This document shows, in pieces, positions 1 to 55,729 of a DNA stretch of 55,729 nt. This DNA is from Flavobacteriaceae bacterium (GTDB taxonomy: Bacteria; Bacteroidota; Bacteroidia; Flavobacteriales; Flavobacteriaceae): the NCBI GenBank assembly GCA_035312485.1, contig DATGBV010000107.1, positions 1 through 55,729 on the forward strand. Direction: 5' to 3'. The number at the start of each line of letters is the position of its first letter. The stretch's first letter is position 1. The position numbers and the translations under genes were made by a program. A model generated the notes under the pieces. It saw nothing but the letters and a program-made list of their open reading frames with translations. It was not told the origin of the DNA and did no database searches.

Positions 1-1
1 A

Positions 2-235
2 ACACAATGGAGTCCATTTGCTAAAGACACCAAATATTATGAGCCATCAAAAAAAGACTTTATGTTTAATTACAGAGTTGAAAATTTAGTTGAACTATTA
101 AGTGTATTGAAAGAAGAAGGTGTAACAGTTATTGGAGAAATAGAAGAATATGAATATGGAAAATTTGGATGGATTATGGATAATGATGGAAACAAAATAG
201 AACTTTGGGAACCTATTGATAGTGCTTTTTTGTAA
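2..235 (+). CDS. VOC/glyoxalase family protein, 5'-truncated by window edge
   Basis: Manual translation of frame 2: ...FMFNYRVENL...YGKFGWIMDNDGNKIELWEP*, typical VOC C-terminal motif. Confidence 0.8.
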   Translation, partial: TQWSPFAKDTKYYEPSKKDFMFNYRVENLVELLSVLKEEGVTVIGEIEEYEYGKFGWIMDNDGNKIELWEPIDSAFL

Positions 236-261
236 ATTAGTTGTAATCAAAGTAGCTAAAT

Positions 262-522
262 ATGAAAATGTATAAAAATTGCCAAAGTTGTGGTATGCCC
301 CTTAAAAAAGATCCAAAAGGTGGCGCAACGAATGCAGATGGTTCAGAAAACACCATGTATTGTAGTTATTGTTATGATGATGGTAAATTTCTGCAACCAG
401 ATATAACTGTTACTGAAATGCAAGAGTTTGTAAAAGTGAAATTAAAAGAGATGAAATTTCCTGGATTTATCGCTGGATTCTTCACTAAAGGCATTCCAAA
501 ATTGGAGCGTTGGAAAAAATAA
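262..522 (+). CDS. Putative zinc-ribbon domain protein
   Basis: CQSCGMP...YCSYCY motifs; ends IPKLERW. Confidence 0.8.
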   Translation: MKMYKNCQSCGMPLKKDPKGGATNADGSENTMYCSYCYDDGKFLQPDITVTEMQEFVKVKLKEMKFPGFIAGFFTKGIPKLERWKK

Positions 523-572
523 ATACCCTAGCATTAAGTTTATTATTATAATTGCATATACCATAAATTTTA

Positions 573-1337
573 GTGACATATATTGAGATACTTCAATCTT
601 ATAATTTAACTGCATTGCAATGGTTAGCTGTTGGGTTTGCAGTTTTTTTGTTAGGCCTATCAAAATCTGGTATAAAAGGTATTGGAATTATCATTGTAGT
701 AATTCTTGCCTTTGTTTTCGGAGAAAAAGCATCAACAGGCATTTTACTTCCAATGTTAATTAGCGCTGATATTTTTGCAGTTGTTTATTATAATAGGCAT
801 GCACAATGGAAGTATATTAAAATACTGATACCATGGATGATAATAGGTGTTTTGGTAGGTGTATGGATTGGGAATGATATTTCGGAGGTTATCTTTAAAA
901 GGCTTATGGCTATCATTATAATAGGTTCAGTGATAATCATGTTTTTTTCAGAAAACAGAAAGTCTGATCAAGTGCCAACAAACAAATTATTTTCTAGCGG
1001 AATGGGTTTTTTAGCCGGTTTTACAACTATGATAGGTAATTTGGCCGGACCTATTTCCAATATTTATTTTCTTGCTATGCGTTTTCCTAAAAACGAATTT
1101 ATTGGTACAGCTGCTTGGTTATTTTTTATTATAAATGTATTTAAACTACCATTTCATTTTTTTATCTGGAAAACAGTTTCAAAAGAGACACTTGTTTTAA
1201 ATTCTGTTTTAATACCTATAGTTGTCCTTGGATTTTTTTTAGGAGCTTACATTGTTAAATTCATTTCTAATATAAATTATAGACGTTTTATATTGATAGT
1301 AACAGCAGTTGGAGGCGTGATTTTATTTTTCAGGTAA
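573..1337 (+). CDS. TauE/SafE family permease
   Basis: About 8 hydrophobic segments, duplicated G-rich helices, AGFTTMIGNLAGP. Confidence 0.85.
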   Translation: MTYIEILQSYNLTALQWLAVGFAVFLLGLSKSGIKGIGIIIVVILAFVFGEKASTGILLPMLISADIFAVVYYNRHAQWKYIKILIPWMIIGVLVGVWIGNDISEVIFKRLMAIIIIGSVIIMFFSENRKSDQVPTNKLFSSGMGFLAGFTTMIGNLAGPISNIYFLAMRFPKNEFIGTAAWLFFIINVFKLPFHFFIWKTVSKETLVLNSVLIPIVVLGFFLGAYIVKFISNINYRRFILIVTAVGGVILFFR

Positions 1338-1433
1338 ATTAAACTGTAACATTCTTATAATTTGAAACACATATAATGAGTAGTGAATTCAATTTTTTAC
1401 TACCTTTAAAATCACTAATCAAAAAGTACTATT

Positions 1434-1886
1434 ATGTCTGACGAAAAAAATTTAAGCGATGATCTTAACGACATGTTAGGAGACGCTAAAGAAGGAGCAA
1501 AAAAAGCAGCAGATAAAGCTGGAGAGTTTGCAAAAGAAGCCAAAGAAAAAGCTAGTGAGTTTGCAGGTGAAGCCAAAGAATCTGCAAAAGAATTTACAGA
1601 TGGAGCAAAAGAAACCTTTGACAAAGCTACTGGCGATAACAAGAAAATACTCGCAGGTGTGCTTGCAATTTTATTAGGTGCTTTTGGCGTTCATAAATTT
1701 ATTCTGGGCTATAATAAAGAAGGAATAATTATGTTAGTTATTACTTTAATTCTAGGAATTATTACTTGTGGCATTGCCGCTTCGGCAATGGGAATTGTTT
1801 CTTTAATTGAAGGAATTATTTATCTAACAAAATCAGATGAAGAGTTTTATAATACGTACCAAGTAGGTAAAAGGCCTTGGTTTTAA
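1434..1886 (+). CDS. TM2 domain membrane protein with N-terminal 11-mer repeats
   Basis: KKILAGVLAILLGAFGVHKFILGY TM2 motif; N-terminal AKE-rich repeats. Confidence 0.85.
   Translation: MSDEKNLSDDLNDMLGDAKEGAKKAADKAGEFAKEAKEKASEFAGEAKESAKEFTDGAKETFDKATGDNKKILAGVLAILLGAFGVHKFILGYNKEGIIMLVITLILGIITCGIAASAMGIVSLIEGIIYLTKSDEEFYNTYQVGKRPWF
1515..1613 (+). repeat. Three 33-nt tandem coding repeats (11 aa)
   Basis: KAGEFAKEAKE / KASEFAGEAKE / SAKEFTDGAKE. Confidence 0.75.
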
Positions 1887-1898
1887 ATAAATAATTAG

Positions 1899-1926
1899 AA
1901 GCCATAAAAATAATTTATGGCTTTTA
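1899..1926 (+). terminator. Intrinsic terminator
   Basis: aagccataaa-N5-tttatggctt followed by T-rich tail. Confidence 0.6.
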
Positions 1927-1940
1927 TTAAAAACTCTATT

Positions 1941-1979
1941 ATCGTAATATTGCAATATTAGAATATTGTTATATATTTG
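1941..1979 (+). promoter_or_regulatory. Probable ArsR operator plus Bacteroidota -7 box
   Basis: Imperfect palindrome atcgtaatattgcaat at 1941-1956; TATATTTG at 1972-1979 upstream of arsR. Confidence 0.6.
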
Positions 1980-1997
1980 CCCTGTAAAACTAAAACC

Positions 1998-2321
1998 ATG
2001 GGAACTACAAAAACGCAAATATTCACCCAAAAACAAAATGAACTTGCTCAATATTTTAAGGTTTTGGGTCATCCTGCAAGAGTGGCTATACTCCAATATG
2101 TGAGCCAACAGAATGCATGTATTTGTAACGATTTGGTAGAAGAAATTGGCTTGGCACAAGCCACAATTTCACAACACCTAAAAGAATTAAAAAACATTGG
2201 TTTACTTGAAGGGGAAATTGAAGGCAAGCGCATGTGTTATTGCATCAATTTAGACCTTTGGAATAGTTTACAAAAAGAATTAAACACATTTTTCAATACA
2301 ACAAAATCCAATTGTTGTTAA
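1998..2321 (+). CDS. arsR: ArsR/SmtB family repressor
   Basis: LGHPARVAIL...CICNDL...LAQATISQHLKELK HTH, C-terminal CC; start taken at ATG 1998, downstream of the promoter. Confidence 0.85.
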   Translation: MGTTKTQIFTQKQNELAQYFKVLGHPARVAILQYVSQQNACICNDLVEEIGLAQATISQHLKELKNIGLLEGEIEGKRMCYCINLDLWNSLQKELNTFFNTTKSNCC

Positions 2322-2349
2322 TCAATATTAACTTTTTAAAACAATAATC

Positions 2350-2490
2350 ATGAAAACTAAAAATAAGAAAACACAAAACCAAACGAGCACAAATCTAGAC
2401 ACCAAAATTAAATTGGTCTATGATAAGTGTTGTGAGAGTATTGCTAAATATTCTATAGGATTTTTCGAAGCATTGGCAATGATTAAATAA
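2350..2490 (+). CDS. Unannotated 46-aa peptide with vicinal Cys pair
   Basis: MKTKNKKTQNQTSTNLDTKIKLVYDKCCESIAKYSIGFFEALAMIK*; A-rich upstream context; fills the gap in the operon. Confidence 0.55.
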   Translation: MKTKNKKTQNQTSTNLDTKIKLVYDKCCESIAKYSIGFFEALAMIK

Positions 2491-2518
2491 TAGTTACAAA
2501 CCTTTAAAATCTAATTAA

Positions 2519-3007
2519 ATGAAAACACAAGAATTTTTTAATGTACTGCAAGTGCATAAAGATAAATCGTTGTTATTTGAATATGCACCAAATGAATATG
2601 TTGGTGCCAATTATCATATAACCGAAATAAAGCACACTACAATTGATTCAGTAGATTGTGGAGCAAAAACAGACGCATGGAATGAAACTGTAATTCAGTT
2701 ATGGGAAAGCCCAATGGAAATTGGTAAGCGTGATTTTATGAAAGTTGACAAAGCAATTTCAATACTGGAAAGAGTAGGTAGCATGAAACCTTATTATTTG
2801 GATGCTGAAGTAAGATTTGAATATAGTAACGCAACTTTTCATACAGCGCAACTATTTGTTAACGATTTTGAAATACAAGGTAACAACTTAATTTTTAAGT
2901 TAGTGGTAGAAAAAACCGATTGTAAGGCAAAAAGTGTTTGCTGCAATGAGGTAGAGGCAGTGGTTGAAGAAGAACCTTGTTGTTCTAATGATGGAAATTG
3001 TTGTTAG
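2519..3007 (+). CDS. DUF6428-like protein of ars operons, Cys-rich tail
   Basis: YHITEIK...VDCG...ETVIQLW motif; tail with CC pairs. Confidence 0.75.
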   Translation: MKTQEFFNVLQVHKDKSLLFEYAPNEYVGANYHITEIKHTTIDSVDCGAKTDAWNETVIQLWESPMEIGKRDFMKVDKAISILERVGSMKPYYLDAEVRFEYSNATFHTAQLFVNDFEIQGNNLIFKLVVEKTDCKAKSVCCNEVEAVVEEEPCCSNDGNCC

Positions 3008-3482
3008 ACCTTTAATTAAACAAGATTGGGATTCGGTTTCAAAAATTTATGCAGATGGTATTGCTACTGGTCTAGCTACTTTTGAAACCGAAATTCCTGA
3101 TTGGGAGATATGGAATAGTAAGTATGTTGATTCTTGTAGAATTGTTTCAACCTTGAATGAAAAAGTTGTTGGTTTTGCTGTAATATCTTTAGTTTCCAGA
3201 AGGGAAGTTTATAAAGGTGTTGCAGAGGTAACTGTTTATGTTGATAAAGATTTTAAGCGTCAAAATATTGGAGAAATTCTTTTAAGAGAACTTATAAAGG
3301 AAAGTGAGAAACATGGCTTTTGGACCTTACAAGCTGCAATTTTTTCTGAAAACATAGCAAGCATAAACCTTCATAAAAAATGTGGGTTTAGAGTTGTTGG
3401 CGTTAGAAAAAAAATAGGAAAACTAAATGGAAAATGGTATGATAATCATTTTCTGGAAAAACGAAGTAACAAAATAGCATAA
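2991..3482 (+). CDS. GNAT N-acetyltransferase, phosphinothricin/arsinothricin acetyltransferase (ArsN1)-like
   Basis: GIATGLATFETE, VSRREVYKGVAEV, ENIASINLHKKCGF; lies within ars operon; start 2988 or 2991. Confidence 0.8.
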   Translation: MEIVVRPLIKQDWDSVSKIYADGIATGLATFETEIPDWEIWNSKYVDSCRIVSTLNEKVVGFAVISLVSRREVYKGVAEVTVYVDKDFKRQNIGEILLRELIKESEKHGFWTLQAAIFSENIASINLHKKCGFRVVGVRKKIGKLNGKWYDNHFLEKRSNKIA

Positions 3483-3904
3483 TGAAAAACATATTAGTAC
3501 TCTGTACGGGAAACTCATGTCGAAGTCAAATGGCTCATGGTTATTTAAATCAATTTTTAGACAACAGAAAAATTATGGTTTACAGTGCTGGTATTGAAAC
3601 CCATGGTTTAAATCCAGGCGCAATCTCTATCATGAAAGAAGATGGAATAGATATTTCATACCATACCTCGAACCATGTAGATGAGTATGCAGATGTAAAT
3701 TTTGATTATATTATAACTGTGTGTGACCATGCTAACGAAAATTGTCCTTACATTCCAAGTAAAAATGCATTGAGATTACATCACAATTTTTTTGACCCAT
3801 CAAAAGTTTCTGGAACAGATGAAGAAAAACATAAGGCTTTTTTAAAAGCACGAAACGAAATAAGAAATTACATTAAAAAGTTTATAGAAGATTACCTTGA
3901 TTAA
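3482..3904 (+). CDS. arsC: Thioredoxin-coupled arsenate reductase (LMW-PTP fold)
   Basis: CTGNSCRS P-loop and VCDHANENCP resolving cysteines. Confidence 0.9.
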   Translation: MKNILVLCTGNSCRSQMAHGYLNQFLDNRKIMVYSAGIETHGLNPGAISIMKEDGIDISYHTSNHVDEYADVNFDYIITVCDHANENCPYIPSKNALRLHHNFFDPSKVSGTDEEKHKAFLKARNEIRNYIKKFIEDYLD

Positions 3905-5724
3905 TCTTCACCTTCAGATTCAGTTTGTTCCGAAAGCCTTTGCTCTAATTCGGCTTGAAATTCTTCCATAACTGGCCTTACAGTACTTTCAGGCAAGTCG
4001 GCAATTTTAATATACATCAATCCGTCAACTGCATTGTTAAACAATGGGTCTACATTAAAAGCAACCAATCTTGCATTTTGTTTAATATACTTTTTAAGTA
4101 AAACAGGCAACCGTAGAGCTCCAGGTTCAACCTCATCAATTATTTTGTCAAACTTATTCAGATCAGCTTCGGTTTCATCAAAAACAAAATCTTTATCAGC
4201 ATCTTTTAATTTTACCTTAAATTCTTTTTTAGGATGTACATATTGGGCAATGTATGGATCGTAATAATGTGATTTCATAAACTCAATCATCAACGATTTG
4301 GAAAAATTTGAAAATTGATTGCTAATACTTACACCACCAATTAAAAATTTATGTTCCGGATAACGTAAAGTAGTATGAACTATGCCTTTCCAGAGCAAAA
4401 ACAAAGGCATCGGCTTTTGCTGATACTCTTTAATGATGAAAGCACGTCCCATTTCAATTGATTGGCTCATCATTTTATAAAGCTCGGGCTCAAACCTGAA
4501 CAAATCTTGAAGGTAAAAGCCATTAATACCATACATTTCAAAAATCTTTGAACCTAATCCCATGCGATATGCTCCAACAATTATCTTTTTATCATCATCC
4601 CAAAGAAACATATGATGATAATAAGTGTCAAACTTATCTAAATCAATGGCTTCGTTAGTGCCTTCACCTACTTCCCTAAAGGTTATTTCACGTAGTCTCC
4701 CTATCTCATGTAAAATATTTGTGATTTTATTAGCTGGCGCTAAATACACTTCATAGTTCTTACTTTTTAATAATCTGTAATCACCGTTTTGTAAATCCTT
4801 GACCTCTTCCGTCATTGCATCTGAACTTACAGGAGTTACAATTTTTTTCGGAACCTTTGGGACTTTAAGTGTAGATGAAATAGTTTCTAATCTTTTAGGT
4901 TTATCCTCAAAAGCATTAGAAAGCATATAAGTTTTACGCCTTATGAATTCAGAAAATTCTTCGAGAGAAGTATGTTCTTTTTGGTCATTCACCGAAATAG
5001 GTCTACCTATGCGAACCTTAATAATTCTTCGCTTTTGGGTTAATAGCTCTGATGGTAATTTGGCAGTTCTAAATGTGTCACTAATTTTAGACAACTTATA
5101 AAAAAGTTTACTGTTCTTGGCATGAAAATATATAGGTACGACAGGAACTTCCGATTTTTGAATAAGTTTTATGGCGGCTTCTTCCCAAGGTTTATCTACT
5201 ACTAGTTTTCCATCCCTGTAAGTTGAAACTTCACCTGCTGGGAAAATACCTAAAGGCTTTCCTTCTTTTAAATGCATAAGCGAATTTTTAAAACCAGTAA
5301 GGCTGGATTTTACATCTTTTCTCTCTTCAAAGGGATTAACAGGCATGATGTATGGTTTCATTGGCTCTATGCGATGTAACAAAAAATTGGCAATGATTTT
5401 AAAATCATCTCGTTGTTCTAACATAAGCTTTAAGAGTAAAATACCATCAATACCGCCTAAAGGATGATTAGAAACCGTAATGTAAGCCCCATCTTTTGGA
5501 AGCCGTTTTAGGTCTTCTTCAGGAATCTCAAACTTGATTTGAAATTCGTTTAAAATAGCATTTAAAAATTCTAAATTACTTAAATGCTTGTTTCTGTTGT
5601 ATATTCTGTTGAGTGTAGAGATTTTAAGAAGCTTCATGAGTATCCATCCAAAAAAAGTACCTGCCAAACCATACTTGTCTGCATGAATTGCAATAGCTAC
5701 TTCTTTAGCGGTTACCAACCCCAT
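3901..5724 (-). CDS. Bifunctional acyltransferase + GNAT N-acyltransferase (OlsF-like aminolipid synthase)
   Basis: N-terminal NHPLGGID / FPAGEV acyltransferase motifs; C-terminal GRLREITFR, IEMGR. Confidence 0.75.
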   Translation of the reverse strand: MGLVTAKEVAIAIHADKYGLAGTFFGWILMKLLKISTLNRIYNRNKHLSNLEFLNAILNEFQIKFEIPEEDLKRLPKDGAYITVSNHPLGGIDGILLLKLMLEQRDDFKIIANFLLHRIEPMKPYIMPVNPFEERKDVKSSLTGFKNSLMHLKEGKPLGIFPAGEVSTYRDGKLVVDKPWEEAAIKLIQKSEVPVVPIYFHAKNSKLFYKLSKISDTFRTAKLPSELLTQKRRIIKVRIGRPISVNDQKEHTSLEEFSEFIRRKTYMLSNAFEDKPKRLETISSTLKVPKVPKKIVTPVSSDAMTEEVKDLQNGDYRLLKSKNYEVYLAPANKITNILHEIGRLREITFREVGEGTNEAIDLDKFDTYYHHMFLWDDDKKIIVGAYRMGLGSKIFEMYGINGFYLQDLFRFEPELYKMMSQSIEMGRAFIIKEYQQKPMPLFLLWKGIVHTTLRYPEHKFLIGGVSISNQFSNFSKSLMIEFMKSHYYDPYIAQYVHPKKEFKVKLKDADKDFVFDETEADLNKFDKIIDEVEPGALRLPVLLKKYIKQNARLVAFNVDPLFNNAVDGLMYIKIADLPESTVRPVMEEFQAELEQRLSEQTESEGED

Positions 5725-5801
5725 AGTTTCTTATTTGAGAGAAATACAAACCTAATCAAAATTTTTCACATGAATTGAAATGCATTTATGTGCACATTTC
5801 T

Positions 5802-7052
5802 CTATTGTGTAACTATTTGAACGGTTTCTTGAGTGATTTGTTTTAATAGAACCGTTTTATCTTTTTCAAGCTGATCTATAACAGTCTTATTGTAATGTCT
5901 AATGGTATATAATGAAACATTTTCATTACAAGTTACTTTAAATTTGGCTTTTAAATGTTGCAGTAGCTTTTCAAGATTGTTATAGATGTTGTCCACACAA
6001 ACAGAAAAACTAATTGCCGAATTCTGAATAACGTCTACCTTCATTTTGTATTGATGTAACAGGCCAAAAATATGGCTAATATTTTCTTCAACTATATAAG
6101 AAAAATCCAATGATGACAGTGAAATTAATACTTGATCCTTTTTTACTATAAGACAGGGTATATTGGGCTCTATACCAATACCTTTGCCAACCATTGTTCC
6201 AGAATCAAGAGGACTGACAAACGATTTCACAAACAAGGGGATCTCTTTGCCCTGTAGAGGTTGTAATGTTTTAGGATGGATAACAGAGGCTCCATAAAAT
6301 GCTAATTCTATGGCTTCTCTATAAGATATTTTGTTAATTAATTGAGCATTTTCAAAATAACGAGGGTCAGCATTTAAAACACCAGGAACATCTTTCCAAA
6401 TTGTAACACCAGTTGCGTTTAAGCAATATGCAAAAATTGCAGCAGTATAATCACTTCCTTCTCTTCCAAGCGTTGTGGTAAAGTTGTTGGCATCACTGCC
6501 TAAAAACCCTTGTGTAATATTTAATACATTTTTGTTAAAACTTGAAGATATTAACTGTTGAGTTGTATCCCAATCCACATTTGCCCTTCTGTAATAATTA
6601 TCGGTTTTTATAAATTCACGAACATCTATCCAGTTGTTTTTTAAATTTATAGTATTTAAATATTCACTTATTATTGTAGTTGAAACCAACTCACCATAAC
6701 TTATAGTTTGGTCATAAACAAAGTTATAATCTGGTGACTTGTTTCTTCCTAAAAAGTTGTCTAATTCTTGAAAAAGCGTTGAAACTTTACTAAAAGCAAT
6801 ATGGTTTTCGTCATCAAATAAATCTAACAGAATTGCATTATGATATTTTTTTACCTCTTGTAGAGAGCTTTGCAATTCACTTTTATTTTCAAAATAATTC
6901 TTAATGACAACTTCCAGGGCATTGGTTGTTTTACCCATGGCAGAAACAACTACCAATGTGTTGTCATAACCTACTTTTTTTAATACCGAAGCTAAATTTT
7001 TAACACCATTGGCATCTTTTATAGATGCTCCGCCAAATTTAAATACTTGCAT
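5802..7052 (-). CDS. lysC: Aspartate kinase
   Basis: VFKFGGAS, VVVSAMG, TTLGREGSDYTA, DPR. Confidence 0.92.
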   Translation of the reverse strand: MQVFKFGGASIKDANGVKNLASVLKKVGYDNTLVVVSAMGKTTNALEVVIKNYFENKSELQSSLQEVKKYHNAILLDLFDDENHIAFSKVSTLFQELDNFLGRNKSPDYNFVYDQTISYGELVSTTIISEYLNTINLKNNWIDVREFIKTDNYYRRANVDWDTTQQLISSSFNKNVLNITQGFLGSDANNFTTTLGREGSDYTAAIFAYCLNATGVTIWKDVPGVLNADPRYFENAQLINKISYREAIELAFYGASVIHPKTLQPLQGKEIPLFVKSFVSPLDSGTMVGKGIGIEPNIPCLIVKKDQVLISLSSLDFSYIVEENISHIFGLLHQYKMKVDVIQNSAISFSVCVDNIYNNLEKLLQHLKAKFKVTCNENVSLYTIRHYNKTVIDQLEKDKTVLLKQITQETVQIVTQ

Positions 7053-7060
7053 TATGTTGT

Positions 7061-7546
7061 TTAATTATTCAGATTTAATATATATTTTTTTAATCCTTTT
7101 TGATCCATTTGAACAGTTTCCCAACCTTCTAAAATTTTAGCGCCAGAATTGATATAAAAATCTCTTGCTGGTGTATTCCAGTCTAAAACCACCCATTCTA
7201 CTCTTCGCACATTTTCTTTGTAAGCTTGTTTTAACACTGCATCATATAATGCGGTTCCAATATTCTGTTTTCGCATGTGTTCATATACTATTAAGTCTTC
7301 TAAATGTATTGTTTTCCCTTTCCAAGTAGAATATCTATAATAGTAAAGTGCCATACCTACTATCTCTCCATCTTTTTCTGCAAGTAATGTTTGAAACAAT
7401 GGATTGTTGCCAAAACCATCTCTTTCAATTTCTTCTATAGTAACCTCTACAGCCTCTGGTTCTCTTTCAAAATCTGCCAAATGCTTTATTAAATGTAATA
7501 TAGCTTGTGCGTCTTTTTTCTTTGCTTTTCTAATGCTAAAACTCAT
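7061..7546 (-). CDS. GNAT acetyltransferase (diamine acetyltransferase-like)
   Basis: YSTWKGKTIHLEDL, VLDWNTPA. Confidence 0.85.
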   Translation of the reverse strand: MSFSIRKAKKKDAQAILHLIKHLADFEREPEAVEVTIEEIERDGFGNNPLFQTLLAEKDGEIVGMALYYYRYSTWKGKTIHLEDLIVYEHMRKQNIGTALYDAVLKQAYKENVRRVEWVVLDWNTPARDFYINSGAKILEGWETVQMDQKGLKKYILNLNN

Positions 7547-7665
7547 TTTTTTAAAATAAAGGCAAAGATAACTTAAACAAGTTTATTAAATACTATTTTA
7601 ATTTCACGAAAACGTTGTAGTTCATTAAAAAAAACCCAATCTTTGCAAATGCAAATCTTTATATT

Positions 7666-8670
7666 ATGTCTCAAAAAAACCAGACTCTTGGTGAATTCAT
7701 TATTGAAAATCAATCTTCTTTTAAATATACTTCTGGCGAATTATCCAGACTGATTAACTCCCTTCGTCTTGCTGCTAAAGTTGTAAACCATGAAGTTAAT
7801 AAAGCTGGTTTAGTTGATATTATTGGAAATTATGGTGAAACCAATATTCAAGGAGAAGACCAACAAAAGCTTGATGTCTATGCAAATGATAAATTTATTC
7901 AAACACTTACAAATAGGAATATTGTTTGTGGAATTGCTAGTGAGGAAGAAGATGATTTTATTAGTATAAACAGTCAAGATGAAAACAATCAAAATAAATA
8001 TGTTGTCTTGATTGATCCTCTAGATGGATCAACAAATATAGATGTAAACGTTTCAGTTGGAACCATCTTTTCAGTCTACAGGCGCATCACACCTGTTGGA
8101 ACTCCAGTAACCATTGAAGATTTTTTACAAAAAGGGAACCAACAAGTTGCAGCTGGATATATTATTTACGGAACATCTACAATGTTGGTATATACCACAG
8201 GCCATGGTGTTAACGGCTTTACATTGAATCCAGCAATAGGAACATTTTATTTATCTCATCCGGATATGACATTTCCTGATAGTGGTAAAATTTATTCGGT
8301 CAATGAGGGCAATTATATTCATTTTCCTCAAGGCATAAAAAATTATATTAAATATTGCCAGATGGAAGAAGGCGATAGACCATATACAAGTAGGTATATA
8401 GGCTCGCTGGTTTCAGACTTTCATAGAAATATGATAAAAGGAGGTGTTTATTTGTATCCAAAAACTTCAAAAGATCCTAATGGGAAATTGCGTTTACTTT
8501 ATGAATGTAACCCAATGGCTTTTTTAGCAGAACAGGCTAACGGAAAAGCTAGTGACGGTTTTGTGCGTATTATGGATATAGAACCAACAGAACTTCATCA
8601 AAGAGTTCCATTTGTTTGTGGAAGTAAAAATATGGTTAAAAAAGTAGAAGAGTTTATGCAAATAGTATGA
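7666..8670 (+). CDS. fbp: Class 1 fructose-1,6-bisphosphatase
   Basis: [31 protein letters not shown]. Confidence 0.97.
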
Positions 8671-8674
8671 GTAC

Positions 8675-8703
8675 AAAAAAAGCGAACAAAACGGTTCGCC
8701 TTT
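8675..8703 (-). terminator. Intrinsic terminator between convergent genes
   Basis: gcgaac-N6-gttcgc with a T run on the minus strand. Confidence 0.55.
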
Positions 8704-8724
8704 ATGATTCAATATTTTAAAATA

Positions 8725-9156
8725 CTATTTGTTCATATTTTTCATTTCGTCTATAAAGGTTTCTAGACCTACTCCATAAGACACTACAGTTAGCGCTTTA
8801 TCAACTATATATTCTACATTTTCTGGAGTAAACCCTAAACCAACTGCAATTTTTTTCAATAATACTCTTTCATTGTCATCTTTAATATGATCTACATGCA
8901 CCATGCGAGCTAAATCATACAAACGCTCTAATCTATGGTCATAAGAAATAGGTGGATTAATAGGATGAGACTTATAATCTTTTAAAATGGCTTTATAATT
9001 TGCTTCGGAAATATCTAAATTCCTTGCCAATCGGTCTAAAAATTCCTTTTCATCATCAGAAATAATACCATCATCCATTGCTACTCTCACTATTGCTGCA
9101 AAATGATCCTGATTTCTTTTTCTAAATCCGCTATCAAATAAATCTGAAATTGACAT
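8725..9156 (-). CDS. TerB-like protein
   Basis: VAMDDGIISDDEKEFL two-repeat helical TerB pattern. Confidence 0.75.
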   Translation of the reverse strand: MSISDLFDSGFRKRNQDHFAAIVRVAMDDGIISDDEKEFLDRLARNLDISEANYKAILKDYKSHPINPPISYDHRLERLYDLARMVHVDHIKDDNERVLLKKIAVGLGFTPENVEYIVDKALTVVSYGVGLETFIDEMKNMNK

Positions 9157-9344
9157 ATATACTTTTTTTTTAGTGGTGCAAACCTACATATTATTTTTCT
9201 TTTTATAATAATTAAAAAGTAAGAAAGTAGGTTCATTTTGTCCTAAATATTTAATTGAAATTTTCAGAGTAAATATAATTTTATTAATAGTTTTTATCAA
9301 TAAACTCTTGAACAAAATTTTATATTTGCCTAAAATTTAGTTGA

Positions 9345-12300
9345 GTGAGTAAATTAGTTCTCTCGCAAACTTATGCACAGACTTTGCAAATGCAAAATCT
9401 GCGAAATGCTATTGCCAAAAATCAAAATAAAATACATTTAAAAGGACTAGTAGGTTCATCTTTATCGTTTGTTTTAACTCAAGTTTTTAAACAAGCTGAA
9501 AAACCTTTTCTTCTGGTATTTAACGATAAAGAAGAAGCTGCTTTTTATTTGAATGATTTAGAGATTTTACTTAACGACAGAGACATTCTTTTTTACCCAG
9601 GAAGCTATAGAAGACCATATCAAATAGAAGAAACAGATAATGCCAATGTGCTTTTACGAGCCGAAGTTTTAAATCGAATAAACTCGAGAAAAAAACCTGC
9701 AATCATTGTAACTTATCCAGACGCTCTTTTTGAAAAAGTGGTAACACGAAGAGAACTTGAAAGGAACACGTTGAAAATTTCTGTAAATGATAATCTGTCT
9801 ATAGATTTTGTAAACGAGGTTTTATTTGAGTATCAATTTAAACGGGTTGATTTTGTTACAGAGCCTGGTGAGTTTTCGGTTCGTGGTGGTATTGTTGATG
9901 TGTTTTCCTTTTCACATGATGAGCCTTACCGAATTGAATTTTTTGGAGATGAGGTAGATAGTATCAGGACTTTTGATGTAGAAACACAACTATCAACAGA
10001 ACAAATAAAGAAAATAAGCATCATCCCAAATGTTGCCAACAAATTTCTTGAAGAAAAGCGTCAAAGCTTTTTAAATTATATAGCTTCAAAAACAGTAGTT
10101 TTTATAAAAAATGCTGATTTGCTGTTTTCAAGAATTGATGATTTTTATGGTAAAGCTGAAGAAGTATTCAAAAACCTCTCTCCAGAAATAAAACATGCAG
10201 AACCTGAAGAATTATTTTGTAATTCAGAATTGTTAAAAAAACAGTTATTAGATTTTAATTTAGTTGAGTTTGGTACTTCGGCTACATTCAGTAACCAAAA
10301 CGTCATTGCGAACAACGTGAAGCAATCTGTTTCAGTGGAAAAGATTACCACGTCGCAAACTCCTCGTAATGACAAAATAGAATTCAACACTGTACCACAG
10401 CCTTCTTTTAATAAACAATTCAATCTACTAATAGAGGATTTAAATTCAAATCACGATAAAGGATACACCAATTATATAGCCTGTTCAAGTGAGCAGCAAG
10501 CCAAACGGTTTCATGATATTTTTGAAGCCTGTATTGAGCCTAGTCAAAATGACGTAGAAGAAGAGGTGCATTATAAGACTATTGTGCTTTCCTTATATCA
10601 AGGGTTTATAGACAACGACAACAAGATTGCCTGTTATACAGACCATCAAATTTTTGAACGTTATCATAAATTTCATCTTAAAAACGGTTATGCAAAAAAA
10701 CAGGCAATAACTTTAAAAGAACTTACAAATCTTGAAATTGGAGATTATGTAACTCATATTGATCATGGCATTGGCAAGTTTGGTGGCCTTCAAAAAATAG
10801 ATGTTGAGGGCAAGAAGCAAGAAGCTATAAAACTAATTTATGGAGAGCGAGATATCTTGTATTTAAGTATTCATTCACTTCATAAGATTACCAAGTTTAA
10901 TGGTAAAGATGGTAAGCCTCCTAAAATATATAAGTTAGGAAGCAAGGCTTGGAAAACCCTCAAGCAAAAAACCAAATCTCGTGTTAAGGAAATTGCGTTT
11001 AATCTTATCAAAGTTTATGCAAAGCGAAAGCTGGAAAAAGGCTATCAATACCATCCTGATAGTTATATGCAGCATGAGCTTGAAGCTTCGTTTATATATG
11101 AAGACACTCCAGATCAGAGTTCAGCAACAGAAGATATTAAAGCTGATATGGAAAGCGAACGTCCAATGGATCGTTTGGTGTGTGGAGATGTTGGTTTTGG
11201 CAAAACAGAAGTAGCTATTCGTGCAGCATTTAAAGCGGTTGATAATAGTAAACAAGTCGCTGTTTTGGTGCCAACCACTATTTTAGCGTATCAACACTTC
11301 AGAACATTTACAGAGCGTTTAAAAGATTTTCCTGTTACTGTTGGTTATTTAAATAGATTTAGAACAGCAAAGCAAAAACGTGAAACACTAGAACAGCTTG
11401 AAAGCGGAAGTTTAGACATTATTATTGGCACACACCAATTAGTGAACAAAAATGTGAAGTTTAAAGACTTAGGACTTCTTATTGTTGATGAAGAACAAAA
11501 GTTTGGTGTTGCTGTTAAAGAAAAACTGAAGACCTTAAAAGAAAATGTAGATGTGTTAACACTAACTGCAACTCCAATACCTAGAACGCTACAGTTTAGC
11601 TTGATGGCAGCAAGAGATTTGTCTGTGATAACTACACCGCCACCAAATCGTTATCCAATAGAAAGTCATGTGATTCGTTTTAATGAAGAAATAATTCGTG
11701 ATGCTGTTTCATACGAAATTCAACGTGGAGGTCAAATATTCTTCATCCATAATCGTATTGAAAACATTAAAGAAGTGGCAGGCCTTATTCAGCGTTTAGT
11801 TCCTGATGCAAAGATTGGAATTGGTCATGGACAGTTAGATGGTAGAAAACTCGAACAACTGATGCTGGCATTTATGAATGGCGAATTTGATGTTTTGGTT
11901 AGTACTACCATTGTTGAAAGTGGTCTTGATGTTCCAAATGCCAACACTATTTTTATTAATAATGCTAATAATTTTGGGTTAAGTGATTTGCACCAAATGC
12001 GTGGTCGTGTAGGAAGAAGCAACAAAAAAGCATTTTGTTATTTTATAACACCAGAATATTCTGCCATGACTAATGATGCCAGAAAACGGATTACAGCTTT
12101 AGAACAGTTTACCGAATTAGGAAGCGGATTTAATATTGCCATGAAAGATCTAGAAATTCGTGGTGCTGGTGATTTACTTGGTGGTGAACAAAGTGGTTTC
12201 ATAAATGATATAGGATTTGACACCTATCAAAAAATACTCAATGAAGCCATTGAAGAATTAAAGGAAAACGAATTTAAAGACCTTTATCAAGATGATGGTA

Positions 12301-12779
12301 AGGAAAAAGAATATGTAAAAGACATTACTATAGATACAGATTTTGAGTTATTATTCCCAGATAATTATGTAAACAATATCACAGAACGTTTAAATTTGTA
12401 CACACAACTAAATAATATTAAAACAGAGGGAGAACTTCTTAAATTTGCAACCGAAATTATTGATCGTTTTGGAGATTTACCAAAACAAGTGTCAGATTTG
12501 TTGGATAGTGTTCGCATAAAATGGTTGGCAACAAAAATTGGTTTAGAAAAAGTTGTCATGAAGCATGGCAAGCTTGTGGGCTATTTCATTAGCGATCAAA
12601 AAAGCCAGTTTTACAACAGCAAAGATTTTACCAAAGTCTTAAAGTTTGTTCAAAACAATCCAAAAAAGTGTAAAATAAAAGAAAAACAAACGCGAACAGG
12701 GTTGAGATTATTAATTACTTTTGAACGTATAAAAACCATTCAAAACGCATTGGAAGCAATGCAGTCAATTATGGCTTAA
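9345..12779 (+). CDS. mfd: Transcription-repair coupling factor
   Basis: GDVGFGKT, DEEQKFG, TATPIPRT, QMRGRVGR, TRCF C-terminus; TATATTTG at 9321-9328. Confidence 0.98.
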   Translation: MSKLVLSQTYAQTLQMQNLRNAIAKNQNKIHLKGLVGSSLSFVLTQVFKQAEKPFLLVFNDKEEAAFYLNDLEILLNDRDILFYPGSYRRPYQIEETDNANVLLRAEVLNRINSRKKPAIIVTYPDALFEKVVTRRELERNTLKISVNDNLSIDFVNEVLFEYQFKRVDFVTEPGEFSVRGGIVDVFSFSHDEPYRIEFFGDEVDSIRTFDVETQLSTEQIKKISIIPNVANKFLEEKRQSFLNYIASKTVVFIKNADLLFSRIDDFYGKAEEVFKNLSPEIKHAEPEELFCNSELLKKQLLDFNLVEFGTSATFSNQNVIANNVKQSVSVEKITTSQTPRNDKIEFNTVPQPSFNKQFNLLIEDLNSNHDKGYTNYIACSSEQQAKRFHDIFEACIEPSQNDVEEEVHYKTIVLSLYQGFIDNDNKIACYTDHQIFERYHKFHLKNGYAKKQAITLKELTNLEIGDYVTHIDHGIGKFGGLQKIDVEGKKQEAIKLIYGERDILYLSIHSLHKITKFNGKDGKPPKIYKLGSKAWKTLKQKTKSRVKEIAFNLIKVYAKRKLEKGYQYHPDSYMQHELEASFIYEDTPDQSSATEDIKADMESERPMDRLVCGDVGFGKTEVAIRAAFKAVDNSKQVAVLVPTTILAYQHFRTFTERLKDFPVTVGYLNRFRTAKQKRETLEQLESGSLDIIIGTHQLVNKNVKFKDLGLLIVDEEQKFGVAVKEKLKTLKENVDVLTLTATPIPRTLQFSLMAARDLSVITTPPPNRYPIESHVIRFNEEIIRDAVSYEIQRGGQIFFIHNRIENIKEVAGLIQRLVPDAKIGIGHGQLDGRKLEQLMLAFMNGEFDVLVSTTIVESGLDVPNANTIFINNANNFGLSDLHQMRGRVGRSNKKAFCYFITPEYSAMTNDARKRITALEQFTELGSGFNIAMKDLEIRGAGDLLGGEQSGFINDIGFDTYQKILNEAIEELKENEFKDLYQDDGKEKEYVKDITIDTDFELLFPDNYVNNITERLNLYTQLNNIKTEGELLKFATEIIDRFGDLPKQVSDLLDSVRIKWLATKIGLEKVVMKHGKLVGYFISDQKSQFYNSKDFTKVLKFVQNNPKKCKIKEKQTRTGLRLLITFERIKTIQNALEAMQSIMA
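10302..10373. repeat. GTCATT...AATGAC palindromic miniature element, in frame within mfd
   Basis: gtcattgcga...gcaatct...agattac...tcgtaatgac; 72 nt; same architecture as the intergenic copy at 16406-16487. Confidence 0.8.
10527..10551. repeat. Degenerate short palindromic unit in mfd
   Basis: attgagcctagtcaaaat resembles attgagcttgtcgaaat at about 14213-14229. Confidence 0.45.
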
Positions 12780-12846
12780 TTCTTGTCGTATTCATTTTTA
12801 AAGTGTGACATTTATATTTTACTTGAGTCTTAATAAAAAAGAAATA

Positions 12847-14181
12847 GTGTTAAAAAAAACCTTATTATTTGCAGTTTTAATTCCAGTTTGGGTGTTCGGT
12901 CAACACACCATAAAAGGGAACATTTCTCCAAATATTGGATATAAAAATGCTATTTTATATAAAATTTTACCAACTAAATTAAATTATATTACTCATGCAG
13001 CGATAGATGAAAAAGGTTCTTTCAATATAGCTTTAGACTCAACAGTTTCAAGTGGTATGTATAAGTTGGTTTATGCCATTCCTGAAGAAGAGTATAGTTT
13101 CGATATAATCTATAATGCGAAGGAAGATATTGAGTTTACATACAATTCTGAAACTGGAATTACATATCAAAAATCCATTGAAAATAAGCTCATAGCAGCT
13201 TATACAAGTAGTATGTCGCTAGTAGGTCAGGAAATAGGGAAACATTTTGCCGAAGAAAGTACAGACTCATTGGCTTTACTTTCTATTTTCAGTAAGCAAA
13301 AAATAGTGCAATCACAATTTGAAGATGATGCAAAGGAAACCATAGCACTGCACTTTATTAAAGCGAATAAGCCATATATGCCAGACGATTATGAAGATTA
13401 TAATACATATGTTAAAAATTTACAGAAACATTTTTTTGATTCTGTAGACTTTAATGATAAGGTATTACAAAGCTCAAATTTTTTAATTGAAAGAACGCTC
13501 AATTACGTTTTTGGAATTATGTCTGAAGATAAGGATGAAACAGCAAATTATATCACAAATATAGATGAAGTACATCGGGTTTTAAAAGACACTAAACCTA
13601 TTATAAAATCCAGAATTTTAGAAGTATTATGGCAACAAATGGCAGATGCTGGTTATGATGATGTTGCCAACCATGTAGCAGATAAATATTTAATTAAAAT
13701 TGCAAAACAGCTAGACAACACAGAACTTTTAAATAAAATGGCTTTGTTTAAAAGTTTGTCAATTGGTAATAAAGCACCAGATTTTACTTTAAGGGTTAAA
13801 GAAAATAATGAGTTTGTTTCAAAACAAATAAGCGAATTAAACATTGCTGATAAGTACATCGTTCTCTTTTGGAGCAGTACTTGTGATCATTGTTTGGACG
13901 AAATTCCCCAATTGCAATCCTATATTAAAAAACTACTCAAAGGAACGATAAAAGTTATAGCTATCGGTCTTGAAGATAGTGCTGAAAACTGGAAAAAGGA
14001 AGCTATTAAATACCCAGAGTTTATACATGTTCTTGGATTAAATAAATGGAAAAACAAAATAGCAACCAGTTACAATGTAATGGCAACACCTACATATTTT
14101 GTACTAGACAAGGACAAAAAAATTATTGCTAAACCTTACGATTTTGAAATTTTAGAAGAGTACTTGTCTGCAGGACTTTAA
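12847..14181 (+). CDS. Exported TlpA/thioredoxin-fold protein
   Basis: Signal peptide; GNKAPDF, FWSSTCDHC, ATPTYFVLD; GTG at 12847 preferred as start. Confidence 0.8.
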   Translation: MLKKTLLFAVLIPVWVFGQHTIKGNISPNIGYKNAILYKILPTKLNYITHAAIDEKGSFNIALDSTVSSGMYKLVYAIPEEEYSFDIIYNAKEDIEFTYNSETGITYQKSIENKLIAAYTSSMSLVGQEIGKHFAEESTDSLALLSIFSKQKIVQSQFEDDAKETIALHFIKANKPYMPDDYEDYNTYVKNLQKHFFDSVDFNDKVLQSSNFLIERTLNYVFGIMSEDKDETANYITNIDEVHRVLKDTKPIIKSRILEVLWQQMADAGYDDVANHVADKYLIKIAKQLDNTELLNKMALFKSLSIGNKAPDFTLRVKENNEFVSKQISELNIADKYIVLFWSSTCDHCLDEIPQLQSYIKKLLKGTIKVIAIGLEDSAENWKKEAIKYPEFIHVLGLNKWKNKIATSYNVMATPTYFVLDKDKKIIAKPYDFEILEEYLSAGL

Positions 14182-14193
14182 AAATGATTTACT

Positions 14194-14285
14194 TGTCATT
14201 CTGAATTGTCACATTGAGCTTGTCGAAATGTTGTTCAGAATCCAAATAAATTAACAGTTGATTCCGCATCTAGTGCGGAATGACA
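14194..14285. repeat. Composite intergenic palindromic element (TGTCATTC...GAATGACA) with nested unit
   Basis: Terminal inverted repeat tgtcattc/gaatgaca, two internal hairpins, nested gtcacattgagcttgtcgaaatg. Confidence 0.8.
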
Positions 14286-14292
14286 ATATAAA

Positions 14293-14652
14293 TTAAAAAT
14301 GATAAAAAGCATTTTCCAGATGCTCAATATTGAAATCTTGTTTTTCTTTTACAATGGCAATAATATCAAACCTGACCTCAACATCCATTTTATTTACAGT
14401 AACATATTCATGAACAGCTTTTACCAATCGCTGTATTTGTTTTGGTTTCACAAAGTCCTGCGGATTTCCAAAATCTGAAGTAGAACGTGTTTTGACTTCA
14501 ACAATGGCAAGTATATCTTCTTTTTTGGCAATAATATCAACTTCGGCTTTGTCAAAACGGTAATTGCGCTCAACAATCTGGTAGTCTTTTTTTAAAAGAT
14601 AATCGACTGCTAATTGTTCGCCTTTTTTACCAAGTTGGTTGTGTTGTGCCAT
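14293..14652 (-). CDS. yraN: YraN family (UPF0102) nuclease-like protein
   Basis: GKKGEQLA, EVDIIA, VEVKTR, RFDII. Confidence 0.9.
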   Translation of the reverse strand: MAQHNQLGKKGEQLAVDYLLKKDYQIVERNYRFDKAEVDIIAKKEDILAIVEVKTRSTSDFGNPQDFVKPKQIQRLVKAVHEYVTVNKMDVEVRFDIIAIVKEKQDFNIEHLENAFYHF

Positions 14653-14706
14653 GTTTTATTCTTCTACAGTTAAATTGCAGATTGATTTTGATGATGTATC
14701 CAAAAG

Positions 14707-15279
14707 CTATTGCTTTTTGGGAGGATGCTCTTGAATATATTTCCACATGTCTGGATCTGCCATAGCCCAATATTTTTCGTAAAAATCCCTTTTGCCTAAG
14801 TTATTATTTTTCAATAAACTTCCAAAAAAACCAATTAATGTGTCTCTATATTTTGAGTTTTCCGACAACATATCATTCCCCTTATTATCAAAAACCATTA
14901 CAGATGAATAAATATAATTCAATTCTTCATTCCCTTTAGCGGCTACAATAAACAATTTTTCCACATCAGCAAATAGTTTTACATCTTCCCAAATCCGAAT
15001 GGAAAGTGTCACATCATTTGGATTGACTACTTCTTTTGTACAACTACCGTAATTATCATACATCATTTTTTTTGTATTGAAAGCCGATGATGTACATTCA
15101 AACTTTGCTTCATTAATATAAAAAGTATCTTTCTCTATTATAGATACTGTTTTTTCAATAACTACATTATTAAACCCATTTTCTGAAGCATCACTACAAT
15201 AATTTGCAGTCCTATTTTTTATAGCAGAACAGGAAATAATTAATAATATTAATATGAGAAGGAATAAAGAGTTTTTCAT
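14707..15279 (-). CDS. Hypothetical lipoprotein
   Basis: Lipobox LIISC after hydrophobic N-terminus. Confidence 0.65.
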   Translation of the reverse strand: MKNSLFLLILILLIISCSAIKNRTANYCSDASENGFNNVVIEKTVSIIEKDTFYINEAKFECTSSAFNTKKMMYDNYGSCTKEVVNPNDVTLSIRIWEDVKLFADVEKLFIVAAKGNEELNYIYSSVMVFDNKGNDMLSENSKYRDTLIGFFGSLLKNNNLGKRDFYEKYWAMADPDMWKYIQEHPPKKQ

Positions 15280-15283
15280 TTAT

Positions 15284-16312
15284 TTAATCAAGAAAAGTTA
15301 ATGTCGATTTATCTTTTCCAACTTTTAACTCAACCATTTTTCCAAGTATCATCGCACGATTATCTTTTTCGTGTCCAGCTGGCATATTAAATGCAATTGG
15401 GAAATCATAATCTGCTAAAGCATCCAAAATTAATTGCTCTACAGAAGTTCCCCAAAGTGTTGTATTCTTACGTAGTTTAGTCATATTGCCAACAATCACA
15501 CCTTTGCAATTTTCAAAATAACCTGCACGTTTTAAACTTTGTAACATGCGGTCTATATGATACTTATACTCACCAATTTCTTCAATAAATAAAATCTTTC
15601 CAGAAACATCAATACTTGTATTAGAGCCTAACATGGTATGTAACATGGTTAAGTTACCACCAACTACAGGAGCCATACCATTACCAACTTTGTTGTATTT
15701 TGAGCCTTCTAATGTATAAGACAAAGGGTTGCCAAAAAGGGCGTCTTTAAAGGTTGCGATGCTTTCTTCAATGTCTTCTAAATCATCACTTAAACTTGTA
15801 CACATCAACGCATGAATACTTTCAAAACCTTGATTATGAAATTGGTTGTGCAACGCTGTAATATCACTATAACCAATCAACCATTTTGGATTTTCTTTCA
15901 GTTTTGTGAAGTTTAATTTATCAAGAATTCTAACAGTTCCGTAACCACCTCTTGCACACCAAATAGCAGAAATTGTCGGGTCATCCATTGCTTTTTGGAA
16001 ATCTTCACAACGTTCATCATCAGTACCTGCAAAATGATTAGCTTTATTAAACACATGTTTGCCTACAACCACATTTAAGCCCCAACTTTTAAGTAAGCTT
16101 TTAGCTTGTTCAATTTCTTTTTCACGATTTTTGAGAATTCCAGAAGGCGCAACAATAGCTACAGTATCGCCAGCTTTAAGATATGGTGGTTGAATAAGTT
16201 TTTTATTCATAATTGCATTGACATTAGATAAACTTGGTTCTTGTGCCTCTACTGTTTTTGGGAGCACTAAAACAATACAAATAACACAATATATTATTCG
16301 ATTTAAAAACAT
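15284..16312 (-). CDS. LD-carboxypeptidase (peptidase S66)
   Basis: ARGGYG, IGYSDIT, ILFIEE, PAGH. Confidence 0.92.
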   Translation of the reverse strand: MFLNRIIYCVICIVLVLPKTVEAQEPSLSNVNAIMNKKLIQPPYLKAGDTVAIVAPSGILKNREKEIEQAKSLLKSWGLNVVVGKHVFNKANHFAGTDDERCEDFQKAMDDPTISAIWCARGGYGTVRILDKLNFTKLKENPKWLIGYSDITALHNQFHNQGFESIHALMCTSLSDDLEDIEESIATFKDALFGNPLSYTLEGSKYNKVGNGMAPVVGGNLTMLHTMLGSNTSIDVSGKILFIEEIGEYKYHIDRMLQSLKRAGYFENCKGVIVGNMTKLRKNTTLWGTSVEQLILDALADYDFPIAFNMPAGHEKDNRAMILGKMVELKVGKDKSTLTFLD

Positions 16313-16405
16313 AAAATAGGCTTTTTGTAAATATAACGAACTTCTGAAGAATTCCTTTTCCTAATCGCTTTCAAATTATGTATTTTTACGCCTTCAAATT
16401 AACGT

Positions 16406-16487
16406 GTCATTCCGAGCGAAGCGTGGGAATCTGTCTGTTGGAGTTCTAATTATAAGATTGCTTCGTCGTTTCACTTCTCGCAATGAC
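16406..16487. repeat. GTCATT...AATGAC palindromic miniature element upstream of metG
   Basis: gtcattccgag...gggaatct...agattgcttcgtcg...ctcgcaatgac. Confidence 0.85.
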
Positions 16488-16503
16488 TATAATTTTTTAG
16501 TTA

Positions 16504-18570
16504 ATGAAAACACCTAAAAGATATACAATAACTGCAGCGTTACCCTACACTAATGGACCAATACATATTGGGCATTTAGCTGGAGTTTATGTGCCTGCCG
16601 ATATTTATGCACGTTATTTGCGTTTAACAGGAAATGATGTTGCATTTATTTGTGGAAGCGATGAGCATGGTGTGCCTATTACCATAAAGGCAAAAAAAGA
16701 AGGTGTTTCGCCGCAGGATATTGTTGATAAATATCATGCCATAATTAAACAGTCATTTGAGGATTTTGGAATTTCGTTTGATAATTATTCTCGTACTTCA
16801 GCAAAAATTCACCATGAAACTGCATCAGAGTTTTTTATGGAGTTGTACAGTAAAGGTGAATTTATTGAAGAAACTACCGAACAACTTTATGATGAAGAAG
16901 CCAATCAATTTTTGGCAGATCGTTTTGTTACTGGAACATGTCCTAAATGTGGTAATGAAGAAGCCTATGGAGATCAATGTGAGAATTGTGGTTCAAGTCT
17001 AAATGCTACAGATTTAATAAATCCTAAATCTGCAATTACTGGCAATACACCTACGTTGAAGCAAACAAAACACTGGTTTTTACCATTGGATAAGCATGAA
17101 GCTTTTTTAAAAGAATGGATTCTTGAAGGACACAAAAATGATTGGAAATCGAATGTTTATGGACAGTGTAAATCCTGGATAGATGACGGTTTGAAACCTC
17201 GTGCAGTAACACGTGATTTAGATTGGGGAATTTCAGTTCCGCTTCCTGAAGCTGAAGGCAAAGTGCTTTATGTTTGGTTTGATGCTCCAATTGGTTATAT
17301 TTCTTCTACTAAAGAATGGGCAAAACGCGTTGGAAAAGATTGGAAACCATACTGGAAAGATAAAGGCACTACATTGGTACACTTTATTGGTAAAGACAAT
17401 ATTGTATTTCATTGCATCATTTTTCCTGCTATGTTAAAAGCAGAAGGAAGTTATATTTTACCTGAAAATGTTCCAGCCAATGAGTTTTTGAATTTAGAAG
17501 GCAATAAATTATCAACTTCAAAAAACTGGGCAGTCTGGTTACCAGAATATTTACAGGATTTTCCAGACAAACAAGATGTTTTGCGTTATGCATTAACAGC
17601 CAATGCACCAGAAACCAAAGACAACGATTTTACTTGGAAGGATTTTCAGGCAAGAAATAATAACGAATTGGTTGCCATTTTCGGTAACTTTATAAATCGA
17701 GTAGTGGTTCTTACTAATAAATATTACAATGGAATTGTTCCTGAACCAAGTGAATTTTCAGAAACTGATGCTGAAACATTAAATGCAGTAAAAACTTATC
17801 CTGAAATAATTTTAAATTCTATTGAACGTTACAGGTTTAGGGAAGCAAGTCAGGAACTATTGAATCTGGCAAGACTTGGTAACAAATATTTGGCAGATGA
17901 AGAACCTTGGAAAGTGATTAAAGAAGATCAAGCCAGAACAAAAACCATAATGTTTGTCGCTTTGCAAATTGCAAGTGCTTTAGCTACATTATGTGAGCCA
18001 TTCTTACCTTTTACTTCAACTAAACTTAAATCTATTCTTTGTCATTCCGCACTTGATGCGGAATCCACTTGGAATGATATTTCATCAAAAGATATTTTAA
18101 TATCACATGGTCATCAAATAGGTAAGGCGGAATTATTATTCAGTAAAATAGAAGATGCTGAAATTCAATTACAATTAGATAAATTGATTGCCAGTAAAAA
18201 AGCCAATGAAGTTGAAAACAAAACCGTTGAACCTAAAAAAGATGAAATTACTTTTGATGATTTCTCAAAGTTAGATATACGTGTTGGAACTATTTTGGAG
18301 GCAGAAAAGATGCCAAAAACCAAGAAACTATTAGTCTTAAAAGTAGATACAGGAATAGATGTTAGAACTATAGTTTCTGGAATAGCAGAAAGCTATTCTG
18401 CAGGAGAAGTTGTGGGTAAAAGAGTAACAGTTTTGGTTAATCTGGCTTCAAGAGCATTGAGAGGAGTGGAAAGTGAAGGCATGATTTTAATGACTGAAAC
18501 TCCAGAAGGAAAATTGGTATTTGTAAATCCTGATAGCAGTTCGATTGCTAATGGTTTGAAAGTCAGTTAG
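16504..18570 (+). CDS. metG: Methionine--tRNA ligase
   Basis: HIGH, Zn knuckles CPKC/CENC, KLSTS, C-terminal tRNA-binding domain. Confidence 0.98.
18040..18065. repeat. Palindromic half-element in frame within metG
   Basis: tgtcattccgcacttgatgcggaatc matches the reverse complement of 14260-14285 at 25/26; encodes CHSALDAES. Confidence 0.88.
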
Positions 18571-18583
18571 GATTTTATATAAA

Positions 18584-18627
18584 TTTACAGAAAAAGATGG
18601 ATAAACTTAACCATCTTTTTCTGTAAA
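18584..18627. terminator. Long perfect hairpin between convergent metG and sulP
   Basis: 17-bp stem tttacagaaaaagatgg / ccatctttttctgtaaa. Confidence 0.75.
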
Positions 18628-18651
18628 CCGCCTCAATCAAAAATATGAATT

Positions 18652-20508
18652 TTAATCTTTTACTTTGTCTTTAATCCATTGAGTACATTCTTTAAACGTA
18701 TTGAAAATATGTTCTTCAGGGATAAAATCAGGAATAATATCAATACGTTCCATCATGTACCTTGGCTGATTTAAAATATCTACAAATAGCACCTCAATGT
18801 TTTGTTTTTTCAGGTCTTGTAACATGTCTTCCATGGCATATAATCCAGATTGATCCATATATGGCATACGATCTAAACGCATAATAACATGTGAAGCAGT
18901 ATCTGGAATTTGAGCTGTTAACTGTTGAAAATTACTAGTGTTACCAAAGAAAAGAGGGCCCTTAATGTGTTTAATAAAAACTTTTTCTTTGAGTTTTTCA
19001 GGGAACCCTATTTCGTCATCCCAGGCTTCTTCTTTTATAGGCTTTACATCAGAACGTTCATCGGATACATCTCCAATTTTTTTCATAAACATCAATGATG
19101 CAATAACCAAACCAATTCCAACGGCATAAACCAGATTCCAAAATGTTGATAGTAATAGTACGACTATCATTACAGTTACTTCAGAACTAAACTTTATAGG
19201 TCCAAAACTCATATCCTTTGGCAAACTTGGAATAGCTTTCAAACCTTTGTAATCCATAACGCCAATTCCAACGGTTATTAGGATCCCAGCCAAAACTGCT
19301 GCAGGAATTTTAGATGCGATAGGACCTAACCCTAATAAAATTATTAATAACATTATTCCTGCTATCATACCAGAAAGTTTGGTTCTACCACCAGATGTAA
19401 TATTTACAACAGTTCTTATAGTGGCTCCTGCTCCTGGAATACCACCAAAAACTGCGGCAATACTATTTCCAATTCCTTGACCTACCAATTCCTTATTTGG
19501 CTTGTGCTTTGTTTTGGTCATGTTGTCTGCTACAACACTTGTTAAAAGAGAGTCTATGGCTCCAAGAAGTGATAAAGTAAGCGCAGTAAATATGTAAGGT
19601 GTAATGCTGCTGAAATTGAAGCCAGTAAATATTTCTAAATTAGGAATTGGCAACCCACTAGGAATTTCTTCAATGGGTCTATAGTTTAAACCAAAACCAA
19701 CAGCAATACCAGACATAATGACCAAAGCTACAAGTGTACTTGGGATTGATTTAGTAATGCGTTTAAACCCATAAATAATAAGAATTGTACCCAAAGCAAG
19801 AATTAATTCCAACCAGTTTATATTTTGCAAAGCTCTTGGAATAATTTTCAATGCACCAAAAGCGCCAGAAGCTTCTTTTGCGGCAAGGGTTTGAGATTCT
19901 TTAAGAATATCTTCTTGGGTGATTAATTCAGCGCGATCTATTGTTTCTTTAAAATTCTCAAGGACCAATATACCTTCTCCAGCTTCCTCTTTAAGTATAT
20001 TTTCTAAAATGACTTCTTCAGCTTGAGGTTTGAATTCATTTACAAATTCTATGTCCTCTTTAGGATAATATCCTAGAGAAGGCAAAATTTGAGTGACCAA
20101 AATAATCACACCTATTGCTGTCATAAATCCAGAAACCACAGGATAAGGTATATATCTAATATATTTTCCAAGACCTAATGCACCTAAACCTATTTGCATT
20201 AAACCAGCTAGTAGAAAAACAGTTAAAATAACAGGAAGTGCTTTAGAAACATCACCATCATTTGTAGCTATAATTCCTGCGATAATAACCATACTTACTG
20301 CAGTCATTGGAGCTGTTGGCCCAGAAATTTGAGTGTTTGTCCCACCAAAAAGTGAAGCAAAAAAGCTTATAAATATAGCTCCGTATAATCCTGCGGTTGG
20401 ACCTAAACCAGAGGATACACCAAACGCTAAAGCTAATGGGAGTGCTACTATTCCTGCGGTAATGCCGCCAAAAGCATCACCTTTTATGTTTGAGAATAAG
20501 TTTTTCAT
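18652..20508 (-). CDS. SulP/SLC26 anion (probably bicarbonate) transporter with STAS domain
   Basis: ALPLALAFG, GLYGA, ISGPTAP, NKELVGQGIGN, GPLFFG; adjacent to carbonic anhydrase. Confidence 0.92.
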   Translation of the reverse strand: MKNLFSNIKGDAFGGITAGIVALPLALAFGVSSGLGPTAGLYGAIFISFFASLFGGTNTQISGPTAPMTAVSMVIIAGIIATNDGDVSKALPVILTVFLLAGLMQIGLGALGLGKYIRYIPYPVVSGFMTAIGVIILVTQILPSLGYYPKEDIEFVNEFKPQAEEVILENILKEEAGEGILVLENFKETIDRAELITQEDILKESQTLAAKEASGAFGALKIIPRALQNINWLELILALGTILIIYGFKRITKSIPSTLVALVIMSGIAVGFGLNYRPIEEIPSGLPIPNLEIFTGFNFSSITPYIFTALTLSLLGAIDSLLTSVVADNMTKTKHKPNKELVGQGIGNSIAAVFGGIPGAGATIRTVVNITSGGRTKLSGMIAGIMLLIILLGLGPIASKIPAAVLAGILITVGIGVMDYKGLKAIPSLPKDMSFGPIKFSSEVTVMIVVLLLSTFWNLVYAVGIGLVIASLMFMKKIGDVSDERSDVKPIKEEAWDDEIGFPEKLKEKVFIKHIKGPLFFGNTSNFQQLTAQIPDTASHVIMRLDRMPYMDQSGLYAMEDMLQDLKKQNIEVLFVDILNQPRYMMERIDIIPDFIPEEHIFNTFKECTQWIKDKVKD

Positions 20509-20532
20509 GTGTAATTGTTTTTCTTGTTTTTT

Positions 20533-21195
20533 TTAAAAATTAACAAATGTTATAATATTAAATTGGTCTCTGCTTGTTGTTTCAAAAAACTGATTCATAT
20601 AGCCAGCTTCAATTTTAATATTTGTATTTAAATTGTAGCCAATACCAGCGTATAATCTATTTCTATCAAATATAGCCGATTTGGTATTTAAGAATATTTC
20701 GTTATATGCTGAAAAGTAATATTTATTGGATTCTTTTTTGGAAAAAGGAATGTTTAATCCTATAAAATACCGAAAGCGTAACTTAAAATCGGTTTCAACA
20801 AAACGTTGTTCAAATCGATACCGATGATTTAATTTTACAATTCCAATATTTTGTTTAGACATGAATTGCTGAAATATTCTATGCTCATTCACAGATATTT
20901 TTTCTTCAGAATTAGTTATATAATTTTCAGATAAAATATAACCGTAGCCTAACAAAATATTGTTTTTGTTTTCATTAAAGCTATAACCTAAACCTGTTCT
21001 CAAGAGAAGCTGTTCTATATCTCCTATAATATTGTAGTTTCGATATTGAATTTCGTTGTGAATATTCCACTTGGTATTGATTTGCTTATTACCAAGATAT
21101 ATTAACCAGTTTCCAAAATTACTGTCTTGTGCATTACTAAAGTTAGGAAGCGCTAACATAAAGGTTAGTGCCACCAAACTTATTTTCTTTTTCAT
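20533..21195 (-). CDS. DUF2490-like outer-membrane beta-barrel
   Basis: Signal peptide, EHRIFQQ, HRYRFEQR, FDRNR, terminal Phe. Confidence 0.8.
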   Translation of the reverse strand: MKKKISLVALTFMLALPNFSNAQDSNFGNWLIYLGNKQINTKWNIHNEIQYRNYNIIGDIEQLLLRTGLGYSFNENKNNILLGYGYILSENYITNSEEKISVNEHRIFQQFMSKQNIGIVKLNHRYRFEQRFVETDFKLRFRYFIGLNIPFSKKESNKYYFSAYNEIFLNTKSAIFDRNRLYAGIGYNLNTNIKIEAGYMNQFFETTSRDQFNIITFVNF

Positions 21196-21219
21196 AATTA
21201 ATTCTTGTAACCTCATTAA

Positions 21220-21849
21220 CTATTCGAAAAATGTAACAGAACCATCACTAATGTCATACATAGCACCTATTATCAATATCTCTCCATTCTTTTCCATTTC
21301 TGAAAGAATAGGACTTTCTGCATGTATTCTGTCTATGGTTAGTTGCACATTTTTAGCAGCTACTGTATCAACAAATTCCAAATTTTTTGAATTTCTTAAT
21401 TGTGAATCTTTTGGTTCCTCAACTGCATTCACAGCTGGTGTAATTTTTTCAATAAGCTTTGTTAGGTTGCCTAATTTAGCATTATCACAAGCTCCTTTTA
21501 TTGCACCACAGCTTGTATGACCAAGTACTACAATAAGTTTTGTGCCTGCGAGTTTGCAAGCAAACTCCATGCTTCCTAAAATATCTTCGTTTACAAAATT
21601 ACCTGCAATACGAACACTAAAAATATCGCCAAGACCTTGATCAAAAACTAGTTCGGCTGAAACTCTAGAATCTATACAACTTAAAATTGTAGCAAATGGG
21701 AATTGCCCTTCACTAGTATCATTAACCTGTTCTAAAAGATTTCTATTTGCTTTTAAGTTATTCTGAAACCTAACATTTCCTTCTTTTAAATATCGCAACG
21801 CTTTTTCTGGAATCATTGTTGCTTGTGTTTCTTTTGTATGTGCTTTCAT
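21220..21849 (-). CDS. Beta-class carbonic anhydrase
   Basis: SCIDSRV and GHTSCGA zinc ligands. Confidence 0.95.
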   Translation of the reverse strand: MKAHTKETQATMIPEKALRYLKEGNVRFQNNLKANRNLLEQVNDTSEGQFPFATILSCIDSRVSAELVFDQGLGDIFSVRIAGNFVNEDILGSMEFACKLAGTKLIVVLGHTSCGAIKGACDNAKLGNLTKLIEKITPAVNAVEEPKDSQLRNSKNLEFVDTVAAKNVQLTIDRIHAESPILSEMEKNGEILIIGAMYDISDGSVTFFE

Positions 21850-22010
21850 AATCTGGTTTTACTAATATATTTCTTTTAAAGTTTGATTTTTATGTTAAAT
21901 ACCAATCCATATTTCCCTTAAAGTTAAATAAAGGTAAAGGTTAAAAATCCTATGAAAAGATATTGTTTATTTTTTTGGTAAAGATTTTTTGTAAAATTAA
22001 TTTACAAAAA

Positions 22011-22307
22011 CTAAACTATTTCTGGAGGAGGAGAATGTAGAATGACCTTAAATGATTTGTAAGTCATTGAGTAAAAACTAAAATTTGCCTTGTTTTCTTG
22101 GACAGCAAAATTATTGTAAAAAAAATGAGGTTGAAAATCATCAAACTCAAATAGCTTATTATTTTCACTCCCTTTATTTTCCTCTTCATTTAAATCAAAA
22201 GACATAGAAAAAGCGAAATCTTTATCAAAGGAAGTTAATATCGCAGGTGTTACTATTAGCGATATAAAAATTAAAGATAAGAAAAATGCAATTTTAGTTT
22301 TTTTCAT
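22011..22307 (-). CDS. Small signal/TM protein ending HSPPPEIV (candidate leader/arrest peptide)
   Basis: Hydrophobic N-terminus, acidic middle, C-terminal PPP; TATATTTG upstream on the minus strand. Confidence 0.7.
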   Translation of the reverse strand: MKKTKIAFFLSLIFISLIVTPAILTSFDKDFAFSMSFDLNEEENKGSENNKLFEFDDFQPHFFYNNFAVQENKANFSFYSMTYKSFKVILHSPPPEIV

Positions 22308-22413
22308 CTTGAAAAATGAAATGCAAATATATAATTTGTAATTGTATGTTTTGTTAAATAATTTTTAAATATTGAATTATAAACTCTCGAATATTTCAAA
22401 TAGACTTAAAGAT

Positions 22414-23880
22414 TTAGACTCTTGGCAAATCGTTGTCATCTTTTAATGGAAGGTTTGAGCGCCCCATTAAATATTCATCGACATAATGAGCTGCTTGTCT
22501 TCCTTCTGAAATAGCCCAAACAATAAGTGATTGCCCTCTACGCATATCTCCAGCTGTAAAAATACCTGGCACATTTGTCATATAACTATTAGTAGTTGCC
22601 TTAATGTTTGTCCTAAAGTCTGTTTCTAAATCAAGTTGTTCAGCTAAAGTTGATTCTGGTCCTATAAATCCTAATGCTAAAAGAACCAAATCACAATCCC
22701 ATTGTTTTTCTGTATTAGGCAGTTCTTTTAATTGAGGCCTTTCACCTTCTTTAAAAACCCATTCTACTTCAACTGTTATCAGCCCTTTTAAGTTTCCGTT
22801 CTTGTCTCCCAAAAATTCTTTTGTGGAAATACTAAAGAAACGCTCAACACCTTCCTTATGTGATGAGCTTGTACGAAGACGCATTGGCCAATAAGGCCAT
22901 GGTTGATTGGCAGGTCTGCCAGTTGTTGGTTTGCTTAAAATTTCAAAATTTGTCACAGATTTAGCACCATGTCTGTTAGAAGTTCCTATGCAATCTGAAC
23001 CAGTGTCACCACCTCCAATTACAATAACATTTTTGTCTTTTGCTGTTAAGACTTTGTCAAATTTGGTTTGACCATCTACACGCTCGTTGTTCTGTTTTAA
23101 AAAATCCATGGCTTGATGAACACCTTTTAGATGTGCGCCTTTAATTGGAATAGAGCGTCTTACAGTTGCTCCTCCGCAAAGCACAATAGCATCAAAATCA
23201 CTTTTTAAAGTTTCTACACTTACATTTTCACCAACATGAGCGTTTGTTTTAAATGTAATACCTTCTTCTTCTAGAACTTTTATACGTCTATCAATAATTT
23301 GTTTTTCAAGTTTAAAATCTGGAATACCATAACGTAAAAGCCCACCAACTTTTGAATCTCTTTCAAAGACTGTTACAAGATGTCCTGCTCTATTTAGTTG
23401 TTGTGCTGCAGCTAATCCAGCTGGGCCAGAACCAATTACAGCAACAGTTTTATCTGTTCTTTGCTGAGGTATTTGGGCAGTTATCCAGCCTTCTTTGAAA
23501 GCGACTTCCACAATATTTTTTTCAATATTTTCAATGCTAACAGGATCTTCATTTATACCAAGCACACATGCTTCTTCACATGGAGCAGGACATAATCTTC
23601 CTGTAAATTCCGGGAAATTATTTGTTGAATGTAAGATGTGAGCTGCTTCTTTCCATTTTCCTTTAAAAACCATATCATTAAAGTCTGGAATTAAATTTCC
23701 TAAAGGACATCCACTATGACAAAATGGAATGCCGCAATCCATACATCTTGCACCTTGATTTTTTAATGCGTTTTCTTCCATAGGAATTGTAAATTCCTTG
23801 TAATTTTTTACCCTTTTTTCAACTGGTTTATATGTTTCAACCTCTCTAGGATATTCTAAAAATCCTGTTATCTTTCCCAT
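22414..23880 (-). CDS. gltD: Glutamate synthase small subunit
   Basis: RCMDCGIPFC, GRLCPAPCE, GSGPAG, GGGDTG. Confidence 0.97.
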   Translation of the reverse strand: MGKITGFLEYPREVETYKPVEKRVKNYKEFTIPMEENALKNQGARCMDCGIPFCHSGCPLGNLIPDFNDMVFKGKWKEAAHILHSTNNFPEFTGRLCPAPCEEACVLGINEDPVSIENIEKNIVEVAFKEGWITAQIPQQRTDKTVAVIGSGPAGLAAAQQLNRAGHLVTVFERDSKVGGLLRYGIPDFKLEKQIIDRRIKVLEEEGITFKTNAHVGENVSVETLKSDFDAIVLCGGATVRRSIPIKGAHLKGVHQAMDFLKQNNERVDGQTKFDKVLTAKDKNVIVIGGGDTGSDCIGTSNRHGAKSVTNFEILSKPTTGRPANQPWPYWPMRLRTSSSHKEGVERFFSISTKEFLGDKNGNLKGLITVEVEWVFKEGERPQLKELPNTEKQWDCDLVLLALGFIGPESTLAEQLDLETDFRTNIKATTNSYMTNVPGIFTAGDMRRGQSLIVWAISEGRQAAHYVDEYLMGRSNLPLKDDNDLPRV

Positions 23881-23886
23881 AATCAA

Positions 23887-26800
23887 CTATTTTGTAATAA
23901 GGTTTTCAGCTTCTAATCTAATAAGAGCCTGTTTATATTCTTCAGGAAGAACTTTAATGAATTTTGGCAATTCTACTTCCCATTTTTCAAGTATACGTTG
24001 CGCTAAAGGACTCAAAGTGGCATTGTAATGATTTTCTATTAGATCTTTTAAATTTTGTACATCATCTTGTTCAATAACTGGATCAAGGTTTAAGCCTTCT
24101 GTATTACATTGTTTTTTGAATGTATTGTTCTTATCATAGATAAAGGCAATTCCGCCACTCATACCAGCACCAAAATTTCTGCCTACTTCTCCTAAAATAA
24201 CAGCTATTCCACCTGTCATATATTCACAACCATGATCTCCGATGCCTTCAACCACTGCTTTCGCTCCAGAATTTCTAACACAGAATCGTTCTCCAGCCAT
24301 ACCATTAATATACACTTCTCCAGCAGTGGCACCATAAAGTGCAACATTACCAATTATAATATTTTGTTCTGGGATAATAGTAGCTTCATCAGGTACTTTA
24401 ACAATTAGTTTGGCTCCTGATAGCCCTTTACCTAAATAATCATTAGTATTTCCGCTTACAACCAATGTTAAACCATAAGTTGCAAAAGCACCAAAACTTT
24501 GTCCAGCTGAACCAGTAAAATTAATTTTTAACGTATTTTCTGGTAAGCCTTGAGCACCATAAATTTTAGATATTTCGTTACTTAAAATTGCTCCAAAAGC
24601 TCTATTTCTGTTTGTAATGTTGAAATCTAAAACGGTTTTTTCTTTTCTAAATAAAGCTGGATGTGCTTTACTGATGATGTCAAAATCCAGTGATTGGTCA
24701 AGCTGATGATCTTGATTTTCTGTATGATACAGCTTTGTGTCTTTAGGTACAATTACTTGATGTAAAATCGGTGATAAATCTATGCCTAAAGCTTTATAAT
24801 GTTCTATAGTATTATTTCTATCTAGTTTATGAACCTGTCCAACCATTTCGTTAACTGTTCTAAAACCAAGTTGCGCCATTATCTCTCTTAATTCTTGAGC
24901 AATGAAATACATGAAATTAACAACATGCTCTGGTTTGCCTTCGAACTTTTTACGCAATTCAGGGTTTTGTGTTGCTATTCCAACAGGACAAGTATTTAAA
25001 TGACACACACGCATCATGATACAACCTGATGCCACCAAAGGTGCGGTTGCAAAACCAAATTCTTCAGCACCAAGTAAGCATGCTATGGCTACATCACGTC
25101 CAGTTTTCATCTGTCCGTCACATTCTAAAACTACACGATTTCTTAAGTTGTTCATCACCAGAGTTTGCTGCGCTTCTGCCAGACCAAGCTCCCAAGGTAA
25201 ACCAGCATGTTTTAACGAAGTTAATGGTGATGCTCCTGTACCACCATCATGCCCAGATATTAAAATAACATCTGCCTTAGCTTTTGCAACACCAGCTGCT
25301 ACAGTGCCTACACCAACTTCTGAAACAAGTTTTACATTAATTCTTGCCTCTCTATTGGCAGATTTTAAATCATAGATTAATTGTGATAAATCTTCAATAG
25401 AGTAGATATCATGATGAGGTGGTGGTGAAATTAAACCAACATAAGGTGTAGAGTTTCTTGTTTTAGCTATTGAAGGATTTACTTTAGGACCTGGCAATTG
25501 TCCACCTTCACCAGGTTTTGCACCTTGTGCCATTTTAATTTGAATTTCTGAAGCATTAGTAAGATAATTAGATGTTACACCAAAGCGTCCAGATGCCACT
25601 TGTTTTATAGCACTGTTTTTCCAGTCTCCGTTTACATCTTTGTAAAAACGTTCTTGATCTTCTCCACCTTCGCCAGAATTACTCTTGCCTCCAATTCTGT
25701 TCATTGCAATTGCAAGATTTTCATGAGCTTCCTTACTAATGGAACCGTAAGACATTGCACCTGTTTTAAAACGTTTTACAATTTCTGTCCAAGGTTCTAC
25801 TTCATCAATTGAAATTGGATCGTAGTTTGTAAACTCAAACAAACCTCTTATGGTCATTAATTTTTTGGTTTGATCGTTTACCAACTCTGAATATTCTTTA
25901 TATGTTTTTGGTTTGTTGCTCCTTACAGATTCTTGAAGTTTGGCAATGGTTAATGGATTAAATAAATGATATTCTCCATTTCTTCTCCATCTATATTGCC
26001 CTCCAACTTCCAGTTCTAATTCAGCTGCAATATTTTGTTCTTGATATGCTTTGCTATAACGTTTATTTATTTCTTGTTCAATTTCTAAAAGGCCAACCCC
26101 TTGGATTCTGGTTACAGTATTAGGAAAATATTTGTTTACAGTTTTAGTGTTGATGCCAATACATTCAAATAATTGTGAACCTCTGTATGAATTAAGTGTA
26201 GAGATTCCTATCTTATTCATGACTTTTAAAATGCCTTTCCCAACAGCTTTGTTATAGTTTTGAATTGCTTCTTCTGTTGAGACACTCGAGGTGTTTAAAT
26301 CATTAATTCTATCCTCAATAATTTCATTAACCATATAAGGATTGATGGCACTAGCACCATATCCAAATAGTAATGCAAAATGATGAACTTCTCGAGGTTC
26401 GGCAGACTCAATAATAACACTTATTTTAGAACGTTTGCCTGATTTTTGAAGCCCATTATTAATATAAGAGCATGCTAATAAAGCTGGAATTGGCGCATTA
26501 TCTTTATCAACATCCCTATCTGATAATATAATAATATTGGTTTCTTGATCTATAGCAACAGAGGCTTCATGAATTAAATGCTCTAACGCATTTACTAATC
26601 CATTATGACCTTTTTCTATTTTATAAGTAATTGGTAAAGAAGTGACTTTAAAATCTGGGTTTTTATAGCTTTTAATTTTATCTAAATCCTGTTTAGAAAT
26701 TACAGGATTATTAATTTTTAATTTTTTACAATGCTTTTCATTTATGTCGAAAATATTAAAATCGCTCCCTAAAGTCAGGCTAATATCTGTAATCAACTCC

Positions 26801-28389
26801 TCTCTTATACCATCTAGAGGAGGGTTAGTTACTTGTGCAAAAAGTTGTTTAAAATAATTATAGAGCAATTGAGGACGTTCTGATAAAACAGCAATAGGTG
26901 TATCACTTCCCATTGAACCTATAGGCTCTTTACTATTTTGAGCCATAGGTAAAATAATAGTATTTATGTCTTCTTGTGTGTATCCAAAAATAGTTAGTCT
27001 TTTTTGAAGCGTTTCCTGATTGAAAAATACAGGACAATCGTTATAAGGAATACTCTTTAAAGGAACTAAATTCTTATTCAACCATTTTCTGTATGGATGT
27101 TGAGAGGCAATGTGTTCTTTAATCTCTTCGTCATTTACAATGCGTCCTTGATTCATGTCAACCAAAAACATTTTTCCAGGTTCTAATCTGCCATGGTATT
27201 CAATATTATTCGGATTTATATCTATAACGCCAGTTTCAGAAGACATAATTACATAATCGTCTTTTGTGACAGAATACCTAGAAGGTCTTAATCCGTTTCT
27301 ATCCAAAACAGCACCAATGTAATTGCCATCAGTAAATGGAATAGAAGCTGGTCCATCCCAAGGCTCCATTAAGCAAGAATTATATTCGTAAAATGCTTTT
27401 TTTGTATCAGGCATATCATCATTTTTCTCCCATGCTTCTGGAATTAACATCATCATGACTTCTGGAAGAGATCTTCCAGTCATTAACAATAATTCCACTG
27501 CCATATCCATAGAGGCAGAATCAGATTTTTTAGGTAGAACTATAGGAAGAATCTCTTTAATATGTGGTCCAAACCAATCACTTTCCATGAGTTCTTCCCT
27601 TGAATACATTCTGGAAATATTTCCTCTTAACGTATTTATTTCACCATTATGGCACATGTACCTAAAAGGTTGTGCTAGATCCCAAGTTGGGAATGTGTTT
27701 GTTGAAAATCGCTGATGAACCAAGGCTAATCTAGTCACGAGTGTAGGATCTTTCAAATCCTTATAATATAACTTGATGTCTTCAGGAATTAGTAGCCCTT
27801 TGTATATAATTGTTTTCGGCGAAAGACTAGGGAGGTAGAAAAAAGAACTTTCGGATAATTTAGAACTATAAATATTATGTTCCGCTTTTTTTCTTGCTAC
27901 ATATAATTTTAAATTAAACTGAAAATTATCTTGTTTTGTATTTGATTTACCAATAAAAATTTGTTTGATATGTGGTTCAGTCACAGCTGCAATTTCCCCT
28001 AATACTGAAACATCAACAGGAACATCACGCCAGCCTAATACATTTAAGCCCATCTCCTGAATAAATTTTTCAAAAATATCTATACAATAATTTCTCTGAT
28101 TTTCCTTTTTTGGCAGAAAAACATTACTTACAGCATAATCTCCCGCTTTAGGCAATTTAAAACTGCAGTTCTTTACAAAAAAATCATGAGGTATATCTAT
28201 TAAAATGCCCGCACCATCACCTGTTTTTCCGTCAGAACTTACTGCACCACGATGATCCAATTTTTCAAGTATTTCTAAAGCCTTGTGAATAATATTGTTA
28301 GACTTCGTACCCTTTAAACTACAAATAAAGCCAGCGCCACAATTTTCATGTTCAAATTCTGGCAAATACATCCCTTGTTTCTTCATCAT
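23887..28389 (-). CDS. gltB: Glutamate synthase large subunit
   Basis: CGAGF N-terminal amidotransferase, HQRFSTN, KQVASGRFG, CIMMRVCHLNTC, GXGXG repeats. Confidence 0.98.
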   Translation of the reverse strand: MMKKQGMYLPEFEHENCGAGFICSLKGTKSNNIIHKALEILEKLDHRGAVSSDGKTGDGAGILIDIPHDFFVKNCSFKLPKAGDYAVSNVFLPKKENQRNYCIDIFEKFIQEMGLNVLGWRDVPVDVSVLGEIAAVTEPHIKQIFIGKSNTKQDNFQFNLKLYVARKKAEHNIYSSKLSESSFFYLPSLSPKTIIYKGLLIPEDIKLYYKDLKDPTLVTRLALVHQRFSTNTFPTWDLAQPFRYMCHNGEINTLRGNISRMYSREELMESDWFGPHIKEILPIVLPKKSDSASMDMAVELLLMTGRSLPEVMMMLIPEAWEKNDDMPDTKKAFYEYNSCLMEPWDGPASIPFTDGNYIGAVLDRNGLRPSRYSVTKDDYVIMSSETGVIDINPNNIEYHGRLEPGKMFLVDMNQGRIVNDEEIKEHIASQHPYRKWLNKNLVPLKSIPYNDCPVFFNQETLQKRLTIFGYTQEDINTIILPMAQNSKEPIGSMGSDTPIAVLSERPQLLYNYFKQLFAQVTNPPLDGIREELITDISLTLGSDFNIFDINEKHCKKLKINNPVISKQDLDKIKSYKNPDFKVTSLPITYKIEKGHNGLVNALEHLIHEASVAIDQETNIIILSDRDVDKDNAPIPALLACSYINNGLQKSGKRSKISVIIESAEPREVHHFALLFGYGASAINPYMVNEIIEDRINDLNTSSVSTEEAIQNYNKAVGKGILKVMNKIGISTLNSYRGSQLFECIGINTKTVNKYFPNTVTRIQGVGLLEIEQEINKRYSKAYQEQNIAAELELEVGGQYRWRRNGEYHLFNPLTIAKLQESVRSNKPKTYKEYSELVNDQTKKLMTIRGLFEFTNYDPISIDEVEPWTEIVKRFKTGAMSYGSISKEAHENLAIAMNRIGGKSNSGEGGEDQERFYKDVNGDWKNSAIKQVASGRFGVTSNYLTNASEIQIKMAQGAKPGEGGQLPGPKVNPSIAKTRNSTPYVGLISPPPHHDIYSIEDLSQLIYDLKSANREARINVKLVSEVGVGTVAAGVAKAKADVILISGHDGGTGASPLTSLKHAGLPWELGLAEAQQTLVMNNLRNRVVLECDGQMKTGRDVAIACLLGAEEFGFATAPLVASGCIMMRVCHLNTCPVGIATQNPELRKKFEGKPEHVVNFMYFIAQELREIMAQLGFRTVNEMVGQVHKLDRNNTIEHYKALGIDLSPILHQVIVPKDTKLYHTENQDHQLDQSLDFDIISKAHPALFRKEKTVLDFNITNRNRAFGAILSNEISKIYGAQGLPENTLKINFTGSAGQSFGAFATYGLTLVVSGNTNDYLGKGLSGAKLIVKVPDEATIIPEQNIIIGNVALYGATAGEVYINGMAGERFCVRNSGAKAVVEGIGDHGCEYMTGGIAVILGEVGRNFGAGMSGGIAFIYDKNNTFKKQCNTEGLNLDPVIEQDDVQNLKDLIENHYNATLSPLAQRILEKWEVELPKFIKVLPEEYKQALIRLEAENLITK

Positions 28390-28701
28390 AATCATAAAAA
28401 TTTAGCTTAAAACCCACTAATAATTAACTAATATATGCAGTAGAAACAAAAGAACAATAACACTGGATTCATAATTGTGAGATTTAGAAATAATTCAAGT
28501 ATTTATGTTAATTCTTCAATTTTACCAAACTGATTTTGTGAAAACTTCAATTAAGATTTCTATACAAAATATCAAGCCTATTTTATAAAACTGCTTATTT
28601 AAAGATAATATAATAAAGAAATGTCAAAATTTAGAGAGTATTACTTGAAATAATTGAATAATAAAATTTACAAATTATAAAATTATATCGTTTTTGAATT
28701 A

Positions 28702-28779
28702 TATACCCCTAAAAAAATAGGGTATAAAATAATAATTCAATAAAAATGAAATAGATTACCCATAAAATTTATGGGGTAA
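28702..28779. promoter_or_regulatory. Pair of related palindromes (TACCC...GGGTA) between gltB and porin-PII-amt
   Basis: tatacccctaaaaaaatagggtata (28702-28726) and ttacccataaaatttatggggtaa (28756-28779). Confidence 0.65.
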
Positions 28780-28839
28780 ATATTTTTTTGCATAGTTTTA
28801 GCGCTTGAAAAATGATTATTAACACTTAATTGATTAATT

Positions 28840-29847
28840 ATGAAAAAAATTATTACGCTTTCTATGTTTTTATTAGCATTTACGTTAATTGCTCAAGAAG
28901 ACAGTGAAGAGAAAAAAAAGAAATTCACTTTTAGCGGAAGTGTCGACGCATACTTTCAAACATATTTAACTGCCCCAGATAATGAAGAAGTATCTTTCGG
29001 TACTGCTTTTGCAGACCAATCTGGATTTGCTGTGGGTATGGGAAATATTATTATTAGCTACGAAGGAAATAAAGTAGGAGCAGTTCTTGATTTAGTTACT
29101 GGGCCAAGAGGCTCTGCAGCTACTTTTAATTCTGATATTGTTGATGGTATTGTAAATCAAGCATATGTTTACTGGAATGTATCTGAAGGTACTACTCTAA
29201 CATTTGGTAGATGGAACACTTTTTTAGGCTATGAAGTTATTGCTCCTGCAGCAAATTTTAACTACAGTACTTCTTATTTATTCTCAAGCGGTCCATTTTC
29301 ACATCTTGGTTTAAAAGCAGATTTTGCATTAGGAGATGATTTCAGCTTAATGTTGGCTATTACCAATCCTTGGGACACTAACAATATTTCCATGACTGGA
29401 GAATATGCGCTAGGAGCTCAATTAGGTTATTCCGGACAATATTTAAACCTGTACTATGACAGCGGTGAGCATGGTGGTTTAGGATTTGAAATTGACTATA
29501 CAGGTGGTTTCGATTTATCTGACAGTTTCTTTTTAGGTATCAATGCTGCTTACAATGATAATGATGGTTCAGGTTTTTACGGTGCGGCACTTTACCCACA
29601 GTTAGCTACTTCTGAAAGCTTTTCAATAGGCCTTAGAGGGGAATATTTTAGTTTGCATGGTGATGGTGATGATTTACCGAGTGTATTTGCCACAACATTA
29701 ACTGGGAGTTATACTATAGAAGACTTTATTATTAAGCCAGAAATTAGGTTAGACTCTTGGAGTAATAGCATGCCATATATAGATACCGATGGCGAAGCGA
29801 CAGACAATTTAGCTGCATTTACATTAGCAGCAATTTATACATTCTAA
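28840..29847 (+). CDS. Putative outer-membrane beta-barrel porin
   Basis: Signal peptide, FSGSVDAY, NTFLGYEVI, NFNYSTSYLF, terminal Phe. Confidence 0.8.
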   Translation: MKKIITLSMFLLAFTLIAQEDSEEKKKKFTFSGSVDAYFQTYLTAPDNEEVSFGTAFADQSGFAVGMGNIIISYEGNKVGAVLDLVTGPRGSAATFNSDIVDGIVNQAYVYWNVSEGTTLTFGRWNTFLGYEVIAPAANFNYSTSYLFSSGPFSHLGLKADFALGDDFSLMLAITNPWDTNNISMTGEYALGAQLGYSGQYLNLYYDSGEHGGLGFEIDYTGGFDLSDSFFLGINAAYNDNDGSGFYGAALYPQLATSESFSIGLRGEYFSLHGDGDDLPSVFATTLTGSYTIEDFIIKPEIRLDSWSNSMPYIDTDGEATDNLAAFTLAAIYTF

Positions 29848-29867
29848 CAACTAAAATTATATAAACT

Positions 29868-30206
29868 ATGAAGAAAATTGAAGCAATAATAAGAAAATCA
29901 AAGTTTTCTGCTGTAAAAGAAGCTTTGCATGATATAGGAGTGAATTTTTTCTCCTATTGGGATGTTACTGGATTAGGAAACGAAAAACAGGGTCATGTAT
30001 ATAGAGGGATCTCGTATAGCACAAGTGATATTCAAAGAAGATATCTTGATATCGTGGTTAACGACGACTTTCTAAAGCCAGCAATTAATGCAATTTTAAA
30101 AGCTGCCTCTACTGGTGAAGTTGGGGACGGAAAGATTTTCGTAACAGAAGTATTGGAATCTTATAGAATAAGAACAGGAGAACAAGGTGGCGAAACCTTG
30201 AAGTAA
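29868..30206 (+). CDS. glnB: P-II nitrogen regulatory protein
   Basis: MKKIEAIIR, YRG, TGEVGDGKIFV, RIRTGE; 112 aa. Confidence 0.92.
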   Translation: MKKIEAIIRKSKFSAVKEALHDIGVNFFSYWDVTGLGNEKQGHVYRGISYSTSDIQRRYLDIVVNDDFLKPAINAILKAASTGEVGDGKIFVTEVLESYRIRTGEQGGETLK

Positions 30207-30229
30207 AACATAAAAAAAATAGACAAATT

Positions 30230-31471
30230 ATGGAATTATTAACTACAAATAACGTATGGATGATGGTCTGTACAGGGCTGGTTTTCTTTATGCACTTAGG
30301 TTTCGCATTTTTAGAAATTGGTCTAACAAGACAAAAAAACACAATAAACATTTTATTTAAGAACATATTTATAATTACGGTGGGTCTTATACTATACTGC
30401 CTTATAGGTTTCAATTTAATGTATCCTGGATCATTTTCGTTGGGAGGTCTTCTACCAGATTATTTTATTGATCTGTTTGGATTAAGCTCTCCATTAACAG
30501 AAGAAGGTGCTTTAGATTTAACTTACAATGAAGGTTATACTTATTGGACGGATTTCCTTTTCCAAGGCATGTTTGCGGCAACAGCAGCAACCATTGTTTC
30601 TGGAGCTGTAGCTGAAAGAATAAAAATCGGACCTTTTATGGTATTTACAGTTCTATATGTTGGTATTATTTATCCAATTGCCGGCTCATGGAAATGGGGT
30701 GGTGGATTTTTAGATGAATTAGGATTTTACGACTTTGCTGGATCTACTTTAGTGCATTCAGTAGGTGGTTGGGCAGCTTTAGTTGCTGTTTGGCTTCTTG
30801 GCGCTAGAATCGGTAAGTTCAAAAATGGTAAAGCACAAGCTATTCCAGGACATAATATACCTTTAGCAACAGCTGGTGTTTTAATTCTTTGGTTAGGATG
30901 GTTTGGATTTAACGGAGGTTCTGTATTATCAGCTGACCCAGCACTTACCTCATTAACGCTAGTAACAACATGTTTGGCAGCAGCCTCTGGTGGTGTCGTA
31001 GCTTCAATTGTATCAGGAGTATTATTTAAAAATTTAGATCTAACTATGTTCCTGAATGGGATACTTGGTGGCTTGGTAGGTATTACTGCTGGAGCAGACC
31101 AAATGAGTCCAACAGATGCTATTTTAATAGGAAGTATTGCAGGTGCCATTATTGTATTTGGAGTTTCTCTAATAGATAAATTAAAATTAGATGACCCAGT
31201 TGGAGCAATAGCCGTACACCTTATATGTGGTATTTGGGGAACTTTAGCAGTTGGAATTTTTGGTGCGTTAGCAGGATTTGATCAATTTATCAATCAATTG
31301 ATTGGTGTTGGATCTTATGCAGCAATTTGTATTGTATCTACATTTATTATTCTATATATACTCAAGAAAACGGTTGGAATTAGAGTTTCTGAACGTGAAG
31401 AACTGGAAGGTCTTGATTCTTATGAACATGGTATGAGTGCATATTCAGATTTTAGAATGAATGAACATTAA
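30230..31471 (+). CDS. amtB: Ammonium transporter
   Basis: DFAGSTLVH, WFGFNGGS, DDPVGAIAVH. Confidence 0.96.
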   Translation: MELLTTNNVWMMVCTGLVFFMHLGFAFLEIGLTRQKNTINILFKNIFIITVGLILYCLIGFNLMYPGSFSLGGLLPDYFIDLFGLSSPLTEEGALDLTYNEGYTYWTDFLFQGMFAATAATIVSGAVAERIKIGPFMVFTVLYVGIIYPIAGSWKWGGGFLDELGFYDFAGSTLVHSVGGWAALVAVWLLGARIGKFKNGKAQAIPGHNIPLATAGVLILWLGWFGFNGGSVLSADPALTSLTLVTTCLAAASGGVVASIVSGVLFKNLDLTMFLNGILGGLVGITAGADQMSPTDAILIGSIAGAIIVFGVSLIDKLKLDDPVGAIAVHLICGIWGTLAVGIFGALAGFDQFINQLIGVGSYAAICIVSTFIILYILKKTVGIRVSEREELEGLDSYEHGMSAYSDFRMNEH

Positions 31472-31492
31472 CCTATATAATTAACCCAAGAT

Positions 31493-31528
31493 AAAAACTC
31501 CGAAGATAAATTTCTTCGGAGTTTTTTT
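31493..31528. terminator. Bidirectional intrinsic terminator
   Basis: aaaaactccgaaga-N7-tcttcggagttttttt. Confidence 0.85.
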
Positions 31529-31546
31529 ATTTAAAGTAAAAAAAAA

Positions 31547-34132
31547 TTAAGCTGAATTTCTACTGGCATTTATATTACCAAATAATGAACGCGTTACAAT
31601 CTTTTCAAAAATTGCTATCTGTTCAAGGTCTTTTGGTTTTTCTGCATTTAACTCTTGAATCTTTCTTAACGCATATTGTTGTATAGTTAATAATGGTAAT
31701 ACTATAGATTCTCTAATATCTATAGATGCTTTTCCTGCAGGTTCATTTTCCATCAACTCCTTGTAGCCTGTTAGTTTTAATAATAATCTTTTAGTTGTTG
31801 TATATTCATCAAAAATAATATCCCAAAATGGACCAAATTCTTTGTCTTCAGACATGTATTTGGTTAAATCAAAAAATGATTTGGATAAGGACATCATACT
31901 ATTTTCTATGAGTGTTTTAAAGAATAAAGAGCTATTATAAAGCATTACGACCTTATCAAACTCACCATTGTCTTCATACTTTTTCAGTGCTGTTCCTACG
32001 CCAAAAAATCCCGGAACGTTTTGTTTTAATTGACTCCAAGACCCAACAAATGGAATCGCTCTTAAATCAGAGAAAACCAGTTTGTCAGATTTTGACCGTT
32101 TAGAAGGCCTACTTCCAATATTTGTTTTAGCATAAAATTTTAATGTACTCATCCTTTCCAAATATGGAATAAACATAGGATGGCTTTTAAAATCTTTATA
32201 GACTTGATAACTTATTTGAGCCAAATCGTTCATGACTTCATTGTCTTCTTCTGTCATGACAAGCTCGTTATGTCCAATTCTGTTTATGATACCAGAACTA
32301 ATGAGTTGCTCTAAATTATATTGTGAGGATTCTAATGTCCCAAAGTTTGAACTTATGGTTTGACCTTGAATAGTAAGCTGTATTTCTTTGTCTTCTATAC
32401 TAGGTCCTAAAGAGGCATAAAATTGATGGGTTTTACCACCACCTCGTGCAGGAGGGCCACCTCGTCCATCAAAAAATATTGCTGTAATATTATATTTTCG
32501 GGAAATTTCGGTAAGTTCTTGTTTGGCATTGTAAATAGCCCAATTGGCCATTAAATAACCACCATCTTTTGTGCCATCAGAAAAACCAAGCATTATTGTT
32601 TGCTTGTTGCCACGTTGCTTTAAATGTGCTTTATACTGCTTATTGGTATAAAGTTGCTCCATAACCGTTTTAGCATTTTCCAGATCGGTAATGGTTTCAA
32701 ATAATGGAACTATGTCTAAAGTCAATTTGTCATTGAAAGCAACAAGTTTAAGCATAGCAAATAATTGCATAACATTTAACGCCGTCTGGTTGTTGCTTAT
32801 AATGTATCTGTTTGCACCTCTTTCTCCATTTTTTTCTTGAATTTCTTTAACTGCTACGATTGTTTTTAAAGTATTTACAATCATTTCGTCAGAGAATATG
32901 TCAATATCAATTTCAGCATTGATGTCTGATAAAATATCTATTTGTTCAGCTTCAGAAAGATCATTGTAGTTTTTTGGGAAAATATTGCTGCCAATACTGA
33001 TTAATTTTTCAACGATATCTGTAAAAACAGCATCATGAATTCTACTATCTTGTCTTATATCTAAAGTAGCAAAATGATATCCAAAAAGATGGGTTTTATT
33101 GATTAAGGAATCAACATCTTGAATGTAAAGTGATTCATGCTCTTTAACTATTATTTTTCTAATCTCTGTTAACTCTGAAACAAAATCATCAAAATTGATA
33201 GCATTATTGGAGTTTAAATCTATACTGTTCATATAAATTTTAAGCTCCAAATTAGTAATACGATCTTGCACACCTTTAAAGGTTAATCTACGTCTTAAAA
33301 TTTTTAAATCTCTATGATAATTTTTTAAAATGGTTTGCTTTAATCTTCGTGCTACTTTTAACGTTGTTTCTGGTAAAACAAAAGGGTTTCCATCTCTATC
33401 GCCACCAGGCCAGAAACCAATATTTATAATTTCGTTCTCAATGACCTTATAGTCAAAAATATTGTGTTGAATGTAATCATATATCTTTCCGAAAGAATCA
33501 TAAAATACATTTTCTAGATACCAAATTAAATTTACGGCTTCGTCATAGGGCGTGGGCTTTTCATGTTTGAAAAAAGGTGTCTTTCCAAGTTGTGCTAGAA
33601 GTGAATTAATAGTATCGAGATCATTTTTCTTAATTGCTTCAGATAGATCTGTGATAATCCCTAGAACACTTCCGGGATAAAATTGTGTTGGATGTGCCGT
33701 TAATACAATCCGAACTTTGAATTCTTGTAGATATTTTTGAAGTTCCTCAAGCTTATTCTCTGAAACTGCAGATTCTTTAAGACTTCTTAAAGTACCAATA
33801 CCTTCCATATTGTTCACTACGGGAAATGCAGCATCTTCAATAGCATCAAACAATACTACTTGTCTTTCTATATACTGTATGAATCTAAACAGTAAATTTA
33901 TTTGGCTTTCTTTAGATCTTCTAGCCTGATATTTCTTGAAAAAAGTATCAACTATGGTAGTAGGATTATCGCCATTAATATATCCTTTTTTACAAGTTTC
34001 ATGAAACAATGGCAACAATACACCCGTTTTGGTAATAGTGTAAAAAGGTAATGTCATAAAAATACTATTATAAATATTGTATTTTGACAAAACACTTTGT
34101 TTAAATCTCGCTAATTTTGGTTGTACAGCCAT
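31547..34132 (-). CDS. ppc: Phosphoenolpyruvate carboxylase
   Basis: VLTAHPT, GGDRDGNP, MLGFSDGTKDGG, GRGG..ARGG, LRAIPF. Confidence 0.96.
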   Translation of the reverse strand: MAVQPKLARFKQSVLSKYNIYNSIFMTLPFYTITKTGVLLPLFHETCKKGYINGDNPTTIVDTFFKKYQARRSKESQINLLFRFIQYIERQVVLFDAIEDAAFPVVNNMEGIGTLRSLKESAVSENKLEELQKYLQEFKVRIVLTAHPTQFYPGSVLGIITDLSEAIKKNDLDTINSLLAQLGKTPFFKHEKPTPYDEAVNLIWYLENVFYDSFGKIYDYIQHNIFDYKVIENEIINIGFWPGGDRDGNPFVLPETTLKVARRLKQTILKNYHRDLKILRRRLTFKGVQDRITNLELKIYMNSIDLNSNNAINFDDFVSELTEIRKIIVKEHESLYIQDVDSLINKTHLFGYHFATLDIRQDSRIHDAVFTDIVEKLISIGSNIFPKNYNDLSEAEQIDILSDINAEIDIDIFSDEMIVNTLKTIVAVKEIQEKNGERGANRYIISNNQTALNVMQLFAMLKLVAFNDKLTLDIVPLFETITDLENAKTVMEQLYTNKQYKAHLKQRGNKQTIMLGFSDGTKDGGYLMANWAIYNAKQELTEISRKYNITAIFFDGRGGPPARGGGKTHQFYASLGPSIEDKEIQLTIQGQTISSNFGTLESSQYNLEQLISSGIINRIGHNELVMTEEDNEVMNDLAQISYQVYKDFKSHPMFIPYLERMSTLKFYAKTNIGSRPSKRSKSDKLVFSDLRAIPFVGSWSQLKQNVPGFFGVGTALKKYEDNGEFDKVVMLYNSSLFFKTLIENSMMSLSKSFFDLTKYMSEDKEFGPFWDIIFDEYTTTKRLLLKLTGYKELMENEPAGKASIDIRESIVLPLLTIQQYALRKIQELNAEKPKDLEQIAIFEKIVTRSLFGNINASRNSA

Positions 34133-34203
34133 GTTTCAATCCTCTTATAAACAAGAGGTAAAAGTAATAAAGCTAAAGCAAAGCCAAACACTTTTAATTT
34201 ATT

Positions 34204-34278
34204 TTTACTAAAAATAAATTCTCAAACGATTTATTTAATAATGTTTTAACGAAAAGCGGTATTTACTAAAAATAAATT
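34204..34278. repeat. 17-bp direct repeat upstream of ppc
   Basis: tttactaaaaataaatt at 34204-34220 and 34262-34278. Confidence 0.55.
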
Positions 34279-34322
34279 ATCTGTTTTTTTGTCTCTGAAG
34301 AATTCATAATCCAATTAAATTT

Positions 34323-34354
34323 AAAAAGAGCTACAAATTGTAGCTCTTTTTTTT
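34323..34354. terminator. Intrinsic terminator downstream of ssb
   Basis: aaaagagctaca-aat-tgtagctctttt. Confidence 0.8.
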
Positions 34355-34362
34355 GATTTGGG

Positions 34363-34695
34363 TTACTTACCTAACATAAGCAATTCATTACAGACTACTT
34401 CGGTTATGTATCTTTTTTCACCTTCTTTAGTTTCATAACTTCTGGAGGTTAATTTACCTTCTATGGCTACCTCTTTACCTTTCATTAAATATTTCTCTGC
34501 TATGGTTGCAGTTTTCCCCCAAGCTATAATATTGTGCCATTGTGTATCTGTTATTTTTTCACCATTAGCATTCTTATAGCTTTCATTCGTTGCAATTGCA
34601 AATTTTGCCAATGTTTTGCCTGATTCAAGATTGATAATTTCTGGGTCTTTTCCTAAATTTCCAATCAACTGTACTTTGTTTCTTAATGAGTTCAT
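34363..34695 (-). CDS. ssb: Single-stranded DNA-binding protein (short, no acidic tail)
   Basis: NKVQLIGNLGKDPE, TQWHNI, KGKEVAIEGKL. Confidence 0.93.
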   Translation of the reverse strand: MNSLRNKVQLIGNLGKDPEIINLESGKTLAKFAIATNESYKNANGEKITDTQWHNIIAWGKTATIAEKYLMKGKEVAIEGKLTSRSYETKEGEKRYITEVVCNELLMLGK

Positions 34696-34806
34696 AATAA
34701 TATAATTTTAATGTTAAACAGTTAATACCATTGAACCTTTATTGATTCAACACTGCAAATATGAAATGGAATCAAAACTTTATTCGGTATTTACTTGTTT
34801 AAATTC

Positions 34807-34837
34807 GTTTGTAAATGTTTGTAGTCGTTTGTAAACG
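34807..34837. promoter_or_regulatory. Triple GTTTGTA direct repeat with exact 10-bp period
   Basis: gtttgtaaat-gtttgtagtc-gtttgtaaacg; the last unit forms the near-palindrome CGTTT-N2-AAACG. Confidence 0.7.
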
Positions 34838-34848
34838 AATTTTTTGTA

Positions 34849-34856
34849 TATTGCAC
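34849..34856. repeat. Left target-site duplication TATTGCAC
   Basis: Identical to 39175-39182; abuts the terminal inverted repeat. Confidence 0.93.
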
Positions 34857-34899
34857 GGCATCTATATACAATAAGGGACAAGAAAATATAATGATTTAA

Positions 34900-35006
34900 G
34901 TTAGCCAGATTTGGCTATTTTTTTTTGTGAAGTCAGACCTTTAGTCCACGATTGGAAAGCCACCAGTTCAGCAATCCAGAGCGTGAGCATCCTGCCGAAT
35001 AATTCA
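34900..35006 (-). ncRNA. Candidate small structured RNA (element RNA-L)
   Basis: TACCTTTG on the minus strand at 35010-35017; locally GC-rich; stems close with G-U pairs only on the minus strand. Confidence 0.4.
34902..34926 (+). terminator. Terminator just inside the left end (blocks read-in transcription)
   Basis: tagcca-gatt-tggcta followed by 9 T. Confidence 0.75.
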
Positions 35007-35083
35007 GACCAAAGGTAATTCTATCAAATAACGTGTTGCACTTGTTAATACATGGTAGTCTTAACATACGACCAAAATCGGTG

Positions 35084-35212
35084 CTATTCCTTTTTTTTAG
35101 GTTTAGGAACGGAAACCTTTAATACGTCGTCTAAAGAAGTGTTTATCTTAAGTTTCTTCTCATACTCTTTAGAACGCTCTTTAGGCTTTTTATCTTTCTT
35201 TTCTTTGTTCAT
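35084..35212 (-). CDS. Unannotated 42-aa lysine-rich protein
   Basis: MNKEKKDKKPKERSKEYEKKLKINTSLDDVLKVSVPKPKKKE*; same strand as the transposase. Confidence 0.65.
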   Translation of the reverse strand: MNKEKKDKKPKERSKEYEKKLKINTSLDDVLKVSVPKPKKKE

Positions 35213-35326
35213 TATATTGTAAAATTAGTGATTATAACAAAAGATTAACATTTAAACTGCAATATTTTTTAAATTTATTCGTCTAATTTATAAAGTATGT
35301 CTTAATATTATATTAAATAATTTTTT

Positions 35327-35365
35327 ACCTTTGCCCTCTTTTTTTATTAAATATTTATATATTTG
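35327..35365 (+). promoter_or_regulatory. Tandem -7 boxes upstream of the TA pair
   Basis: TACCTTTG (35327-35334) and TATATTTG (35358-35365). Confidence 0.55.
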
Positions 35366-35455
35366 ATAAGTTTAGTCCTTAAAAATTGATTAATAGCAAT
35401 AATTAATTTATCCATTGTGCTCAAAAATTAATTAAAATCAATTGAAAAAAAATAA

Positions 35456-36037
35456 ATGGGTTATACTAAATCTGAAATAGAAAGAATAGGAAACACCATC
35501 ATTTATCTTCGAGAAAAAATAAATGAACCGATTTCTAAAACCAAAGCTATAAAACTTCTTTATTTTTTAGAAGAATTTTCTATAAAAAAATATGGTAGGC
35601 CATTTTTAAATTTAGAATGGGAAGTTTGGCATTTAGGGCCAGTTTCAGAAGATTTATTTGCTGAAATAAATGAACCATTTATGCTTAATGAACATATTAA
35701 ACAATCTTACCTAAATGGTTTGGATGGCTGTTTTATTGAAACAAAACATGCTTTCAATGATGATGAATTTTCGGATGCAGACATATCATTAATGGATATT
35801 TTGATTGAAAATATTGGACATCTAAATGCGAATCAGTTAATCAAGTTAGCTCATAGGAAACATACTTTATGGTATAAAATTGCCAATGAAAATAATTTAT
35901 TAGAAAGTTTTAATAATAAAACAAAAACAACCACAGACTTTAAAATCAATTTATCAGAATTACTCACAGAAGATAAATTGGAAATTTATAACGCATATAT
36001 AGAATCTAAGGAAATTAGTAAATTATATGCAATTTAA
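35456..36037 (+). CDS. Panacea-domain (DUF4065/SocA/GepA-like) antitoxin
   Basis: KAIKLLYF...YGRP...W.LGPV motif, L..LAH...W; overlaps the downstream ORF by 11 nt. Confidence 0.85.
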   Translation: MGYTKSEIERIGNTIIYLREKINEPISKTKAIKLLYFLEEFSIKKYGRPFLNLEWEVWHLGPVSEDLFAEINEPFMLNEHIKQSYLNGLDGCFIETKHAFNDDEFSDADISLMDILIENIGHLNANQLIKLAHRKHTLWYKIANENNLLESFNNKTKTTTDFKINLSELLTEDKLEIYNAYIESKEISKLYAI

Positions 36038-36470
36038 TTCATTTGAAATTCTTTTTTTCCCTTCATTCAGGTTTAAAAATGGAGCAGCTCCTTTACCAAA
36101 ATTTTTTATTGCACTAAAAAAAGTAAAGAACAAATTAATTGTTGCAAGTTTACCTACTTCCCAAGACCATGTTCCAGATAATATAAAAGTTGAAGGATGT
36201 ATAGAATATCCTGATAAATGTATTAGTTGCTTCTGTTTTTTCAAGCAAAAAACAATTTGTGATGATACTGGTTTTAAATTTCACAAAGACACTTTCATTT
36301 ACGCAAGTGCGGTTGATACTTATAATTTGGGCACTCTAAAATCTTATTACCCGATTAAAGACATTGATTATTTCGTTAAAGGGAAGCTATCTAAAAAATT
36401 AGAAACTGAACTCTATCAATGTCTTAAAAATAGTTTTGATTTAAAAAGAGGTATTAAGAAAATCCTTTAA
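36027..36470 (+). CDS. Putative toxin partner, possibly PemK/MazF-like fold
   Basis: ILFFPSFRFKNG...KFFIAL...VASLPTS and C-terminal GKLS...helix pattern resemble PemK/MazF; coupled to the Panacea gene. Confidence 0.55.
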   Translation: MQFNSFEILFFPSFRFKNGAAPLPKFFIALKKVKNKLIVASLPTSQDHVPDNIKVEGCIEYPDKCISCFCFFKQKTICDDTGFKFHKDTFIYASAVDTYNLGTLKSYYPIKDIDYFVKGKLSKKLETELYQCLKNSFDLKRGIKKIL

Positions 36471-37405
36471 ATGTTTTCCGTCAACCTCTTATAACTCAAA
36501 ACACTTTCACTATCAACTAAAAACTTCTCAAATCTTTGTTGACTTGTCAAAGAACGTGTATTAAAACGAGCCGAAAACTCATCTAAATATCTTTCCAGAT
36601 GCTTATCACTCACTTGGTGGTAAATACCATAAAGACCTCTTTTAAGCAAACTCCAAAAGTTCTCTATTGTATTTGTGTGAACTCCACCCTCAACATATAC
36701 ATTTAAAGAGTGTCTTACATTGTCATGCGTATAATACTTCTTTAAATGGTTATATACTGGTGCTTCGTCTGAATAGATCGTAGAGCCTTTAGGCACGTGT
36801 TTAGCTATCAAGCTACCGACATTGTTTAAGTCGGCACTTGGCACGTGCTTTAATACTACTTTACCATTGCGCTCAATGATACCTACTACCATTTTTTTAG
36901 CTTTATATGGTTTACCCTCGTTTGTTAGACTATTATCCTCTAAAGAGCGTTTTTTAGGAAAGTGTTTGTTACTTTCCTTTCCACCTAAATAAGCCTCGTC
37001 AACTTCTACCATATTGTTTTCGCCTAACATTTGTGGTGCTTTATCTTTCAGCATTTCTCTAATACGGTGTAAAACAAACCATGCGGTTTTTTGTGTAATT
37101 CCTAAATCTAAAGCCAGTTGCACCGAACTAATCCCTTTTTTATGTGTTGTTGCTAAAAATATTGATGCAAACCAAGTTCTTAAAGGAATTTTAGAATTAT
37201 GAAAAATAGTACCAACTTTAACTGTAAACTTTTTATAACACTCGTTATTAGCGCATTTATAACCTCTAGTAGTCTTATATGTACGCTCACAACCACAATG
37301 AGGACATACAGGCTTACCGTTCCAACGGATCTGCTCATAATACTCTATACAAGTACTTTCTTCTCTGAAGTAGTCTAAAAGCTGTGGAAGTGATTTAAAA
37401 TTCAT
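36467..37405 (-). CDS. IS1595-family DDE transposase
   Basis: Zn ribbon CPHC...C...C, HTH GISSVQLALDLGITQKTAW, VEVDEAY, IYSDE, HTNTIENFWSLLKRG, YLDEF. Confidence 0.96.
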   Translation of the reverse strand: MNFKSLPQLLDYFREESTCIEYYEQIRWNGKPVCPHCGCERTYKTTRGYKCANNECYKKFTVKVGTIFHNSKIPLRTWFASIFLATTHKKGISSVQLALDLGITQKTAWFVLHRIREMLKDKAPQMLGENNMVEVDEAYLGGKESNKHFPKKRSLEDNSLTNEGKPYKAKKMVVGIIERNGKVVLKHVPSADLNNVGSLIAKHVPKGSTIYSDEAPVYNHLKKYYTHDNVRHSLNVYVEGGVHTNTIENFWSLLKRGLYGIYHQVSDKHLERYLDEFSARFNTRSLTSQQRFEKFLVDSESVLSYKRLTENI

Positions 37406-37425
37406 AGTTTCTAATTTTATATATA

Positions 37426-37453
37426 CAAATATACAGATTGTCCCAATAAATAC
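37426..37453 (-). promoter_or_regulatory. Transposase promoter with adjacent IR-core copy
   Basis: TATATTTG on the minus strand at 37426-37433; ttgtccca at 37438-37445 matches the right IR core. Confidence 0.6.
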
Positions 37454-37828
37454 CTAATATATTATAATGTATTTTATTAAAAAAACACATATTATTATTT
37501 TACATGTATTTATGATTGAATTTAAAGTGATTTAATATACTGATTATTAGCTTAATAAAAATAATTAAATGCAAATAGAGTGTAAAAATATTAAAAACAT
37601 TAATAAACGCTATATTTTGATTAAAGATGTTTAAAAATGGTTATATAATATCTTAAATCATTGAAAAATTAATTGATTGTATTAAAAATATTGTTTGAAT
37701 TGGCATAAATCAAGTTTAAAATCCCTATTTTGAATCTAATGAACAAGTAAAATTTATAAAATAATTGAATTGTCTTTGGATATTTTAAAATGTTTTCATA
37801 CTATTGTATTGCGATAAAATTTTACATC

Positions 37829-38602
37829 ATGAAAACAACACAAAGAAGTGCATCCTATCCGTCTTATACTATAAGATATAGTTTAGATATTTGTACTGCA
37901 ATTTACAAAAATTACGGCACTAATTACAGAGCATCCAGAGAGGAATTATCTGAAATACTTGGTATTTCGGTCGGAAATCTTACTCAAAAAGTAAGTGCTG
38001 CTGTCCAGTATGGGTTACTGGATTTAAAATCAAAAGAAGGATATAAGGTTTCGGATCTATTTGTTAAATGGTTTAGGCCTATAAATGATAACCAAATGGA
38101 AGAAGCATTAATAGAGGCTTTTAAATCTCCAACCTTATATGGTAATTTAATAGAGGTTTATGAGAATCATATTGTGCCTCCATTAAAACCATTATCTAAT
38201 ATATTACTACAAAGACATAGTATTTCTGAAAGTGCTTGTGAGAAAGCATCAGGTATTTTTTTAGAAAATGCTCAAGAACTAGAACTTTTAGACAATGAAA
38301 ACAGGTTGGTTTTTGGTAAATCACTAGACGTGGACTATGAAGAACCAGATGAAGAAGATAATTTTAATGGTATTCCTAAAAAAGAAAGTACTGATAAAGT
38401 TGTATTTCCACAAATTATTAAAAAAAATAATTCAAATGAGGGAGATAATTATAGTGGTAACTCTGTTCAAGACGGCGTTATAATAAATGTGCTTTTGAAT
38501 AATAGAAGAACAGCACAAGTAATATTACCAAAAGATGTTACTCCAAAAGATTGTGATACAATTAAAGACTGGATTGATATGATTAGAAAATCTTTTAACT
38601 AA
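37829..38602 (+). CDS. Uncharacterised cargo protein, tandem winged-helix-like N-terminal region, acidic linker, small C-terminal domain
   Basis: YPSY...REELSEILG...KVSAAVQYGLL...YKVS; start taken at ATG 37829. Confidence 0.65.
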   Translation: MKTTQRSASYPSYTIRYSLDICTAIYKNYGTNYRASREELSEILGISVGNLTQKVSAAVQYGLLDLKSKEGYKVSDLFVKWFRPINDNQMEEALIEAFKSPTLYGNLIEVYENHIVPPLKPLSNILLQRHSISESACEKASGIFLENAQELELLDNENRLVFGKSLDVDYEEPDEEDNFNGIPKKESTDKVVFPQIIKKNNSNEGDNYSGNSVQDGVIINVLLNNRRTAQVILPKDVTPKDCDTIKDWIDMIRKSFN

Positions 38603-38640
38603 AACAAAGAACCGCACTTATTTGTGCGGTTCTATATTTT
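38603..38640. terminator. Bidirectional terminator
   Basis: agaaccgcac-ttattt-gtgcggttct, T-rich on both strands. Confidence 0.85.
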
Positions 38641-38680
38641 TGCGAATAAAATTTTACAATCGGAGTGCGATTGAAAAGTG
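38603..38680 (-). ncRNA. Candidate ~75-nt RNA convergent on the winged-helix gene (RNA-M)
   Basis: TACATTTG on the minus strand at 38684-38691, hairpin caatcg-N5-cgattg, shared terminator, no ORF. Confidence 0.45.
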
Positions 38681-38849
38681 ATACAAATGTATAGAATAGA
38701 AAGCAACAAACCTAAGAAAATGGAAGATTTATTTAAAAAAAATGCGAAATTGTTGTGAGTTGGTGTTATATATAAAAATAAGAAAACAAACTAAAAATAC
38801 AATAGATTATTTTTTAAAAGATGTTTGTAAGTTTACAAAGAAATAAAAT

Positions 38850-39042
38850 AGAAAAGCACCCTAAAAAGGATGCTTAAAATATAAGGTTGTAATCGAAAGA
38901 CCTGCCAACATATACAGGTTGCAAGTTAAGTTAGACTTCCTCTCATAAAGGAATGAACTAAACACTCCAAAGATTACTTCTGAAATCCTGCTCTAACAGG
39001 TTGAAAAAGGTCGGTAGATACGTTTCTATCGGCTTTTTGCAT
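38850..39042 (-). ncRNA. Candidate ~190-nt multi-hairpin RNA (RNA-R)
   Basis: TACCTTTG on the minus strand at 39046-39053; terminator aagcatcct-tttt-agggtgctt at 38854-38875; two CAACCTGT...GCAGG hairpins. Confidence 0.55.
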
Positions 39043-39080
39043 TTACAAAGGTAACAAATTTGTTGTACAAAATTAAAAAA

Positions 39081-39099
39081 TTGTAACCGTTTGTAAACG
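39081..39099 (+). promoter_or_regulatory. Element-borne copy of the host GTTTGTA-repeat motif
   Basis: ttgtaaccgtttgtaaacg versus host ttgtagtcgtttgtaaacg (34819-34837), 17/19 identical. Confidence 0.65.
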
Positions 39100-39174
39100 G
39101 ATAATTTTACTTAACTTTATTTCGTTAATTAATTATAAATATTAGTCTCTTGTCCCATAATGTAAATAGACGCC

Positions 39175-39182
39175 TATTGCAC
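39175..39182. repeat. Right target-site duplication TATTGCAC
   Basis: Identical to 34849-34856. Confidence 0.93.
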
Positions 39183-39185
39183 TCC

Positions 39186-39530
39186 ATGCAAAAACAATGT
39201 TTGGAATGTGGTGATAAAATAGTGGGCAGAATTGATAAAAAATTCTGTAGTGATGGCTGTAGAAATGCATATAACAATAGAATAAATAAAGATTCTAAGA
39301 ACCTGATCAGAAACGTAAATAATAGGTTACGTAAAAATTATCGTATTCTTGAAGAATTGAATCCTGAACAAAAAACAAAAACCACGAGGTCTAAACTTAT
39401 AGAAAAAGGCTTTGATTTTAATTATATAACCACAGTTTATACCACCAAATCCGGCAACGTATATTATTTTGTATATGATCAAGGCTATTTGCCTTTAGAA
39501 GATGATTACTATGCTTTAGTGAAAAGGTAA
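39186..39530 (+). CDS. Conserved-looking C4 zinc-finger protein
   Basis: CLECG...GRIDKKFCSDGCRNAYNN; true start ATG 39186 (the ORF-track extension lies inside the IR). Confidence 0.8.
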   Translation: MQKQCLECGDKIVGRIDKKFCSDGCRNAYNNRINKDSKNLIRNVNNRLRKNYRILEELNPEQKTKTTRSKLIEKGFDFNYITTVYTTKSGNVYYFVYDQGYLPLEDDYYALVKR

Positions 39531-39535
39531 ATTAA

Positions 39536-40003
39536 TTATTTCCAGGTTTGTCCTTTCATTTTCAATGCCGCTTTTAAGATGTCTTTCTGGCTTATTTGTC
39601 CTACCAGTTTTCCATTCTCTACTATTGGGAAACGCCTGTGTTTTGATTCTAAAAATTTATTGGCAGCATCAAAAATGTTCATATTACCATCTATAGTATC
39701 CACATTTTTAATCATATGACTTTCAACCGTTTTGTTATCTACAGGCATATTATAATAGCGACTTTCACTTATATGTTTAATACAATCGCCCTCTGAAATA
39801 ATTCCGATAAGTTCATTTTTATCGTTTACAACAGGTCCTCCAGATATTCGATGCTTTATTAATGCATCTATGACCTTTTCAATTTTTTCGTCAGATCTAA
39901 AGGTTATTAGTTTTCTGGTCATATAGTCACTTACCTTAACTGGAATTTCTTCAGAACTTTTCTTTTGCTTTCGTCTTGAGGCTAGAAAACTTTTTATTCC
40001 CAT
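39536..40003 (-). CDS. CBS domain protein
   Basis: Two CBS repeats: VSDYMT...GGPVV...GIISEGD; RFPIV...VGQIS. Confidence 0.9.
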   Translation of the reverse strand: MGIKSFLASRRKQKKSSEEIPVKVSDYMTRKLITFRSDEKIEKVIDALIKHRISGGPVVNDKNELIGIISEGDCIKHISESRYYNMPVDNKTVESHMIKNVDTIDGNMNIFDAANKFLESKHRRFPIVENGKLVGQISQKDILKAALKMKGQTWK

Positions 40004-40206
40004 GGTTCCTGATTTTTTGAATTTTAAATATACTTATTTTTGTTAAGTTTTCCTATTTGAAATTTTAAGACTCTAAAATTGTTTTAAATAATAATCTGTA
40101 TATGGTTGAAAGCTTGTTGTTTTCTAATAAAAATAATTAGCATTATTTTAAGGGTTTAAGTGCTAATTTTTTATAGTTTTGGCGCAATTAAAAAAATTAA
40201 GGCAAG

Positions 40207-40920
40207 ATGAAACGATTAATAATTTTGGTTTTGGCAATGAGTTTCCTGCAAATTAATGCACAGGACTCTTCAGAATTAGTTAAACACTATGAGGCTTATT
40301 ATAAGCAAATGAGAGATCAAGGAGACATTCAAGGTATTATTAATGGGCTTACCCATTTAAACATTTTGAAGCCTTCTGAAGCAAGAAAAGATACTTTGGC
40401 CTATATCTATATGAGCGAAGGCAAGGAAGTTCAGGCATTAAATACAATTGGAATTGATAAAAAGATTGACGATTCTGATATAGCAGTGCAGGTTAAGGCA
40501 GTTTGTTTAAAAGCTGTAGGCCAACCAGAAAAAGCATTAATACATTTTGAAGAAATGTTTAAGAGAAATCCTAATGCAATGATTGCTTATGAATTGGCTG
40601 AACTGAATATGCAAATTCAAAAATTTACTGAAGCAGAAAAGCATGTTACCTATGGGCTCGCAAACGCTAAAGATGATATGACTAAAGCGTACTACGAAAC
40701 TCAAAACCCTTACCAAGTGCCATTAAAAGCTGCTTTTTTGTATCTGGATGGTTTAATCACCTTCAATAAAAATAAAACAGCAAATGTAGATGCAGCAGTT
40801 GATATTTTGGATGAAGCTTTAAAAATAGCACCTAATTTCAACATGGCTCAAGTTGGTAAAAATGCTTTGTTACAGCAAAAACAACAAGCTGCGAAACAAG
40901 CACAACAACCTAAAGATTAA
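40207..40920 (+). CDS. Exported TPR-like protein
   Basis: Signal peptide, helical repeats, ALKIAPNF. Confidence 0.7.
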   Translation: MKRLIILVLAMSFLQINAQDSSELVKHYEAYYKQMRDQGDIQGIINGLTHLNILKPSEARKDTLAYIYMSEGKEVQALNTIGIDKKIDDSDIAVQVKAVCLKAVGQPEKALIHFEEMFKRNPNAMIAYELAELNMQIQKFTEAEKHVTYGLANAKDDMTKAYYETQNPYQVPLKAAFLYLDGLITFNKNKTANVDAAVDILDEALKIAPNFNMAQVGKNALLQQKQQAAKQAQQPKD

Positions 40921-40939
40921 TAAAAAAGTTTACTTAAAT

Positions 40940-40968
40940 AAAAAAAGCAGCTATCAGCTGCTTTTTTT
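40940..40968. terminator. Bidirectional terminator
   Basis: aaaaaaagcagct-atc-agctgcttttttt. Confidence 0.85.
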
Positions 40969-40978
40969 ATTTTCTAAA

Positions 40979-43075
40979 TCACCAGATTTTAACTCTCTTG
41001 TCTGGTTCGAGATATAATTTATCGCTTTCTTGAATATTAAAGGCGTCATAAAAAGCATCTATATTTAGTAAGGGTTGCACTGCTCTGTACATTCCTGGAG
41101 AATGAGGATCTGTTTTTATTTGATTTTTTAGCGCATCATCTCTAATTTTTGTTCTCCAGATGGTTCCCCAAGATATAAAGAAGCGCTGTTCAGGTGTAAA
41201 TCCGTCTATATCTTCTGGTCTTCCAGTTTCTACAAAGTTTAACTGCAGAGCATCATAAGCTGCATTAATACCGCCTAAATCTCCAATGTTTTCACCAAGT
41301 GTAAAAGGACCATTAATAAATACCTCTGGTAAAACTTCTAGTGCACTATATTGATCTGCCAGATCTTTTCCTAAAGCTTCAAATTGTTCTAAATCTTCGT
41401 CTGTCCACCAATTATTTAGATTTCCATCTTTATCATAGCGCGAACCCGAATCGTCAAAAGCATGAGAAATTTCATGACCTATACCTGCTCCTATACCGCC
41501 ATAATTAACGGCATCGTCTGCATTAAAATTAAAAAATGGTGGTTGCAAGATTGCAGCAGGAAAAATTATTTCGTTATAAGGAGGCAAATAACCAGCATTT
41601 ACCGTTTGAGGAGGTATAATCCATTTACTTTTATCAACGGGATTACCTAAATCTTCTAACTCTTTATTATGATTCCAAATATTTGCATTTATCATATTTT
41701 GAATGTAACTGCCACCATTCTCTTTATTATTAATTTCAAGTTTAGAATAATCTTCCCAATTACCAGCATCTGGGTAAGCAATTTTTACGTTAAGAGCCAA
41801 TAGTTTTTCAATAGCTTTTTCTTTTGTTTCGTCAGACATCCAAGAAACATTTGTAATTCTATTATGAAAAGCTTTGATGACATTTTGAATCATTTTATCA
41901 GCTTTTTCCTTTGCTTCAGGTGGAAATTTTTGGTCTACATACAATTTGCCAAGGGCTTCACCAACGACATTATTAAGAGTTGCAACAGCACGTTCTTCCT
42001 GTGGTCGCTGTGCTTTACTGCCTTGTAAGGTTTTACCATAAAAATCCCAGTTAGTTTTTTCTATTTCTGGACTTAAATAACTTGCAGCCCAATTAAAGGT
42101 TGACCATCGTAGATATGCTTTCCAATCAGAAACTTTGTTATCAGCTAAAATATTTTGCAAAGCATCCATGTATTTTACTTCGCTTACGATTATGGTGTCG
42201 AGTTCTTTAACACCAATACCTTCAAGATAATGCTTCCAATCTATAATTGGAACCATATTTTGAAGGTCATCAATAGACCTTGGGTTATATCTCTTACGAG
42301 CATCACGTCTATCTACTTTATCCATTCTAGGATCTGCCAATTGGGTTTCAAAAGCCAATATCTGTTCTGCTTGAGCCTTTGCTTCATCTTCAGTATCACC
42401 CAAATATTGCAACATTCGGCTTACATGAGAAACATATTTTTCTCTTTTCTCTTTTGAGTCTTCGTCATCTTTAACATAGTAGTCTCTATCTGGTAATCCT
42501 AAACCAGAAGTCCCTAGAAAGGCTGAATTGATGTCACTGTTTTTTGTGTCTGGACCAACGCTAAAGCCAAAGAATCCAGCAAGACCTTCGGGCTCCGTTT
42601 CAATTAAAAACTCTTGAAGATCATTGATGTTTTGAATAGCATCAATTTTTGCTAAATATGGTTTAATAGGTTCTATACCTTGTTGTTCTCTACCTACTGT
42701 ATCCATAATGGTTTCAAAGAGATCTATAGCTTTTTGTTGATCTGAATCTGGTAATACATTAATTGTGTTTAACTCTTTGTCATCATTCATTGCAGACTTT
42801 AAGATTGCTAAAACATCTTCATCTCTTTTTTGACGCAGGTCATCAAAACTTCCCCATCTTGGTCTGTCTTCAGGAATTTTTGTACTGTCTAGCCATTTTC
42901 CGTTAACATATTTATAAAAGTCTTCTTTAGGACTTATATTTTGGTTCATTAAATCAAGATTAATTCCAGGAACTTTTTCAATCTTGGCGACTTCTTCTTT
43001 AGTATCATTTTTACAAGCCGTGAAGCTTATAGCAAATGCAAAGCTCACTACTATTAACTTTAGTTTTATTTTCAT
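40979..43075 (-). CDS. M13 family (PepO/neprilysin-like) metallopeptidase lipoprotein
   Basis: Lipobox FTAC, HEISH, GENIGD, DPHSP. Confidence 0.95.
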   Translation of the reverse strand: MKIKLKLIVVSFAFAISFTACKNDTKEEVAKIEKVPGINLDLMNQNISPKEDFYKYVNGKWLDSTKIPEDRPRWGSFDDLRQKRDEDVLAILKSAMNDDKELNTINVLPDSDQQKAIDLFETIMDTVGREQQGIEPIKPYLAKIDAIQNINDLQEFLIETEPEGLAGFFGFSVGPDTKNSDINSAFLGTSGLGLPDRDYYVKDDEDSKEKREKYVSHVSRMLQYLGDTEDEAKAQAEQILAFETQLADPRMDKVDRRDARKRYNPRSIDDLQNMVPIIDWKHYLEGIGVKELDTIIVSEVKYMDALQNILADNKVSDWKAYLRWSTFNWAASYLSPEIEKTNWDFYGKTLQGSKAQRPQEERAVATLNNVVGEALGKLYVDQKFPPEAKEKADKMIQNVIKAFHNRITNVSWMSDETKEKAIEKLLALNVKIAYPDAGNWEDYSKLEINNKENGGSYIQNMINANIWNHNKELEDLGNPVDKSKWIIPPQTVNAGYLPPYNEIIFPAAILQPPFFNFNADDAVNYGGIGAGIGHEISHAFDDSGSRYDKDGNLNNWWTDEDLEQFEALGKDLADQYSALEVLPEVFINGPFTLGENIGDLGGINAAYDALQLNFVETGRPEDIDGFTPEQRFFISWGTIWRTKIRDDALKNQIKTDPHSPGMYRAVQPLLNIDAFYDAFNIQESDKLYLEPDKRVKIW

Positions 43076-43169
43076 AGATGCATAAATTTAGTTGCCTAAT
43101 TTACCAATATTAAGAAGTAAATAACACAATTTTAGATTTATCTTAACAGTTTACTCGCTTTAAAAGATT

Positions 43170-46100
43170 TTACTTTAAGATTAATTTTTTAGTAATCTCA
43201 TATTCATTTGACTTGATTTTCAACAAATATATTCCTGAAGAAAACTGACTCAAATCCAATGTATATTCTCTATTGCTCGGAATAACTTTTTGCTTTTGCG
43301 AAATTAGTTTCCCTGTAATGTCATAGATAGCGTAGTCAAACTCATTGATGGCTGCCATTCTGATATTGAAAATATCTTTTGAAGGATTAGGATAGATTGA
43401 AAAATAATCAGCATCAAAAGGTTCTGCGCTTAATGTTCCTTCTATAACAAAATCATCTACTACTACACCTTCTTGATTCACAGCTGGATCTGAATGGAAT
43501 ACAATTCTAAAAATAATATTGGTTTCAGCACTCAAAACGGTTAAATCATAACTATACTCTTTCATGGTTGCATCAGTTCCTGTCCACTGTCCTCCAGGAC
43601 AATTTTGACAGTCTGTTCCACCAGAACTTCCATAAGTTCTATCGCTATTATACCAATTAGGACCCATTTCGCCTAAAACATTCCAGTTGGCACCAGAATT
43701 TGTAGAATATTCAACATAAACAATATCAAAATTTAACTCAAGGTCAAAAGCCATGTTAAACTTAATTACTGGATTTGTTAAAATGGAAAGATCGTAGCAT
43801 TTACTGACCAAATAAGTTTTAATTAAGTCAGCATGATTACCACTTAAATTTGTGCCATATACATTATCTTCGGAAGCAGCAGTATCCAACAAAGTTCCAC
43901 TAGGCATGCCTCGTTCCCAATAGCCACAAATACCTCCATCGGAAACAATTAACTCGTCATTTACTGTTTCAAAATCATTAGGTGTGTTAACAAGGCCGAG
44001 ATTATTGGAATAAAATTTCTTCATTAATTCATTATTGCTAGAATAAGTGTCTCCTGAAATTGTAGTTATAATTTTTAATTCATGAATATTGGAGCCTGAA
44101 GGGCTTAACGTTGGAATATCTATTAAAATAGACTCATTGGTTGCCAAAGAACTTTCTGACCAAGTAAAAACGCTAGAAACGCCATCCAGTATATATTCTA
44201 CATCAATTGAATTAACGGTATTGGTTCCAAGGTTTTTAACTTGAGCCTGAATTCCTGAAATATCTCCACACCCTAAAGAATAGTTTAAATTTTCAATGTT
44301 CTCTAAACTCAATTCATTTGTTAGGGTTTCTACAGGAATTGACGATTGCCAAATGCCTCTTCCATAAGTTGCAGCAGTAATATTGTTGTCATTCAAGTTT
44401 ATTTCTAAATCCCTTACAGCAACCGTAGGCAAATTGTTTTCAAATAATTCCCAATCACTTAAAGTATCATCATAGCGATATACACCTAAACTGGTACCTA
44501 AAAATAACGGATTATCTGAATGAAGATTTTGATGTTTAACAACATTTTTTGTTATGTTTGGGAGACTTCCTGTAATATCTGTTGATTTTGCAGCGCCAGT
44601 TTTCCTAAATACTTTACCTCCAGAACCGGAAGTTGTAATATAAACAATATTGCTATCATTATTATTGACTTCAATAGAGGTTATGTTTGTACCAAAAGTT
44701 TCAAGACTTGAAAAGTTATAACCTCCATTAGTACTTTTCCATAATTCATTATCTAAACCAACATAAATGTTGTCGGTATTTAAATCGTCTATTTCAAGAA
44801 CATCAATATCAGATCCAAAATTTGATGAAAGAGCTTGCCAACTTCCACCACAAAATTTATAGAGTTTTGAATATCCAGCATACATTTCGCCTGTTCTGCT
44901 CATTACCAAAGGTGTAATCCAATTTCCTCCAGAATCATTGGATCCAGTTTCATCTGATGGAGCTCCAACCTGATTGTTTAAACTACCTCCTGAACTTGTA
45001 GATATATTTAAAGTACCACCATATTGCGTAAAACCGTAGAATAAATCTGAATTAAAACGATCTATTGCTGTATCCATACCATCTGCACCATAATAGACTT
45101 GCCATTGCCCTGCATTTAAAGCAAAACCACCATTATCTTGTAAGCCACCAACCATTTTTTGAGAAGACTCATTAGATACAGATATTCTGTAAAATTGACC
45201 AATTTGCATGCCTTCGGTAAGATCGGTAAAATTACTGCCTCCATTGGAAGATTTATAAAATCCACCATCGGTTCCAGCAAATAACTCACCGTTATAAAAA
45301 CGTAATAAATGAATATCTGCATGGGTATAAGAAGGGCTACTAGGCGCACTCCAACTATTCAATTTAGTAAAACTATCTCCTCCATCAGAAGATTTCCAGA
45401 TGTTTAGAACACCTGTATATATTTCATTTTCATCAGTATCTGAAACGGCTAATGCCATGTCATAGTAAGCTTGTGAACTACCATCAAAAAGATCATCCGA
45501 CGCATTTGGAAGGGTAGCATCTTGTTCAGTAAAAGTTAAACCAGAATTTGATGACTTATAAACACCCTGAAAATTGTTACTCAAGGAGCTCAACACATAA
45601 ACCACATTTGCGTTGGCTGGAGTAACATCTATCACCAAACGATTGGAGGTAGTTGGAAGACCAGAAGAAATATCAGAAAATGTTTCACCAAAATCTGTTG
45701 ATATATAGAATGTACTAGTTGTAACGGCATAGATTGTACTTGGGTCGCCTGGTTTTAGTTTAATATCCTTAATATTTCCGTTTAGTTTTTCAACCCAATT
45801 TGCACCACCATCAATAGTTTTATAAACGCCACCATTGGTTGCAACCCATAACATGTTTGAATCGTTGGGATTCATATATATGTCGTTCATACTTGTGGGA
45901 GAGTTTGATGTATCAAGATATGTAGTATTCCATGTAGCACCACCATCAGTGGATTTCATAACACCAACACTGTATGAGTCTCCAGCGTCATCATCTCCAG
46001 TTGCAATGTAAATAATATTAGAATTATTATAATCTATTGCTATTCCAGAAACACCTATTTGGGGTAATTGATCTGACAATGGAGTCCAACTCGCACCAGA

Positions 46101-46589
46101 ATCAGTAGACTTCCAAATACCTCCAGCAGGAGCACCAGAGTAGTATGTAGTGAGAACATTTGGATCTACAATTATTGAATTTACACGTCCCTGACCTGAA
46201 GACCATGAGCCTGTGTTGACATGATTAAAAGGGCCAACGGGTTGCCAGTTACTTAAATCAACAAGAGCAGATTTATTTTGTTCTTGGGTTTTGTAAGCAA
46301 GCCAAGTATTCCATAACTCTTCTTGTGTTGGAAGTGTTCCGTCTTTTTTTACAAAATTCTCCCAAAAGACTTCCCAACGCTTAAACGGTTTATAACCACT
46401 TCCCTTAACATTTGGATCTCTGTTTTCCCAATAAGCATTAAAAGCATCTACAATTTCTTGAAAAGTTACTGGGTTGGATGACCTCCTTTGCTCGGCATTT
46501 AAATTTTGCATCCAGGGAGCATCTTGATTAAATTGTGCTTGAACAAAATAAAAAGAGAGTAAAAAGGAAAATAAGTAGAGTTTTTTCAT
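43170..46589 (-). CDS. T9SS-secreted BNR/VPS10-like beta-propeller protein
   Basis: Repeated S-x-D-G-G-x-x-W Asp boxes; C-terminal IYPNP...GIYLLKI...KKLI type A CTD; start MKKLY at 46589. Confidence 0.88.
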   Translation of the reverse strand: MKKLYLFSFLLSFYFVQAQFNQDAPWMQNLNAEQRRSSNPVTFQEIVDAFNAYWENRDPNVKGSGYKPFKRWEVFWENFVKKDGTLPTQEELWNTWLAYKTQEQNKSALVDLSNWQPVGPFNHVNTGSWSSGQGRVNSIIVDPNVLTTYYSGAPAGGIWKSTDSGASWTPLSDQLPQIGVSGIAIDYNNSNIIYIATGDDDAGDSYSVGVMKSTDGGATWNTTYLDTSNSPTSMNDIYMNPNDSNMLWVATNGGVYKTIDGGANWVEKLNGNIKDIKLKPGDPSTIYAVTTSTFYISTDFGETFSDISSGLPTTSNRLVIDVTPANANVVYVLSSLSNNFQGVYKSSNSGLTFTEQDATLPNASDDLFDGSSQAYYDMALAVSDTDENEIYTGVLNIWKSSDGGDSFTKLNSWSAPSSPSYTHADIHLLRFYNGELFAGTDGGFYKSSNGGSNFTDLTEGMQIGQFYRISVSNESSQKMVGGLQDNGGFALNAGQWQVYYGADGMDTAIDRFNSDLFYGFTQYGGTLNISTSSGGSLNNQVGAPSDETGSNDSGGNWITPLVMSRTGEMYAGYSKLYKFCGGSWQALSSNFGSDIDVLEIDDLNTDNIYVGLDNELWKSTNGGYNFSSLETFGTNITSIEVNNNDSNIVYITTSGSGGKVFRKTGAAKSTDITGSLPNITKNVVKHQNLHSDNPLFLGTSLGVYRYDDTLSDWELFENNLPTVAVRDLEINLNDNNITAATYGRGIWQSSIPVETLTNELSLENIENLNYSLGCGDISGIQAQVKNLGTNTVNSIDVEYILDGVSSVFTWSESSLATNESILIDIPTLSPSGSNIHELKIITTISGDTYSSNNELMKKFYSNNLGLVNTPNDFETVNDELIVSDGGICGYWERGMPSGTLLDTAASEDNVYGTNLSGNHADLIKTYLVSKCYDLSILTNPVIKFNMAFDLELNFDIVYVEYSTNSGANWNVLGEMGPNWYNSDRTYGSSGGTDCQNCPGGQWTGTDATMKEYSYDLTVLSAETNIIFRIVFHSDPAVNQEGVVVDDFVIEGTLSAEPFDADYFSIYPNPSKDIFNIRMAAINEFDYAIYDITGKLISQKQKVIPSNREYTLDLSQFSSGIYLLKIKSNEYEITKKLILK

Positions 46590-46688
46590 AGTAAGGACTT
46601 TTTTCAAAAATAAATAAATTAAGCATTTTTTGTGCAAATAATGAATTCTATTTTCCTTTAAGCTCTATAAAATGTTAAAAAAGGAAGT

Positions 46689-47201
46689 TTATGGCTTTTG
46701 AATATTTTGAGCTTCTTTTTCAAACTTCTTGTTTATCTGGAGATTAAAATTAGAAAATGTAATAAGTAATTCTTTAATTACAGGTAAAACATGATTTTTA
46801 TTACCATTAGACAAATTAGAAATACTTTGTAGTTTATAAATTTTTGTTTCCAATTCTTTAATTCTAGCTAGTATTGCTGGTGTATTGATTTGCTCTGGGA
46901 GCGTTTCTTTAAAGTCTTTAATTAAAGCATCCAGTAATTCAGGATTTTCACTAAAAAAAGCTATGTTTCCTTGTTTTAAATTGTTTATGTGATTGTCTAA
47001 ATCTGTATAACTTGTCCAACCGGTAAATAAGTTTTCTGCTTTTTCGTCAAGAACAAATTCAATATAATCAATTTTAGAAATGTCTTCTTTTGAGATTCTT
47101 AATGTATCGTTTAAGTCTTGAGAGTTGTCTAAACCTTCTTCTTTAGGTTGATTGCAACCAGTGAATAGGAGCAATGAAATAAGCATGTATAAAAACTTCA
47201 T
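46689..47201 (-). CDS. Hypothetical lipoprotein
   Basis: Lipobox LFTGC. Confidence 0.7.
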   Translation of the reverse strand: MKFLYMLISLLLFTGCNQPKEEGLDNSQDLNDTLRISKEDISKIDYIEFVLDEKAENLFTGWTSYTDLDNHINNLKQGNIAFFSENPELLDALIKDFKETLPEQINTPAILARIKELETKIYKLQSISNLSNGNKNHVLPVIKELLITFSNFNLQINKKFEKEAQNIQKP

Positions 47202-47325
47202 TTTATCTAGTTGAATGAATTACAAATATATTGCATTAGTTAGGCATTATAGAACGCTTTTTAAGTTAATTTTTAAACGGCTTCGCTAAAATCTTATTAT
47301 TTTTACCGACTATTAAATTAGTAAT

Positions 47326-48297
47326 ATGACTTCTAAAATATTAATTGTTGGAGCTTGCGGACAGATTGGTTCAGAATTAACACATGAGCTTCGTTTGTTA
47401 TATGGAAACGAAAATGTTGTTGCGAGCGATATTAATTATGCTAATATAGAAGTTGTTAACTCTGGAATATTCGAGATTGCAGATGCTACAGATTATGCTT
47501 CTATAAAAGTATGCATCGAAAAACACAATATAGACACTGTTTTTTTAATGGCTGCTATGTTGAGTGCTGTTGGGGAAAAATATCCAATGAAAGCTTGGGA
47601 CTTAAACATGAATTCGCTTTTTAATGTTCTGAATCTGGCTAAAGAAAAATTTATAAAAAGAATATTTTGGCCTTCAAGTATAGCTGTTTTTGGACCATCT
47701 ACGCCTAAACAGCATACACCACAATATACCACGATGGAGCCTACAACGGTTTATGGAATTACAAAACAAGTTGGTGAGCGTTGGTGTGAGTATTATTATA
47801 ACAAGTATGATGTAGATGTAAGAAGTCTGCGCTATCCTGGTATTATAAGTTGGAAGACAATGCCTGGTGGAGGTACCACAGATTATGCTGTAGAAATATA
47901 TCATAAAGCCATAACTAATGGACACTATGATTGTTTTTTATCAAAAGAAACTGAACTGCCTATGATGTTTATGGAAGATGCTATAAAAGCAACAATAGAC
48001 ATAATGAAAGCAGAAAAGGAAAAAATTAAAATACGTTCTTCTTATAATCTAGCAGCAATAAGTTTTACTCCAAATGAAATTGCAAATTCAATTAAAGAGA
48101 AAATAAAGGGGTTTGCAATTAGTTATGAGCCTGATTACAGACAGCTAATTGCAGACAGCTGGCCTAACAGTATTGATGATTCTTATGCTCGAAAGGATTG
48201 GAATTGGAGTCATTCATACAGTTTATCGAAAATTACCGAAAAAATGCTTTTTGAGTTGGGTAAAAAATATGAGTTAGACACTGAAAAATCTAAATAA
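47326..48297 (+). CDS. SDR-type L-threonine 3-dehydrogenase / NAD-dependent epimerase family
   Basis: GACGQIG, PSSIAVFG, YGITK, PGGGTTDYAV. Confidence 0.88.
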   Translation: MTSKILIVGACGQIGSELTHELRLLYGNENVVASDINYANIEVVNSGIFEIADATDYASIKVCIEKHNIDTVFLMAAMLSAVGEKYPMKAWDLNMNSLFNVLNLAKEKFIKRIFWPSSIAVFGPSTPKQHTPQYTTMEPTTVYGITKQVGERWCEYYYNKYDVDVRSLRYPGIISWKTMPGGGTTDYAVEIYHKAITNGHYDCFLSKETELPMMFMEDAIKATIDIMKAEKEKIKIRSSYNLAAISFTPNEIANSIKEKIKGFAISYEPDYRQLIADSWPNSIDDSYARKDWNWSHSYSLSKITEKMLFELGKKYELDTEKSK

Positions 48298-48333
48298 TTG
48301 TATATTTGAATCAACCAGATTAACCTATTTATT

Positions 48334-48924
48334 ATGTTAGAAAACTTTTGGTTTAATGTGCAATATGGAATAAACCACGTGTTAGATATTAATGCGTACG
48401 ACCATGTTCTGTTTTTAATTGTATTATCTATACCTTATATATTCAAGGACTGGAAACGAGTTTTGATTTTAGTCTCTGTCTTTACTTTAGGCCATACATT
48501 ATCACTTGTATTGGCTGCATACAATGTTGTTAAGGTTAATGGTCAGTTAGTTGAATTTCTAATTCCAATAACCATTTTAATAGTTGCCCTATTTAACCTT
48601 TTTACTGCAGGAAAGGGAGCGCAGAAAAACAAAATTGGAGTTCTGTTTTTTTCTACACTTTTTTTCGGATTGATTCACGGTCTTGGTTTTGCAAGAGAGT
48701 TTCAACTAATGGTTGGGAAATCAGAAAACAAGCTAGAAACACTTGTAGAATTCGCTTTAGGAATTGAAATAGCTCAAATTATTATTGTATTTGTTGTACT
48801 TTTCTTAAGTTATTTAATCCAAACAATTTTTAGGTTTTCAAAACGAGACTGGATTATGGTAATATCCGCTATTGTGGTTGGGTTGGTAATTCCTATGGTA
48901 TTAAACAGTGACTTTTTATCCTAA
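48334..48924 (+). CDS. HupE/UreJ family membrane protein
   Basis: YDHVLF, FTLGHTLSL, FGLIHGLGFA. Confidence 0.85.
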   Translation: MLENFWFNVQYGINHVLDINAYDHVLFLIVLSIPYIFKDWKRVLILVSVFTLGHTLSLVLAAYNVVKVNGQLVEFLIPITILIVALFNLFTAGKGAQKNKIGVLFFSTLFFGLIHGLGFAREFQLMVGKSENKLETLVEFALGIEIAQIIIVFVVLFLSYLIQTIFRFSKRDWIMVISAIVVGLVIPMVLNSDFLS

Positions 48925-49023
48925 ATAAATTAAGATATCTAAATACAACTTTGGTAAAACTTTAACTTACAGGCATTGTAATTAAAATACTAACAAACTA
49001 TCTTCGTTATACTAAAGATAAAA

Positions 49024-49455
49024 ATGTCGAAAAAGAAACAACTTAAATACGACAAAGCTTATTTACGAATTGCTAAAGAGTGGGGAAAGCTGTCATACTG
49101 TAAACGCAAACAGGTTGGAGCACTCATTGTAAAAGACAGAATGATTATTTCAGATGGTTATAATGGTACTCCAACAGGCTTTGAGAATTTTTGTGAAGAT
49201 GAAGAAGGTTATACTAAATGGTATGTGCTTCACGCAGAAGCAAATGCTATTTTAAAAGTAGCCTCATCAACACAATCTTGCAGAGGAGCTACTTTGTATA
49301 TTACCTTCTCTCCTTGTAAAGAGTGTAGTAAATTAATACATCAAGCAGGTATTGTAAGAGTTGTTTATGGGCAAAGTTATAAAGACGATTCGGGCTTAAA
49401 GTTTTTAGAAAAAGCAGGAATCGAACTAAAACTAATAGAAGATTTAAATGTGTAG
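49024..49455 (+). CDS. dCMP deaminase family protein
   Basis: GYNGTP, HAEANA, PCKEC. Confidence 0.92.
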   Translation: MSKKKQLKYDKAYLRIAKEWGKLSYCKRKQVGALIVKDRMIISDGYNGTPTGFENFCEDEEGYTKWYVLHAEANAILKVASSTQSCRGATLYITFSPCKECSKLIHQAGIVRVVYGQSYKDDSGLKFLEKAGIELKLIEDLNV

Positions 49456-49457
49456 TC

Positions 49458-51053
49458 ATGTCGTTTAAAAAATTTTTACCAGTTATTTTGGGTGTTGCTA
49501 TTGCAGCAGGAATCTTTATTGGAGGTAAATTAAATTTCACAGATACACCAGATAGACTTTTCTCGTCAAACAGCAAAAAAGATAAACTTAATAGACTTAT
49601 TGATTATATAGAATATGAATATGTTGATGAAGTTAATACTGATAGTATAGTAGATGTTACAGTTAATGGTATTTTAGAAAACCTAGATCCACATTCGGTT
49701 TATATACCAAAAGAAGATTTAAAGCGAGTAACAGAAAACATGAAGGGTGATTTTGTAGGAATTGGAATTAATTTTTACACTTATAGGGATACAATAACTG
49801 TGATAAGAGCCATTGATAATGGGCCAAGTGATAAAGTAGGAATAAGAGGAGGAGATAGAATAGTTTACGCAAATGGAGATTCCATTTTCGGAAAGAAATT
49901 AACAGATGAACAAATCGTTAATCATCTTAAAGGACCAATAAATTCAAAAGTAGATTTAAAAATATATAGAAAAGGAGAGCCGGAACTTCTGGACTTTACT
50001 ATAAAAAGAGATCATATTCCTATTAAAAGTGTTGATGCTGCTTATATGTTAAATGATAATCTAGGCTATATAAAAGTAAACCGTTTTGCTGAGACTACCT
50101 ATAATGAATTTAAAGAAGAATTAGACAGACTTTTGGATTTAGGAATGACAGAGTTAGCTTTAGATTTAAGAGATAATCCTGGAGGTTTCATGAGTATTGC
50201 TGAACAAATTGTAGATGAATTTTTAGAAGATGATAAACTCATTTTATTTACAAAAAACAAACGCGGAAAAGTTGAGAAGGCCTTTGCAACAAAAAAAGGA
50301 GATTTTGAAAAAGGCAATGTATATGTGTTAATCAACGAAAATTCTGCATCAGCTGCTGAAATTGTTGCTGGAGCACTTCAGGATAATGATAAAGGTGTTA
50401 TTGTTGGCCGTCGTTCTTATGGAAAAGGATTGGTTCAAAGAGAAATGGATTTAGGGGATGGAAGCGCAGTGAGATTAACAGTTTCCAGATATTATACACC
50501 TACTGGACGATCAATTCAAAGATCATATGAAAATGGAAATAAGGATTATTATGACGATTATTTTGATAGACTGGAAAACGGAGAGCTTCTCGACCCAGAT
50601 AAAATAACAGTTGCAGATTCTTTAAAATTTAAAACTCCAAAAGGTAAGATTGTTTACGGAGGTGGGGGCATTATACCAGACATTTTTGTCCCTTTAGACA
50701 ATAGTATGCAGAATGAAACATTAACCTATCTAAATAGACGAGGTTTTATTAGCTATTTTGTTTTTGAAGAACTTGAAAAAGATAGAACAAAATATGATGG
50801 GTTAGAAAAGCAAGATTTTATCGATAATTTCAGAGTTGATGATGATTTTGTTTTGGCATTTCAAGATTATTTAAACATCAGGACAGAATCTACAATTACT
50901 TTTGTGGCTTACCATGAAGAAATTAAACAATACATAAAAGCGGCTTTAGGTGACCAGCTTTTTGGTAATGGTACGTTTGACGAAATAATAAATCAATCAG
51001 ATTTAATGATTGAAGAAGTTATAGAGTATAGTAAAGAACATAAGACAGATTAA
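49458..51053 (+). CDS. S41 C-terminal processing peptidase with PDZ domain
   Basis: LDPHS, DLRDNPGG, SASAAEI, GKGLVQ. Confidence 0.93.
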   Translation: MSFKKFLPVILGVAIAAGIFIGGKLNFTDTPDRLFSSNSKKDKLNRLIDYIEYEYVDEVNTDSIVDVTVNGILENLDPHSVYIPKEDLKRVTENMKGDFVGIGINFYTYRDTITVIRAIDNGPSDKVGIRGGDRIVYANGDSIFGKKLTDEQIVNHLKGPINSKVDLKIYRKGEPELLDFTIKRDHIPIKSVDAAYMLNDNLGYIKVNRFAETTYNEFKEELDRLLDLGMTELALDLRDNPGGFMSIAEQIVDEFLEDDKLILFTKNKRGKVEKAFATKKGDFEKGNVYVLINENSASAAEIVAGALQDNDKGVIVGRRSYGKGLVQREMDLGDGSAVRLTVSRYYTPTGRSIQRSYENGNKDYYDDYFDRLENGELLDPDKITVADSLKFKTPKGKIVYGGGGIIPDIFVPLDNSMQNETLTYLNRRGFISYFVFEELEKDRTKYDGLEKQDFIDNFRVDDDFVLAFQDYLNIRTESTITFVAYHEEIKQYIKAALGDQLFGNGTFDEIINQSDLMIEEVIEYSKEHKTD

Positions 51054-51652
51054 ATCTTATCGTGTACTTTTGTGTGCTCGCCATTATTCCAAAGCGTTAA
51101 TATATCTGTGGCTACTTGAGAACCACTTCCAGCAGCTATGGCAAATTGACTTCGCCAACCAGCAAGAGTTCCTGTGACATACAAACCATTTTCAATAAGA
51201 TGGTCTGTGTTTTTCAACCAAATTCTGTTTTTTCCAGCTTTAGCTCTCGGATGGGGTTTAATATATTTTTCTAAACCTTCAATAGTTATAAGATCAGAAT
51301 ATCCAACTGCAATTACTACAATTTTTGATGTGTAGATGTTTTTATTGGTTTCAACTGTAAAACCGTTGTCGAAACGAGATAGTTTAAACACTTTTTCTTT
51401 ATCTATTTGTTCTACATGAGAATATAGAGCAGTGAGTTTTTCCTTTCCACTTTCTAAAATACTTTTTCCAGAGGTTTTTTCAGAAATACCCAAAACATTG
51501 TTCAGTAAAGCATCTTGTAAGTGAGATGCTCTTTGATGCACAATAATCCCAATTTTTTTGTCTTTAGCAAAGGCTTTTTCTTTGGCAGAACCTAAAACTA
51601 AAGCACAAGATAAACCAGATGCACCACCGCCAATTATTAAAGCATCAAACAT
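51050..51652 (-). CDS. FAD-dependent oxidoreductase (short thioredoxin-reductase-like)
   Basis: IIGGGASG, VVIAVG, QFAIAAGSG. Confidence 0.8.
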   Translation of the reverse strand: MFDALIIGGGASGLSCALVLGSAKEKAFAKDKKIGIIVHQRASHLQDALLNNVLGISEKTSGKSILESGKEKLTALYSHVEQIDKEKVFKLSRFDNGFTVETNKNIYTSKIVVIAVGYSDLITIEGLEKYIKPHPRAKAGKNRIWLKNTDHLIENGLYVTGTLAGWRSQFAIAAGSGSQVATDILTLWNNGEHTKVHDKI

Positions 51653-51855
51653 TAATTTTTGTTTTTAGAGTGTTTTTCTATTCGTTTTGAAAGCCTCAAA
51701 ATCTGCAACAACAATATAACACAAAATGAGGCTAGAATAGTAATTAAAGCAATAACACTATCGCCTTTAAAAGGGGTTTCAAAATTCACTTTTGTTATGT
51801 TGAAGACAATTAAAGTAATGGCGAGAATATGAAGTATAATGGATGCTATTTTCAT
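51652..51855 (-). CDS. Small two-TM hypothetical protein
   Basis: Two hydrophobic segments; tightly packed in operon. Confidence 0.65.
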   Translation of the reverse strand: MKIASIILHILAITLIVFNITKVNFETPFKGDSVIALITILASFCVILLLQILRLSKRIEKHSKNKN

Positions 51856-51858
51856 TGA

Positions 51859-52440
51859 TTAAACAAAAATAAGTTTTATGTTATGAGTAAACAATTTTAC
51901 GGCTATGGCCAATAAAATAACACCAAAGATTTTTCTTATAATGTTAATTCCGTTTTGACCAATAAAACGTTCAATTCGTGCAGATGTTTTTAAAACAATA
52001 TATATAACAATTACATTTAATACTACAGCAACAATAATATTTTGAATTGCAAATTCGGCTCTTAAAGAAAGTAAGGTAGTTAAACTTCCAGGCCCAGCAA
52101 TTAAAGGAAATGCCAGTGGAAAAATGGTTGCACTCATTGGATTAATATCATCCTGTTTATAAAGTGTAATACCCAAAATCATTTCTAAAGCAATAAAAAA
52201 TATGATAAAAGAACCTGCAATAGCAAAAGAATTTACATCTATACCAATAAGCTTTAAAATACTTTGTCCTAAAAACAAGAATAAAATCAAAATTACTCCT
52301 GAAATTATAGACGCTTTTTCACTTTGTATGTGTCCAACTTTTTTTCGTAAGTCTATAACAATAGGAATATTACCAATAATATCTATAACAGCAAATAAAA
52401 CCATGAAAGCTGTAAATATCTCTTTAAAATTTAGTTGCAT
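51859..52440 (-). CDS. MarC family membrane protein
   Basis: LFAVIDIIG, SFAIAG, PLAFPLIAGPG. Confidence 0.9.
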   Translation of the reverse strand: MQLNFKEIFTAFMVLFAVIDIIGNIPIVIDLRKKVGHIQSEKASIISGVILILFLFLGQSILKLIGIDVNSFAIAGSFIIFFIALEMILGITLYKQDDINPMSATIFPLAFPLIAGPGSLTTLLSLRAEFAIQNIIVAVVLNVIVIYIVLKTSARIERFIGQNGINIIRKIFGVILLAIAVKLFTHNIKLIFV

Positions 52441-52562
52441 TTGGTTAGATTAAAAATTTTGGCAAAGGTCGTTATTTATAAATGATTATCCATGTTATTT
52501 AAATGTAAATTTTACTATAGATTTTTTATTATTAAGTAACCTACTAGCATTATATTTGTCCT

Positions 52563-53129
52563 ATGTTTCAATTAGGTAAGACCATAGTTTCTGAAGATAT
52601 CATTAAAAAAGATTTTGTCTGTAATTTATCAGCTTGTAAAGGCGCATGTTGCGTAGATGGAGATGCTGGAGCACCATTAGAAAAAGAAGAAGTCAAAATT
52701 CTAGAAGATATTTATGATAATGTAAAACCTTTTTTAAGAGAGGAAGGGATTAAAGCTATCGAGCTTCAAGGGAAGTACACAACATCCGAAGATAGTGAGT
52801 TTGAAACGCCTTTAATTAATGGAGCCGATTGCGCTTATGTTATTTTTGATGATAAAAAAACAGCACTATGTGCTATTGAAGAAGCTTATAATCAAGGAAA
52901 AATTAATTGGAAGAAACCAATTTCATGCCATTTATATCCTGTGCGAGTTAAAGATTACACCGAATTTTCTGCGGTTAATTATCATGAATGGCAAATTTGT
53001 GACGATGCCTGTGCCTTAGGTAAAGAATTACAGGTTTCTATCTATAAATTTGTTAAAGAAGCTCTTATTAGAAAATTTGGAGAGGATTGGTATATGGAAT
53101 TGGAAAAAATTGCTCAAACTTTCAAGTAA
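52563..53129 (+). CDS. DUF3109 family Cys-rich protein
   Basis: FVCNLSACKGACCVDGDAGAPL, KPISCHLYP. Confidence 0.85.
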   Translation: MFQLGKTIVSEDIIKKDFVCNLSACKGACCVDGDAGAPLEKEEVKILEDIYDNVKPFLREEGIKAIELQGKYTTSEDSEFETPLINGADCAYVIFDDKKTALCAIEEAYNQGKINWKKPISCHLYPVRVKDYTEFSAVNYHEWQICDDACALGKELQVSIYKFVKEALIRKFGEDWYMELEKIAQTFK

Positions 53130-53565
53130 AATTTCAATCAAGAAAATAAAATTTCATTTTTTTCACCTTTTTTTTTAATTTTTAAAATTTGTCTTAAGCC
53201 TTGTTTTTAAAGGATTTTTTATTTTTTTTATTTTTAAACACCTGGTAATCAACCATATAAATAAAAGCCTGAAAACACTAGTAAAATAAGAGATGTTAAG
53301 ATTTGTTAAAAACTTGTTGACAACGTTTATAAAATACCCTTTCTTTTTTAAGGACAATTATCAATCTTTGTTGAAGGCAAAATAAAATAGATTTTTAAGT
53401 TTTTTAAGTTAAAAGAAAACGTTTTAGAAATCGATTTTTTTAAATTCGCCCTTTTTTATTCCTCTAAAGGGAAACATTAAATATTTTACGTTTTACTATT
53501 GATTTTTGAATAATTATGCATTATTCAAGTAGGAGTTTTAGTCTTAAATTTAAATTTTAACGAAC

Positions 53566-54840
53566 ATGGAAATTACGCAGATTATAAAAAGAGATTATGA
53601 AACAAGCCCATTTGTTTTGAGTAAAATTTCAAATGCTATTGAAAAGGCAATGATTTCTGTTGGAAATGGAACCAAAGAAGATGCAAATGCCATTTCTATA
53701 AATGTTTTAAAAGAATTATTAGAAAGAAAAGAAAAAGACTACAGATATGTTCCTACTGTAGAAGAAGTACAAGACATAGTAGAAGAAAAATTGATGAGTA
53801 GTGCTTTTCACGATGTTGCAAAGGCCTATATCTTATACAGAGACGAGCAAGCAAGAAACAGAAAAACAAATATTTTTGAAAAACGCATAAACTTAAAACC
53901 TTACGAATATCCTGCGCTTTACGAATATGTAGATGCTATTAGACACTCGTATTGGATTCATTCAGAATTTAACTTCACAAGTGATATCCAAGATTTTAAA
54001 GCTAGATTAACCGTTGTAGAACAAAATGCTATTAAAAATACGATGCTAGCTATTTCTCAAATTGAAGTGGCAGTAAAATCTTTTTGGGGAGATATTTATC
54101 ATAAAATGCCAAAACCAGAAATAGGATCTGTTGGGTCGACGTTTGCCGAAAGTGAAGTTAGGCATCATGACGCTTACTCACACTTATTAGAAATATTAGG
54201 TCTTAATAACGAGTTTAAACACTTAAAGAAAAAACCTGTAATAATGAGGCGTGTTCACTATTTGGAAACCGCTTTAAAAAATGCAAAAAGTGAAAACAAT
54301 AAAGAGTATGCAGAATCAATATTACTTTTCTCCTTGTTTATAGAGCATGTGTCATTGTTTTCACAGTTTTTAATTATCATGGCATTCAACAAATATAAAA
54401 ATATGCTTAAAGGGATTTCAAATGTTGTAGAAGCCACTTCAAAAGAAGAACAAATCCATGGTGATTTTGGAATTGATATCATAAGAATTATAAATGACGA
54501 AAACCCAACGTGGTTTGATGAGGAACATAGCACTTTAGTACAAGGATTATGTGAAGAAGCGTTTAAATCTGAAAGTAAGCTTATCGATTGGATATTTGAA
54601 GCAGGCGAATTAGAGTTTTTACCAAAAGATGTTATTAATGAGTTTATAAAAAACAGATTCAATAATTCATTAGAAAGTATTGGTATTGACAAAGTGTTTG
54701 ATGTAAACAAAAAATTATTAGAACAAACTGAATGGTTTGACGATGAAATCATAGGAACAAAACACGGAGACTTTTTCGTGAAGCGTTCTATCAACTATAG
54801 CAAAAGAACTAAAAGTATAACAAGTGATGACCTATTTTAA
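53566..54840 (+). CDS. nrdB: Class I ribonucleotide reductase beta subunit with N-terminal ATP-cone
   Basis: IIKRD...KI..AI.KA...VEEVQDIVE...AKAYILYR ATP-cone; ferritin-like EVRH and EQIH; DFF, C-terminal DDLF. Confidence 0.93.
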   Translation: MEITQIIKRDYETSPFVLSKISNAIEKAMISVGNGTKEDANAISINVLKELLERKEKDYRYVPTVEEVQDIVEEKLMSSAFHDVAKAYILYRDEQARNRKTNIFEKRINLKPYEYPALYEYVDAIRHSYWIHSEFNFTSDIQDFKARLTVVEQNAIKNTMLAISQIEVAVKSFWGDIYHKMPKPEIGSVGSTFAESEVRHHDAYSHLLEILGLNNEFKHLKKKPVIMRRVHYLETALKNAKSENNKEYAESILLFSLFIEHVSLFSQFLIIMAFNKYKNMLKGISNVVEATSKEEQIHGDFGIDIIRIINDENPTWFDEEHSTLVQGLCEEAFKSESKLIDWIFEAGELEFLPKDVINEFIKNRFNNSLESIGIDKVFDVNKKLLEQTEWFDDEIIGTKHGDFFVKRSINYSKRTKSITSDDLF

Positions 54841-54843
54841 AAA

Positions 54844-55729
54844 ATGAACAACTACACTAACCAAGACGTTGACAACAACGTAAACCAAGAACTAGCAAAA
54901 GACTCCAACTACAACGAATTAATTAAAGCCAGAAAAGAGACCAGACAAGAAACTAACAACCAAGAACCAGAAATAAAATGGTTAACAGAACACAGTCGTA
55001 AGTTTTTATCATCAGGATATCTTACCGAAGGAACAAAGCCAGAGGAGAGAATTAGAGAAATTGCAGACAGAGCAGAACAAATCTTAAAGATTGATGGTTT
55101 TGCAGATAAGTTCTATGGTTACATGGCTGAAGGCTATTATTCATTAGCATCACCAGTTTGGTCTAACTTTGGAAAAAGGCGTGGTTTGCCAATTAGTTGT
55201 TTTGGTTCTCACATTTCTGATGATATGGGCGATATTCTTTACACGCAATCTGAAGTAGGAATGATGTCTAAACTTGGTGGTGGTACGTCTGGGTATTTTG
55301 GGAAGTTACGTCATAGAGGTGCTCCAGTAAAAAACAACGGAGAATCTTCAGGTGCTGTTCATATCATGCAGCTGTTTGAAAAAATGGTAGATGTTGTAAG
55401 TCAAGGTTCTGTACGTCGAGGACGTTTTTCCCCATATTTACCAATTGAGCATAATGATATTCATGAGTTTTTAGAAATAGGTACAGAAGGAAACCCAATC
55501 CAAGAGTTAACACATGGTGTTACAGTTGGTGATAAATGGATGCAAGAAATGGTAGATGGCGATGTAGATAAAAGAGCTATTTGGGCAAAAGTTTTACAAC
55601 GTAGAGGTGAGATAGGGTATCCTTATATTTTCTTTAAAGATAATGCAAACAATGGCGCAGCCGATGTTTATAAAGACAAAAATTTAGAAGTATATGCAAG
55701 TAACTTATGTACAGAAATTATGTTACCTT
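54844..55729 (+). CDS. nrdA: Class I ribonucleotide reductase alpha subunit, 3'-truncated by window edge
   Basis: Manual translation: WLTEHSRKFL...SPVWSNFG..RGLPISCF...GGGTS...SQGSVRRG...SNLCTEIMLP; no ATP-cone. Confidence 0.93.
   Translation, partial: MNNYTNQDVDNNVNQELAKDSNYNELIKARKETRQETNNQEPEIKWLTEHSRKFLSSGYLTEGTKPEERIREIADRAEQILKIDGFADKFYGYMAEGYYSLASPVWSNFGKRRGLPISCFGSHISDDMGDILYTQSEVGMMSKLGGGTSGYFGKLRHRGAPVKNNGESSGAVHIMQLFEKMVDVVSQGSVRRGRFSPYLPIEHNDIHEFLEIGTEGNPIQELTHGVTVGDKWMQEMVDGDVDKRAIWAKVLQRRGEIGYPYIFFKDNANNGAADVYKDKNLEVYASNLCTEIMLP

Follow-up and report, generated by a model that had tools for sequence, protein, structure and literature searches.

A cargo-carrying IS1595 element beside a repeat array at a short ssb gene in Flavobacteriaceae

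The element and its host locus

The window, the whole 55,729-nt stretch of DNA analysed from a Flavobacteriaceae bacterium, contains an intact cargo-carrying IS1595 transposon, which lies between a short ssb gene with its repeat array and the gene of a regulator-like host protein (Table 1). As the original prediction had it for this 4.3-kb element, 27-bp inverted repeats (IRs; IR-A and IR-B match at 22 of 27 positions) and a perfect 8-bp target-site duplication (TSD) enclose an intact transposase frame, which scores 196.8 bits with NF033547 (cut-off 75) and exceeds the cut-offs of PF12762 and PF12760. The features of the IS1595 family (transposase domains, terminal IRs and the 8-bp duplication) are all present, as are passenger genes within a single insertion sequence (IS), the feature of a transporter IS (tIS). 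Foldseek returned only generic DDE folds for the transposase. The proposed check of the flanks for empty sites gave alleles with a single copy of the 8-mer in two genomes of the same genus (G001 and G002); a weak empty-site joint was also present in the contigs of two of three runs, where other strains are a possible source. No second copy of the element or its transposase was found in G000, whose assembly of 405 contigs is 94% complete; phage and plasmid collections contained no transposase of at least 60% identity, and the window no tRNA. One relative was present in viral contigs, away from ssb.

Several features of the element recur among its relatives. In 63 of 66 main-lineage elements, 58-73 nt separate the B end from the end of the T-run of the predicted terminator, and 41 of 59 ORFs of the 42-aa type have a -7-type box, mostly 4-5 nt 5' of the ATG. 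The IR inner word beside the transposase -7 box is of the element's own type in 29 of the 74 elements whose IR type could be assigned, and never of a foreign type. The partial array copy inside the window element may act as a substitute promoter for the displaced gene; just 2 of 72 elements have a strong internal copy.

The host carries the array as a single-copy site ahead of the short ssb, with one strong copy in G000, and the first CG of the array lies 19 nt from the element end. A full-length ssb paralogue with a tail is located on contig C113. In the regulator-like protein, winged-helix domains, which match the C-terminal domain, fill the list of structural matches at low Z scores (3.5-4.8), and a Foldseek search gave nothing at E 0.001. 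OmpR-type winged helices bind direct repeats of 10-11 bp. The regulator-like gene is present in 21 of 21 genomes with a genuine array match, a co-occurrence that is confounded by kinship. According to the available part of PMC8565304, the SOS (LexA-like) regulon of Bacteroidetes includes ssb, and its operators are short palindromes such as CTAA-N5-TTAG or TTAC-AAATT-GTAA; compared by description only, the array is unlike the motifs given there.

Table 1. Features of the element and of the adjoining host sequence
Feature	Position	Strand	Basis or remark
Host short ssb, 110 aa, without acidic tail; beside target	34363..34695	-	PF00436
Host target array, about five 10-bp pseudo-palindromic repeats (CGTTTRYAAA)	34780..34837	-	Repeat model
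IS1595 cargo element, 4,318 bp long (position includes TSDs)	34849..39182		IRs, TSD and intact transposase
Left TSD	34849..34856	.	TATTGCAC
IR-B	34857..34883	+	Array-facing end, downstream of transposase
Hairpin and T-run, predicted inward-facing terminator	34902..34926	+	Distance from end fixed
B-end structured RNA: word presumably resembling boxA (35024-35033), then four-way-junction fold	34937..35033	-	Covariation
Basic 42-aa ORF, conserved	35084..35212	-	Bacteroidota -7-type box near ATG
Panacea (SocA-like) antitoxin, cargo	35456..36037	+	PF13274, E 8.5e-18
Predicted PemK/MazF-fold toxin, 147 aa, cargo	36027..36470	+	Atlas structure model
IS1595 DDE transposase, 312 aa	36467..37405	-	PF12760 (Zn-ribbon), PF12762, NF033547
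Transposase -7 box and adjacent IR inner-word copy	37426..37444	-	Predicted autorepression site
257-aa protein, possible N-terminal winged helix, cargo	37829..38602	+	Weak match to HTH_24 (E 0.03), under the cut-off
Short unit of promoter, hairpin and terminator that converges on the 257-aa gene; weak candidate for an sRNA	38608..38691	-	Hairpin
A-end RNA unit of some 190 nt with -7 box, structured core and terminator; cargo that recurs	38854..39053	-	Covariation
Partial copy of host array inside element	39074..39107	+	Sequence match to host array
IR-A	39148..39174	-	Opposite end of element
Right TSD	39175..39182	.	TATTGCAC, same 8-mer as left
Host zinc-ribbon / long helix / winged-helix protein, candidate array binder	39189..39530	+	Model, pLDDT 92

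Structured RNAs and cargo

Two RNA families of the element are absent from catalogues; a search of the window against Rfam gave no family at gathering score and, by E-value, just chance matches. In the B-end RNA, both partners vary in 23 of 31 pairs among 26 sequences, and its model (R1) matches solely at element ends. One subfamily of this RNA is common to both non-sister targeting lineages, and the B-end architecture occurs in 58 of 66 main-lineage and 5 of 6 second-lineage elements and in none of the 14 from the outgroup; second-lineage elements yielded no 42-aa ORF. In the A-end RNA, 13 of 22 pairs have changes in both partners among 15 aligned elements, and a DNA search of 300 order-level genomes yielded nothing beyond terminator-sized matches. 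The structures counted were drawn by hand from single-sequence folds, which biases the comparison with slid controls in their favour; RNAalifold alone recovered parts only of both. The hairpin of the third unit was matched in only three loci. Of the three separately promoted RNAs originally proposed, two are conserved and covarying, but the third is confined to these loci, and the promoter-like TACCTTTG at 35017, which is not conserved as a promoter, was rejected because it sits in a covarying RNA stem; the proposal thus holds only in part. The mix of RNAs that had appeared novel resolves into a core end module, a recurrent cargo unit and a weak candidate.

The cargo includes a two-gene operon in which the ORF of the Panacea-domain antitoxin overlaps the next by 11 bp (36027-36037). 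Its antitoxin agrees with the predicted toxin-antitoxin pair, whereas the toxin partner is a structural lead only: the Atlas model of the 147-aa ORF reaches TM 0.57-0.69 with the MazF6 family, the ORF has a feature score of 0.92 to a cluster with 11% PemK, and by sequence it has no Pfam, PHROG or PDB match. In the available part of PMC8832971, PanATs near transposases are remarked upon. The window pair resembles the systems described there in having a Panacea antitoxin gene followed, with overlap, by one whose product is predicted to adopt a PemK/MazF fold, and differs in that its putative toxin family has no Pfam match. The winged helix claimed for the 257-aa protein corresponds to a match, but one under the cut-off, and none of its 34 homologues has a name.

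The catalogue of related cargo that had been called for reveals near-complete turnover. Cargo is different in nearly every relative element and includes NYN nucleases and RelA/SpoT, IrrE-like, SecB, GNAT, Panacea and Schlafen-AlbA proteins; the toxin-antitoxin pair of the window is replaceable cargo, which may stabilise the element or act against phage. PADLOC models matched 12 of 68 scanned cargo proteins, several of them as accessory or candidate components, and none of the window element's own four proteins. The suggested role of the element as a mobile carrier of addiction or defence modules is supported by the cargo turnover and the defence-type cargo of its relatives, but not by a PADLOC match of its own.

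Insertion at the ssb array

The main feature of the locus, site-specific insertion at the ssb array, was overlooked in the earlier reading. On sequence comparison, relatives of the element target this one host site, oriented and in phase. By an independent protein criterion, 42 of 45 bounded elements, that of the window included, have ssb no more than 1.5 kb away. Of the bounded main-lineage elements, 55 of 67 have the array no more than 35 nt from their B end (a count that leans high, because the array model was trained on the same flanks; the ssb count is unaffected), as have 5 of 6 elements of the second lineage and none of the 14 in the outgroup; the array never stands at the A end, and the genome background is about 1e-4. 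In an even sample of 300 family genomes, each of the 8 full-length main-lineage copies lay either directly at the array or within a tandem stack that ends there, and the element was present in a small minority of family genomes. About one in six elements is found elsewhere (12 of 67 in the main lineage are without array), in three of five genomes checked while the ssb site is intact and empty.

For 47 of 55 elements the array offset, taken modulo 10, equals 9 or 0, which corresponds to helical phase, and the register depends on the transposase subclade (7/17 nt in the Aequorivita-Altibacter group versus 19-20 nt elsewhere). Either flank of the array is used (47 versus 10 of 57 insertions), and 57 of 59 duplicated 8-mers are distinct, without a consensus. 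In the 15 of 59 elements whose IRs are identical over the 25 nt compared, end B is directed toward the array in 15 of 15. The site is also reused: tandem elements and end footprints occur, and in 26 of 64 elements at the ssb site, versus 1 of 24 others, IR-like letters begin precisely 8 bp from the end.

The two targeting lineages do not form one clade (p-AU 0.0009, with both groups named after the tree had been seen), and their transposases are approx. 45% identical. Residues common to both and rare in the outgroup are five in number and scattered, and so form no clear contact patch. Transposase and ssb identities correlate (rho 0.36), which implies some inheritance or host-range structure.

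Possible modes of site selection and related systems

Anatomy, empty site, target preference, spacing, orientation, site reuse and cargo turnover are seen in the sequence itself. The preferred reading, to which we assign a probability of about 0.55, is that the lineage inserts by the ssb array, oriented and in phase, by means of an array-bound host zinc-ribbon/winged-helix regulator that recruits the transposase. The array would be the operator of this divergently encoded regulator, and the transposase would contact the bound protein and cut approximately two turns away, leaving the cut site unread. The B-end unit (terminator, small basic ORF and structured RNA) may insulate the element from the host promoter, and it probably decides which end faces the array. 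Every new element would enter the same 8 bp, so that older ones would be pushed out into tandem arrays. The usual side of insertion would keep the array with the ssb promoter and thereby provide a low-cost site.

Direct reading of the array by the transposase, through sequence or DNA shape and without a host protein, is unlikely, if still worth weighing. It would agree with the subclade-dependent register and with the ACAA words, 10 bp apart, that one IR type and the array have in common, but non-sister transposases and several IR types share the site, and the transposase model has no extra DNA-binding domain. That the target mimics an IR was rejected because the ACAA register would then be 5-6 bp off that observed; nor do the differing IR inner words of targeting elements allow the target to be read in this way. 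Somewhat less likely is a targeting adaptor, either the B-end RNA or the 42-aa protein, that binds the array-bound host protein or the transposase. Both the distribution of the B-end architecture and the RNA subfamily shared by the non-sister lineages favour such a role, as does the orientation kept despite identical IRs; however, the RNA is also found in off-target elements, no 42-aa ORF turned up in the second lineage, and ends may be swapped between tandem neighbours. Moreover, the longest match of the B-end RNA was 7.8 nt to its own and 7.7 nt to foreign targets (53 elements; exact matches only, so that short split guides might escape). By exact match, RNA-guided targeting of the bridge RNA or CAST type was not supported, own-target matches being no longer than foreign-target matches.

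It seems improbable that RNA polymerase poised at the divergent promoters draws the transposase. For p-MULT3/TnGBS elements, the available part of PMC3942029 offers a precedent in oriented insertion 15-17 nt from -35 boxes, and in the window the duplicated 8-mer and a -7-like box of the divergent gene overlap, but a single promoter region is used per genome and the distance is set by the array on both flanks, not by the -7 box. Unspecific insertion, with the pattern arising from selection or from one old inherited insertion, is highly improbable: base-level spacing, one-sided orientation, use of both array flanks and distinct 8-mers all oppose it, as do the same-genus empty sites and the rarity of the element in the family, even though off-target copies exist and transposase identity correlates with that of ssb. 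Recruitment by the array-bound host regulator remains the preferred reading. A bolder version, which we consider a long shot, would make the lineage a minimal Tn7-like IS system with a single transposase, in which a borrowed host winged-helix protein selects the target and an end-encoded structured RNA, common to two unrelated transposase lineages, serves as the adaptor that fixes site and orientation and builds integron-like defence stacks at ssb.

To our knowledge, target choice by IS1595 elements has been little studied. With a 312-aa transposase, 2-6 kb of cargo, one site and one orientation, the lineage could serve as a compact model of host-guided targeting and possibly as a single-site integration tool for Flavobacteria. 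The ssb site appears to be a docking place for toxin and defence genes and, as most of the cargo proteins fall into no family, a collection from which candidate defence genes can readily be drawn. The locus also points to an uncharacterised host regulon involving the array, the regulator-like protein and the tail-less ssb.

Tn7 is directed by TnsD to attTn7, one conserved site, where it inserts at a fixed distance and orientation with the cut site unread, and carries variable defence-type cargo. By analogy, the window lineage may be likened to it in its one site, unread cut site, fixed distance and orientation, and changing cargo. It differs in that the element has one transposase and no TnsC or TnsD; Pfam matches to TnsABC and TniQ/TnsD were absent among the element proteins of the window and 121 relatives. 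Since tandem elements occur, the lineage shows no target immunity. IS911 and IS30 insert beside IR ends, and in the window lineage, too, element ends abut each other; however, 38 of 64 ssb-site elements, that of the window included, have no IR letters by the duplication, so that a prior end is not required.

The Mutator-type p-MULT3/TnGBS elements, as described in the available part of PMC3942029, insert at many sigma-A promoters and are oriented through the asymmetry of their IRs. They share with the window lineage a DDE transposase and a fixed orientation and distance from a host regulatory feature, whereas the window transposase belongs to IS1595, its lineage uses one array, and elements with identical IRs are still oriented. 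A search of the openly readable literature found no report of IS1595 targeting of ssb, tandem stacking or an end RNA. The tIS of the IS1595 family, defined with their passenger genes in 10.1101/2021.05.26.445724, resemble the window element in transposase, short IRs, 8-bp duplication and passenger genes; relative to the available part of that source, the window lineage stands apart by its oriented targeting of a single site, its tandem stacks and the structured RNA encoded at its end. Cargo-carrying IS1595 elements are already known, and the unexpected part is the targeting.

Anatomy, family and cargo of the element

The terminal inverted repeats (IRs) of the IS1595 element in the window are identical at 22 of 27 positions, and its central ORF is an IS1595 transposase that exceeds every curated cut-off in a profile search. 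The predicted structure of this protein is confident (pLDDT 88), and its structural matches are generic DDE folds only. An empty-site allele, expected from the original prediction, was found in two genomes of the same genus, which carry the unoccupied site with a single copy of the 8-mer. No further copy of the element was detected in G000, the genome to which the window belongs, and in two of three sequencing runs there are low-depth contigs, perhaps derived from other strains, that bypass the element.

Features in the window and in related loci
Feature	Locus	Coordinates	Strand	Remarks
IS1595 element	window	34857-39174		4,318 bp; flanked on both sides by TATTGCAC (8-bp duplication)
Host array	window	34780-34837	-	before short ssb
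B-end RNA unit	window	34937-35033	-	candidate
A-end RNA unit	window	38854-39053	-	candidate
Third RNA unit	window	38608-38691	-	weak
Transposase/257-aa gene gap	window	37406-37790		15-20% GC; small ORF there in relatives; possibly a decayed gene
Regulator-like gene	window	39189-39530	+	divergent from ssb
Paralogue of regulator-like gene	G000, contig C61	3872-4216		second paralogue; 35% identical; without upstream array
Regulator-like gene copy	L042	6936-7298		carried inside one element
68-aa family, type	L014	5712-5918		18 elements
About 70-aa family, type	L031	3673-3894		14 elements
Integrase-like gene	L216	1499-2755		preceded by array
Integrase-like gene	L217	308-1540		preceded by array
Integrase-like gene	L218	1097-2419		preceded by array; divergent from paralogue of regulator-like gene
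Tandem short ssb genes	L063	8792-10091		two or three in tandem (as in L284)

A search across species genomes yielded 80 loci; among these, 45 elements, including that of the window, could be bounded by their two ends and by an 8-bp duplication differing at no more than one position. Thereafter, 33 regions of family genomes, 72 metagenome loci and one viral locus were added. In a tree of the enlarged set, the main lineage of transposases has support of 100/100, and a second lineage shares 43-47% identity with it. Although the two lineages have the target and the B-end RNA in common, their union as a single clade was rejected (p-AU 0.0009, with groups named after the first tree). Named hosts belong to five families, Flavobacteriaceae predominating, and elements at the ssb site span 2.4-5.7 kb.

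Within the 45 bounded elements, cargo protein clusters are for the most part singletons, as is the predicted toxin-antitoxin pair of the window. The majority of 121 element proteins have no Pfam family; the domains recognized are NYN, RadC, RelA/SpoT, IrrE-like, P63C, DUF3800, SecB, GNAT, Panacea, Schlafen-AlbA and aspartyl protease. PADLOC models matched 12 of the 68 cargo proteins scanned and gave no match for the window's toxin-antitoxin pair. The window's Panacea pair fits the PanAT pattern as described in the accessible part of PMC8832971. Three protein families, of 68, about 70 and 165 aa (the last in 17 of the 45 elements surveyed), recur near the transposase; they have no Pfam or PHROG match and are not present in the window.

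Insertion at the host array

The array, made of repeats with a 10-bp period, belongs to the host genome. Of 22 other family genomes, 17 contain its pattern, as do 24 of 301 genomes from the phylum; there is almost always a single match per genome, and the reversed pattern, used as a control, matched once. Among the array matches listed, most lie upstream of the 110-aa ssb, a few before an integrase-like gene, and three are chance-like; none was found before full-length ssb in five genomes examined. The array is unlike the Bacteroidetes SOS motifs given in the portion of PMC8565304 consulted.

An ssb gene lies within 1.5 kb of 42 of the 45 bounded elements. A three-unit 10-bp array is present within 35 nt of end B (downstream of the transposase) in 55/67 main-lineage, 5/6 second-lineage and 0/14 outgroup elements, and at the opposite end, A, in none of the same set. 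As the array model was built from the elements' own flanks, the weight rests on the ssb count and on the outgroup, A-end and genome controls, the last being that 8 of 3.06 million G000 positions attain the score used. The end-to-array offset is in phase in 47/55 cases, 57 of 59 duplicated 8-mers are distinct, and ssb is located on side B in 47/57 elements and on side A in 10. In an even sample of 300 family genomes, all eight full-length main-lineage copies and five of seven second-lineage copies placed in the tree either adjoin the array or belong to a stack that terminates there; one broken copy does neither.

Several observations count against targeting. The array is missing in 12 of 67 main-lineage elements, two of which are still near ssb, and identities of transposase and ssb correlate with a rho of 0.36. 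Moreover, among five genomes with off-target copies, the ssb site is taken by another element in one, intact and empty in three, and marked by a weak array in one.

Candidate structured RNA units and orientation

Of the several small RNAs originally predicted, the candidate B-end and A-end units are conserved and covarying in sequence, and the third is weak. A T-run at a set distance together with a boxA-like word marks end B in 58/66 main-lineage, 5/6 second-lineage and 0/14 outgroup elements, and 3/66 A ends. The outward strand of the B-end segment gives the better fold in 49/64. In an alignment of 26 members of the largest subfamily, selected from the 64, 85% of cells are paired under a hand-drawn four-way junction, in which 23/31 pairs changed on both sides; its scores exceed those of shuffles and slid controls. 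A search with the B-end RNA model matched 6/151 family genomes, every time at an element end; no guide-like match between this RNA and the target was found. Fifteen elements could be aligned over the candidate A-end RNA; a -7 box is conserved among them, and 13/22 pairs are changed on both sides.

In 15 of 59 elements, the 25-nt IRs are identical, and end B nevertheless faces the array in all 15; thus, orientation is set by something within the element, and the determinant is plausibly the B-end unit.

Reuse of the site, the host locus and known systems

Tandem elements 7-8 bp apart and ending at the array occur at four loci (L113, L070, L110 and L135). IR-like letters start exactly 8 bp off an end in 26/64 ssb-site versus 1/24 other elements; ssb-site flanks show 29 instances at this offset versus 0-4 at others. 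Such letters may be remnants, in register, of former occupants. The ssb-to-regulator-gene interval is variable even without any element: in relatives (L093-L107), its content varies by genus (GNAT-like, DinB-like and other genes, judged by eye from translations), with no detectable IRs.

The divergent host gene product is modeled with a zinc ribbon and a long helix, together with a domain that has low-Z winged-helix matches, and the gene is present in 21/21 genomes with a genuine array match, all of them kin. This protein would bind the array and recruit the transposase. The array before integrase-like genes (a label read from translations) hints at a small uncharacterised regulon. At L215, a locus of genome G552, a related unit is repeated perfectly in tandem with a 10-bp period, over a longer stretch, upstream of an AlbA-like gene that adjoins a restriction-type gene; this case has no relation to ssb.

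No description of IS1595 targeting of ssb was found in the openly readable literature searched. According to the accessible parts of the sources, transporter IS (tIS) have been defined for IS1595 and IS66 (10.1101/2021.05.26.445724), and oriented insertion at a constant distance is already known for p-MULT3 (PMC3942029). As a cargo IS, the window element is of an ordinary kind; its single-site, oriented and reusable targeting is unusual.

Follow-up and report, generated by a model that had tools for sequence, protein, structure and literature searches.

The window, by which we mean the whole 55,729-nt stretch of flavobacterial DNA analyzed here, contains an IS1595-family cargo transposon (transporter IS) upstream of the host ssb gene. 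The boundaries of this element were not delimited in the initial annotation, which had described a structured RNA, RNA-R; this RNA lies inside it. The element and its surroundings comprise the following features:

34807..34833, minus strand: three TACAAAC boxes spaced by 10 bp, lying 24 bp away from the element in the promoter region of host ssb
34849..34856, plus strand: left copy of the 8-bp target duplication TATTGCAC, seen in the sequence
34857..39174, no strand: IS1595-family cargo transposon of 4,318 bp, from inverted repeats and target duplication
34857-34888 and 39143-39174, no strand: 32-nt terminal inverted repeats
35084..35212, minus strand: 42-aa lysine-rich micro-protein, clustered across loci
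35456..36470, plus strand: passenger pair, Panacea-domain antitoxin (PF13274) and 147-aa partner
36467..37405, minus strand: IS1595 transposase with zinc ribbon and DDE domain (PF12760, PF12762)
37790..38602, plus strand: convergent passenger, winged-helix-like protein without named family (weak HTH match)
39175..39182, plus strand: right copy of the 8-bp target duplication, seen in the sequence

The carrier combines a transposase of the zinc-ribbon and DDE_Tnp_IS1595 type with repeats, an 8-bp duplication and passengers, as is characteristic of IS1595 transporter ISs. Duplications of 8 bp and passenger-carrying members are known in the family from the parts of PMC8101967 and 10.1101/2021.05.26.445724 that deal with it, and our element shares with the transporter ISs of these sources the zinc-ribbon DDE transposase, GG-ended repeats, 8-bp duplication and passengers. 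For its RNA cargo slot, near-universal micro-protein and preference for the ssb promoter, the literature searched gave no description. A literature search, which covered few subscription papers, found no description of IS1595 elements with non-coding RNA, ssb targeting or tRNA-like cargo. The empty site was represented by contigs from two runs, one of which may be the source sample, that join 34848 to 39175, and the same-genus genome G032 is likewise empty at this insertion site. Within the 94%-complete assembly the transposon is single-copy.

A model of the winged-helix-like passenger (pLDDT 80) gave weak matches, mostly to winged-helix regulators (E about 0.01-0.06), and neither a family nor a clear fold match was found for it. 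Its gene has its own terminator (38608-38633), 220 nt from RNA-R. By the end of this gene, within 38633-38700, we observed a small hairpin (38648-38662 region) common to L033 and L082; together with a promoter-like box in these two loci, it is possibly a second small RNA. No family matched the 147-aa partner of the Panacea antitoxin (36027-36470), which is likely an uncharacterised bacterial type II toxin. The micro-protein, for which no named family was found, is present in 51 of 85 loci as a lysine-rich protein of 38-56 aa with a constant hydrophobic core; its gene lies toward the end on the ssb side, and it is a candidate for a role in targeting or regulation. Between it and the end repeat lies a second non-coding slot, which is richer in G+C (34890-35080; single-sequence z −1.65); several sequence types occupy this slot among relatives, and a one-way terminator adjoins the repeat. 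Relatives also carry degenerate tRNA-like genes (L038 5640-5713, L041 5696-5769, L053 4012-4086, L054 2172-2242, L057 ~5330-5410), one of which has a CAU anticodon arm; a relaxed tRNA scan gave noise and was repeated with stricter settings. Finally, small basic frames rich in Arg, Thr and Val were seen in L037, L055, L061, L068, L080 and L134 (also L048, L064, L065 and L075), 3′ of Arc-like ribbon-helix-helix genes and with the slot RNA overlapping on the other strand.

The tandem TACAAAC array occurs at one place only in the 3.07-Mb assembly. Among transposase-selected elements, 13 of 27 distinct right ends adjoin at least two TACAAAC-like boxes. The distance between element and boxes is typically ∼12, 22-25 or 32-35 bp, and ssb follows, mostly 148-250 bp further on. 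Insertions upstream of ssb (the window; L027, L033, L035, L040-L042, L053, L055, L061, L065, L068, L069, L071, L075, L076, L082 and L134) share one orientation, with a different duplication nearly every time. Insertion at the ssb promoter thus looks like targeting through a DNA-bound protein. A conserved zinc-finger-like host gene (39186-39530) is divergent from ssb, the element lying 11 bp before its start, and we speculate that its product binds the TACAAAC boxes. Single boxes also flank RNA-R inside the element (39089-39095 and 38823-38829), which suggests control shared with ssb; they were not seen in most relatives.

RNA-R itself and its parts are arranged as follows:

38850..39041, minus strand: RNA-R, predicted small RNA of ∼190 nt, from promoter box and terminator in the sequence
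39046..39053, minus strand: Bacteroidota −7 promoter box TACCTTTG, from a strict pattern search
39004..39038, plus strand: 5′ hairpin, predicted intrinsic terminator of opposite-strand (plus) transcripts, with a T-run after it on the plus strand
38987..39000, minus strand: optional hairpin P0 (CCUG/CAGG; the hairpin of the initial annotation spans 39003-38987), loop sequence variable
38889..38977, minus strand: three-way-junction core of 89 nt, from homologue alignment and pair counts
38977-38972 with 38894-38889, minus strand: P1, enclosing GUAAUC/GAUUAC stem, pairs anchored separately
38937..38953, minus strand: apical hairpin P3 (UUCCU/AGGAA) with loop UUAUGAG, family consensus C-U-N-A-U-G-A-R
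38900..38919, minus strand: hairpin P4 with U-rich hexaloop (the hairpin of the initial annotation spans 38921-38900), from pair covariation
38850..38875, minus strand: intrinsic terminator of RNA-R, stem 38875-38854 and U-run
38974..39042, minus strand: 22-codon frame, rejected as the function

All features described in the initial annotation, namely its hairpins, the enclosing stem, the terminator, the −7 box and the 22-codon frame, were recovered at the positions it gives. Flavobacterial transcription starts 4-5 nt past the −7 box, and the −33 box is weak, according to the promoter sections of PMC6847099 and PMC9723704. This spacing puts the predicted 5′ end of RNA-R at 39041 or 39040 and, with the terminator marking a 3′ end at 38850, its length near 190 nt. 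No −33 box was found at the usual distance from the −7 box in this copy. A strict −7 box followed by an A-run lies upstream of the core in 18 of 22 family members; among 1000 intergenic windows taken at random from the host, 3.2% have one. A terminator lies at most 275 nt 3′ of the core in 18 of 22 members, compared with 3% of 200 random host windows. Since no same-strand gene follows inside the terminator, RNA-R is not a leader; a riboswitch or 5′ leader was rejected on the same grounds, RNA-R being terminator-ended and the next gene mostly convergent. The 5′ hairpin is weakly paired on the RNA's own strand and folds better on the opposite strand in all 22 members, extending to the family what had been noticed in this copy. 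We infer that it acts as a one-way terminator for transcripts arriving from the passenger side, with RNA-R passing through.

A homologue search, covariation analysis, an Rfam covariance-model search and a record of co-occurring genes, all proposed in the initial annotation, were carried out. The search yielded 22 distinct core homologues in flavobacteria after duplicate removal. Those carriers that have a name belong to Flavobacteriaceae or to unclassified Flavobacteriales/Bacteroidetes, and cultured ones include Altibacter lentus JLT2010 (L027) and Pontimicrobium aquaticum CAU 1491 (L035). When 300 family genomes were searched by Blast, three matches to the core were obtained; 13 further weak matches, five of which were viewed, covered the terminator portion of the query and were discarded. 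A pattern scan of the species-genome collection returned 22 matches, half of which were true (8 of these 11 loci contain an IS1595 transposase) and the other 11 dropped as chance. Among the latter 11 were three rplL-rpoB spacers, which the first model scored at E 0.13-0.37 or not at all and the second not at all, and which have no counterpart in the host. When 72 metagenome loci were chosen by transposase alone, many of them on partial contigs, 11 carried the core. RNA-R is not a core chromosomal gene, being present in just 2 of 150 family genomes and 1 of 5 genomes in the genus of G263, and the core was not found in the 150 phylum genomes searched or RNA-R in plasmid and phage collections. 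A transposase of this IS1595 family is encoded in the locus of 18 of the 22 members, a ratio that is biased because 9 of these 18 were found by transposase search. For the other four (L009, L030, L032, L036) the available sequence holds none; L036 is a 2.5-kb contig and the sequence of L030 stops at a distance of 2.6 kb from the RNA, so either may have a transposase farther out.

RNA-R is a real conserved structure. Its single sequence folds only modestly better than shuffles (z −1.96 on the minus and −2.65 on the plus strand), and as single-sequence folding is weak evidence, the case rests on the homologues. The core is a three-way junction of P1, a long arm (P2a-P2b-P3) and P4. Across the 22 sequences, two-sided changes were present in 17 of 21 tested P2-P4 pairs, against 10.3 ± 1.4 in shuffles, of which 0/500 reached 17; these counts treat related sequences without regard to kinship, the statistics being shuffle-based and not tree-aware. 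The core alignment holds 69 cells with two-sided change, and 83% of its cells pair, compared with 31-54% in slid controls. Such changes affect 6/7 pairs in P4, and P2a is the weakest helix (1/4). P1, which was misaligned in the main alignment and therefore anchored separately, has arms of 5-10 pairs in 21 of 22 members, with pair 3 being A-U in 12 and G-C in 6. A possible loop-loop pairing of P3 with P4 was rejected, as it showed no covariation and 283/500 shuffles paired equally well.

The initial annotation held that G-U pairs favor the minus strand. This was borne out in P2a and P4 (G-U versus A-C cells 37:2 and 19:9) but not in P3 and P2b (11:11 and 3:3). Raw folding energy is lower on the minus-type strand in 20 of 22 members, and z-scores favor that strand in 14 of 22. 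Covariation, promoter, terminator and an unconserved peptide back the description of RNA-R as a stand-alone, minus-strand, non-coding structured RNA, the transcript being predicted.

Several features that are conspicuous in this copy are not conserved. The 22-codon frame has no start codon in 12 of 22 members, the remainder encoding 3-24 unrelated residues, and its AUG begins 5′ of the predicted RNA-R +1; a conserved peptide, which the initial annotation itself had named as one of the findings that would speak against an RNA, is thereby rejected as the function. The likeness between the two CCUG/CAGG hairpins, highlighted there as a repeat, is not kept in relatives. P0 is present in 8 of 21 distinct members, its loop inverts among relatives (the loops of L009 and L097, and of L045 and L030, are mutual reverse complements) and its occurrence is unrelated to that of P4, which makes the repeat incidental. 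The conserved features are the apical C-U-N-A-U-G-A-R hairpin and the junction. Two members, L045 and L078, lack the AUGA loop and keep the rest of the core, so the junction may have a role of its own. Optional 3′ extensions of the core were also seen (L027, L033, L040, L072, L049 and L030, L035, L073, L078, L110); they consist either of paired hairpins whose loop is UUUGGAAG or of another conserved module of stems.

Nor does RNA-R have a constant neighbor. The genes beside the core belong to the winged-helix family found in the window in 3 of 22 members, to P63C in 2 and to coiled-coil/winged-helix types in 8, with others or none in 9; the coiled-coil/winged-helix neighbors have no Pfam family, apart from one weak HARE-HTH lead at 11% of a cluster. 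RNA type and neighbor gene shuffle independently, and the same genes occur with other RNA types.

Elements without the RNA-R core mostly hold another structured RNA in the same slot, and two such uncatalogued types, B (10 loci viewed; L053, L073, L051, L056, L076, L063, L049, L075, L083, L047, L133) and C (8 viewed, two outliers included; L055, L064, L080, L068, L048, L104, L122, L134), sit behind the same promoter, A-run and 5′ hairpin as RNA-R. Their folds are different, yet a P3-like hairpin is present, in many cases as two copies, and the stems of the AUGA hairpins covary across folds while the loop stays constant. Over 46 hairpins the loop reads C in 33, U in 41 and A in 34, then AUGA by selection, then G in 30 and A in 30. 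These counts and a hairpin tally of 33/39 are partly circular, the motif having guided the choice, by eye, of types B and C. In an unbiased count, a promoter-led AUGA hairpin was present in 12 of 18 complete transposase-selected elements, compared with 1-8 for 17 control words (the word ACTA reached 8/18), and all loci together gave 51 AUGA hairpins, compared with 9-17 for five rearranged words. No set of host leaders sharing the hairpin was seen in 468 kb (7 matches for ATG versus 1-6 for control words). Viral contigs gave no match to the core or to type-B RNA in direct searches, one type-C match, and one transposase locus with type-B RNA; on phage contigs, types B and C are both inside IS1595 elements. 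Decay of the carrier can be seen in L009, which lies upstream of ssb and has a decayed end repeat, and in L134 of the same genus, a transposase-less remnant that keeps its type-C RNA.

We compared RNA-R with known classes of RNA. Rfam 15 gave no match at gathering score in the window and none over 38850-39053 at E up to 10; in the RNA slot of 8 homologous loci, nothing matched at E up to 0.5 except the tRNA-like gene in L053. No Rfam ribozyme matched RNA-R. By eye, the P3 loop resembles the hammerhead U-turn motif, but the partner strand of that core is missing. Possible resemblances to PyrR loops, to rRNA helices, to Cas13b repeats and to LexA boxes were set aside, the matching bases varying among members. 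Closest to RNA-R are the orphan motifs with 3′ terminators in PMC5737381: as far as the motif descriptions of that source go, DUF3800-I, drum and FuFi-1, along with skipping-rope, are likewise stand-alone, multi-stem, terminator-ended and outside 5′ leaders, and its 11 DUF3800 motifs put several folds to one role, as the slot RNAs seem to do. RNA-R differs from the motifs described there in being tied to a transposon slot, not to one protein domain, and in that the slot folds share a hairpin. A DUF3800-I-like RNA was seen before a 217-aa passenger gene in L053 (5853-5953; E 0.002, just under gathering score). We conclude that RNA-R stands for a real family of structured RNAs that is uncatalogued and travels as cargo of transposons; the function given below is a proposal drawn from sequence.

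Our tentative reading, held with slightly less than even confidence, is that RNA-R is a trans-acting decoy or ligand for a host protein, bound through the apical C-U-N-A-U-G-A-R hairpin. The cargo RNA would be transcribed as a stand-alone small RNA and present this hairpin, on the long arm of the junction, as a protein binding site. The partner would be a host factor, since neighbor genes vary and transposase-less copies keep the fold; most plausibly it would be an RNA-binding protein or nuclease of translation or defense, whose titration may let the element persist. The 5′ hairpin would meanwhile stop oncoming passenger transcripts and let RNA-R through. Loops that stay constant while their stems vary, one hairpin on several scaffolds, the lack of a constant partner gene and the survival of copies that have no transposase agree best with a trans-acting binder of host protein. 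The protein-binding RNA of the initial annotation therefore keeps one half of its description, a stand-alone structured RNA that probably binds protein, and loses the partners suggested at the time: no toxin family co-occurs with RNA-R as expected of an RNA antitoxin, and the winged-helix protein, whose ligand it was supposed to be, is encoded beside only 3 of 22 members. CsrB-type sponges are comparable in binding protein via a repeated RNA element; RNA-R has no tandem array. Judged by the definitions of types I, III and VIII in the toxin-antitoxin overview of PMC8610362, it also departs from the type III antitoxins ToxI, CptI and TenpI: these bind protein via a repeated small RNA element, as modelled here, whereas RNA-R shows no direct-repeat array, no constant neighbor, no adjacent cognate nuclease gene or endoribonuclease family match, and a different loop motif.

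Alternatively, no protein would be needed. The AUG of the loop could capture tRNA-Met or stall initiation complexes in a CreT-like manner, making RNA-R an all-RNA addiction or defense module whose antisense brake is a fully overlapping opposite-strand transcript ending at the 5′ hairpin. We consider this unlikely, if with an appreciable chance. The loop in the window is exactly complementary, over 7 nt, to the anticodon loop in two CAU tRNAs of the host, A-U-G-A is constant (the first loop base is A in 4/46 hairpins), an opposite-strand terminator lies at the RNA 5′ end in 22/22, and transposon remnants keep slot RNAs. However, the loop base facing A37 is A in 34/46 hairpins, no consistent opposite-strand promoter was established, and no CRISPR repeat or Cas link was apparent, neither CRISPR-repeat-like antitoxins nor cas genes being seen in the gene maps of the loci. 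According to the CreT sections of PMC8501985 and PMC10097628, these toxins need a start codon and a hairpin, and they share with RNA-R a small RNA with AUG, mini-frame and hairpin; a six-codon frame indeed starts at the P3-loop AUG in 14 of 21 members. RNA-R differs from the toxins of those sections in having no usable SD spacing (GGAG is 18 nt from the AUG), no rare-codon run (AGA, which usually comes second, is the arginine codon most used by the host), its AUG in a long-arm loop, and a mini-frame that is lost in divergent members (7/21) and was rejected as the function. The wider proposal, that the swappable RNA slot of this ssb-promoter-seeking IS1595 family holds unrelated folds which all display an AUG(A) loop and act on translation initiation or tRNA-Met, braked by an overlapping antisense RNA, as a protein-free, CRISPR-independent addiction or anti-phage module that an insertion sequence spreads, appears doubtful to a similar degree. 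Were the opposite strand the working one, the hairpin could instead mimic the tRNA-Met anticodon stem-loop, binding methionyl-tRNA synthetase or decoying an anticodon nuclease. On the plus strand it does form a stem of 5 bp whose 7-nt loop is that of host CAU tRNAs, this strand has a good terminator, and tRNA-like genes occur in five loci; position 37, however, would be U in most copies, and core promoter, terminator and G-U bias favor the other strand, leaving this reading a slight chance.

A cis-acting role, in which RNA-R would regulate, like a type I antitoxin, a convergent passenger mRNA reading through the core to the 5′ hairpin, is quite unlikely. In 16 of 22 members the terminator is followed by a convergent passenger gene, and the RNA overlaps a small basic Arg/Thr/Val-rich opposite frame in L037, L065 and type-C elements, but the partner genes come from at least five families, the one in the window has its own terminator, no small hydrophobic frame lies opposite RNA-R, and plain pairing leaves the conserved loops and junction bases unexplained. 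Bridge and seek RNAs carry a guide segment that matches the target site and changes with the target. In 20 elements, the longest match of the RNA to its own target averaged 7.95 nt, compared with 8.19 nt for other targets, which gives no sign that RNA-R is such a guide RNA. This result also weighs on a role as transposition cofactor, as put forward in the initial annotation, in which the hairpin would bind the transposase or micro-protein and tune activity or target choice. The 18 members that adjoin, upstream, the IS1595 transposase family, the filled slot in most complete elements and the strong site preference of the family speak for it; the insertion-site match, no better than chance, the varying RNA orientation and distance to the element ends, and the four members without transposase in the available sequence make it very unlikely. 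That the conservation stems from a small peptide or from a palindrome at the DNA level is barely credible and already largely refuted: open frames exist and P0 loops invert between relatives, but the frames are unconserved, compensatory changes affect four helices, and promoter and terminator are strand-specific.

With RNA-R, a phylum in which small RNAs have been little studied gains an RNA class that is uncatalogued and covaries well. Three folds converging on one hairpin in one transposon family point to a single partner. If the loop does act on tRNA-Met or initiation, RNA-only toxin modules of a novel type would be represented here. The ssb preference, freely varying duplications and fixed box distance, for their part, make this family a candidate case of protein-directed targeting by a simple insertion sequence.
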